DNA of 42,266 bases from a virus (Duplodnaviria; Caudoviricetes). Below are positions 1 to 42,266 of the stretch, one piece after another. The position numbers and the translations under genes are program-made. The stretch lies in the IMG/VR virus record IMGVR_UViG_3300037483_001185, positions 1-42,266 of that record; one strand, given 5' to 3'. Position 1 is the stretch's first letter. Each line of letters begins with the position of its first letter. Below the pieces are notes generated by a model. The model had not been told where the DNA came from, ran no database searches, and worked only from the letters and a program-made list of their open reading frames with translations.

Positions 1-127
1 GTGGGTGGGGAGAGGAGGAGGGGGAAGTTACTCTTGGATATGGGCCGCTTGCACCCATCCCGTTATTTTGTCCCACCGCACTTTTAGCCAGGGCCCCCCG
101 GCCCATGCGGCGGGGGAATCATGACTG
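1..127. repeat. Terminal direct repeat, left copy (circular assembly overlap)
   Basis: 1-127 is identical to 42140-42266; 127 bp equals a common assembler k-mer and the repeat cuts through a gene. Confidence 0.9.
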
Positions 128-414
128 AGTATTTCCACCTCAGTTCCGTCAGGTATGCGCCCGGCCAGTTTTGTGCCACCATTTTTCATGACTTTGGCGC
201 CGTAGCCGAGACCAATATCACCTTGCGGATATCGTATTGTCGCCACCTTAATTTCTCCCTGGGCAATCGCCCGTAGTAGTTGACTCAAACTCCCGATGCG
301 TCCTGCACCCTGACCCCGTTCGGCCAGGTATCCCATGGTGGCGGCCATCTCCTGGATGGCCGCCAGGTCGCCGTCGTCCAACCACACTGATGTACGCTTC
401 ATGTGCAGGTCCAT
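28..414 (-). CDS. Ribbon-helix-helix-like N-terminus fused to an SH3b-like domain
   Basis: N-term MKRTSVWLDDGDLAAIQEMAA..SLSQLLRAIA fits the RHH pattern; C-term GTEVEILS..WLKVRWDKITGWVQAAHI fits the bacterial SH3 pattern; alternative start at 402 gives an ATGA overlap. Confidence 0.6.
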   Translation of the reverse strand: MDLHMKRTSVWLDDGDLAAIQEMAATMGYLAERGQGAGRIGSLSQLLRAIAQGEIKVATIRYPQGDIGLGYGAKVMKNGGTKLAGRIPDGTEVEILSHDSPAAWAGGPWLKVRWDKITGWVQAAHIQE

Positions 415-605
415 AAGTTTCTGCGACTAGGCACAGCGATCAGGATATTCCGCTGCGTTTCATCCCAGACAAAGGCGCAACCGCATGGTGCCGGATCTTG
501 CGCCTTGTAATCGTCCATCGTGCTGTTCCGAATTTCTCCATGAACAGGACAACGAACTGTTCCTTTTCGCGTGATGGCGACACGTTCATCTACTACGGTA
601 GTCAT
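399..605 (-). CDS. Small Cys/His (putative zinc-binding) protein
   Basis: CPVHG..CGC; RBS AAAGGAAAAGG before the ATG at 605 (alternative start 662); coupled to the next gene. Confidence 0.6.
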   Translation of the reverse strand: MTTVVDERVAITRKGTVRCPVHGEIRNSTMDDYKAQDPAPCGCAFVWDETQRNILIAVPSRRNLWTCT

Positions 606-703
606 TACCTTTTCCTTTCTTGGTTGCAGAATCAATTCTGGCGACGATACTGCGTGCCTCATGGTCCCGTCCTCTCTTGCCTTCGTTTTGTTTCCCTGTC
701 CCA

Positions 704-732
704 ATTATAAGGCATAATTATGTCTTTGTCAA
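704..732 (-). promoter_or_regulatory. Consensus sigma70 promoter with a palindromic operator in the spacer
   Basis: Minus strand TTGACA(732-727)-17 bp-TATAAT(709-704); palindrome AAGgCATAATTATGtCTT across the spacer. Confidence 0.85.
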
Positions 733-762
733 GCACTTTTGGAATATTCGCACCAAATTCAT

Positions 763-789
763 AAAAATGCCCCGGCTCATCACCGGGGC
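763..789 (-). terminator. Intrinsic terminator after 807-1100
   Basis: GCCCCGG/CCGGGGC stem followed by ATTTTT on the minus strand. Confidence 0.75.
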
Positions 790-806
790 TAAAGTAGTCT
801 GCCTAG

Positions 807-1100
807 CTACGCCTTACGTGGCCGGCCCCTGGGCCTGCTGCCGGGGCGGGGTGGCCTGTGTGCATTCTCGCGGACGGCCTGGGTCTTCGCCTCACTGGTG
901 ATAGAGCCAAGCAGCCTGGCAGCGTACTCCCTATCTGATAGCGCTTCAAAATCGAATTTGCTACAGTCCCACTTGGGATCGCCGCCATCCATCTCGTTGA
1001 TGTCAATCCCCGCCAGGCGGATTATCTCATCTGTAGTTAGACTACTGTTGGTAAAAACCCGCCCGACCTCTTCGCCCTCGCACTTTACGATAATGTGCAT
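807..1100 (-). CDS. Small putative DNA-binding protein (AARLLGSITSEAKTQAVREN motif, AT-hook-like C-term)
   Basis: AGGAGA RBS; C-terminal RPRGRPRK; the motif is common in small phage regulators. Confidence 0.65.
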   Translation of the reverse strand: MHIIVKCEGEEVGRVFTNSSLTTDEIIRLAGIDINEMDGGDPKWDCSKFDFEALSDREYAARLLGSITSEAKTQAVRENAHRPPRPGSRPRGRPRKA

Positions 1101-1112
1101 TTTTGTTATCTC

Positions 1113-1433
1113 CTAGTAAATGCTGTCTTCGTCGTCCATTGCCCGCTCCAGTGCTTCGGAACGCTGACCATCCTCTGTGTCCAGCCAAGATGTTGCATTC
1201 CATTTGCGCTCTTGCTCCTTCTTTTGAAGAATCGAAAGCGCATCCCAGAACTCAGTGGCGGCTGCCTTGATTTCGGGTTCCACTGACTCACCTGTTTTCT
1301 TCCAGCGCATCTGGTAGATGTGCCGTTTGCTGGCCTTGTGGAATAGAAATTCACCCCAGCTGCTATCCCACGAGAACATATCGTTTTCTGCCTTCGTGAA
1401 GTTGATTTTATAGTCAGTCGTCAGGGTCTGCAT
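1113..1433 (-). CDS. Hypothetical protein
   Basis: AAGGAGA RBS; first gene after the consensus promoter at 1477-1504. Confidence 0.75.
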   Translation of the reverse strand: MQTLTTDYKINFTKAENDMFSWDSSWGEFLFHKASKRHIYQMRWKKTGESVEPEIKAAATEFWDALSILQKKEQERKWNATSWLDTEDGQRSEALERAMDDEDSIY

Positions 1434-1476
1434 TTGGGGTCTCCTTGTGTGTTGGTGTTTGCCGTCCTATGTCTCT

Positions 1477-1504
1477 ATTATAACCTATCGTTAGGTTTTG
1501 TCAA
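1477..1504 (-). promoter_or_regulatory. Consensus sigma70 promoter with a palindromic operator in the spacer
   Basis: Minus strand TTGACA(1504-1499)-16 bp-TATAAT(1482-1477); palindrome AACCTA-tcgt-TAGGTT at 1482-1497. Confidence 0.8.
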
Positions 1505-1545
1505 TAGCCAAAAGTACCATCCGACATTATTCGAGCCAAACTCAT

Positions 1546-1577
1546 AAAAATGGGGCGCCCCCCTCAGAGCGCCCCAT
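1546..1577 (-). terminator. Intrinsic terminator ending the leftward early operon
   Basis: ATGGGGCGC/GCGCCCCAT stem followed by a T run on the minus strand. Confidence 0.75.
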
Positions 1578-1585
1578 CCCGCCTG

Positions 1586-1834
1586 CTACCAGCCGTCCAC
1601 CAGGGGACCGGGTGGGCTCTGCCTCTCGTGCCAGGCTATCTGATCCCACATCTCTGGCACCCATTCGGCATATTGCCGCCATGCCTCCACGTCGTGGTTG
1701 TCCCGAGGCAGCCACGTTTCCAGGTCCTCACACCATGCCCAACGATACCAGCAGCGCTGGCACACCGGGCTGCCCACCGGCCCGTACTGTTCCAGGCCGG
1801 CGATGGAGCGGTCACAGACGGCGCAGGTGGTCAT
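1586..1834 (-). CDS. Small zinc-finger-like protein
   Basis: CAVC..CQRC; GGAGG RBS; ATGA overlap. Confidence 0.7.
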   Translation of the reverse strand: MTTCAVCDRSIAGLEQYGPVGSPVCQRCWYRWAWCEDLETWLPRDNHDVEAWRQYAEWVPEMWDQIAWHERQSPPGPLVDGW

Positions 1835-2085
1835 GGTTGCGCCTCCCAGAAATCTTCTATTCCGTCGGGCAGGCCATCGTTAGTTTCGGCCATGTAGTAG
1901 AGGTCCTCGTCAGGACGATCCAGGTGAGCAACCCGTCTGGCGCGCATATCGAGATAGTCTACATCTAGCCATGGTCCAGAGTTCGCAGCCATCAATCGGG
2001 CATGGTTGCGGGAATCTGTCCAGACCAGGACCGATCCGTTATCCAAGGGGTTATCGCCGGGAAAAACCTGAAAGCAAAGGGTCAT
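1831..2085 (-). CDS. Hypothetical protein (true start MTLCFQVF)
   Basis: GGAGG RBS and ATGA overlap at 2082-2085; internal start of the track ORF 1831..2313. Confidence 0.7.
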   Translation of the reverse strand: MTLCFQVFPGDNPLDNGSVLVWTDSRNHARLMAANSGPWLDVDYLDMRARRVAHLDRPDEDLYYMAETNDGLPDGIEDFWEAQP

Positions 2086-2300
2086 GGTTGCGCCTCCCCT
2101 CTCACCGGCCATAGACCAGCCGTGCTCTTGCCGCCACCGACGGCATGGTGAGCGTAGCGCAGCCCAGTGCTCCCCGCCCGCAGCCGCGCCTCCCCACAGG
2201 CTGCCAGCACAGCGGCCCGGCGCGTGGCGTAGGGGCCGAGGATGGTCGCGTCGACGCTGGCGTGCCAGCCGGCGGGCGTGGAATAAATGTTGGTGAACAT
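2082..2300 (-). CDS. Hypothetical protein
   Basis: GGAGG RBS; fits operon packing. Confidence 0.65.
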   Translation of the reverse strand: MFTNIYSTPAGWHASVDATILGPYATRRAAVLAACGEARLRAGSTGLRYAHHAVGGGKSTAGLWPVRGEAQP

Positions 2301-2317
2301 GGTTAGCCTCCATTCAC

Positions 2318-3049
2318 TTATATTTCGAGTTCGAACTCCACGACCCAGACCCAGGGATCGCTATCCCAGGAGTAGCCCCGCTTGGCGTTGATGGAGTCCC
2401 AGAGTGTAGCAAACGACATGACGGCGGTGTCCTGGGTTAGTGTGCAGATTCCGTCTTCGATATGGCCATAATCCGGCCAACCAGCGTTCATTTGGTACCC
2501 ATAGCCCACACCCTCCGCTATTGCGTCCGGCTCTGTGATGTCCTGCACCCTCTCTACCCGAATGCCTATCACCTCCAGCGTGATGCGGGAGGCCCAGCGG
2601 GGCATGTGGATAGACGGGCGCCATTTGAACGTCTCTATTTCGGCGCTTGTTGCGCATTCTGCCCGATAGACGATATGCCAATCTGGCGGTGGATTCTGTG
2701 CCAGTTCAGCCAACGAGCCGTCATAGGATACCGGCCATGCATCATGCTCGATACCAGTGCCGTAGTCCACCTGATACTCGGCACCCTCCCAGTACGCAAT
2801 GGCCCAGGTCTCTCGCACCCAGAGCCGATCCCCTGGTTTGCCGTATGGACAGCGCACAAAGCCGGCACTCGCGCCCTCATCACTGCACAACTCCCAAGGC
2901 AAATCGTCCGTCGCGCCAAAACAACGATAACGCCCATGCGTTATCCACGATGGCGGCTGCGGCTTGATCACCCGCCTGGTGACACTTTTTCTGCCGTCCA
3001 GGATAGCCTGGACCATCGGTCCGCTGAAGATTATCGGATGCTCTTTCAT
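2318..3049 (-). CDS. ASCH/PUA-like phage protein
   Basis: MKEHPIIFSGPMVQAILDGRKSVTRR, CPYGKPGDRLWVRETW, WRPSIHMPRWASRITLEV and WDSDPWVWVVEF signature motifs. Confidence 0.85.
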   Translation of the reverse strand: MKEHPIIFSGPMVQAILDGRKSVTRRVIKPQPPSWITHGRYRCFGATDDLPWELCSDEGASAGFVRCPYGKPGDRLWVRETWAIAYWEGAEYQVDYGTGIEHDAWPVSYDGSLAELAQNPPPDWHIVYRAECATSAEIETFKWRPSIHMPRWASRITLEVIGIRVERVQDITEPDAIAEGVGYGYQMNAGWPDYGHIEDGICTLTQDTAVMSFATLWDSINAKRGYSWDSDPWVWVVEFELEI

Positions 3050-3147
3050 CGTTTCGCCTTTCGTGCTACACTTCCGCTATGACGCACCGCGTCAGCGCTG
3101 GGAGCGGGTCGCCGGAACGCAAGGGACCAGGCGGCCCGCTGGCTGTA

Positions 3148-3405
3148 TCAGTCATAATCGAGAGGCACATCCTCGACTATGCAGTTTTCAAGGATGTAAT
3201 CCCCCCACCTCTCGTATTCCTGGCGGCTGAACTCATCACCCGTATCATCCCATTCGGCCTCAAAGTCTACCCACTCGTAGGGATCAGGCCCGCCCTGCGG
3301 TGTGCTGCCACCGCGTCCATCTACATGCACGACAACACGACGGCCATCAATCTGGATCTCGCCCCATGCGTTCCATGATAACATTACGCCACCATCACAG
3401 CTCAT
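3148..3405 (-). CDS. Acidic hypothetical protein
   Basis: AAAGGGA RBS before the ATG at 3405; in operon. Confidence 0.55.
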   Translation of the reverse strand: MSCDGGVMLSWNAWGEIQIDGRRVVVHVDGRGGSTPQGGPDPYEWVDFEAEWDDTGDEFSRQEYERWGDYILENCIVEDVPLDYD

Positions 3406-3453
3406 GATTCCCTTTCTGCCGGTCGTTCGCCGGGCCGGCACGGCTCTGGTTGA

Positions 3454-4242
3454 TTACGCCGCCGTCCCGTTGACCGGCTGGCGCTCGCTGCGCACCTTCT
3501 CCATGCCGGCAATGAGGCGCTGTATCTCGGCTTCGGTCAAATCGTTGCTGCTCTCAGCCTGCCCGGTCGTCACGGCCCTGACCAGCTCCCGGCGTTTGGC
3601 GTCCCAGCCGTCGCCATAGAGTTCGACACCAAGACCGTGAAATTTCTTGCGCAGGGCCACCGGCACTTCCGGCTTGCCGTCGCCATCGCTGACAGCCGGG
3701 ATGCCATTCCATTCATCCTCGGCAGCGCTGGGGGCGTCACTCTCAGCTTCCACATCCGGCTGGGGATCGGCGTCCTTCTCCGCACCCAGTTTGGTCAGTT
3801 CGTTGACCAGGTGCTGCCGGATGCGCGCCTCGCTCTCCTTCGTGAACTGCTTGAACTTCGGGTCAATGGGCAGGTAAACCGATGTGAGCCGGTAGAGATA
3901 TCGCGCTACGCCGAACTTGACCGCCGCCCGCTTGAGGGCGTCCGAGTAGGCGCCCTTGATGTAGTTGCCCTCGCTGTCCCGACTTTGAGCGCTATCGCTG
4001 CCCACGTCCGTCCGGGTCTGTCCGTCCACCGTGAGGCGACATTGCGCCACGCATAGGCTGTCGGTCAGAGTGACAATCTCGTAATCATCGGACCATTCGA
4101 CGCCCGCTTCGTCCAACCTCTCGGCTACGTCCCTGGCGTCTACGTAGACGTACCAGGTGGCCTTGTCGCCGGCCTTCGAGACATTCAGCACCCGCCATTT
4201 GTGGCGTGAGACTGGAAACGGCTTCGTCAGTTCGTTTGCCAT
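3454..4242 (-). CDS. Rad52/Sak-family single-strand annealing protein
   Basis: LTKPFP..KWRV, YVDARDVAERLDE, CRLTV..RTDVG, KGAYSDALKRAAVKFGVARYLY; AGGAGG RBS before 4242. Confidence 0.88.
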   Translation of the reverse strand: MANELTKPFPVSRHKWRVLNVSKAGDKATWYVYVDARDVAERLDEAGVEWSDDYEIVTLTDSLCVAQCRLTVDGQTRTDVGSDSAQSRDSEGNYIKGAYSDALKRAAVKFGVARYLYRLTSVYLPIDPKFKQFTKESEARIRQHLVNELTKLGAEKDADPQPDVEAESDAPSAAEDEWNGIPAVSDGDGKPEVPVALRKKFHGLGVELYGDGWDAKRRELVRAVTTGQAESSNDLTEAEIQRLIAGMEKVRSERQPVNGTAA

Positions 4243-4304
4243 CGTTCTGTCCTCCTGTGGAAACGGGCCGGCCCGTCCTGTGAGCCGGCCCAGGGTTGTC
4301 AGTG

Positions 4305-4892
4305 TCACCAGACTCGGGTCTCGTAATACCCCGCCAACTCAGCGTCCATTTGCTCCCAATCCGCAGCGCTGTAGTGGCTGAGCGGGTTGCGGCGAGCCTC
4401 CTCGAGGAGAGCATCGAAGTCTTCCACCTGGTGGCGACTAGCGCTCAATTTCACCACCACCTCGTGCTTGCACATGCTGGCGCCGTGGCTCTTATCTGCG
4501 CACTGGCAGCCGCTGTCGTTGACCGTGTACCAGTGGCCGAGGTGGCTCTGGCTCTCGACCTGCCATCTGCCATCTGCCATCTGACGTGTGTGGCCTACCA
4601 GCGCCGTCGCCTTGTGCGCCCGGCGTGCCAGCGCTCGGGCCTCCTCACGGGTCAAGAGTTCGGCATTCAGAACGGTGAGGCCGTGGTCGCCCTCGACACT
4701 GACGTAGTAGGCCCGGTCCCCGTCTTCGTAGGCCCGGCTGATGCGCACGCTGTAGCTGGGCTGTTCCACTGGCTTGTACCCGCACACCGGGCACCTGTCC
4801 CCGTGCACCTCCGGGGTCCAACGAGCACCGCAGCGCTGGCACTGCAGCGTGGCGACGATGTTGCGGTGAGCGTCGGTCTGTGAGATAATCAT
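4305..4892 (-). CDS. Zn-ribbon plus SWIM-type zinc-finger protein
   Basis: CQRC..CPVC at the N-term; YTV..CQCAD...CKH SWIM motif; AGGAAAGGA RBS. Confidence 0.75.
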   Translation of the reverse strand: MIISQTDAHRNIVATLQCQRCGARWTPEVHGDRCPVCGYKPVEQPSYSVRISRAYEDGDRAYYVSVEGDHGLTVLNAELLTREEARALARRAHKATALVGHTRQMADGRWQVESQSHLGHWYTVNDSGCQCADKSHGASMCKHEVVVKLSASRHQVEDFDALLEEARRNPLSHYSAADWEQMDAELAGYYETRVW

Positions 4893-4931
4893 TGTGTAAT
4901 CCTTTCCTGTCGGGTTAGGGTTTCGGCTATC

Positions 4932-4971
4932 GCCCCGGTTGGTGTCTCTAGCACCGCCGGGGCATCTTTTT
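4932..4971 (+). terminator. GC hairpin with T-tract (plus-strand terminator-like) in the leader of the leftward operon
   Basis: GCCCCGG-TTGGTG..CACC-GCCGGGGC followed by ATCTTTTT. Confidence 0.5.
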
Positions 4972-4984
4972 GTCCTGCACCTCT

Positions 4985-5013
4985 ATTTTACTACCATATG
5001 TGGTAGTAGTCAA
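4985..5013 (-). promoter_or_regulatory. Leftward early promoter with operator
   Basis: TTGACT-17-TAAAAT on the minus strand; palindrome TACTACCA-tatg-TGGTAGTA at 4989-5008. Confidence 0.8.
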
Positions 5014-5055
5014 TACCCAAATTAGCAAAAATGCGAATCTTTAAGGTTCGGATGG

Positions 5056-5085
5056 TTGACGCCACTACCACATATGGTATATGAT
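5056..5085 (+). promoter_or_regulatory. Rightward early promoter with the same operator
   Basis: TTGACG-18-TATGAT; ACTACCACATATGGTA (5064-5079) is the reverse complement of 4992-5007. Confidence 0.75.
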
Positions 5086-5109
5086 AAGAACACGAGAAAG
5101 GAGGTAATT

Positions 5110-5361
5110 ATGAGAACTGTAGTGTCTAAGCGGAAGCTCAAGCGGTGGATGGCAATACGAGATTTTGAGCGCTTTGAGGATCTGGCAGTGGCCGCCAAAA
5201 TCAGCCCTACGACGATTTACCGTATCGTGGAAACCAACAAGTTCAACGGCAAAACACTGGACGCCATTGCGCAGGCCCTCGGGGTGAATCCCATGGATCT
5301 GCTAGAGGCTGAAGGGTATCCACTCCCACACATGGACGCCCCGGCCCTTGCTGGGGGGTGA
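5110..5361 (+). CDS. XRE/Cro-like helix-turn-helix regulator
   Basis: LAVAAKISPTTIYRI..TLDAIAQALGVNPMDLLE; AAGGAGG RBS. Confidence 0.85.
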   Translation: MRTVVSKRKLKRWMAIRDFERFEDLAVAAKISPTTIYRIVETNKFNGKTLDAIAQALGVNPMDLLEAEGYPLPHMDAPALAGG

Positions 5362-5427
5362 AGACGAAAAGGTGACTGGGGCGTGAAATAGAAACAGCCC
5401 CGGCACCTAAGCACCAGGGCTATCTCT

Positions 5428-5664
5428 TTGCCCCGGCGCACGCGGGGCCGGCTTCCTAACAAGGCCGTCTGGAACCTGGAAGATGCCCGCGCCCTACTAC
5501 TGGATGTCTATCCGCACTGGCAGGCGGCGATGCGGCGGGCCGAAGAACTGCGGGATGTCGAATTGGTCATCGAATTGAGCCGGGTACGTGACTACCTGGC
5601 CCGCATCGAGCGCAAGGTCGGGGACGCCCTGGCCGGCGAATACTGGGAAGGCGGGGATGATTGA
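5428..5664 (+). CDS. Hypothetical helical protein
   Basis: ORF with a coupled downstream start; TTG start uncertain. Confidence 0.6.
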   Translation: MPRRTRGRLPNKAVWNLEDARALLLDVYPHWQAAMRRAEELRDVELVIELSRVRDYLARIERKVGDALAGEYWEGGDD

Positions 5665-5741
5665 TGGCAACTTTAGTCCTAGCAACACTCGTGGGCCTGC
5701 TGGCGCTGGCCTGGCTGGAATGGGATAGGGGCCAGTCATGA
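5664..5741 (+). CDS. 25-aa membrane peptide MATLVLATLVGLLALAWLEWDRGQS
   Basis: Read by hand; TGATG and ATGA overlaps with both neighbours; below the ORF-track cutoff. Confidence 0.55.
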   Translation: MATLVLATLVGLLALAWLEWDRGQS

Positions 5742-5962
5742 GCATTCAACTCATCAAATATCACGGCCCGATTGTGCGTTCCACGCACCGCCCGTCCTGT
5801 GTGCGCTGTGGCCGGGGCATGCAGCGCACCGATACAGGCGGCGCCTGGGATACCTGGGGCTGGTACCGGGACGGGGACGGGTGCCGGTATTGCCCCCGCT
5901 GCGCGAGGCCGTATGTGGCGGTCGCGGCTGCCGAGTGGCTGAAACGGCATCCACTCAAATGA
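5738..5962 (+). CDS. Small zinc-finger protein
   Basis: CVRC..CPRC. Confidence 0.65.
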   Translation: MSIQLIKYHGPIVRSTHRPSCVRCGRGMQRTDTGGAWDTWGWYRDGDGCRYCPRCARPYVAVAAAEWLKRHPLK

Positions 5963-5979
5963 CCTGCAAGGGAGAATCA

Positions 5980-6507
5980 ATGATTTACATTCTGCGGATG
6001 ATCAACAGTGATTACTTCAAGATTGGGTATACAGGGAGGAATGACGCCGAACAGAGACGAAACGAGTTGCAGACAGGATGCCCGGAACGGTTGGAGATAA
6101 TAGCTGTTCTGGACGGGGACGAAAAAGACGAAGCGGAACTGCACAGGCGCTACTGGCAGTTCCGCACCGACGGTGGAAGTGAATGGTTTCACATACCTAT
6201 TGAAGCACAGGGGGAATGGCATGTCAAGCGAGGCAACGCGTATCAGCGTGGAGTTGACCGGAGTGCGGCCGATTATGTTCGACCGCTACGCCGGGGACAA
6301 CAATACCCAGTTGGCAGTTCACGACAAAATGTACCTGGACGAACACCAGGGCTTGATTATCCCCGCCATCAATCTGTTCAGCTTGCTGGCCGCGGAGAAC
6401 ACGAAGTCGGTTTGCCGTCAGTTTTTCGGACGTCAGGGCAAGACCATCGGCCTGGGAATAGCCAGCTACACGACAATTGTCGAGATGGAGATCCCCCTGC
6501 TGAATGA
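5980..6507 (+). CDS. T5orf172/GIY-YIG-family nuclease domain protein; 3' part overlaps the next gene
   Basis: MIYIL..FKIGYT..RRNELQTGCPERLEII..EAELHRRY..GSEWF; GGAGA RBS. Confidence 0.8.
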   Translation: MIYILRMINSDYFKIGYTGRNDAEQRRNELQTGCPERLEIIAVLDGDEKDEAELHRRYWQFRTDGGSEWFHIPIEAQGEWHVKRGNAYQRGVDRSAADYVRPLRRGQQYPVGSSRQNVPGRTPGLDYPRHQSVQLAGRGEHEVGLPSVFRTSGQDHRPGNSQLHDNCRDGDPPAE

Positions 6508-6775
6508 TGAGGGGCAAATCGTGTGGACCGGCGAATGGACGGGGCAACTGTCCCACGTTCGTCATGTTGCCAGGGTCAAGGGCGGTATCCCTAACCCGAA
6601 GGACAGGCCGGTAATTGCCTTGCCCTGGCACCTCCGGTTTGAAGTCGAGTACATTGACAATAAGTTTTGCACGCTCGAAAACCTACGCACCGCCTACGAG
6701 ATGGGCGGCACGATGGGTCTGGGCACGTTCCGTCCCTACTTCGGGCGGTACGAACTTACTGCCTGGTCGGCCTAA
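6221..6775 (+). CDS. Solo Cas7/RAMP-like protein (putative VIPR-type RNA-guided effector)
   Basis: RAMP-like layout: RISVELTGVRPIMF, D..GLIIPAINL, RPVI..W.LRFEV, C-terminal glycine-rich loop GGTMGLGTFRPYFGRYEL; GGGGG RBS; no other cas genes present. Confidence 0.75.
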   Translation: MSSEATRISVELTGVRPIMFDRYAGDNNTQLAVHDKMYLDEHQGLIIPAINLFSLLAAENTKSVCRQFFGRQGKTIGLGIASYTTIVEMEIPLLNDEGQIVWTGEWTGQLSHVRHVARVKGGIPNPKDRPVIALPWHLRFEVEYIDNKFCTLENLRTAYEMGGTMGLGTFRPYFGRYELTAWSA

Positions 6776-6783
6776 CATAGCTC

Positions 6784-6873
6784 GGCGGGGCACGGCCCGG
6801 CAAGGCGTGGCTTGGCAGGGTCCGGCCGGGCGCGGCAGGGCAGGGCATGGCGGGGCGTGGCAAGGCAGGGCAA
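6784..6873 (+). ncRNA. GGY-NN pentamer array 1 (18 units), putative guide RNA
   Basis: Perfect 5-nt phase of GGC/GGT plus variable NN: GG AC CC AA GT TT AG CC CG GC AG AG AT GG GT AA AG AA. Confidence 0.75.
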
Positions 6874-6881
6874 GGGTAGCC

Positions 6882-6925
6882 CGTGGGGCTGGTGCTTCGG
6901 AGCGGTTCGATTCCGCTCCCCACAT
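6882..6925 (+). ncRNA. tRNA-like mini-helix (acceptor stem plus T arm), putative processing signal
   Basis: AGCGG-TTCGATT-CCGCT T arm at 6901-6917; GTGGGG (6883-88) pairs with CCCCAC (6918-23); no anticodon arm. Confidence 0.65.
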
Positions 6926-6932
6926 TTTGCCA

Positions 6933-7037
6933 GGCTCGGCCGGGTGCGGCGGGGCACGGCATGGCGGGGCGGGGCACGGCTCGGCAGGGCCCGGCGCGGC
7001 GGGGCTCGGCGGGGTGAGGCCCGGCATGGTTAGGCAA
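6933..7037 (+). ncRNA. GGY-NN pentamer array 2 (21 units), putative guide RNA
   Basis: NN: TC CG GC GG AC AT GG GG AC TC AG CC GC GG TC GG GA CC AT TA AA; ends GGCAAGGG like array 1. Confidence 0.75.
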
Positions 7038-7082
7038 GGGCAGTTACTAGCAATCCAAGACCAGAACGTGGTACTGCCTGCG

Positions 7083-7107
7083 GGGGCCGGTTTCTCAGGC
7101 CGGCCCC
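7083..7107 (+). other. GC hairpin downstream of array 2
   Basis: GGGGCCGG/CCGGCCCC stem, no U tract. Confidence 0.5.
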
Positions 7108-7136
7108 TGGGGCGGGGAGAAGGGGAGAGGCGAACG

Positions 7137-7379
7137 ATGCGACATGATGGATTGGGAGTGAGCGACCATAGCGACCTGGGCCAATCATTGCGCTGCCGGC
7201 GCAAACAGGCCGGGCTAACGCTCAATGAACTCAGCGAGCGCTGCGGGGTGTCAGTGTCGCATCTGTCTGAGATAGAACGGGGCATAACAGCACCATCCAT
7301 CTGGTCGTTGGGTCAGATTGCCAACGTGTATGGCCTTGAACTTTTCATAGGCTTTCGCCGCAAGGAGTCAACCCCGTGA
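7137..7379 (+). CDS. XRE-family HTH protein
   Basis: LRCRRKQAGLTLNELSERCGVSVSHLSEIERGITAPS; GGAGAGG RBS. Confidence 0.85.
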   Translation: MRHDGLGVSDHSDLGQSLRCRRKQAGLTLNELSERCGVSVSHLSEIERGITAPSIWSLGQIANVYGLELFIGFRRKESTP

Positions 7380-7600
7380 ACGCATTATTTGAACAGTTGG
7401 GTGAAAGCCTGGACCTCGAATCCTACGAGTGGCTCATCGGCGCCGAGCCGCTCATCGCCGCCGGCCTGGAAGCCGCCATCCGGCAGGGTGCCACGCCGGA
7501 ACAGGTACGGCGTTTTACCGTACGCCGCACCGGTCGCCAGGAGTTGGCGCTGCGGCTGGAACAGGCGGCCAGGTATCTGGTCAAACTCGGGGAGGAGTAG
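7376..7600 (+). CDS. Hypothetical protein
   Basis: AAGGAG RBS; GTGA overlap. Confidence 0.7.
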   Translation: MNALFEQLGESLDLESYEWLIGAEPLIAAGLEAAIRQGATPEQVRRFTVRRTGRQELALRLEQAARYLVKLGEE

Positions 7601-7606
7601 GGAGCT

Positions 7607-8698
7607 ATGCCAACCATCAAAGACGACGGCGATGCGCAGACATACTTCGCATCGATCCCTAACCTGATTGACGACATGGATCTTTCGGTGTATGCCTATC
7701 GGCTTTACGGCCATCTCAAGCGAGTAATCGGCGCATCCGGCAAAGGCGTCTGCTACAAGTCCACTAGGATGCTGGCTGAACAATGCCGGATGTCGATGGG
7801 CAAGGTGAGCGAAGCCAAGCGGGAACTGGAAGAGGCCGGCCTTATCGTCGTTCAGCGCCAGGAATCCAGCCAATGGAAACGGGATCAAATCACACTGGTG
7901 GACGTCTGGCCGCGCAACATGGCGGCCTATGCACCCAAAGTCGAACAAACAACGCCGGTAGCGGAAGAGGATGCACCATCCTGTTCACCACATGAACAGG
8001 CGCCTGTTCACCACATGAACACCTGTTCACCACATGAACACTCTGTTCACCACATGAACACACCTGTTCACCTGGTGAACACTAAAGAAAAACCTTATAA
8101 AGAACAACCCTCCAAAGAAGAGGGGGAGGGGGAAGACGCGCGCGAGTCCTGGCAGCCGCAAATGGAAGATCCCTCCCAGCCTCCCCCCACCCCCACCAAA
8201 CGAGCACACGTCACTTCCAGCAATATCGACCCGCGCAAGATCGGGCAGGACGGCCTGATCCCCACCGGCCAAGGCGCTACACCTCTGGAGGTCTATCGGG
8301 AATTCTTCGACCTCACCCCCACGGCCTACCAGATCAAGACCATGATGCGGGAGGTGAGCGATCTAGGCCTATGGCGGGAGATCCTGCAAAAGTGGTGCCT
8401 GGCCGGCCACCGCAGTAACAGCTTCGACAATCTACTCGACATCTACCACCACGGTTGGAGGACGAACGGCAATGGACAATCCCCGAAAAACGGTAGTCCC
8501 CGCAGCGCCAACGCAACAGCGGGGGCGTACAGGGCGCATGGAACGGGTCAGCTATCAGCCGAACAGACTGAACAATACGAACGAGCCAAGCGGCGTCAAG
8601 CAGAACGCTTCGAGCAAAAGGTTGCAGAACTTGCAGCCACCGGACGAACGTCTATGTCCAACATGCCTGGGAATGCGTTTCGTCTACGTGACCAATGA
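7607..8698 (+). CDS. Phage replication initiator (N-terminal winged HTH, internal iterons)
   Basis: FASIPNLIDD.DLSVYAYRLYGHL..STRMLAEQCRMS..ELEEAGLI; iterons mid-gene; followed by a DnaC-like loader. Confidence 0.8.
   Translation: MPTIKDDGDAQTYFASIPNLIDDMDLSVYAYRLYGHLKRVIGASGKGVCYKSTRMLAEQCRMSMGKVSEAKRELEEAGLIVVQRQESSQWKRDQITLVDVWPRNMAAYAPKVEQTTPVAEEDAPSCSPHEQAPVHHMNTCSPHEHSVHHMNTPVHLVNTKEKPYKEQPSKEEGEGEDARESWQPQMEDPSQPPPTPTKRAHVTSSNIDPRKIGQDGLIPTGQGATPLEVYREFFDLTPTAYQIKTMMREVSDLGLWREILQKWCLAGHRSNSFDNLLDIYHHGWRTNGNGQSPKNGSPRSANATAGAYRAHGTGQLSAEQTEQYERAKRRQAERFEQKVAELAATGRTSMSNMPGNAFRLRDQ
7981..8081. repeat. Five 18-bp palindromic iterons (probable replication origin)
   Basis: CTGTTCACCACATGAACA at 7981, 8004, 8023 and 8043; variant CTGTTCACCTGGTGAACA at 8064; A-rich tract follows. 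Confidence 0.85.
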
Positions 8699-9431
8699 CA
8701 CGAACGATCCCCGTTTCGGTAAGCCGTTTCCTTGCCCGGCCGGCTGCAATGCTGAAGCAGGACGGCGCAAACTAGCGGAAATGTCCGGGTTGATAGGTGA
8801 CCAGTTGCTCTGGGATTTCCGGTTGGCCTGGCGGGGGGGACAACAAGCAGCAGCAAGGTATCTTCAGATGTGTCTGGCTACAGACCCACCGGCGGGTTTC
8901 TCGCTCCTCTCTGGTGGTTACGGTACGGGCAAGACTCACATGCTATGTGCCACCGTAAACCAGGCCAGGGCTGCCGGCTGGACATCCGTTTACACGAACG
9001 CGGAACAGCTTTTGGAACACTTCCGTCACGCATACGATCCCAAGGTTGAAAATGTGACGTTCGATGGCCTTTGGCAGCGGGTAATGGATGCTCGTGTGCT
9101 CTGCATCGACGAGTTGGATCGGTACAACCCTACAGCCTGGGCACAGGCAAAAATGTTCCAGTTGCTCGACGATCGCTATGAAGCGGCTCTCTATGGCGGT
9201 GCTCGGGAACGCCGGTTGACCGTGCTGGCTACCAACCTTCGTCCGCACGAATTGCCGGAATCTCTCTATAGTCGGCTAATGGATTCCGATTCAGCAGTGT
9301 TCGACCTGTGGGATGTGTCGGACATGCGCCAGCAAAAAACAGGCCTCGCCCGTGCGGCGAACACAGGCGAGGCCACCAACAGAGACGCGCTCCAGACACC
9401 AACACCAAGAAAGGACAAGACACAACCATGA
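8472..9431 (+). CDS. DnaC/IstB-like AAA+ helicase loader (true start probably near 8622)
   Basis: CPTC..CPAGC zinc motif, Walker A GGYGTGKTH, Walker B LCIDELD, TVLATN, SRL. Confidence 0.85.
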   Translation: MDNPRKTVVPAAPTQQRGRTGRMERVSYQPNRLNNTNEPSGVKQNASSKRLQNLQPPDERLCPTCLGMRFVYVTNDTNDPRFGKPFPCPAGCNAEAGRRKLAEMSGLIGDQLLWDFRLAWRGGQQAAARYLQMCLATDPPAGFSLLSGGYGTGKTHMLCATVNQARAAGWTSVYTNAEQLLEHFRHAYDPKVENVTFDGLWQRVMDARVLCIDELDRYNPTAWAQAKMFQLLDDRYEAALYGGARERRLTVLATNLRPHELPESLYSRLMDSDSAVFDLWDVSDMRQQKTGLARAANTGEATNRDALQTPTPRKDKTQP

Positions 9432-11743
9432 TAGCAGATTTGAGAGGCGAGAGCAAGAGGCAGAGCGTGACTGAGTACGAAGAGTTCATTGCTTCCAAAC
9501 GTATCACAGACCGTCCTTCGGGCATCGATGTATCGCTGAATGCTATCCATTCTAAATTGTTCTCGTTTCAGCGCGATATCGTGAAGTGGGCCTGTAAAAA
9601 AGGGCGGGCCGCCATTTTTGCCGATACGGGACTGGGCAAAACTTTAATCCAGGGAGAATGGGCCAGGCTTCTGGGGCAAAATACGCTCATTATTGCCCCG
9701 CTGTCAGTGGCTCGCCAAACCGTCAAACTATTGGCAGGTATTGGTGCCGAAGTGCGTTACGTGCGCAATCAGGAGCAAGTGACGCCAGGCCATAACCTGT
9801 GGATCACCAATTACGAGATGGTAGATAAATTCGACGCTGCTCAATTCGGTGCCGTAGTACTGGATGAATCCAGCATCCTCAAGGCGCTGGACGGCAAAAC
9901 AAGGCGCTTGTTGACTGAAATGTTCATCTCTATACCATATCGGCTTTGCTGTACAGCTACTCCCGCCCCAAATGACCGGGCAGAAATTGGTAATCATTCT
10001 GAGTTTCTGGGGATTACTAGTACGTCTGACATGCTCGCCATGTTCTTTGTCCATGCCAATCGAGAGGTTGTGACCGAGATTAGCGGCGTACGTTTGCGCA
10101 AGAAACTAGGCAATGACAACGGTCAGGAATGGCGGCTCAAGCATCATGCTGAGGATGCATTCTACCGATGGATGGCATCATGGGCTATGTCCATTCGTAG
10201 ACCGTCCGATCTGGGATATGACGATGATGGATTCATCCTGCCGCCGCTGCATATCACCCCTGTTTGGATGGATCATGAGTTTCTGCACGATGGGCAACTC
10301 GTATTCACCGGGCTGAATGGCCTGAGTGGTCAACGAGCCGTACGCCGAAAAACCATTGATGAGCGTTGTCAGATTGCTGCCGATATGGTGAATGACGGCA
10401 GCGAACAATGGATCGTATGGACCGGCCTGAACGATGAAAGTGCCCTGGTATCTAGTCTGATTCCCGATTGCGTTGAGGTAGCCGGCAGTGATTCACCAGA
10501 AGCCAAGGCGGAGGCAATTGAGGCATTCCAGGATGGTGCCTATCGAGTTCTGGTAACTAAAACCAGCATCGCCGGATTCGGAATGAATTTCCAAAATGCC
10601 CACAACCAGATTTTTGTTGGTCTGAGTTATTCGTGGGAAGAATGGTATCAGGCCATCCGGCGTTGCTATCGGTTTGGACAAATCTATCCGGTGAATATAT
10701 ACGTCATACTGACAGAGGCCGAGCGCGAGGTTTATGACACGATCATGAGCAAGGAAGCCGTGGCACGTGAGATGAGCGAACAGTTGATCCAACACGTCAG
10801 GGGATACGAAATGGACGAATTGATTGCCGGCGAAGAGGGCGTGATCGAATACAAGGAAGTCACGTCCAGGGGTGCCAACTGGACAGCGATGTTGGGTGAC
10901 AGTTGTCAGCGACTTGGTGAATTGGCCGATGATAGCATCGATCTTTCGGTCTACTCCCCTCCGTTTGCCGACCTGTACACCTACAGCAATAGCGAAATGG
11001 ATCTGGGGAATTCCAGGAGCTATGGTGAGTTTTTCGATCACTACGGATTCATCATCCGGCAATTGCTGCGGGTGACTAAGCCAGGTCGAGCGACTTGTGT
11101 TCATACCGCTGACATCCCAGCCATGATGGCCCGAGACGGCTACATCGGTATGAAGGATTTTCCGGGCGATGTGATTAGGGCCTATGAGGCGAATGGATGG
11201 ATCTATACCGGCTATGCCGTAGTGGCAAAGAACCCACAAGCTCAGGCCATTCGCACCAAGGCAAAGGCGCTGCTGTTCACTCAATTGCGTAAAGATTCCA
11301 GTGAGAGCCGGCCCGCTATCCTGGATCGGGTGTTGTTCTTCCGCAAACCGGGTGAGAATGCCATACCGATTACACCGGTTGCCAACGGTGAGATGAACAA
11401 TGAAACTTGGATTGATTGGGCGGGTGGGATCTGGACTGGAATCAGTGAGGGGGATACCTTGCGTTACCATGCGGCCAGGGACGCTGACGATGAAAAGCAT
11501 ATCTGTCCCTTGCAATTGGGGACTATCGAACGGTGCATTAAGCTCTACTCAAATCCTGGTGAAGTAGTTCTGACTCCATTCATGGGCATCGGCTCCGAAG
11601 TGTATGAGGCCATTCGTTTGGGCCGTAATGGTATTGGAATTGAACTCAAACCATCCTATTTTCAAATCGCCGTGAAGAATCTCCGGGAGATAGAGACAGC
11701 GACATCCATGCCTACGCTGTTTAGTTTGGAGGCAGTCGACTAA
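9428..11743 (+). CDS. SNF2-type helicase fused to an amino (N4/N6) DNA methyltransferase
   Basis: ADTGLGKT, VVLDESS, TATPAPN, QAIRRCYRFGQ; then YSPPF, HICPLQ, VLTPFMGIGS, GIGIELKPSYF. Confidence 0.9.
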   Translation: MIADLRGESKRQSVTEYEEFIASKRITDRPSGIDVSLNAIHSKLFSFQRDIVKWACKKGRAAIFADTGLGKTLIQGEWARLLGQNTLIIAPLSVARQTVKLLAGIGAEVRYVRNQEQVTPGHNLWITNYEMVDKFDAAQFGAVVLDESSILKALDGKTRRLLTEMFISIPYRLCCTATPAPNDRAEIGNHSEFLGITSTSDMLAMFFVHANREVVTEISGVRLRKKLGNDNGQEWRLKHHAEDAFYRWMASWAMSIRRPSDLGYDDDGFILPPLHITPVWMDHEFLHDGQLVFTGLNGLSGQRAVRRKTIDERCQIAADMVNDGSEQWIVWTGLNDESALVSSLIPDCVEVAGSDSPEAKAEAIEAFQDGAYRVLVTKTSIAGFGMNFQNAHNQIFVGLSYSWEEWYQAIRRCYRFGQIYPVNIYVILTEAEREVYDTIMSKEAVAREMSEQLIQHVRGYEMDELIAGEEGVIEYKEVTSRGANWTAMLGDSCQRLGELADDSIDLSVYSPPFADLYTYSNSEMDLGNSRSYGEFFDHYGFIIRQLLRVTKPGRATCVHTADIPAMMARDGYIGMKDFPGDVIRAYEANGWIYTGYAVVAKNPQAQAIRTKAKALLFTQLRKDSSESRPAILDRVLFFRKPGENAIPITPVANGEMNNETWIDWAGGIWTGISEGDTLRYHAARDADDEKHICPLQLGTIERCIKLYSNPGEVVLTPFMGIGSEVYEAIRLGRNGIGIELKPSYFQIAVKNLREIETATSMPTLFSLEAVD

Positions 11744-12048
11744 TGGAGACCAGAGCGCAGTACCACGCCAACGGCGGCCCGCCCCCCACTTCGGAGCCGG
11801 CTACCGGCGCCATCCACGTCACGCCTCGCCAGCGTGAAATCCTGTGCCTGGTGGCCCACGGCTGGCAGGCACCCGAGATTGCCCGCTACCTGTGCCTATC
11901 GCGCAGCACCGTCAATGACCATCTGGGTTTCGCCTACCACCGCATCGGCGCCGTCAACGCCGCCCACGCCGTCGCCATCCTCCTGAGCGCCGGCATCATC
12001 ACCTACCGGCCCGAGTTGGCAGCGCAGCGGGGGGAGGTGACGCCGTGA
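11743..12048 (+). CDS. LuxR-type HTH regulator
   Basis: VTPRQREILCLVAHGWQAPEIARYLCLSRSTVNDHL. Confidence 0.85.
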   Translation: METRAQYHANGGPPPTSEPATGAIHVTPRQREILCLVAHGWQAPEIARYLCLSRSTVNDHLGFAYHRIGAVNAAHAVAILLSAGIITYRPELAAQRGEVTP

Positions 12049-12332
12049 CAGTCAAAGAATATCTCGACGCCTGTGTAAGCGCATTGGACCATAACACCCC
12101 GCTTGCATGGCCGGCCTACCAGACCAACCCCGAAGGCGTGTGGCGCTACATCGCCCGCAACATCGGGCATGGCTTGCAAGCGTGGCCGGAAGCGGAATGG
12201 ACGCGGGAAATCAACTCACTTTACAGTCGTGTCCTGGTCGTGCACGCGTTCCATTTGAGAGGAGGCGTGACCGTGAACGCCAAAACATTCAACGGCTGGA
12301 TATTGACGGCAGCCAGGGAGGTGACACTGTGA
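12045..12332 (+). CDS. Hypothetical protein
   Basis: GGAGG RBS; GTGA overlaps on both sides. Confidence 0.7.
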   Translation: MTVKEYLDACVSALDHNTPLAWPAYQTNPEGVWRYIARNIGHGLQAWPEAEWTREINSLYSRVLVVHAFHLRGGVTVNAKTFNGWILTAAREVTL

Positions 12333-12913
12333 GCCAGCACGCCAACGGGCAGGCAAGTCTCTACGCCTCCCTGTGCCTGCTTGCCGAGGACGTGGCGGCC
12401 AGGCTAGTCGAGCCGGACGATGCCGGCATGGAAACCCTCTGCGATGCCGGCGCCGTCGACGGCCTCGTGGAGATAGCAAATCTCCTGAACCAGGCGGCCC
12501 GTATCGCCGCCCGTCCCGGCGTGCGCAGGCTGCTGCAAGAGGCGACGGTCACAGACCCGGCCAGCCGGCGCTTGCAGGAGCTGCTGGCCAGTGGCGGTTG
12601 CCAGCCGGCAAGGAAAGAGGAGCCGGCGCCGGCGCCAGTGCCAGCACACAAGACCCGGCGCTCAGCCACGGTGGAACAGGCGCTGGCGCAACTGCAAAAG
12701 CGGGCGCTGACTATCCAGCAGTTGGCCGACGTGCTGGAAATCTCGCGGCCCATGGCCGGCCTGAAGGTGCAAGCGCTGCGCCGGTTGCATCTGGTTGAAG
12801 CGGCGGGTAAAGCGCCGTCACCGCAGGGACAATGGCCGCTTCTGTGGCGGGCGGTGGGGATGAACGGGAACGGAAAGGGGAACGACAATGGATATGTCCG
12901 ACAGGGAACTTGA
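12329..12913 (+). CDS. Protein with a C-terminal winged-helix-like domain
   Basis: GGAGG RBS with GTG start; LTIQQLADVLEISRPMAGLKVQALRRLHLVE. Confidence 0.65.
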   Translation: MSQHANGQASLYASLCLLAEDVAARLVEPDDAGMETLCDAGAVDGLVEIANLLNQAARIAARPGVRRLLQEATVTDPASRRLQELLASGGCQPARKEEPAPAPVPAHKTRRSATVEQALAQLQKRALTIQQLADVLEISRPMAGLKVQALRRLHLVEAAGKAPSPQGQWPLLWRAVGMNGNGKGNDNGYVRQGT

Positions 12914-13322
12914 CGCACTGGTGGCGGAAGAGGTGATGGAGTGGCGATGGCGGGCATTCAAAAGTGACCGGAATGCACCGAAGTGGGCAAAGGACATCTA
13001 TCCGCCCGATGCTATTGAACTTGAATGGCCCGATGAACCCGGTGCTCCACCACTGGCAGAACTGCCCTATCTACGTTCTGCTCATTACCTCGATATGCCT
13101 CATTATAGTTCCGATATCGCCGCCGCCTGGCAGGTGGTGGAGAAGATGCGAGAGAACTGGTTCATTGCAATCAGCACCACGATAGAAGGCGGCTGGATGG
13201 TTATCATCCGGCGTCATGGCTATTCTAACACGTTAGAGGTCACATCAATTGATTCAGCCCCCCGGGCCATCTGCCTGGCTGTGCTGAAGGCACTCGGTGT
13301 GGAGGTGGACGATGGACGCTAA
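12888..13322 (+). CDS. Phage ABA-sandwich (BC1872-like) protein
   Basis: RELDALVAEEVMEW..PHYSSDIAAAWQVVEKM..SAPRAICLAVLKA. Confidence 0.8.
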   Translation: MDMSDRELDALVAEEVMEWRWRAFKSDRNAPKWAKDIYPPDAIELEWPDEPGAPPLAELPYLRSAHYLDMPHYSSDIAAAWQVVEKMRENWFIAISTTIEGGWMVIIRRHGYSNTLEVTSIDSAPRAICLAVLKALGVEVDDGR

Positions 13323-13659
13323 AGGATACGCCAGCCTGGCCTACGAGCGGGGTTGGGACGTGACGGACCTGGCCGAGATGCTGGCCAATCGGGACAGGGC
13401 GATTGAGAACCTGCGCGAGAGCAACGCCAGCCTGGCGGATGGGCTGCGTGAGTGCAAGCGTGGGAAGGCGAAACTGTTGGACCGGGTACATGGCAATACG
13501 CCGGTGGCTGGTGCCTCGGCTACTACCGTGGACGTGGTAGCTGCTGACGCCACGGTAGTAGGTGCCGTCATCCGGCCGGCGAGGGTGCGCCTGGTGGAGG
13601 AGGGCGGGCAAATCGGGGGGACGATGGAAGAGGAGAGGACGGTGCAAGATGGCGCCTGA
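13312..13659 (+). CDS. Coiled-coil hypothetical protein
   Basis: GGAGG RBS; in operon. Confidence 0.55.
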   Translation: MDAKGYASLAYERGWDVTDLAEMLANRDRAIENLRESNASLADGLRECKRGKAKLLDRVHGNTPVAGASATTVDVVAADATVVGAVIRPARVRLVEEGGQIGGTMEEERTVQDGA

Positions 13660-13960
13660 TGCCCACTGGGACATCCGCTTCAGGAAAGGCGAGTTCTGGG
13701 CCGTAGACCAGAACTCTCTCACTGAGACCTGCCACTACGGCACGAAAGAGGACCTCTATGCCGAGATTCGCCTGCGTCTGGCCGGCTGGCGCATCGTCTC
13801 TATGGGCAGCCTGCACTGGCAAGTCGTCAACGTTCACACGGGCGAGGCGTCGGGTAGATACACGTCACCGGCAGGTGCCTGGGAGGGCGTAGCGGCGTGG
13901 GAGCGACGGAAGGAGCAGGTTGCCCCCAAACCGCACACAACGGGCCAGGATGGGCGATAG
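13649..13960 (+). CDS. Hypothetical protein (MAPDAHWDIRF...)
   Basis: Trp-rich ORF in operon; internal start of the track ORF. Confidence 0.55.
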   Translation: MAPDAHWDIRFRKGEFWAVDQNSLTETCHYGTKEDLYAEIRLRLAGWRIVSMGSLHWQVVNVHTGEASGRYTSPAGAWEGVAAWERRKEQVAPKPHTTGQDGR

Positions 13961-14000
13961 TCAGTCTATAGTACTTCCGTACTCAAAAAGGAGGCAAGGC

Positions 14001-14285
14001 GTGAAAACTACAGTCATGACCCAGGGTACAGGTGGCAATCAGGGCATCGTGAGCGACGGCACCGAGCCGCTCTCCCGCGTGGAGTCCATCGTTTGGGCCA
14101 CCATCCGCACCGGCAATACGACGCCCGCCGCCATGCTGCGCGAACTGGCCACCCGCTCTCGGGAGGACTACGTGGCGGCCATCCAGGCTGCCGGCCTGCA
14201 CATCGGGATGGATATGTTGCAGCGGGCGGTGATAAATGTGCGCCAGCAGTTGGAGGAAACCGAAAACGGGGAGGCGGCAGACTGA
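14001..14285 (+). CDS. Hypothetical protein
   Basis: AAGGAGG RBS before the GTG at 14001. Confidence 0.6.
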   Translation: MKTTVMTQGTGGNQGIVSDGTEPLSRVESIVWATIRTGNTTPAAMLRELATRSREDYVAAIQAAGLHIGMDMLQRAVINVRQQLEETENGEAAD

Positions 14286-14479
14286 TGAAAAGAGATCCGG
14301 TACTCAAGGTCAGCGTGTTTGAGAACGACGCCGGCAACAGGGCCGTGCGCGTGTTGCGCACCTGGAGCGAACGCACCTGGCTTCTCCCAACGCCGGCCTC
14401 CATGGCCAGGGCACGCCGGGCGCAACAGTGGCTGCGAGAACAGCGGGAGTGGAGACCCGAGAGGCGGGAGAGGGGATAG
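14285..14479 (+). CDS. Hypothetical protein (MKRDPVLKVSVFEN...)
   Basis: GGAGG RBS; TGATG overlap. Confidence 0.6.
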   Translation: MKRDPVLKVSVFENDAGNRAVRVLRTWSERTWLLPTPASMARARRAQQWLREQREWRPERRERG

Positions 14480-14481
14480 TT

Positions 14482-14931
14482 ATGTCTGAGTTTCCCGAGA
14501 TGGTTGCAGCCGAGTTGGCTCGAGCAAGGGAGAAAAACGCAAAGTTCAATAGCCTGCATGAGGGGTATGCCGTTCTGCTTGAAGAAATAGATGAGTTGTG
14601 GGATGAGATCAAGCGGAAAAGTTCGGAACGCAATAGTCTAAAGGTCATTGAGGAAGTGACTCAAGTGGCCGCCATGGCCCAGCGCCTCGCGGAAGATTGC
14701 CTGCTCTCGGATGACTATGATGATACGGAATGCTGGCTCTGTGTCTGCGGCAACTACATCACCAACGGCCTGCACTGTCCAGTCTGCGGGCTGGAGCCGC
14801 CTTGGGGATGCCCATGCAGCGAGTGCCAGAACCCGGATGATTACGACCCGGAGATGGATTTCGGGCTTGAGATTGACCCGTATGCAATTGAGCCCTACGA
14901 GGATGAGCCATGCGAAGAGGAGAGGAGTTGA
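14482..14931 (+). CDS. MazG-like all-alpha NTP pyrophosphatase fold with a C-terminal Cys-rich domain
   Basis: ELARAREK..FNSLHEGYAVLLEEIDELWDEIK..EEVTQVAAMA; then CVCG..CPVC..CPCSEC. Confidence 0.7.
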   Translation: MSEFPEMVAAELARAREKNAKFNSLHEGYAVLLEEIDELWDEIKRKSSERNSLKVIEEVTQVAAMAQRLAEDCLLSDDYDDTECWLCVCGNYITNGLHCPVCGLEPPWGCPCSECQNPDDYDPEMDFGLEIDPYAIEPYEDEPCEEERS

Positions 14932-14933
14932 CG

Positions 14934-15113
14934 ATGCTCATCGCACTGGCCTTCTATCTGGGAGTAGGCGCCGGGCTGGCCTATGCCACCTGGCTGGATG
15001 ACCCCATCCTCCAGTTAGGCCCATGGTGGCAAATAGCCGCCGGCGCTGTCGTGGTCATGGTACTCTGGTTGCCCATGGCTATCGCTGCAAATTTTCTATC
15101 CGCTCAGCTATGA
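14934..15113 (+). CDS. Small two-TM membrane protein
   Basis: Two hydrophobic segments; AGGAG RBS. Confidence 0.6.
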   Translation: MLIALAFYLGVGAGLAYATWLDDPILQLGPWWQIAAGAVVVMVLWLPMAIAANFLSAQL

Positions 15114-15124
15114 CACAGAAAGGA

Positions 15125-15349
15125 ATGCTGACCATGTACCCTGACTACGCATGCGGCAGCGATAATGACACAACCTACTGGCGTATCGGTACCAGCGACA
15201 CAACCGACAATGGTGACATGCGTTGGGATGACGACGAACCCGAACGCCCGCCCTGCGAGCCGCTGCCCTGGGCACCCATGCGCCCGCGCTGGCACCTGCG
15301 CATCCGCTGTAACAGGCCGGCGCGCAAGCCGGCGTACGGGCGGGCGTGA
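15125..15349 (+). CDS. Hypothetical protein
   Basis: AGAAAGGA RBS; start at 15125 or 15134. Confidence 0.45.
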   Translation: MLTMYPDYACGSDNDTTYWRIGTSDTTDNGDMRWDDDEPERPPCEPLPWAPMRPRWHLRIRCNRPARKPAYGRA

Positions 15350-15459
15350 TGCTCCTCTTCCTGGCCGGCCTGTTTGTAGGTGTCTGCCTGGCTGTGTGTG
15401 CTATCGGCGTGGCGGACATCCTATGCGAGGAGCGGAAACGGGGGGAAGCGCCATGGTAG
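15349..15459 (+). CDS. 36-aa membrane peptide (MLLFLAGLFVGVCLAVCAIG...)
   Basis: Read by hand; TGATG coupling. Confidence 0.5.
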   Translation: MLLFLAGLFVGVCLAVCAIGVADILCEERKRGEAPW

Positions 15460-15560
15460 CCTGGTACTGGCTGGTCGTGGCCGCCATCGTCAGCGCCTGT
15501 TTCGGCGCCAGCATCATGGCGCTGGCAGCCATGGCCGGACGGGACAATGCAAGCTGGTAG
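15453..15560 (+). CDS. 35-aa membrane peptide (MVAWYWLVVAAIVSACFGASIMALAAMAG...)
   Basis: GGGGGAA RBS; single TM; last gene of the rightward operon. Confidence 0.55.
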   Translation: MVAWYWLVVAAIVSACFGASIMALAAMAGRDNASW

Positions 15561-15568
15561 TTGATCTA

Positions 15569-15874
15569 TCATGCACGAGCGCCATCCACGAACTTGAACC
15601 CGCGCGCCCGTACGGTGCGAATCACCTCTGCCTGCGTGGCTTCGGCCAGGCGCCGACGGAGCCGTTGAGCCAGGGCGTCGATAGCCTGATCGGTCACGAC
15701 GCCATTGGCATCTGGCCACACGACATCGACAATCCGATTGCGGCTGACAACTAGATTGCGGTTGTCCCAGAGCAGATGCAACAGCGTCCACTGTCGAGGC
15801 GACAGGATGGGCTCCAGAACATCACCGTCGATGTAAACATCGAAGTTGGCGGGATCTAGCGTGACATCGCTCAT
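15569..15874 (-). CDS. Stand-alone OmpR/PhoB-type winged-helix DNA-binding domain protein
   Basis: LSPRQWTLLHLLWDNRNLVVSRNRIVDVVWP..IDALAQRLRRRL..IRTVRARGFKF. Confidence 0.85.
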   Translation of the reverse strand: MSDVTLDPANFDVYIDGDVLEPILSPRQWTLLHLLWDNRNLVVSRNRIVDVVWPDANGVVTDQAIDALAQRLRRRLAEATQAEVIRTVRARGFKFVDGARA

Positions 15875-16693
15875 GGCTGGCTGGTAGGCGTCATGAATTC
15901 ATCCGTGCCTGTGAACACTTCCATCGTCCAGTATGGCATTGTCACCGTCACCACCTGGTGTGTCGTGATTTCCGTTGTCCCCGAGAACCACCTGGCAAAG
16001 AACTCATAGGTGCCTGGTTCCGGAAACGACAGCGTGACTGTAATGCCTACCGGGTTGCCGTACCAGGTCACAGGCGCCGGCCCAAAGCCCTGGCTCCACA
16101 CCGGCAGAGTCGGGTAGGCCGGCTCCAACCAGGGGCGCCAGTTTGCCAAAATAGGCCCAGTCCCACTTCTCCCCCGCCGGCGCTGGATGCCCCACGCTGA
16201 ACCTGAACACCAGTGTGCGGATGCCACGCGCCGTGTAGTCGGGCAGGATGGCGGCGCTGTACAGCCGGATCTTGTCCCCGAAATTGTAGCTGTCCATCTC
16301 GTTGGGCACGCCGGCAATCACGATTTGCGAGCGTGGGAATACTAGCCCCTGCGTGTTGGCCTTCAGCTCCAGTTCGGCCAGCTTGTCCACCCAATCCTGC
16401 ACGTCCCGCTTTGCTGCCCATTCCGGGTTGGCCACGGCGTCGGCCTGGCGCTGCCCGTTGCTGTCGTCAATAGACCAGTAGCGCAGCACGATGTTGGCAA
16501 CCGGCGCCGCCTGGTGCACCTGGTGGATGTCCATCACGTCCGGCTCGAGGATGACGACCCACGGTGGCTGCAATGCCCGGATGTATTCCAGGTCGCTGGG
16601 CCGGTGATGGCCGGGGGAATAGTAGACGCCGACGCGATGATGGCCCATGGATTGCTTCCCTCTCCCCACCAGGGGCAGGTAGACGGTACTCAC
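15871..16693 (-). pseudogene. Glycoside-hydrolase-like putative endolysin, apparently truncated or frame-disrupted near 16130
   Basis: 16004..16693 starts with VYLPLV and has a clan-A-like PNE motif and FSVGHP..W..F; after about 16130 the sensible beta-rich sequence continues in another frame (15871..16317). Confidence 0.5.
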
Positions 16694-16872
16694 AGTACAC
16701 CCAACTCCCGCAGCAAAATGACCAGCAGGATGATGCCCACGATGAGCATAATCGGCATCCGAATATCAGCCGGGATGGGCATCTTGTTGAGCACGTAGAA
16801 AATGAGCCAGACGATGACAATTAGCACTAAGAGCCAAAGCAGTAAGCTCAGCAGGCCTGTTGTTGCTAACAC
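16690..16872 (-). CDS. Small two-TM membrane protein in the lysis cassette
   Basis: LLWLLVLIVIVWLIFYVLNKMPIPADIRMPIMLIVGIILLVILL; AGGAGG RBS. Confidence 0.75.
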   Translation of the reverse strand: MLATTGLLSLLLWLLVLIVIVWLIFYVLNKMPIPADIRMPIMLIVGIILLVILLRELGVL

Positions 16873-16880
16873 GAGTCCTC

Positions 16881-17225
16881 CTATTCAGTCTTCGTCATGC
16901 GCAGCCAGGCCATGTAAATCCCCACGGTTGGCCCCAACTGCAATGCCGCGTAAAAGAGCAGCAGCGCCGTCTGCGTGCGATGGTCGTAAAGCGTGTCGAG
17001 CGCATCGTGCGCCAGGAAAAAAGCCAGCACCCACAGCGTCACGTTGCTGAACACTGACAGCGACCAGGCCGCCACGCCGAACAGGACGATGGCCGTTGGG
17101 CTGTCACGTCCTCTGAGCCAGGCCACCCTGGCCAGCCGCAACGAATACACGATGATGATAGCCAGCAGCACGGCGGCCACGGCGTTGATGGCCAGGAAGA
17201 TGAAATCAAGGATGTCCAGAATCAC
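16881..17225 (-). CDS. Three-TM membrane protein
   Basis: Three hydrophobic helices; GTGA overlap. Confidence 0.7.
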   Translation of the reverse strand: MILDILDFIFLAINAVAAVLLAIIIVYSLRLARVAWLRGRDSPTAIVLFGVAAWSLSVFSNVTLWVLAFFLAHDALDTLYDHRTQTALLLFYAALQLGPTVGIYMAWLRMTKTE

Positions 17226-17428
17226 GACTGTTCTCCCCGCGTTTTCTCGGCTTCGATGCTGTCAACACGCCGTTCCAGGGACACGAGTCGCCCTTCCACC
17301 ATGGCCTGGTGGCGGCGAATGCGCAGAATCATTTCATCTAGCCAGTCCAGGAAATGGTCCGTCGCCTCCGCGCTGTCAGGCTCATGGCTTTTTGCCTGCT
17401 TTTCATCGTTTGTCTGGTGTTCGCTCAT
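17222..17428 (-). CDS. Small coiled-coil protein
   Basis: GAGG RBS; RLVSLERRVDSIE. Confidence 0.55.
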   Translation of the reverse strand: MSEHQTNDEKQAKSHEPDSAEATDHFLDWLDEMILRIRRHQAMVEGRLVSLERRVDSIEAEKTRGEQS

Positions 17429-17753
17429 CGCGCAGCCTCTCAATTTTCTCCTCCAACCGGTCCAGGTTGGCTAGCTGCTGGATGGCATTGGTGAGTTCGT
17501 TCAGCGCTTGAGTCTGTCGCTCCTGGACGGCGATAAACCTTTCGTCCTGCTTGGCCTGACGATCAATGACGGCTTTATAATCGGCGCTATGCTGGTCATC
17601 TCTGACCTTCAAGTCAGTCTCGTGTCGTTTGATTCTGTCCTGTAACCAGTAAAACATGAGGCCGGCCAACCCCGTGCCACCTAGAGCCGCCACGGCATCC
17701 CACGGTGTAGCTGCTGTCGTGCCCTGTTGCCATAGATTGTTCAAGTAGAGCAC
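17403..17753 (-). CDS. Holin-like protein (single TM plus coiled coil, BhlA/UviB-like)
   Basis: ALGGTGLAGLMFYWL followed by a charged coiled coil; position after the tail genes. Confidence 0.6.
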   Translation of the reverse strand: MLYLNNLWQQGTTAATPWDAVAALGGTGLAGLMFYWLQDRIKRHETDLKVRDDQHSADYKAVIDRQAKQDERFIAVQERQTQALNELTNAIQQLANLDRLEEKIERLRDERTPDKR

Positions 17754-17775
17754 GATTCTCTCCCCATAGTTGCAG

Positions 17776-18246
17776 CTATTCGCCCAGCAGATTGCCCAGA
17801 CTGGTCACAATCGAGCCCCGCACAGCGCCCCCGTTCAGCCTGGCCACCTCCTCAATTTCGGCCTGGCTAATGCTCTCCGCGCAGGCGAGGGCATCGTCCA
17901 GCAAGGCATTCAGCGCCGCCGTGTAATTGGCTGGGTCCGCCACCAGGAAGCCTTGCCCGCTGGGATGCGGGATGGGCTTGCCGGCGCCGTCCCGCCGCAT
18001 GTGGTGCTCGTCGAGCCGCTTGAGTTCGGCGTCGAAATCCTCGGCACGCTGGCGCAACAGGCGCAGCAGGCGGCGCAGCTTGAAGCTCAGCGCCGGCGCC
18101 ATCTCATATTCGGTCAGCCTGGTCAGCGCTGCCAGGGCCGGCTGCAACTGGCGGTTGGGGAGTTGCACGCCGGATGGGACGGGCGCCGCTTCTGGGGCCG
18201 GCTCTACGTGGTTTCGGTTGGGCTTGATTTGGGTTTTTGTCTGCAT
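17776..18246 (-). CDS. Conserved phage protein downstream of the tail fibre
   Basis: ALTRLTEYEMAPALSFKLRRLLRLL..FDAELKRLDEHH pattern; GAGGAG RBS. Confidence 0.7.
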   Translation of the reverse strand: MQTKTQIKPNRNHVEPAPEAAPVPSGVQLPNRQLQPALAALTRLTEYEMAPALSFKLRRLLRLLRQRAEDFDAELKRLDEHHMRRDGAGKPIPHPSGQGFLVADPANYTAALNALLDDALACAESISQAEIEEVARLNGGAVRGSIVTSLGNLLGE

Positions 18247-18271
18247 GGTTGTCTCCTCGTATTAGTGCGTG

Positions 18272-18305
18272 CCGTGAGTATCACGTGCTACGCACGGAAC
18301 TCACT
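18272..18305. repeat. 34-bp copy of the core of the 33896-33983 palindrome
   Basis: Exact reverse complement of 33919-33952. Confidence 0.85.
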
Positions 18306-18574
18306 GCCGGGTTGCCCCAGGTCGTTGCATTGTCAATTGCATCCTGGCGGGCCTGTGCCTCGGCCACCTGGCGTTCGTAGCTCTGGCTGAACAGTAGTAC
18401 ATGCGCTGCCAGCATGTCGATGAATAGGTCCATCTTCTCTTGGTTGGTCAGCGCGTCGATGTCCTCGGCCTCCCGCTGCGCCTTGAGATAGTTGAGGATG
18501 ACGGTCTGGCCGGTGGTATCGTTGAATTGCTTCCGGCCCGTGATGGGGCCGACGGTCACAGTAAGCTGTCCCAT
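18281..18574 (-). CDS. Hypothetical tail-associated protein
   Basis: AGGAGA RBS; follows the tail fibre gene. Confidence 0.7.
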   Translation of the reverse strand: MGQLTVTVGPITGRKQFNDTTGQTVILNYLKAQREAEDIDALTNQEKMDLFIDMLAAHVLLFSQSYERQVAEAQARQDAIDNATTWGNPAVSSVRST

Positions 18575-18583
18575 GGATGTCTC

Positions 18584-21262
18584 CTATGGCTGGGTCGCAA
18601 TGACTTGGATAGCACCGCTGCTGAAAATTGCGCACAGTTGCGTTTTGCCGGCTCCATTGTCCCGACAGAACAGGCGCCCGCTGTTGGCGGCGCCCGCGGA
18701 CGGAGCCGTCATCTCGCTGAATTCCATGTAGACGGATGGCACCGTAATGTTGCCGCTGGCATCGATTGTCAACTTGGTGGTAAACGCTCCGGCAGTGACA
18801 GTTTGTAGTAGCAAGCTGTTTCCGCTGCCTGCTATACGAGCACCACTAGCTGTAGTGCCGAAAGCGATGCCCGTGCTGGCCTGCATCCGTACGTCGCCAT
18901 CGGTTTCAATGATGAGCGGGTACGTCCCGCCCGTAATATCATGGATGCCGAACTCGCCCGCATTCATGGGAGCCGGCGCCGTGGTGTAGACAGCCAGTCC
19001 CCAGGCTCTGGCTGTGGCCTCGATTTTCAGTTCGGGGTCGGCTGCCGTCATGTGCAGCAGGGTGTCGGGGGTGGTCTCGTTGATGCCGACGTAGCCGCCA
19101 TTCGGTTGCAGCAACACATAGCTGGTCGTCTTGGTGGCGTGACTGGTTCCCGCCAGCGTCAAGTCATCGTTGGCCGCTGTGCCACCGTAGATGATCTGTC
19201 CGCCGGCGATACCCGTCGCCAGAGCAACAGTACCGGTGGCCGGGAATGTGATCGTGTAAGCACCGAATGTATGAGCGGCAACGGCTGACGTAATCTTGCC
19301 TGTATCACTAATCCGGAACGTTTCCGCCAGCGTGCGCGGATTTGCACCCGCTGTCGCTGTGCGCAGTTGAAGAATACCGGCATATGTCATGGACAACACG
19401 GAACCGGCATTCCCCACATCGTCCAAAAGCCAGTTGGTCCCGTCGAAATCAAGGTTGACGCTGTGATAAATCAGCCCGTCGGCGAAGACCGCTGTACGTG
19501 CTGGAGTGGCGCCCCCATCCAGGACTAGAACAGGTCGTGTTTTTAGAATGCTCTGATTGGCCGTGAACACATTTGCCACGCCCAATATGGCCACCGTGCC
19601 CGTGCCCGGCACCGTGGCCGTGAACCCGCCCAGCGCCAGCGTGCCCCCACCGGTAATCGTCGTGTTGTTGGCGTTGGTGAGCGTGCCGGCGTTGGATACC
19701 CCGGTGCCACCGCGGGCGGAAGCCAGCGTGCCACTGGTAATGTCGCCGGCGGCGTGGGCATGACTGACAGGCGCATAGGTGCCGGCATGGTCGTGACTGC
19801 TGATAGTTCCCGTCAGCACGGCTTCAATGGCCGCCTTCGTGACAACTTCGGCTTTGACGTTGGCCAGCGTCTTGGGACGGATGACGCCATCCGATGCCGT
19901 CTCCACCATGTAGTGGCTGGCAGCCGTAGCCGTAGCCGCCGGCAGGACAATCTCAGTGGTCGGGTGTGTGTGACCCACCAGGCTAACTGTGCCGGTGCCG
20001 GTAATGGTCAGCGTATAATCCGCCGCCGCCGCCACTGTCACAATGCCGGCACCGGTTTTGGCCAGCGTGGACTGCTGAAGGGTCTGAGTATCGGTCACGA
20101 ACTCGGCAATGCGCCCGGCCACGCCGGCACCGTAGATGAGCGTGGCCGGGATGCTGGTGATGTCCCCCCAGTCCACCGTTGTGGCCGTGATGTTCGCCGC
20201 TATCCATTCGCCGGGCGTGGCATCCCATATTAGGGCCTGGCCATCGCCGGGCGTGGGTGCGTTTACGTCGCTGTGGCTATCCAGAGCGTGAGCAGCCACA
20301 GCAAAGTAGGCCGTATCGTGGCCGTCCAGGGTATCGGCGTCCACATTCAGGCTGTCCACCAGCGTTTTGGTGACAATCTCGGCCTGCACGTTGGCCAGCG
20401 TTTTGGGCGTCATGGCGCCGTCCAGGGCCGTCTGCATGATGTAGTGCGTAGCGGCTGTGGCCGATGGCGCCGGCGTCGTGATTTCGCTGGTGGGATGCGT
20501 GTGGGCGAAGGGCGTGTTGACCCAGCCGGCGCCCGAATAAATCAGGATATCGTCATCGGTGACAGTGGTCAGCGTCACATCTGCCAGCATCGATACCGCC
20601 GGGTAGCGCACGGCATGTGGCCTGCGGTCGGTGACGCTGAGCACGGCCCCGCTGGCGGTGACGACCACAGCCAGCGGGTAGGCGCCGGCGCTGAAGGCCG
20701 TCGTGTTGGCGCTGAGCGTGCCGGCGTCGGGGTCCAACTCTACGTAGCTGGTGGCATCGTCGTCCACAGCCAGGCTATCCTCAGCCGCCACTATGGTCAC
20801 ACCAGCCGGCTCGCGGATGATGCCCGCACGCACGCCCACGAACAGGCCCGATAAAGCATAAACCTGGAAGCCGCCGGCATCCCCGTGACTGTGGCCGGCC
20901 AGAGCATAGGCGCTGAGCGTACCACCCTGCCCCGGGCCGGTGTGGTCATGGATGATGAGCGCTGTGCTGCCACCCCCACCGCCAACCGGGAAGGCGCCGC
21001 CGCCCTCGGCCGGCGCGAAGATAGCCGCGCTGGGCCGGCCCACGTTGACGACCGGCAACGCGTCACCTGGGGACAGGTCGGCGCCGCTCGTGTTGTGAAA
21101 CTCGTATTTCTGGCCGCCCACTTGCACCCTGCCGTCAGCCAGATACGTGCCGGTGCGCCGGGTAGGCTTGCTGCGAAAGCTGGCGCCCAGACTGCCGGCC
21201 AACCGGCGCCCGGCCAGATTGCGCTTGGTGGCAAAGAAGAGCCGAGAGGGTCCTTTGGGCAT
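18584..21262 (-). CDS. Tail fibre / receptor-binding protein
   Basis: HxH motifs (HDH, HSH, HTH, HAH), ADTLDG, G/T/A-rich repeats; start MPKGPS with GGAGG RBS and TGATG overlap. Confidence 0.8.
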   Translation of the reverse strand: MPKGPSRLFFATKRNLAGRRLAGSLGASFRSKPTRRTGTYLADGRVQVGGQKYEFHNTSGADLSPGDALPVVNVGRPSAAIFAPAEGGGAFPVGGGGGSTALIIHDHTGPGQGGTLSAYALAGHSHGDAGGFQVYALSGLFVGVRAGIIREPAGVTIVAAEDSLAVDDDATSYVELDPDAGTLSANTTAFSAGAYPLAVVVTASGAVLSVTDRRPHAVRYPAVSMLADVTLTTVTDDDILIYSGAGWVNTPFAHTHPTSEITTPAPSATAATHYIMQTALDGAMTPKTLANVQAEIVTKTLVDSLNVDADTLDGHDTAYFAVAAHALDSHSDVNAPTPGDGQALIWDATPGEWIAANITATTVDWGDITSIPATLIYGAGVAGRIAEFVTDTQTLQQSTLAKTGAGIVTVAAAADYTLTITGTGTVSLVGHTHPTTEIVLPAATATAASHYMVETASDGVIRPKTLANVKAEVVTKAAIEAVLTGTISSHDHAGTYAPVSHAHAAGDITSGTLASARGGTGVSNAGTLTNANNTTITGGGTLALGGFTATVPGTGTVAILGVANVFTANQSILKTRPVLVLDGGATPARTAVFADGLIYHSVNLDFDGTNWLLDDVGNAGSVLSMTYAGILQLRTATAGANPRTLAETFRISDTGKITSAVAAHTFGAYTITFPATGTVALATGIAGGQIIYGGTAANDDLTLAGTSHATKTTSYVLLQPNGGYVGINETTPDTLLHMTAADPELKIEATARAWGLAVYTTAPAPMNAGEFGIHDITGGTYPLIIETDGDVRMQASTGIAFGTTASGARIAGSGNSLLLQTVTAGAFTTKLTIDASGNITVPSVYMEFSEMTAPSAGAANSGRLFCRDNGAGKTQLCAIFSSGAIQVIATQP

Positions 21263-24200
21263 CAGCGTTCGTCCTCCCGCGTGATCTGCGTGTTGGTGAT
21301 GACCGTCAACCAACCGAACTCCCGGATCGTGTGGCTGGCAGCCCGGATCAGGTAGGTGCGGTCCTCCTGGAGGCTTTCGTCGTGCCAGTCCCAGGCCACG
21401 CCCCAACACTGGCCAGGCCGATAGTCTCGCCCGTACACCGCCAACTCGGCCACATTGTCGTAAGGGCGGCGCAACTGGTAGTAGCGCTTTTGGGCGCCGG
21501 CCTGGGCCGCCGTTTCGTCGGCGTAGACGTAGGTGCCAACCGTGACCGTTTCCCCGAACAGGTCAGGTGCGGCCGGGTAGAATACCGTGCTCTCGTCGTC
21601 ACTGTCCGGTGGACGCCACACCAGTTCCACCTGGCCCACGGCCCGCCCGCTGGCCCGGTTGGATTCCAGATAGGCCACGTCGGCCCGGGTCAGTTCGCCC
21701 TCCTCAGCCGGCAGGCCGGCCACGCCCCAAAACGGGTCTTTGCGGATGCGCACCTTGCCGTCACGCCGGAGCTCGACACGCACGCCGTCGCGGTCGGCCA
21801 TGTCGGCCAGAATGGGCAGCAGCAGGCCCGGCTCAGTGGTGTAGCCATCCACCAGGGGCGTATCGCCATCGTCGATAATGCCCGCAGCCGGGAAGCCGGC
21901 TGCCGTCAGCAGGGCCGTCATGGCCTCGGCTGAGGTGGCGTCAGAGAGGATGGTGGTGGCGTCCAGGGTAAGGGCGTCCACCGTGGCGTTGATTTCGTTG
22001 ATGCGTGGCCGCGAGGGGCCATCCGCCATCTTCGTGATTTCCACCAGCAAATGGCGCACGCGCTGCGAAGGCGACAGCGCCACCGTGTAGGTGGCCAGGG
22101 CATTGCCCGTGACCGTGGCGATGGTCGTCCAATCGTCCGTGTAGTTGTCATCGCCCGGCCGGCGTGGTTTGCGGTAAATGGAGGTGCGCAGGATGAAATC
22201 CTCCAATACCGGTTGGCCATCTCCCCGCTGCACGCTCACACTGTCCACGGCGTGGGCGTCGCTGGCCACAGTGGATTCCACCACGTACACGGTATCGCCG
22301 GCAGCGTGGGCAGCAGCCGTGGTGCCTCCGTAAGCCCGGCTCACGACCGTCACCGTGCCGGCGCTGAAGTCGCGGGCCTCATAGCTGATTTGTTCGTTGC
22401 CGATTTGCACGACGCCCGTCTCATACAGCCCCTCCGCCGCCGGCTGCCCACCGTTCTCAAAGCTGAGCGCCTCGCTTGCGCCCGGGCTGCTGTCGGTGAT
22501 GTCACTGGCCAGCACCAGGGAGATAGGCTTGAAGGTGGTCAGATGCCATTCGAAGTCAGTCGCCAGCACCACATAGCCGGGCGTGGCAATCGTGCCCACC
22601 TCCCAGTATTCGGCGCTGGTGGTAGGCGTGCCCGCAGGCGTGTAGATGCGGCGCGCCGTCTGGCCGGGCGTCATGGCCGGCAGGGGATCGCCCACCCAGG
22701 CGTTAGCGTCGGCGGCAAAGGTGAAATCACCCCAACACACCCCGCCGTCCAGGTAAGGCCAGTCGCCCGGCTGCCCACCCGGTCCCCACATGATGCCGCC
22801 GCGCTCAGCGCTCAAGTAATCGAACAGTTTCCAGCCCTTGTCAGCCGTCACGAACCAACCGCCGCCGCCCTGCACGACGCTCACGGCCGGCGTGCCACCG
22901 GTCAGGTTGGTGGCGTCAATCGTCATGGTAGTTTGGCTGGCGCTGCGATAGCTGCCGATGAACGTGACCAGCCAGGCGCCGCCCGCCGCCCCCGTGACGT
23001 AGACGTCAGCGGCTGCCACCCCGGCCGCTACCAGGGCCGCCTTGACCGCTGTGGCCGTAGCGTCGTAGGCAATGGCGCCCGTGGGGCCGATGCCCCCAAA
23101 CGTGAGCGTGAACGTGCCGGCTGTGGCGCCGGCCAAATCGACCGACTGCTTGTTGTTGTTGAGGGAAATCAGGTTGACGGCGTCCAGGTCAAACAGCTTG
23201 CCACCGTAGCTGGGGTTCTCCTCCTGAAAGAGCGCCTGGTTCTCGACCAGCAGCAGCGACTCGTCGTCTTCCAGGCCAGGCCAGGCCGGGCTGTCCTTGA
23301 AAAGAATCAGGTAATCATCGTTGATGAGCACGCTGTTGTCATCTACAGCCAGGCCCAACGGCGCCGTAATCTCGAACCACCTGTAGCCGGCGCCCTGACC
23401 GGGATAGCTGGCTACATGCACCTGCGAGATGGCCATGATGCCGGCCCGCCCGTCGGGGTCGGCGGGGTCTTTGTCTGTGACCGGGTTGTCCTCCCCGGTG
23501 TACACGTCGGCCACCCACAGCGTGGACAGCTTGCCATCGATGGCCGACTGCGGGCCAACGTCAGCCTCGCCGATGAACTCGCCGCTATCATCTTTGTAGG
23601 TGGGCGACAGCACGCTGGAAGCAGCGGCCTGCCCACTGTCGGCCAAATCGGTGGCACCTACCCTGAGCCCGCCCGACTGGATGTTGGCCAGCATACCGCC
23701 GGCGCTGGCTACGGCTGCCGTCCACGGGCGCTCACGGTCGGCGTCATCGCGGGCGCTGTCCGAATCCAGCCAGGCCAGCAGGGCGTTCTCCCAGGCGGCG
23801 AAATCGCCGGTGCCGGCGTCGTACTCAGCCACTTGCAGCAGCAGCAGGCTGCCCTTGCGCAGGATGGGACGCGGCATGAGTAGACCGCCCAGTTCGCCGG
23901 CATAATCCACCAGGCATAGGGCATCGTCCAAAGTTTCATTCAGGCTCAGTTCGCCTACCAGCGTGTCCAGTTCCCACCAGAAGCGGGCCGCCGCTCCCGC
24001 CGTGTGGACGCCCGTGTACTCAGCGTCCACGGTGTCACGCACGAGGCCGGTCAGTTGGTTGCCCGTCTTGCCCGTGTAGGTGGCGTGGCCCCAGCCCTCG
24101 CCCGTGGCGCCCGGCCCCAGCCAGACGTGGCCGGCGTCTGGCCAACTGCTGGCGTCGGTCAAGGTGACGGTGGTGGCGACGGCGGTCACGGCGACGGCTA

Positions 24201-25704
24201 CAGTCGTGGCGGGGATAGCGGTCAGCGGTTCGTAGGCGGCGCCCTCCTCGAGCGCCGTCCAGTCCCACCAGGCGTCATCATCAGCGGAAAGCCAGGGCGG
24301 ACCCAAGAAAGCGCGCGCCTTGAGATAGCCGACACCGCCGGCTAAGTCGTCCACAATGGATGGCAGTTGCGCTACCCGGCTCTGGATGCGCACCAGGCGG
24401 ATGCCCGGCTTGCCCCCGCCGGCAGCGCTGCCACCGCCGCCGCGCCCGCCTCCCCCACCGGCGCCAGGCGCCGCCAGCAGTTCGCGTTGGCCCATGCCCC
24501 ACAGTTCCAGGGGCGTAGTCAGGGCAGCCGGCGCTTCGATGGCCAGATACAGGATTTCAATGGCCGTGCCGTCATTGACCGTCCAGTCCAGGCTGAAGCC
24601 GTCCGCCGTGGGCGTGAGCGTATCGGCCTGAGCTACGACAATGGTATCGTCATCCGGTATGTAGAGGTAGGCCAGCGCCTCGTCGCGGTAGGAGCCGTTA
24701 TTTTTGCTGTTGTCTGAGGTGGCCACACAACTATGATGCACCGCTGCTGTGTTGAGGCCCAGATGCAGATGGCCCACGAAATCCTGCCCACCCACATCAT
24801 AGGTGTCGGGGGTAATCGGTTCGCTCTGACAGCCGAACAGGAGCACAGCGCCGGGTTGAAAAGGCAGGCCGGTGATGGTCTGAACGCCCACGTCTGCGCT
24901 CTTGAGGAAACTACCCACCTTGACGCCCATGCCAGCCAGGCATAGGCTGGCCATGCCCACACTGGCATCGTTGGCGACGGCGTAATCAGTTGTCCAGCCA
25001 TCGGCGTCCAGGGAGACGCCCGTGCCGCGCAGGCCACGCGTGATAGGCGTCGTGGTCTTGAACAACAACGCCGCCCGGTTGGCGCTTTGTGTCACCAGCG
25101 AACTGAGCGCCACCAGGGTATCGTTGCGGTGACAGTAACCGGCCGCGAACTGGTCGATGCCGGAGTCGATGGCGCCGTAAGCGAACAGGCCGGGCGTGTT
25201 GACGCTGAAGTCGCCGCTGTCAATCTGGCTGCCAATCGTAAACACCAGGTCGGGCGGGAAGCCCACGCCAGTTATGGCCTGTTCGCCCGTGGTCAACGGG
25301 CTGGCCCATTCCACCACCGCTGCCTGCATCTGGCCACCCAGAGCCAAAAACGAGATGGGGCGCTCCACACCGTCCACCGCCCCCCAGGTGAGGGTAAAGC
25401 CGCCGGCCTCGAAACTTTCCACGTCGGCGTAGGCGGTCAGGACGGCAGTCCCGTACTCGGTCAGGGCTATGAGGTGGCGGGCCTGAGCGCTGGCGCCGTG
25501 ATTGTTGTAATGTTCGGTCACACAGTAGTCATGGCCCGGCCCGGCCGAGAAGCCCAGGATGTTGTGCATCCCCACCGTATCCCAGGTCTGGTTGGCGCTG
25601 CCCGTGGCCAGGACGATGACGGCCACGGGCGTAAAGTCAAGGCCGGTGATGGCCTGGCTGCCAACCTCGGTGGGCGTCGTGAGCGTGCCGGCGTAGAGGG
25701 TCAT
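21262..25704 (-). CDS. Large tail tip/hub protein with accessory beta domains
   Basis: 1480 aa, two genes after the tape measure; hub-like C-term (ILADMADRDGVRVELRRDGKVRI, YRPGQ..YLIRAASHTI). Confidence 0.75.
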   Translation of the reverse strand: MTLYAGTLTTPTEVGSQAITGLDFTPVAVIVLATGSANQTWDTVGMHNILGFSAGPGHDYCVTEHYNNHGASAQARHLIALTEYGTAVLTAYADVESFEAGGFTLTWGAVDGVERPISFLALGGQMQAAVVEWASPLTTGEQAITGVGFPPDLVFTIGSQIDSGDFSVNTPGLFAYGAIDSGIDQFAAGYCHRNDTLVALSSLVTQSANRAALLFKTTTPITRGLRGTGVSLDADGWTTDYAVANDASVGMASLCLAGMGVKVGSFLKSADVGVQTITGLPFQPGAVLLFGCQSEPITPDTYDVGGQDFVGHLHLGLNTAAVHHSCVATSDNSKNNGSYRDEALAYLYIPDDDTIVVAQADTLTPTADGFSLDWTVNDGTAIEILYLAIEAPAALTTPLELWGMGQRELLAAPGAGGGGGRGGGGSAAGGGKPGIRLVRIQSRVAQLPSIVDDLAGGVGYLKARAFLGPPWLSADDDAWWDWTALEEGAAYEPLTAIPATTVAVAVTAVATTVTLTDASSWPDAGHVWLGPGATGEGWGHATYTGKTGNQLTGLVRDTVDAEYTGVHTAGAAARFWWELDTLVGELSLNETLDDALCLVDYAGELGGLLMPRPILRKGSLLLLQVAEYDAGTGDFAAWENALLAWLDSDSARDDADRERPWTAAVASAGGMLANIQSGGLRVGATDLADSGQAAASSVLSPTYKDDSGEFIGEADVGPQSAIDGKLSTLWVADVYTGEDNPVTDKDPADPDGRAGIMAISQVHVASYPGQGAGYRWFEITAPLGLAVDDNSVLINDDYLILFKDSPAWPGLEDDESLLLVENQALFQEENPSYGGKLFDLDAVNLISLNNNKQSVDLAGATAGTFTLTFGGIGPTGAIAYDATATAVKAALVAAGVAAADVYVTGAAGGAWLVTFIGSYRSASQTTMTIDATNLTGGTPAVSVVQGGGGWFVTADKGWKLFDYLSAERGGIMWGPGGQPGDWPYLDGGVCWGDFTFAADANAWVGDPLPAMTPGQTARRIYTPAGTPTTSAEYWEVGTIATPGYVVLATDFEWHLTTFKPISLVLASDITDSSPGASEALSFENGGQPAAEGLYETGVVQIGNEQISYEARDFSAGTVTVVSRAYGGTTAAAHAAGDTVYVVESTVASDAHAVDSVSVQRGDGQPVLEDFILRTSIYRKPRRPGDDNYTDDWTTIATVTGNALATYTVALSPSQRVRHLLVEITKMADGPSRPRINEINATVDALTLDATTILSDATSAEAMTALLTAAGFPAAGIIDDGDTPLVDGYTTEPGLLLPILADMADRDGVRVELRRDGKVRIRKDPFWGVAGLPAEEGELTRADVAYLESNRASGRAVGQVELVWRPPDSDDESTVFYPAAPDLFGETVTVGTYVYADETAAQAGAQKRYYQLRRPYDNVAELAVYGRDYRPGQCWGVAWDWHDESLQEDRTYLIRAASHTIREFGWLTVITNTQITREDER

Positions 25705-26084
25705 GGCGCCACGTAGACGACGATGGGCAACAGATGGCGGATTTCAATCAGCACCTGGCGATGCAAGCCGCCCGAGACGCTGCCCACCTGCGGCTCGTAC
25801 AGTACGCCACTCGTGAATGCACGTTCTATCCAGTGGTCATCCCACAGTTCGGCGCCGGTCAGGGTCAGCGAGCGGGCGCCGGCCATGAGCGTGTCCGTCC
25901 ACCAGGCCAACTCGGTGGGCGTCATGTGGCCGAACAGCCAGCGCAATGTCTGCGGGCCGGATACAATCAGATCGCCCTGCGCGTTGCGTTGGCTGACACG
26001 CTGGCGTTGAAACTGGTAGTCGCCGCGTGTGGCCATGCTGGTCGGGATGGCGACCGTATTCAAGCTGGGTGTGGCCACGTTCAC
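25701..26084 (-). CDS. Distal-tail-like minor tail protein
   Basis: Directly after the tape measure gene; GTGA overlap. Confidence 0.6.
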   Translation of the reverse strand: MNVATPSLNTVAIPTSMATRGDYQFQRQRVSQRNAQGDLIVSGPQTLRWLFGHMTPTELAWWTDTLMAGARSLTLTGAELWDDHWIERAFTSGVLYEPQVGSVSGGLHRQVLIEIRHLLPIVVYVAP

Positions 26085-28150
26085 GTCCCCCCGTTCTCTG
26101 TCTTGAGCGCCTCGATTTGGCCGGCCAACTGGTTGAGGATGGCCGTCATCATGCTCACGGCCCAGGGCGCCGAGGTCACGTCGTTGCCCCACTCCAACGT
26201 CAAGCGGTCCACCATGAGTTTGGAGACGCCGGATAGGGTGCCCAGGGATTCTTCCGTAAACTGGCCAGCCACCGCTTCTAACGTCGGCCCGGCGAAATCT
26301 ACGCCACCCTCGCCGCCCTGCAGCGCCGTCTGTAAGCCCGTGGCCATGCCCTCCGCCATGAACGACATGTCGTAGTCACCGCCGAAGCGCTGCTTGAGCC
26401 ATTTGTCCACGAACTGCTTGCCCTGTTCGCCGGCGGCATTCTGCTGCAACCCTTTTTCGATGGCGCCCTCGTCCAGGAATTGCCCGATGTTGGCCTGCAC
26501 TTCGGGCAGGGCGAACAGGCGCCCGGAGGTGAACTCACCGCCGAACATCTTGGCCAGTTGCTCGTTGGAGAGGCCACCCACCTGTTCGCCGGTCAGGCCG
26601 GCCGATTGCGCCGTCAACGCCCGGATTTGCTCGATATCCACGTTGGGCCGCTGCACACCGTTGATGAGCGTGTCCTCCACCTCGCGCAGGAAGCTGTCGG
26701 CAAAGCGCTGCGGGATGCCGGCGGCCGCCAAGTCCATCTGTTCCTGGGTGACAGGCGAGCGCCCCGTGCCGGGCAGGCCGGGGATGCTGCCGATGGCGGC
26801 CTTCCACCTGGCCTCCACTTCCGCCGCCGACTTTTTCCAGGCCGCTTCCGCTTCGTCGGCAGCCTTCTGGTCAGCGCGGCGGGCGGCGTCCCGGTTTTCG
26901 GCGGCGCCTTTCCAAAACATGTCCAGGCGCTTGTCTTCGATGTCCTGCAGGATGCCGGCAATCTGTTCGTTCTGGGCACCCTGGGCCATGTTGGTCTGGC
27001 GGGCGCCAGCAGTCTGTTGGCGCAAGGCGGCCATTTGGCCCTCAAAGGTGGCCTGGTCACCGCCTCCTATCTCGGCCGCTATGTTGCCTGAGATAGCCTG
27101 GATGCGAGCGCCACCAGCCAGGGCAGTGATGGAACCGAGTGCATTGGTGGCCGCCGTGTCAATGCCATTGAAGGCAGCGATTAGCTCGCCCGCCTGGACA
27201 ATGTAATCCTCAGTGCTGATTTGCAGCGTCAACAACTGCTGATTGAGTTCGGCCAGGCTGTCACGCGCCGCCATCTGGGCCGGTGTCAGTTCCGAGGTGT
27301 TCTGGCGCAAAATATCAATGGACTGCCCGAGCGCCGAAAGCGAATCGACGGCATCGGGGATGCCCTTGATTTTGTCGTTGATAAAAATGGAGACGCCTTC
27401 CGCAAACTGGTTCCAGACGTTGCGCACCTTGGCGCCCGTGCGCTCCAAGGCCGTACCCATCACCAGGCTGCTATCGCCCAAATCCTTGAAACCCGCTTCC
27501 CCGACTTCCAGCATGGCCTGCGTGAAGGCGGCTGTATCGTCCATCGTCTTGTTGAGTTCGGCGAAGCGGGCCTTGACCTTTTCGGCGTTGATGCCCAGCG
27601 TGTCCAAACGCACGAATGAGAGGTTGGCCGCCGCCGCTTGCATGTTCTGCAACTGGGCTACCATGTCCACGCCCATGAGCCGTCCGGAAATAGTGGCCAG
27701 GCGCGTTACCCGTTCCAACTCCTGAGCGGTGTCAGCAAAGCCCAGCAGGCCGGCCTGGTTGGCGATATTCATGGCCTGGAGGCTGTCCACCGTGCCATTG
27801 GCGCCGCGTTGCACAGCCTCCAGTTTAGCGGCTGCATTTTCGGCGCCGCCAGCCAGGAGTACAAAGCCCTCGCGTGTGCGAGTGACCTGCGTGCCCAGTT
27901 GTTCCAGTTCGCCCACCTGGCGCGCGAAGCCAACGGTAGCGATGCCAGCCAGGCCGCCCTTGAGCGCGTTGAGCACGCCGGCGTCCAACAGGCCGCCGCC
28001 CATAGCGGCGCCGCCCTTGCCGCTGACGGCGCCCCCCCCGATCTGCACGTCACTTAGCTCACGCTGGAAAACGTCTTTGACCGTCTTTGCCGATTTTTGG
28101 ATGGTCGGTGCATCTACGTCGACGCGGTAAGTTAGGTTTCTATCCGGCAT
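26081..28150 (-). CDS. Tail tape measure protein
   Basis: 689 aa, Ala/Gly-rich and helical; VRLDTLGIN motif; position. Confidence 0.85.
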   Translation of the reverse strand: MPDRNLTYRVDVDAPTIQKSAKTVKDVFQRELSDVQIGGGAVSGKGGAAMGGGLLDAGVLNALKGGLAGIATVGFARQVGELEQLGTQVTRTREGFVLLAGGAENAAAKLEAVQRGANGTVDSLQAMNIANQAGLLGFADTAQELERVTRLATISGRLMGVDMVAQLQNMQAAAANLSFVRLDTLGINAEKVKARFAELNKTMDDTAAFTQAMLEVGEAGFKDLGDSSLVMGTALERTGAKVRNVWNQFAEGVSIFINDKIKGIPDAVDSLSALGQSIDILRQNTSELTPAQMAARDSLAELNQQLLTLQISTEDYIVQAGELIAAFNGIDTAATNALGSITALAGGARIQAISGNIAAEIGGGDQATFEGQMAALRQQTAGARQTNMAQGAQNEQIAGILQDIEDKRLDMFWKGAAENRDAARRADQKAADEAEAAWKKSAAEVEARWKAAIGSIPGLPGTGRSPVTQEQMDLAAAGIPQRFADSFLREVEDTLINGVQRPNVDIEQIRALTAQSAGLTGEQVGGLSNEQLAKMFGGEFTSGRLFALPEVQANIGQFLDEGAIEKGLQQNAAGEQGKQFVDKWLKQRFGGDYDMSFMAEGMATGLQTALQGGEGGVDFAGPTLEAVAGQFTEESLGTLSGVSKLMVDRLTLEWGNDVTSAPWAVSMMTAILNQLAGQIEALKTENGGT

Positions 28151-28237
28151 AAGGCACTCCGGGTACTAAGGTCATATGGCGAGTACTCGCAATCCGTGCT
28201 TGAATGCAGACAGGAAGAAAACAGAAAGGAAAGGGAT

Positions 28238-28588
28238 ATGAAGCCCAAAACTGTGCTCATTGCATGCGCACTGCTTTTCGTCGTTGCGGCCGTGGCCATT
28301 AGAATATCGACACCGTCCATCCCATCTAAGGGAGATGACAGCATCCTGGCCTGCATGATGACTCAGAAATTTGTGAAGGCCAGGCTCAAGACGCCGACAG
28401 CCGCCAGATTCGTCGGCTGCAATCGGGATGCCATCTCCTATGCTGGCAATGGTGAGTACATCGTCACCGGCTATGTGGATAGCCAAAACAGTTTCGGCGC
28501 TCAAGTGCGTACTCATTTCGCCGCCCGTCTGCAAAAACAGGCCGGCAATGCATGGAAGTTATTGAATCTGGAAGGCATCCAACCTTAA
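28238..28588 (+). CDS. Membrane-anchored or secreted moron protein (VDSQNSFGA motif), antisense to the late operon
   Basis: N-terminal TM; QKFVKARLKTPTAARF..VTGYVDSQNSFGAQVR; AAGGGA RBS; lower GC than flanks. Confidence 0.8.
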   Translation: MKPKTVLIACALLFVVAAVAIRISTPSIPSKGDDSILACMMTQKFVKARLKTPTAARFVGCNRDAISYAGNGEYIVTGYVDSQNSFGAQVRTHFAARLQKQAGNAWKLLNLEGIQP

Positions 28589-29067
28589 GGCTCCAGAGCC
28601 ATAAAGATTTCGTCCAGCGTATCCAGCACGCGCTCTTCCGCCGCCGGACTCAGCACCGTGGTGGGCCGGCCCGGCATACGGCGTGTGCCCTGCTGCAGCC
28701 AGGGGTCGCGGCGGTCATCCGAACCGATGGCCAGGCTCCACCCGTCCGCACGCTGTGTGAATTGTTCCGAATGGCGGGCATCCAGGCGGTTGGTGAGCGT
28801 GGCCCGGTAGGAACCGGAACGGGTCAGGATGGGCCGGCGCCCACCGTAACCCTGGCGCAGCCTGTCCAGCACCGTGGATTCAGCCAGGCGCGCCCAGGGT
28901 GCCCCCCCACCGGCGCGTTGGCGGTTGAAGTTCTCGCCAATCCCCTGCCTGACGGCGTTGCCCACGGCCGTCACCTGGCGGCGGTCTGGCCGGGACAGGC
29001 GTTCCAGGAAGTCCACCAACTCCTGCACTTCCCGGCTGGCTTCCGGCGTAAAGCGAAGGTGAATCAT
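28585..29067 (-). CDS. Phage virion morphogenesis / tail completion protein (Mu gpG-like)
   Basis: ENFNRQ..PWARLAEST..R..PILTRSG.YR..IGS..QQGTRRMPGRP. Confidence 0.8.
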   Translation of the reverse strand: MIHLRFTPEASREVQELVDFLERLSRPDRRQVTAVGNAVRQGIGENFNRQRAGGGAPWARLAESTVLDRLRQGYGGRRPILTRSGSYRATLTNRLDARHSEQFTQRADGWSLAIGSDDRRDPWLQQGTRRMPGRPTTVLSPAAEERVLDTLDEIFMALEP

Positions 29068-29417
29068 TGGCGGGTTGCTCCCTTGAAGAATTCGCCCTGC
29101 TGTTTCAAGCGGCGGGCACGGGCGCCCAACACTCGAAAATCCTGGAAGAGCGCTGCACTCCCCGGTTGGCCGGCCAACCCGAACAGGTCGCCTAACGGGC
29201 TGCCTCCCAGGCCCGCCATCTGGCGCCAGATCAGGTATAGGTCCAGATGCGCCTCGTTGATGAGACGCCAGCGCCTGGCCTCGAAACGCTGGCCTTGCGG
29301 AGACCAGTCCACCATGGGGGCGGTGCTGTCGCCCTCCTCGGCTTCAATCTGTTGCAGCAGCAGTTCGTCTATGCGCTCACGCTGATCGAGATCCGCTGCC
29401 TCGTTGCGAAAAAAGGG
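29064..29417 (-). CDS. Tail assembly chaperone, -1 frameshift extension (GT-like)
   Basis: Open -1 frame continuing from the slippery CCCTTTTTTC. Confidence 0.7.
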   Translation of the reverse strand, partial: PFFRNEAADLDQRERIDELLLQQIEAEEGDSTAPMVDWSPQGQRFEARRWRLINEAHLDLYLIWRQMAGLGGSPLGDLFGLAGQPGSAALFQDFRVLGARARRLKQQGEFFKGATRQ

Positions 29418-29977
29418 ATGGTGGGCAGCACACCTCCGTTCAGGTTCATGCTGGCCTCGATCAGGGCGTCGGCCAACGCCAGGGGCATCTCGCTGCTGAA
29501 GCCGTCCATCGTGCACCATGCGGCGGGCATCTGTCCCGGCTGCCAGGCAGCGCCTTTGTCCCCGTACGGATGGCTCTGGGTTTCGGCCAGGTAGGTGAAC
29601 CCCCGCCCATTGCCGGCTTGCCTGGGAATGGCGCAGAACACCTCGGCATAGCGCAGGCAGGCAGCGCGGGCCTGGATTAGCTCGAAGTCGCTATCCTCGA
29701 AGTCCTCCATTAGCTCCCGGCCATAGCGTTCCTGGAACCAGGTGGCCCCCGCCCGCAGCAGGGCCTGGTAGTGGGCGCGGTCCATGAGCGCAATGGCGCG
29801 CACCGTGATGCGAATACGCTCTACGGGGGGCAGGGCGGCAATCAGGCCGGCGCGCAGTGGGGCGTAATCTGCGGGCCGTTCGTCTGCCGGCAGTAGGTCG
29901 AGCCGGTTCAACTCGCGCTCGGCGTCCATGGCCTCCTGCGGGCGGTCATAGGTGTAGGTCACAAGAGTTTTGGTCAT
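29369..29977 (-). CDS. Tail assembly chaperone (G-like)
   Basis: Between the tail tube and tape measure genes; slippery site near its 3' end. Confidence 0.75.
   Translation of the reverse strand: MTKTLVTYTYDRPQEAMDAERELNRLDLLPADERPADYAPLRAGLIAALPPVERIRITVRAIALMDRAHYQALLRAGATWFQERYGRELMEDFEDSDFELIQARAACLRYAEVFCAIPRQAGNGRGFTYLAETQSHPYGDKGAAWQPGQMPAAWCTMDGFSSEMPLALADALIEASMNLNGGVLPTIPFFATRQRISISVSA
29408..29417 (-). other. Programmed -1 frameshift site C CCT TTT TTC
   Basis: X XXY YYZ heptamers in frame; -1 slip joins 29369..29977 to 29064..29519. Confidence 0.75.
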
Positions 29978-30001
29978 GGCATTTCCTTCTGGATTTCCAC
30001 G

Positions 30002-31339
30002 TCACGTCCCGGCGTAAGTCGGATGGTCGTTGATGGTCGTGATGGTAATGGGCGCCGTGGAGGCCCGGTCCAACATCGTGTACTGAGCGTTGTAGCGGAT
30101 GCACCCGGCGCCGGTCACGTCGAAAGGCTGCATCATCATCTGCACGACGGCAATGCTGTGGCTGACGCTGTAGGGCACGCCGATGCCGGCTGAGATGTTG
30201 CCAGGCGACTGGAAGCTCCAGGCCAGGGCCGCTTCCGGAATTTCAATGACGGGCGCCGTGCCAGCAGCAGCGCCGTAGATGAATTCCTTGAAGATGTCCT
30301 CTGACCACACCAGCCGCCGTAGCTCACCCGTCACCTTGAGAGCGGTAGGCGTGGCCTCAGCCCGATAGAAGCTGTGCAACTCTTGCTCCTCTTCGTCCAG
30401 TGGGTTGGCGATGGTCAGCAGGTTTTCGATGGGCGTGCCCAACGTGGCGGCGGTCAGGTCGGAACTGGTGAGCGTGAAACTGCCGTTGGCCTGCGAGAGC
30501 AGGCTGTTCGGTTCACTCACGAACGTTTCCGTACCGGCGGCGTCCGACTCGCGCAGGCCCAGGCCGCCCATGGCGCAGGCGATGCCGGCACGCGTGGCCT
30601 CTATCGTCAGGTTGTTGCCGCGCACGTCGTAGGCCCGGCGTGTGTAGCGGCTGGCCCCTTCGTCCAAGGCGGACAGCACTGTGCCCCAAGCCAGTTCGTC
30701 GGCGTCGGCCAGGGTGGCGACGTGGCTGTAGCGGGGTGTAGTCAAGGCAGCGTCGGAACTGGCGCCCGAATCCATGAGCGTAGCGTCGATGGTCAGGATA
30801 TTGGTGGCGCCACCCGTGCCATAAGCTACGGCACCTACCACGGTGATGGTGTACGGCCCCTCGGCATCACCCGTGACCGTGAAACCGCCGGCGGGTGCGT
30901 TGGAAAGCCCATTAAGGGCGGCAGCGATGGCGGTAGCCAGGGCATCGAAGGCCAGGGCGGCCGTGGTCTGCGGATTAGAACCTGTGTCATCGTAAGTGAG
31001 CGTATAGGTGTCGCCCGTGTCGCCGGCCGTGATGGTGAGCGTGAAAACGGTCGAGGTCACAATCTTGAAGCCGTTCATGACCAGCATGACCGGCAGCAGA
31101 TAGGGGTACAGGCGCCAGTTGGCCGTAACGTCGGCAATGTAGCCGGCGCGGATAGGCGTAGACTGGTCTACCGTGGGCCGCTCGTGGACCCAGGTATGTT
31201 CGCCCGAATTGTCCACCACGTCGTAGCGCGGGTTGGCGGCGCTGGTACTCATGCGCCCCTTGATGAAACCGGTGGCGGCGGGCGTGCCTTTGGCCGCCTG
31301 AATCTGGGCCGCAAAGCCGGCAGTTTGAAAGAGTGCCAT
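30002..31339 (-). CDS. Major tail (tube) protein with an inserted accessory domain
   Basis: AAQIQAAKGTPA N-term; position before the chaperones; ITITTIND C-term. Confidence 0.8.
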   Translation of the reverse strand: MALFQTAGFAAQIQAAKGTPAATGFIKGRMSTSAANPRYDVVDNSGEHTWVHERPTVDQSTPIRAGYIADVTANWRLYPYLLPVMLVMNGFKIVTSTVFTLTITAGDTGDTYTLTYDDTGSNPQTTAALAFDALATAIAAALNGLSNAPAGGFTVTGDAEGPYTITVVGAVAYGTGGATNILTIDATLMDSGASSDAALTTPRYSHVATLADADELAWGTVLSALDEGASRYTRRAYDVRGNNLTIEATRAGIACAMGGLGLRESDAAGTETFVSEPNSLLSQANGSFTLTSSDLTAATLGTPIENLLTIANPLDEEEQELHSFYRAEATPTALKVTGELRRLVWSEDIFKEFIYGAAAGTAPVIEIPEAALAWSFQSPGNISAGIGVPYSVSHSIAVVQMMMQPFDVTGAGCIRYNAQYTMLDRASTAPITITTINDHPTYAGT

Positions 31340-31697
31340 AGAAACCTCCGTTTGGGTACTCCCCCATTCATGGGGGAGGGGAAAAACGGTTGGCCGTCAG
31401 GCCAGGATGAGGGGGATTCGGCTTACGCCTGGCTCCCCCCGGGCCCTCGGCTTAACCCGCTTCGGGCCGTGCCGGTAACGGTCTCCTCGACAAAGTTAGC
31501 GGCCGGTACTTTCCCGAACTGGCACGGCCCATTCTCCAAAGGGCTTTTTAGCCAGTAGGTTCCAGAGCACGGAACTGGAGAAGCATCCCGTGGTGGGTAC
31601 TTGAACGCTTACCGCTAACGTAGCCCTCAAAGGACTTAGTCTGGTCAACCGGGAGCCCCTACTGCAAGCTCCCCCGCTTCAGCGGGGAGAAGTTGAC
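31340..31697 (-). mobile_element. Non-autonomous IS200/IS605-type element carrying a HEARO/omega RNA (no iscB)
   Basis: Minus strand begins GTCAAC..CCCCGCTGAAGCGGGGG..GTTGACCAGACTAAG..CTACGTT..GGGATGCTTCTCCAGTTCC..GCTCT..TTGTCGAGG, the HEARO hallmark motifs; subterminal hairpins at 31669-31689 and 31359-31378. Confidence 0.85.
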
Positions 31698-31706
31698 ATT
31701 ATTCTC

Positions 31707-32207
31707 CTAGATTTCCGTCAACACATTGAAACGCAGTTCGGCGCCTGCCAAATACTTGCCGGCGTTGGTGCCGCTGCGCCCGTAGACGCCCACACGCCCG
31801 CCCGTGAGTTGTATCTGTACCACAATTTCGCCGTCCGATGCTTGCAGGCCACCCAGGGCGTAGCGGGTGCGCAACAGGGTCAGCAGGCGCCGGAACAGTT
31901 CCTGGCCGTCGGCTTTGGCCTGGGCTTCGCTGCTGGACTCCGAAAGGGCCACGAATTCATAAGCGTAGATCAGGCCGAACAGGCGCAACTCGCTGTCATC
32001 CACGCCCTCGAATTCGCCCGTCAGGTCGGCGTCCGTGCCCCGAATCAGGACGAAGGGCAGCGTGACGTGGTCAGGGTCGAAGGCTTCCCCCACCAGCACG
32101 CTGGCCGTGGGCACCTCGAGCGTGGCATACAGGCCGGCCACGCCCATGTCGGTGACGACGGCAGCCTTGAGATAGGTATCAATGTCGGCCCACAGGCAGA
32201 CGCTCAT
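31707..32207 (-). CDS. Tail terminator/completion-like protein
   Basis: Position between the adaptor and tail tube genes; LPFVLIR; GGAGA RBS. Confidence 0.65.
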   Translation of the reverse strand: MSVCLWADIDTYLKAAVVTDMGVAGLYATLEVPTASVLVGEAFDPDHVTLPFVLIRGTDADLTGEFEGVDDSELRLFGLIYAYEFVALSESSSEAQAKADGQELFRRLLTLLRTRYALGGLQASDGEIVVQIQLTGGRVGVYGRSGTNAGKYLAGAELRFNVLTEI

Positions 32208-32232
32208 GATAGTGTCTCCCGTGCGTAACGCA

Positions 32233-32664
32233 CTATGTATCCTCCGGTTCGATGAAGTCCAGGCCCAGGCGACCGAACGACCAGGCGACCGCCTCGTCCA
32301 CCGGGTAGCCCAGGCCCTTCAATTCTTTGGCCAGCCGCTCCAACATGCGCTCGATATTGTCGAAGATGGTGTCCCTGTCACCCTCCACAGCCGTGGCCCC
32401 GAAGTCCACTTTAGTGGAAAGCAAGCCGGCGAACCTGTCCAGAGCATAGTACTGGCACAGGGTCAGGTAGGCGCGGGAGAGGCTGTCGGCAACGCTGGCG
32501 CTGGCCAGAGAGGATTCGCCCGTGCCCAACCGGCGCAGGGCCTGGTCGATGTCCGGCCCGTAGCCGGTGGCGGATGCGTCCGTAGCCACCTGCTGCACCT
32601 CGCCGGCCAGATTGGCCAGCCGGCTGTGGATGTAGGCGGCGGCGGCGCTGCGCGAAACGCTCAT
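32233..32664 (-). CDS. Head-tail adaptor-like protein
   Basis: DIDQALRRLG helical protein; GGAGG RBS; position. Confidence 0.6.
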   Translation of the reverse strand: MSVSRSAAAAYIHSRLANLAGEVQQVATDASATGYGPDIDQALRRLGTGESSLASASVADSLSRAYLTLCQYYALDRFAGLLSTKVDFGATAVEGDRDTIFDNIERMLERLAKELKGLGYPVDEAVAWSFGRLGLDFIEPEDT

Positions 32665-32762
32665 GATTTGCGTTGCCTCCAGTACAGGATGAGTATCACG
32701 ACGATGCACAGCCCCAGGGCCGGCCAACAGGTGCGCAGGTAGAGGCCCATGTCGCCGGGCAT
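32661..32762 (-). CDS. 33-aa membrane peptide MPGDMGLYLRTCWPALGLCIVVILILYWRQRKS
   Basis: Read by hand; fills the gap exactly; ATGA overlap. Confidence 0.45.
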   Translation of the reverse strand: MPGDMGLYLRTCWPALGLCIVVILILYWRQRKS

Positions 32763-32763
32763 G

Positions 32764-33573
32764 TTAACTGTTATCGTAACCGGATAGACAGATCCAGTCG
32801 GTGCCATCGGACAATAGGGTCAGTGTGTCCTTTGCCCCCAAGGCCACGTCGGCCTTGCATTCAACCCCACCACCGGTGCCGTCGATCGTGATGATGTCGG
32901 CGGCATTACCGTTGACCAGTACCAGAACCTGGCCGGCTGTGCCTGGCGCAATCGCCACATCAGTGGCGGTCGTGACCGCCACCGTCGATGTGATCGGCTG
33001 ATAGCTCCCCGTAGGCGTGATGGTTTCGCCATCACCCAGCACAATGGTTTCCTGAGCCGTGATGCTTGCCCAGTCACCAACAACCAGGTTAGTGCCGATA
33101 TCCACCGCTGCGCTGGTCGTGACGGCACCCGTGACCCCGAGCGTCCCACCGGCATAGGCATCGCCCGCGACGTAGAGATCGTCGCCTACCGTCGCATCAG
33201 CGCTGGTCGTGACGATGCCAGTCACGCCCAGGGTGCCACCCGCATAGGCATCTCCAACGGTATACAGATCGTCGCCTATCATCACATCACCGGTCACATC
33301 GACATTGCCCAGCGTGGTGATGTTGCCTGTGGCGCTGATGGCGCCGGCTGCCGTCAAACTGCTGTCGGCATCGATGGCGCCCCATACATCCAGCGTGTCC
33401 TGCAACTCCGTGGCGTTCTGGACGGTCAGGCGCTTGGTGACGATCCAACTGAAGAACTGGCGCTGGGCCGACGGTGCGGCGTCGCTGGCGCCCGGCACCA
33501 GGGTCAGGGACAGAATGACGATAAGCAGGCCGGCCACAACGATGGCCAGCGCTGAACGTAAGGTGCGGTTCAT
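32764..33573 (-). CDS. Signal-peptide-bearing beta-solenoid repeat protein in the head cluster
   Basis: MNRTLRSALAIVVAGLLIVILSLTLVPGASDA; duplicated GDDLY.xGDAYAGGTLGVTG.VTTSA; GGAGG RBS. Confidence 0.7.
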   Translation of the reverse strand: MNRTLRSALAIVVAGLLIVILSLTLVPGASDAAPSAQRQFFSWIVTKRLTVQNATELQDTLDVWGAIDADSSLTAAGAISATGNITTLGNVDVTGDVMIGDDLYTVGDAYAGGTLGVTGIVTTSADATVGDDLYVAGDAYAGGTLGVTGAVTTSAAVDIGTNLVVGDWASITAQETIVLGDGETITPTGSYQPITSTVAVTTATDVAIAPGTAGQVLVLVNGNAADIITIDGTGGGVECKADVALGAKDTLTLLSDGTDWICLSGYDNS

Positions 33574-33881
33574 GGTTCCTCCCCGGCCCATTGCCGGATA
33601 CGATCAATGCCGCGCTCCGGGACGTAGGGGATGCGGGCGATCTCGGCGTCGCTGGCCTGAGCGATGGCGGCGCGCAGGTCAGTGGCCTGCACAGTGTGGG
33701 CAATTAGTTCATTGTTCTGGGTCACCAGATTGCCCACGCCAACGGCGATGGCCTCCAGGCGCATCAGTTCCGCCAGTTCGGGATCGCCCCTGGCCTGAAC
33801 GGCCAGATCCAATCCCAATGCTTCCTGTAGCTGCGCTATCACAACGGCCCGGCGGCTGGCCTTCTGCAATATTCCGGTCAT
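33570..33881 (-). CDS. Small protein with a C-terminal helix-hairpin-helix-like motif
   Basis: ASDAEIARIPYVPERGIDRIRQW; GAGGAG RBS; follows the capsid gene. Confidence 0.65.
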   Translation of the reverse strand: MTGILQKASRRAVVIAQLQEALGLDLAVQARGDPELAELMRLEAIAVGVGNLVTQNNELIAHTVQATDLRAAIAQASDAEIARIPYVPERGIDRIRQWAGEEP

Positions 33882-33895
33882 GGATTCACTCCTCT

Positions 33896-33983
33896 GTCAG
33901 TAGTCAGCACTGATAGCTAGTGAGTTCCGTGCGTAGCACGTGATACTCACGGAACTCACTAGCTATCAGTGCTGACTACTGAC
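33896..33983. repeat. 88-bp near-perfect palindrome after the capsid gene
   Basis: 36-bp perfect arms at 33896-33931 and 33948-33983; the centre also pairs, with 2 mismatches. Confidence 0.9.
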
Positions 33984-33995
33984 TGCTAATTAAAG

Positions 33996-35108
33996 CTAGA
34001 TGGCCAACGGCGATGTATAGCCGGAAGGCACCGCATAACTGGCGTCGCCAACATAGTAGGCCAGCGCCCGAATGCGATTGTAGGCACCGAAGCCGGCGAA
34101 GCGGATCATGCGCATCTCTTGCAGGTTTCCGTCCGGTGAATGGCTCTCCGGGAAGAAACCCTGCAGGCTGGCGGCGTCGTATTCACGCATCATGAGCGTC
34201 GGGCCGCCCGTGCCGCCCAGAGCCTGAGCGATCATGTAGCCGGCGGGCAGGAAGTCCCACTCCACGATCCAGATGTTGCTACTCTTGGTCTTGCCCAAAA
34301 TCTCATCACCCGGCCCCAGAATGGCCTCCAGGTTGGGGTTGACCAGCAGCGTATCACTGGACAGGCCATAGTTAATGTCTGGGTCGTTGATTTCCACGAA
34401 CTCGGTCAGATTGCCGATGTCGTCCACCAGGCCCGAAGGCACGTAAGTCACGAAGGGGGCGCTATTGGACGGGTGCTCGATCAGCTCAGTCCGGATGGTC
34501 GGGAACGGGTTGGCGCTGTCGCTGATGTCGGCGGCCTGAGCCAGATAGTGATTGTCGACGGCCGTGGCTTGACCACCCCGGCGCATGTAGACCACGGTGT
34601 CACTGTTGGCAAGAGGCTGGATGGTGATGTCGCCCAACCCCTTAGCGCCGTTCGGCCCCACCTTATCGTTGTAGGTCCACGAGGTGTTGTCGAAGATGGC
34701 GGCCAGGGCATGGCGGGTCATCCAATCAGCATCGCGTTGGGTGGCGTCCCAGGTATTGCGGTTGGCCTCCTCTACGGTCATGAGCGCCCGGCTAACCCGG
34801 TTGTTGCCCCAGGCCGTGCCACCGCCCTGAATGGGGAACCCCACCTGATAGGAGCCGGAAGGCGCTACCGGCAACGGATTGCCGTACTCATCCAGCGGCT
34901 GCAGTGTGCCATCGCCGGGCAATTCCACCTGAACTTGGGCCAGAGTCGTGCGCTCGGACAGGACGCTGAGCAATCCCAGCATAACGTCGTTGTGCATCTG
35001 AGCCGATTGCTGCACCATCTCGAACATGCGCTGCACCCCGATTTCAGCCACTCGGGTTGCAAACAGATGTTCCATGTTCACGAATCCATAGGCTACGGAG
35101 TTAGTCAT
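33996..35108 (-). CDS. Major capsid protein
   Basis: 370 aa after the scaffold and decoration genes; RFAGFGAYNR..YAVPSGY C-term. Confidence 0.8.
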   Translation of the reverse strand: MTNSVAYGFVNMEHLFATRVAEIGVQRMFEMVQQSAQMHNDVMLGLLSVLSERTTLAQVQVELPGDGTLQPLDEYGNPLPVAPSGSYQVGFPIQGGGTAWGNNRVSRALMTVEEANRNTWDATQRDADWMTRHALAAIFDNTSWTYNDKVGPNGAKGLGDITIQPLANSDTVVYMRRGGQATAVDNHYLAQAADISDSANPFPTIRTELIEHPSNSAPFVTYVPSGLVDDIGNLTEFVEINDPDINYGLSSDTLLVNPNLEAILGPGDEILGKTKSSNIWIVEWDFLPAGYMIAQALGGTGGPTLMMREYDAASLQGFFPESHSPDGNLQEMRMIRFAGFGAYNRIRALAYYVGDASYAVPSGYTSPLAI

Positions 35109-36040
35109 TATGCACTCACCTTTCCGTACTCAAGCCAGAGAGCATAGATGACCAACACGTCAGTGCCGTGAGCAGCCGGCGTGATCTCCATACTCAGGGT
35201 CTGGGCGCCGGCCGGCACGTCGGCGGCAGCGATGGTAGCCGTGTATTCGGCCACGGTAGTGCCGGTGACGGCGGCCGTGGTGTCGCTGACTTTCGTATCG
35301 CCCTCGTTGAAGAAACTTTCCAGGGTCAGCACCACGGTGTCCGGCCCGCCCGTGCCCACAATGGCGGCGCGGGCGTGCAGTGTAATAGCCTGGGCCTCAT
35401 CCAGATCCGGGGGTAGAGGTGTTTGCGTGACGATCTTCTCGACATCAGCGGCCGCCCAGTACAGGCGCAGGGCCGAGTCGGTGTCGCCGCTGGTATACTC
35501 CAGGATTGGGTTGCTATCTTTGGCCAAGATACCGCCGTGGGCAGCCAGATTCTGAATGTCGTTGCTGCCAGCCTCGCGCCACTGAGTCAGAGGTAGGCCT
35601 ATGTAGCCGACGCCATCCTGATACTCGGCAGCGTCCACATCCACCAGCAGTAACTTATCGGCCGTGGTGGCGGCGAAGCCCGGCCATACGATGCCGATGC
35701 GACGTGCCACTGTGCCAGGCGTATCAGCCAGAGTGCCATCGGTATCCGACAGGAAAATAGGAGCACCGTAATCCAGGGCGTCTAGGGCATCGCCCAGATC
35801 CACCAGGCCGCGCTTGATGAGCGTTACCGTCTGGCCGGCATAGGTGGCCGTCTCGACACCGACGCCGATGGCCTTGGCTTCAGCCGCTGTCGTGCCGTTG
35901 GCGGGGGTATAATAGCCGGTGGAGGTATCCAACCTGAGTACCTCCCCGGCGTTGAGCGCCTCACCGCTGGGGCCATTGGGCAGTTGCTCGAAGGCGCGCA
36001 CCAGTTTGACGTCAGTTGCGGTAATACTTAAATCAGTCAT
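35108..36040 (-). CDS. Head decoration/cement protein with a C-terminal extension
   Basis: SGEALNAGEVL..AIGVG..GQTVTLIKRG..GAPIFLSDTDG.LADT. Confidence 0.75.
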   Translation of the reverse strand: MTDLSITATDVKLVRAFEQLPNGPSGEALNAGEVLRLDTSTGYYTPANGTTAAEAKAIGVGVETATYAGQTVTLIKRGLVDLGDALDALDYGAPIFLSDTDGTLADTPGTVARRIGIVWPGFAATTADKLLLVDVDAAEYQDGVGYIGLPLTQWREAGSNDIQNLAAHGGILAKDSNPILEYTSGDTDSALRLYWAAADVEKIVTQTPLPPDLDEAQAITLHARAAIVGTGGPDTVVLTLESFFNEGDTKVSDTTAAVTGTTVAEYTATIAAADVPAGAQTLSMEITPAAHGTDVLVIYALWLEYGKVSA

Positions 36041-36059
36041 GTGTCCTCATTTCTGCGGG

Positions 36060-36725
36060 TCAGGGTTTGATGCCTGCCCGCCATTGTCTGCGGTAATCAG
36101 CTACGGCTTTCTCTCGCGCTTTCTCGTCACCCGCTGCCCCCGCCGCCGGCGGGCGTCGTGTGTTGCCCGGCGTGGCGGCGGCGTCCAACAGCTTGTGCGC
36201 CAGGGCACGCGCCTTGTCACGCCAGGCCAGGCGTTCCAGGAGGGGCACGTCGGCGCCGGGGTCCATGGCCCTCACTTCCTCCGGCCATTCCTTGATTTCG
36301 GCGTCCAGGTCCTTGACCAGGCGAGCCTCGTAGCCGGCGATAGTCGCGGTCAGGCTTTCGGCCTGCGGTTGCAATTCCGCCAGCTTAGCCTCGTGCTGCT
36401 GAGCCAAAGTTTTCCACTCCTCTTTGGCCTTGAGCGCTTCCGCCTGGGCCGCATCCTCTGCTTTCTTGCGGTCGGCCTCGGCTTTGGCCCGTTCCCTGGT
36501 CAGGCGGTCCTTGACGATGGCGTCCAGTTGCGCCTGCGTGAACTGCGGCTGCGCGTCCTTGTCCTTGTCCTGGCTCCCCTGTTCTCCGCTGCTTTGGGTT
36601 GTCCCCCCGGATGCGTCGTCCGTCTGGGAGCCGGTGCTTTCGGATTCGGTACTGGCGCCGGCGCCGCCCTCTGCCCCTTTGTCCGGGGCCATTCGGAAAA
36701 TGCGTTCTAAGTCAAAGCGATTCAC
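36060..36725 (-). CDS. Head scaffolding protein
   Basis: GGGAGG RBS with GTG at 36725; FTQAQLDAIVKDRLTRER coiled coil. Confidence 0.85.
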   Translation of the reverse strand: MNRFDLERIFRMAPDKGAEGGAGASTESESTGSQTDDASGGTTQSSGEQGSQDKDKDAQPQFTQAQLDAIVKDRLTRERAKAEADRKKAEDAAQAEALKAKEEWKTLAQQHEAKLAELQPQAESLTATIAGYEARLVKDLDAEIKEWPEEVRAMDPGADVPLLERLAWRDKARALAHKLLDAAATPGNTRRPPAAGAAGDEKAREKAVADYRRQWRAGIKP

Positions 36726-36753
36726 GGGTTTCCTCCCTGTTTTTATGCCGTCG

Positions 36754-36960
36754 TCAGTGCGACGTGGTAGTTGCGGATAATGAGTTGGATAATGTCGCGT
36801 CCCGCCCCTGACTGGCCTCCACGGCCTGTCCCTGGCGTTCTGCTTGCCGGCGTGCCCTCTCCCGACTGGCAGGGTCGCTAGGCGCATAGGTGTAGCACTT
36901 GCCCTCGCTCCCCCAGCGAAAGCCGGGCCGGCCCTCTGATATGCAGCGCATCACGGGCAT
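36754..36960 (-). CDS. Conserved small phage head-region protein
   Basis: MPV..C...GRPGFRWGSEGKCYTY..A.RQGQAVEAS; AAGGAG RBS. Confidence 0.75.
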   Translation of the reverse strand: MPVMRCISEGRPGFRWGSEGKCYTYAPSDPASRERARRQAERQGQAVEASQGRDATLSNSLSATTTSH

Positions 36961-36969
36961 AGTGTCTCC

Positions 36970-37857
36970 TTAAGCAGCCACCCGCCCGGTCAACCGTTCC
37001 CAGGCCGGCAGGTCATAACGGGGTACACGGTTACAGCGGCAAGAGGCCCGCCCTCGACACACAGAACCGGGCATCGGTCCCTGGCCTGGCAGATATGGGC
37101 TACGCCGGTCGGCGTCCAGGCAACGGTCACAGGTGGCGTTATCGTCTCTACTTACGTAGTCATAAACTACGCCATCCTCGGCGCCGGCCTCCGCTTCCGC
37201 CGCCCGGAACGCTTCCCCCCGTCCCGTGCCGGCGTAGGCTTCAGAGCGCACGGCAATCTGGGCTTCCGACAGCGGCGTGGCTATGACGTTGCGCACGGCA
37301 ATCTGGTCGGCGAAGCGGGACAGGTAGGCCAGCTCGCGTTGCGCCAACTGTTCGATGCGGCCCAGTTCGGCAGCCGTCAGGTTGGCGCGCCCGGCGCCTG
37401 TGGCCACCTGCTGCACCAGGTGCGAGCGCAGGCGTTCGCCCATGGCGGTCTGCCATTCGACCAGAGCCAGTTCGCCCCTGGCATAGCGCCCGGCCAGAGC
37501 GCGCACGTCGGCCTCGAAAGCGGACTGCACGGCGTCGATAAGCCCGGTGCGGGCGATGGCGCTGACCCGAGCCGGCTGCAATACCTGCAACGTGAGCGTG
37601 GCCGTCACCGTCTGTAAGCTCACGACCGCCGGCGCTTGGCGTCCAGCTAGAGCCAGCAGGGACAGGAAAGCAGCCAGGGCCAGGTTGCCGTCGACGCGGC
37701 TCTCCTGTTGGGTGGGCGGGATGGGCACGAAGCCGGCCATATCGATTTCGCCGGCATCGAAGCGGCGCAACAGTTCGCGGGCGTCGGCCTCCGAGATAGC
37801 GCCATCGGCAATCGAGCGGGCCAACAGGTTGATGAACTCCTCGCGGCTCATATCCAC
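36970..37857 (-). CDS. Head morphogenesis (Mu F/SPP1 gp7-like) protein
   Basis: After the portal; C-term D..TCDRC..PMPG..C.GRASCRC. Confidence 0.75.
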   Translation of the reverse strand: MDMSREEFINLLARSIADGAISEADARELLRRFDAGEIDMAGFVPIPPTQQESRVDGNLALAAFLSLLALAGRQAPAVVSLQTVTATLTLQVLQPARVSAIARTGLIDAVQSAFEADVRALAGRYARGELALVEWQTAMGERLRSHLVQQVATGAGRANLTAAELGRIEQLAQRELAYLSRFADQIAVRNVIATPLSEAQIAVRSEAYAGTGRGEAFRAAEAEAGAEDGVVYDYVSRDDNATCDRCLDADRRSPYLPGQGPMPGSVCRGRASCRCNRVPRYDLPAWERLTGRVAA

Positions 37858-38114
37858 ACCCCGTCATTACCAAAATATTGCCCGCTGCCATCCAACCAGG
37901 TCATCTCCTCAGTGTACCCACAGGCAGAACAGGTGGAGGTGCAACGAGTCATGATGGCAGCCACGGCCACCCAGTGATGCCCGCACATCGGGCAGGTCAT
38001 CTGGTAGGTGCCCCACCCCCGGCGCCAGTGGTTGACCAGGTAGGCCGGGAGCATCCAGTCCACAGCCGGTGCTGGCGAGGATGGCTTGGGAACAGGGCGC
38101 AATGCAATGTTCAC
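37848..38114 (-). CDS. Small Zn-ribbon protein
   Basis: CPMCGHHWVAVA..CSACG; GTGA overlap with the portal gene. Confidence 0.6.
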   Translation of the reverse strand: MNIALRPVPKPSSPAPAVDWMLPAYLVNHWRRGWGTYQMTCPMCGHHWVAVAAIMTRCTSTCSACGYTEEMTWLDGSGQYFGNDGVWI

Positions 38115-39664
38115 GCCAGTGCTCCCGAGAGCCGAGCGGCAATGCCGGAAGCCGGCGACGAAGCGTTGGCTGCCGGCGTCTCTACCTGGTCCGTCTGGCC
38201 AGGTATCATTTGCGCTCCCATTGCCGGCGTCCCGAACAGGCTACCCCCTGCCCGGTCGGCCTCCAACCCAATACGCTGCCTCTCCTCCTGCAAGCGTTCC
38301 AGCGGCGTCCTGGGCACAAGCGGCCTGGGCTGGATACTGAAATCCAAGTCGCCAGCGGCATAGGAGTCCAGCCCGAAGGGGGCGAACTTGACCTGCTGGC
38401 GATTAAGCGGACCCCAGGCGCCGGTGGAAGCGCGCCAGCCGGCAATGGCCACGGCCATCTGGAACAGCTTCACACTCTGCGTGTCATAGGCGGCCCTGGC
38501 CTCCATGACGTAGTTGAGCGTGTCCCCGAACAGGCGTTCGGCAGCCGGGCCGGTGACGTTGGACATGCTGCGCAGTTGCTGGTACATGGCCAGTTCGGGG
38601 TGGTCGCGCTCGATTTCCGCCAGCAGCGAATCCATGCGCATCTGCACCTCGCCTTCCGGCAGTTCAGCCGTGGCGATGGTGCCGCCCGGCCCGGACGTGA
38701 GGAGGTTGATCTCCTCCTGCCCGCGTTCCGGTTCCGTGAAATCGTGGGTAGGCCCGCGCTTGGCGGTCTCATTGCGCAGATAGGCCACGCCCTCACCGGA
38801 CACCAGCAAGGGGGCGCCCAGGATCTTGTGGGCCTGGTCGAAGGCGTGGGCCGCCAGGCTGTTCAGTTCGTCCCACTTGCCCAGGTTGCGCAGGGCCGGG
38901 TCGCCATGGTCGCCGCCCAGGTCGGTGTGTTTGACCCAGACAGCGGGGGCGAAGGTGTACGGGTTGTCCCGCTCAGCCGGCAGCTCGTCGAAGGCGAAAG
39001 GGGCGCCGTCCTTAAAAGTGCGGATGCTCTCGGCGTCCACCTCCTGGCGATAGATGTAGGCGCGCTGCGCGCCGGGGTCTAACACGTCGTACTCCAATGC
39101 ATACGCCTTGACGTTGCCGGTGGAATCCAGCGATAAATCCGCCACCAGGCCCGGCCACACCACGTCCAGCGTGACCTTGCCCCTGTCCAGTTCGTCCACT
39201 ACCTGCACGAGTACGTCGCCCAAAGCGGCGCCATAGCGCACGTACAGGCTCTTGCCACTCTGCCAATTGGACCACTGCCACAGTTGGCCTAACGCTGCGC
39301 GCAGTTCGGGCGCCACATCGTCGGCCAGAGGGATGGCCAGCACGCTATCGTCATCGGCGGGCAGGCCGTCGGCTGTGAGCGTGCCGGGGTAGACGATGCC
39401 GGCGTAGAAGTCCACCAGGCGCCGGGCCGGGTTGTAGATGCTGCGCGTGTAGCGGTAGAGACGATAGCGGTTGCGGTAGGCGGCCCAGGTGGCCAGGTCA
39501 TCGAAGACGCTGTTCTTATACCAGTGCCACAGATAGCGATAGTAAGTCTGGCGCGCCTCAAACTGGCCGCGTGCCTGTTCGGCTTCGGGGTCCGAGAACA
39601 CGCGCACGAATGTGCTAGCCGCTGCGCTGGTCGCCATCGTCAACCTACTCCATAGATTGGCCAT
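38111..39664 (-). CDS. Portal protein
   Basis: 517 aa after TerL; IYNPARRLVDFY, YGAALGD, NPYTFAPAVWVKH. Confidence 0.85.
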   Translation of the reverse strand: MANLWSRLTMATSAAASTFVRVFSDPEAEQARGQFEARQTYYRYLWHWYKNSVFDDLATWAAYRNRYRLYRYTRSIYNPARRLVDFYAGIVYPGTLTADGLPADDDSVLAIPLADDVAPELRAALGQLWQWSNWQSGKSLYVRYGAALGDVLVQVVDELDRGKVTLDVVWPGLVADLSLDSTGNVKAYALEYDVLDPGAQRAYIYRQEVDAESIRTFKDGAPFAFDELPAERDNPYTFAPAVWVKHTDLGGDHGDPALRNLGKWDELNSLAAHAFDQAHKILGAPLLVSGEGVAYLRNETAKRGPTHDFTEPERGQEEINLLTSGPGGTIATAELPEGEVQMRMDSLLAEIERDHPELAMYQQLRSMSNVTGPAAERLFGDTLNYVMEARAAYDTQSVKLFQMAVAIAGWRASTGAWGPLNRQQVKFAPFGLDSYAAGDLDFSIQPRPLVPRTPLERLQEERQRIGLEADRAGGSLFGTPAMGAQMIPGQTDQVETPAANASSPASGIAARLSGALA

Positions 39665-39719
39665 CTGCTACCTGCACTGCGGTACGGTCGGTCTTCCGAC
39701 ACTTGCCACCTGCCATTTC

Positions 39720-41153
39720 TCATGTCCATCCGAAAGCGCTGGCCAACTCACCGTCCTGAATGCCCGTGGCCGTACGCGCACATAGGGCCAGGGCCAGAGC
39801 GTCGGCCCTGTCATCGTGCATTCCATCCGGCGCCCTGAGCGTGGCGCCTTCAATGCTGCCCAGTTGCGTCTGTGTAGCGAAATCGTGCAGGGCCGTGTCC
39901 CCCTCCCGGAAGGCATCGGCAGCCGTCGTGTAGAGCAACGTTTTGCCCCGGGAGTTGTCCAGCCAGCCAGGCTTGCCGTCCGGTCCTACCAGGCGGCGAA
40001 CGTGGCTGTAGCTGTCCCTGAGCGCCAGCAGCACGGCGTGACCGTGGTTGTTGCGCTCCACCAGCACGCCGGCCCGATTGTACCAGTCCGACAGGGCGGC
40101 GATGTGGCCGGCCAACACGGCGGGCTCGAACTTACCGGCGAGCGAAGCCACCTCCTCGCCGCTGTCTATGTCCACCACCTCCAGGGCGCTATCGTCGCTG
40201 TTGGGGTTGCCCTCGGCCGGGTCGGCGCCGATGGCATAACGGCGTCCCACCAGGGGCGGGCGGAACACAGATAGGTCGTTGATGGCGGGTAGGCCGGGCG
40301 TGTCTGCCGGCAGGGGTTGTTCCGCCACGAAGTTGCGTTCAATCCAGGCCGGCGGGATGCGTTTGCCCATGATGCGGGCAGAGAGGGCCTGCGAATCTGT
40401 GGCCGGGTATTGCTCATGCAGATCGTCCAGACTGCCGGTGCGGGTTTCGACTTCCGCCTTTTGGGCCGCGTACCAGGCGGCATCACGCGATGGGTGAACG
40501 TGCCAGGGCAGGAAGACGGGTGTCCAGGGGCTGGTGCCAGCTACGGCGGCCCGGTAGATGGCCTTGAACTCAGATGATGGCTGGGTCTTGTCGGAGCGGG
40601 AGAGAAGAATCATCTTGCCGCCGCCGTCGATGGTGGGCTTGACGGCGCGCATGAGACGGTTGAGATCCGGAACCAGATCGGCCTCATCCACAACGGCGAT
40701 GCCGGCGGTGTAGGAATCGCCGGCCGTGGTAGGGAACGCCCTGGCTATGGAACCGTTGGAGAGCGCCCACTCATGATCATTGTCCACCACAACGGCCCGC
40801 GCCTGCATCCAGGTGGGCAGGCGGATGTACATGCCCTTCAGGCGCTCGTCCAACAGATGCACCGCTTCGGTGTCCCGGCGGGAAAACAGGAGAGCGGCGG
40901 CTTCAGGCTGGAAGAGCATGAGCCAGAGCACGAAGGCCAACACCAACCAGGTCAGTCCCAGTTGACGGGCCTTGAGGATGATGACCAAGTCGTGCTCCTG
41001 AAGTATCTTCATGGTGCGAGCCTGTTCTCGCCACAGATGAAATGGCACCCATTCGCCGGCGCCGGCGTCATAGATGCGGCAGTAATGATGGGCGAAATAG
41101 ATGGGGCTCTTGCTGCAAGCAAGCCATTCGATCTTGATTTCCTCATCCGTCAT
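39720..41153 (-). CDS. terL: Terminase large subunit
   Basis: ILKARQLGLTW, VVDEAD, IGADPAEG, VERNNHG, HDDRADALALA. Confidence 0.93.
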   Translation of the reverse strand: MTDEEIKIEWLACSKSPIYFAHHYCRIYDAGAGEWVPFHLWREQARTMKILQEHDLVIILKARQLGLTWLVLAFVLWLMLFQPEAAALLFSRRDTEAVHLLDERLKGMYIRLPTWMQARAVVVDNDHEWALSNGSIARAFPTTAGDSYTAGIAVVDEADLVPDLNRLMRAVKPTIDGGGKMILLSRSDKTQPSSEFKAIYRAAVAGTSPWTPVFLPWHVHPSRDAAWYAAQKAEVETRTGSLDDLHEQYPATDSQALSARIMGKRIPPAWIERNFVAEQPLPADTPGLPAINDLSVFRPPLVGRRYAIGADPAEGNPNSDDSALEVVDIDSGEEVASLAGKFEPAVLAGHIAALSDWYNRAGVLVERNNHGHAVLLALRDSYSHVRRLVGPDGKPGWLDNSRGKTLLYTTAADAFREGDTALHDFATQTQLGSIEGATLRAPDGMHDDRADALALALCARTATGIQDGELASAFGWT

Positions 41154-41757
41154 GTCCTGAGCCTGTCGGATGACCAGCCGTCAAGCCGGCGTCGCCTAGC
41201 AGTTCGGCCTCCAGATCGCCAGCCTTGCGACTTGCCTGCACCAGACTGTCAGCGCTCAGCGGCACGATGTAGAGCGGGTCATCCTTGCCGCCGCGCTGGC
41301 TGTCCAGGACACCATGCGCCTTGAGGATAGTGTCGAGGGCCGCTTTGGCGTCATAAAGCTCGAAATCAATTTCCGCTTCAGTGACCAAAGTGGCCTCTGG
41401 CCCACGCCCCATCATGTACGTCTTCGTCTTGCGCTTGAGCTTTTTGACCAGGTGCAGGCGCCCGTCTTCCAAGGCCGTGCCCAAATCCGGAATCGGACCA
41501 TCGTCACCGCCGGTGACGAAGTCGGCCATATCGCCGCGAGCCATATCGGCCAGGCGCATGAGAGCTTCGTCGGCAGACATGGCGGACTCTTGCAGGCGCC
41601 GGTGGATGGCCTCAGAAATATCCGGTTTCTTCACGTTTTCATAGCCGATATTGCCAGCGCTTTTTTCGGAATAGCCCGCCCGAATTGCTGCCTGCGTGGC
41701 ATTGAAATCTATGCAGTATTCGTCTACGAATTTCTTCTGTTTTCCCTTCAGGGCCAC
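41143..41757 (-). CDS. terS: Terminase small subunit
   Basis: KQKKFVDEYCIDFNATQAAIRAGYSEKSA..ELYDAKAAL; start at 41757 (GTG) or 41775. Confidence 0.92.
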   Translation of the reverse strand: MALKGKQKKFVDEYCIDFNATQAAIRAGYSEKSAGNIGYENVKKPDISEAIHRRLQESAMSADEALMRLADMARGDMADFVTGGDDGPIPDLGTALEDGRLHLVKKLKRKTKTYMMGRGPEATLVTEAEIDFELYDAKAALDTILKAHGVLDSQRGGKDDPLYIVPLSADSLVQASRKAGDLEAELLGDAGLTAGHPTGSGHDG

Positions 41758-41773
41758 GCCTGGCTTACCCCCC

Positions 41774-41804
41774 AAACAAAAAGCCCCCGTCCACCGGGGG
41801 GCTT
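41774..41804 (-). terminator. Intrinsic terminator immediately upstream of terS
   Basis: AAGCCCCC-loop-GGGGGCTT followed by TTTGTTT on the minus strand. Confidence 0.7.
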
Positions 41805-41864
41805 CACAAACACGCGCCGGGGCTGGGGGCGGGACAGCAAGTGTGCTGTGCGGCTATTATGCGA

Positions 41865-41990
41865 TTATGCGGCTGGCGAGCGACCCTGCCGGCGCTCAAT
41901 CCACTGGACAATCATCAGCAGCGCCCGGCGCACGATGTCGAGAAAGGCGTCGAAATCATCTGTCGGTGGGGCTGCTGGCTTGCCGGTCAT
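41865..41990 (-). CDS. 41-aa leader protein MTGKPAAPPTDDFDAFLDIVRRALLMIVQWIERRQGRSPAA
   Basis: Read by hand; amphipathic helix; lies between the late promoter and the terminator. Confidence 0.6.
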   Translation of the reverse strand: MTGKPAAPPTDDFDAFLDIVRRALLMIVQWIERRQGRSPAA

Positions 41991-42031
41991 GCTCGCCTGC
42001 CTACTCGTTCGCAAACACGGGCTTTACGCGC

Positions 42032-42060
42032 ATGATAAGCTAGAAAGTGGAATATGTCAA
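42032..42060 (-). promoter_or_regulatory. Putative late-operon sigma70 promoter
   Basis: TTGACA(42060-55)-17-TATCAT(42037-32). Confidence 0.7.
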
Positions 42061-42099
42061 CCAGGTGGCAATACTGCTTGCCTGCGGGTGTGCGGGGAC

Positions 42100-42132
42100 A
42101 AAGAGAAGCCCCGGCCTGTGGGAGCGCCGGGG
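42100..42132 (-). terminator. Terminator after the RHH-SH3 gene (across the circular junction)
   Basis: CCCCGGC/GCCGGGG stem followed by CTTCTCTTT on the minus strand. Confidence 0.6.
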
Positions 42133-42139
42133 GGGGGGA

Positions 42140-42266
42140 GTGGGTGGGGAGAGGAGGAGGGGGAAGTTACTCTTGGATATGGGCCGCTTGCACCCATCCC
42201 GTTATTTTGTCCCACCGCACTTTTAGCCAGGGCCCCCCGGCCCATGCGGCGGGGGAATCATGACTG
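42140..42266. repeat. Terminal direct repeat, right copy
   Basis: Identical to 1-127. Confidence 0.9.

Follow-up and report, generated by a model that had tools for sequence, protein, structure and literature searches.

This locus raises the question of what a small phage gene does beside two long, strictly phased arrays of GGY-NN pentamers, and whether the spacer between the arrays and a second ORF running into the gene belong to the same system. The window, meaning the whole 42,266-nt stretch of DNA that was analyzed, is a phage contig of 42 kb that is circular (terminal repeat of 127 nt) and carries terminase and major head genes. The locus is almost certainly a member of the VIPR systems, most of which are viral. 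The core system is already known, VIPR having been published in 2026 (bioRxiv 10.64898/2026.04.26.720920), and the first-pass annotation, which named VIPR, was correct on this point. VIPR is months old and type II alone has been worked out. The window is a VIPR variant set apart by tRNA-mimic spacers and by a conserved dual-coding overlap with a nuclease-family gene.

The features of the locus are collected in Table 1. Positions 6158-7500 were found without difference in a sequencing run from another study (X2), and the locus is therefore no assembly artefact.

Table 1. Coordinates of the features of the locus, in positions of the window.
Feature	Position	Strand	Description
T5orf172/MUG113 (GIY-YIG-like) ORF	5980..6507	+	175 aa; Pfam PF13455 E 3e-12, PF10544 E 2e-6; candidate vap
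vipr	6221..6775	+	184-aa single-RRM RAMP, thumb Arg129, terminal Gly-loop; supported by AF2, Foldseek, VIA and SUSP1 Vipr homology
Dual-coding stretch	6221..6382	+	vipr codons 1-54; -1 frame kept stop-free across the family
vrRNA 1 repeat tract	6784..6873	+	18 perfect phased GG[CT]NN units; constant GGG handle at 6874
tRNA-like element	6882..6925	+	acceptor-like stem, 12-nt GG-bearing linker, T-stem, T-loop, discriminator 6925
vrRNA 2 repeat tract	6933..7037	+	21 perfect phased GG[CT]NN units
GC-rich hairpin after array 2	7074..7115	+	fold z -1.6; possible 3' end protector

The ORF with its RAMP-like motifs, the numbers of perfect units, the start of the first unit 8 nt past the vipr stop and the shared array ending, with GGG directly 3' of both arrays, are all as the first-pass annotation described them. 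Its count of 14 of the 16 dinucleotides was slightly high, as the perfect units use 13 of 16. A single degenerate unit lies ahead of each array (6779-6783 and 6928-6932). The longest other GGY-NN run within the window is 4 units, and the maximum run across 100 order-3 Markov simulations of the window was 5 units. As also claimed earlier, no cas families were matched in the scanned ORFs (34 with Pfam, 42 with NCBIfam) and the window contains no CRISPR-like 18-mer repeat. A terminator scan gave no site at the hairpin that follows array 2; because a U-run is absent 3' of it, the hairpin is not a canonical intrinsic terminator. GC-rich ORFs spanning the arrays (6615-7379, 6683-7300 and 6812-7033) were taken as by-products of the repeats. 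Just before the T5orf172 start, a short stretch (5965-5979) resembles an array 3' end, and many relatives (e.g. L004, L006 and L014) have a full array there that reaches into the ribosome-binding site or start codon. A third guide may have been lost from the window upstream of the T5orf172 gene.

Structure prediction and profile comparisons were used to place the product of vipr. The AlphaFold2 model (pLDDT 91) has a RAMP fold, which bears out the Cas7-like reading of the first-pass annotation and the fold check that it proposed. The top Foldseek matches were Cas7/Csm3/Cmr RAMPs (best 6s6b_I, E 2.3e-6, TMq 0.65), and RAMPs were likewise the top matches in VIA, with Csm3 aligned over 158 residues at Z 12.1 and rmsd 3.7. 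Vipr of the window is homologous to SUSP1 Vipr: a profile of the window family matched it in hhalign at E 6.9e-6, a 120-sequence HMM scored it at 37.7 bits as compared to 5.4 for the best of 500 shuffles, and the best PDB match by sequence was SUSP1 Vipr itself (36pp_D, E 0.003). Of the residues that read GGY in SUSP1 (R138, W178, R179, D177 and H17), the HMM alignment places R138, W178 and R179 opposite R129, F170 and R171, and within the family R129 is conserved in 118/120 sequences, an aromatic residue at 170 in 102/120 and R171 in 116/120. SUSP1 D177, which the VIPR papers report as essential, is aligned to Thr169, and the N-terminal part (the SUSP1 H17 region) aligns poorly. No family for Vipr was found in Pfam or NCBIfam, and the only PHROGs match was phrog_4652, of unknown function in PHROGs. 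Longer matches to Vipr that might have been nuclease fusions were instead array read-through or chimeras.

Homologs of vipr are accompanied by arrays of their own. Same-strand arrays were found beside vipr homologs in 77/80 IMG/VR loci and in 72/84 genome or metagenome loci, and in none on the other strand; both counts include near-duplicates and the second leaves out 12 loci (L165-L176). These arrays carry NN dinucleotides different from those of the window, so that the search for homologs proposed in the first-pass annotation came out in favor of its reading. The closest named homolog is from an Ardenticatenaceae MAG (64% identity), in which the window's terminase has no match. A 38% identical homolog, annotated as hypothetical, is encoded by a cultured Burkholderia phage, vB_E436 (PQ789831.1), which is a possible test system.

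The type II reference VIPR, so far as the available text of the papers describes it, is that of Escherichia phage SUSP1 (10.64898/2026.04.26.720920, 720927; 2026.10.15.759431). The two loci share a phage-encoded single-RRM RAMP of ~20 kDa with a thumb Arg and a Gly-loop, and same-strand tandem GGY-NN arrays that end in GGG, without a CRISPR array or cas genes. However, Vipr of the window belongs to a distant clade (25% identity over 103 columns), and its arrays have 18-21 units as compared to 9-16 units in the VIPR paper. Type II has a conserved pseudoknot on every vrRNA, as in the tails of SUSP1, whereas the window has tRNA-like spacers and the 3' sequences of its arrays are unrelated. Type II also has a DNA-binding vap1 downstream; the window instead has the overlapping T5orf172 ORF upstream. 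Class 1 CRISPR Cas7/Csm3 proteins share the RAMP fold and the periodic binding of RNA that is predicted for Vipr of the window, but the window lacks a CRISPR array, Cas1/2, Cas5/6 and a large subunit, and its guide is built of pentamers.

The spacer between the arrays, which the first-pass annotation correctly called structured without seeing its tRNA-mimic nature, is a 44-nt element with a 12-bp acceptor/T stack and with neither an anticodon arm nor a CCA. In Rfam it gave a weak match to the T-arm of tmRNA (E 9e-4, 20.8 bits, below the gathering score of 70). ARAGORN called 0 tRNA genes; the anticodon arm of a cloverleaf is absent and just a 10-12 nt linker is found in its place. A descriptor composed of a T-loop, a 5-bp T-stem and a 7-bp acceptor gave 23 distinct matches in 15 kb of array-end sequence, as compared to 27 in the other 1.6 Mb. 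One of the 23 (L114) is an unrelated hairpin, while three of the 27 are the same element beside arrays missed by the caller and three others are ARAGORN tRNAs.

Numbered in tRNA register, pairs 2-5 of the acceptor and the whole 5-bp T-stem are kept, with many swaps, in 21/21 chosen copies; the pairing percentages are partly circular because copies were chosen by a pairing descriptor, whereas the swaps, the loop and the position are not. The 12-bp stack covaries. In a MAFFT alignment (not fitted) of 14 copies of type A, the window-type element, 93.5% of cells pair as compared to 35-52% in slid-register controls, 11 of the 12 pairs change on both sides, and the score was matched by 0/500 shuffles. 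A GG at linker position 10, present in 12/14 of these copies, could close the elbow. Bacterial initiator tRNA has a C.A mismatch at 1:72, and the same mismatch is present in the copies of the window (6882/6924) and of L125 (980/1021). Folded alone, the spacer did not outdo shuffled sequences (z -1.1). When the naked precursor of 350 nt was folded, the T-stem formed with p 0.85 and the acceptor pairs with p 0.0, so that the fold of the element would need Vipr to coat the repeats.

Placement of the element follows its type. Each of the 17 copies of type A has repeat units downstream (11 or more in 16 of them), and all eight copies of type B, which has a small D-like hairpin, follow an array and precede a gene or the end of the contig. 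The distribution is patchy: type A occurs at 10 distinct loci, type B is confined to a single clade, and most relatives have neither; a covariance model gave 19 matches at E < 1e-7 in 100 sources, all of them known type A copies or neighbours. Loci carry several diverging copies, always beside arrays, for which reason a reading of the T-arm as attP was rejected. Other conserved inter-array elements, specific to their clades, occur in L026-L050, L066-L075 and L158; they include short hairpins and possible ribozyme-like motifs, and in L158 the mimic is followed by a GNRA hairpin. L056, whose clade lacks the mimic, has a complete tRNA-Gly 9 nt after an array (3594-3749), and in L023, L024 and L160 a vrRNA array lies inside a phage tRNA cluster (5751-6511).

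RNase P recognizes the acceptor and the T/D elbow and, according to the accessible part of PMC4919922, cuts such mimics in tmRNA and MALAT1. Because RNase P cuts acceptor/T-arm mimics and the spacer covaries as one, punctuation would be expected before 6882 and near 6925-6928. This comparison suggests that the spacer is likely a tRNA-mimic processing signal. The patchy distribution, the 1:72 mismatch of the window copy and the folds of the isolated spacer and the naked precursor weigh against it. A competing explanation, which appears unlikely, is that the locus is an ordinary silencing VIPR in which the element serves as a protective 3' tail of guide 1, either uncut or cut only at its 3' side. 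RNase Z by itself could also act on a stack of 12 bp, the published type II vrRNAs retain a structured 3' tail such as the SUSP1 pseudoknot, and a clear array lies upstream of all but two of the 25 element copies. However, the last arrays in type A loci are without the element, whereas every SUSP1 array has its tail. In L125 and L141 the element precedes the array, which also speaks against a tail, although this point is weak since the 7 and 5 degenerate units upstream may be decayed arrays.

As a processing signal, the tRNA mimic can be compared with several known devices. Engineered polycistronic tRNA-gRNA arrays use tRNAs as punctuation that is cut by RNase P and RNase Z, and the element of the window would, if this reading is true, be their natural counterpart and a third route for splitting vrRNAs after ribozymes and staggered arrays. 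The hammerhead-interspersed and staggered vrRNA arrays (720920, figs S18-S19), as presented in the available text, also split a transcript into single vrRNAs; their hammerhead is a self-cleaving ribozyme, whereas the tRNA mimic is predicted to borrow host enzymes. An acceptor with a T-arm mimic, lacking a full anticodon arm and punctuated by RNase P/Z, is likewise found in the tRNA-like domain of tmRNA and in mascRNA and menRNA, in the accessible part of PMC4919922. Unlike all of these and the engineered arrays, the element is a natural 44-nt phage element between guide repeats, without CCA, and its cleavage is predicted.

The tRNA-mimic spacer and the nuclease-family overlap are absent from the VIPR paper texts that were searched. 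The terms tRNA, GIY, T5orf172 and RNase P do not occur in the running text of 720920 and of its supplement; tRNA does not occur in the text of 720927; and tRNA, GIY, frameshift and nuclease do not occur in the text of 2026.10.15.759431. The available part of 760802 does not contain the term tRNA-like, and that of 760346, on bacterial tRNA mimics, covers other families. One of the seven VIPR types may already include the clade of the window and its accessory gene.

Although vipr was called a solo gene in the first-pass annotation, the T5orf172 ORF overlaps it and is part of the locus. The ORF consists of an N-terminal nuclease-family domain of ~85 aa and a tail whose codons overlap those of vipr in the -1 frame. 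Residues K14, G16, E51, H55, E68 and F70 are invariant in 77 sequences, and R26 is kept in at least 90% of them. One T5orf172 enzyme needs a Glu for activity, according to the accessible part of PMC10448857. In the AF2 model the domain has pLDDT 86-95, while the tail (46-59) is predicted to be disordered, and Foldseek gave no significant PDB match for the model. Using tblastn, a T5orf172 gene was found upstream of vipr in 48/75 loci at >=54% Vipr identity, in 4/58 loci at 40-54% and in 0/31 below. A motif test raised its presence to 91/137 distinct loci, one of which (L091) was later dropped as false. Position and frame are constant across the clade, down to 42% Vipr identity (~98/138 rows of a tree built by a quick method), and the gene often sits between an upstream array and vipr. 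That the nuclease acts together with Vipr is proposed tentatively, at somewhat less than even odds.

Alternatively, the T5orf172 gene could encode a homing endonuclease that has lodged next to vipr as a selfish element; it would then have nothing to do with RNA-guided targeting, and the overlap would merely lock it in place. T5orf172 genes are common phage homing endonucleases, and those of ICP1 and T5-like phages share with the window ORF the GIY-YIG subfamily and the conserved Arg, Glu and His, as given in the available portion of PMC10448857; in addition, no part of the tail folds. However, those enzymes, as described there, have a Zn-finger module, whereas the window ORF lacks a CapR-like Zn-finger DNA-binding domain and has its C-terminal part overprinted on vipr; the tail has one Cys and no PHROG family. 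The constant position and frame, often between an upstream array and vipr, also argue against this alternative, as does the finding that the -1 frame is open even in loci without the nuclease domain. We regard it as improbable, to about the same degree as the protective tail.

The overlap was analyzed codon by codon. The last 287 nt of the T5orf172 ORF lie inside vipr and are read in its -1 frame, and in all matches listed the ORF keeps this frame and stops within vipr, after 173-482 nt of overlap. A stop in this frame requires a wobble T ahead of a codon beginning AA, AG or GA. With loci thinned to <80% nucleotide identity, and with codons below 25 left out as circular for the nuclease-bearing group, such a T was present at 0/432 positions at codons 25-54 as compared to 347/1336 at codons 58-182. 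At codons 26-54 the frame is open in 64/64 nuclease-bearing loci, where synonymous recoding predicts 9.7, and in 32/34 loci without the nuclease domain, where 5.6 are expected (four truncated loci dropped). It is open across Vipr proteins of 36-100% identity. Stops return gradually, at 7/81, 12/102, 4/77 and 15/114 for codons 58, 61, 65 and 70 and in about a quarter later. Vipr Pro17 is CCT or CCC in 84/88 loci and Leu18 is TTG 46 times versus CTG twice, a bias that puts F, H or Y into the -1 frame in 81/88. In SUSP1 vipr the -1 frame has stops at codons 18, 37, 39 and 42, and in L023, L024 and L160 at codon 42. These codon statistics indicate that selection keeps the -1 frame open, and the overlapping frame is very probably translated.

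The open frame might instead serve translation, as a programmed frameshift or a regulatory ORF that sets Vipr output, with no role for a protein tail. Loci that lack the nuclease domain have the frame open from about codon 25, with neither a start codon nor an amino-acid motif in common, which this explanation could accommodate. However, a gradual return of stops after codon 58 fits a tail of variable length, no conserved slippery run was seen, and vipr has its own ribosome-binding site, a Shine-Dalgarno-like site being present before its start in 42/88 loci as compared to 47/352 control positions. A search for a longer fused homolog was empty, which is weak evidence in the same direction. A purely translational role is thus quite unlikely, slightly more so than homing. 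On the other hand, a docking tail does not account for the open frame where the nuclease domain is missing; such loci may use it for a small overprinted protein that acts on its own, for a regulatory ORF or for a frameshift. Whichever applies, a dual-coding stretch that is open over 36-100% identity implies a product or control step hidden from gene calling.

As a whole, the locus is best explained by VIPR guides combined with tRNA-mimic punctuation and an overlapping accessory nuclease-family gene, a combination that we hold to be on balance probable. A single transcript would run from the T5orf172 gene through array 2. A cut by RNase P before 6882 would make the 3' end of guide 1, and a second cut near 6925-6928, by host RNase Z or E, would make the 5' end of guide 2. 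Vipr would likely polymerize on the two GGY-NN guide RNAs and bind rival DNA. By analogy with the VIPR papers, one protomer would cover each pentamer and the NN dinucleotides would pair with one target base skipped between them, leading to silencing of competing phages; the available text of those papers describes the skipped base, and adds that each GGY is shared between two adjacent protomers (10.64898/2026.04.26.720920, 720927). Translation of the accessory protein would begin at a start codon of its own, and the overprinted tail, predicted to be disordered, might anchor the protein to DNA or to the Vipr complex.

A stronger form of this proposal is a cutting phage subtype of VIPR, in which the GIY-YIG nuclease is recruited to the Vipr filament by the overprinted tail for RNA-guided cleavage of DNA, with two proteins of <21 kDa encoded by overlapping DNA and with multiplexed guides released by host tRNA-processing enzymes. 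This stronger form is unlikely. If true, it would provide a very small candidate for a programmable nuclease. Nuclease-bearing VIPRs are described as cellular, defence-island types (10.64898/2026.04.26.720920), a view that would need revision if a widespread clade of phages has a partner from a nuclease family.

Targets of the guides were sought by scoring NN pairs with a 1-nt skip, the rule given in the VIPR papers. No natural target at 80% or more was found in the window and the fetched loci under this rule. Six exact-seed scans of IMG/VR, in which 263 loci were scored and one scan spanned 35/64 parts, gave at best 24/36 and 27/42 NN bases among the matches listed. Guide 1 matched 0/401 genomes of the Anaerolineae-level class of L081, and when 255 guides were compared to the fetched loci (2 Mb), a 1-nt skip was not enriched relative to skips of 0, 2 or 3. 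Nothing rose above chance; made without knowledge of the host, these searches do not weigh against the code. Among 280 distinct arrays, about half have AA in both of their final units, and the 3' units therefore probably encode no target. The one possible RNA run held just a 213-nt relative and other arrays. The null target searches and the lack of RNA evidence would agree with an unrelated gene that lies next to a repeat made by slippage or to a tRNA fragment of the attP type, but this reading is extremely improbable and already largely refuted by the homology of Vipr, by the same-strand arrays with different NN at nearly all homolog loci and by the mimics, of which a locus has several diverging copies, invariably between arrays.

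Arrays elsewhere can be far more extensive than those of the window. Eleven tandem arrays lie upstream of vipr in L090 (1511-2808), a Planctomycetota MAG, and the tracts of L020 (2418-2682) and L150 (1679-1883) are very long, at 53 and 41 units. Downstream of the locus, the window has a replication-initiator gene (7607-8698) with four internal copies of an 18-nt repeat (7979-8060) that resemble the iterons of lambda O. It is followed by a gene for a DnaC/IstB-type ATPase, and positions 9308-11743 encode an 811-aa fusion of an SNF2 helicase and a DNA methyltransferase.
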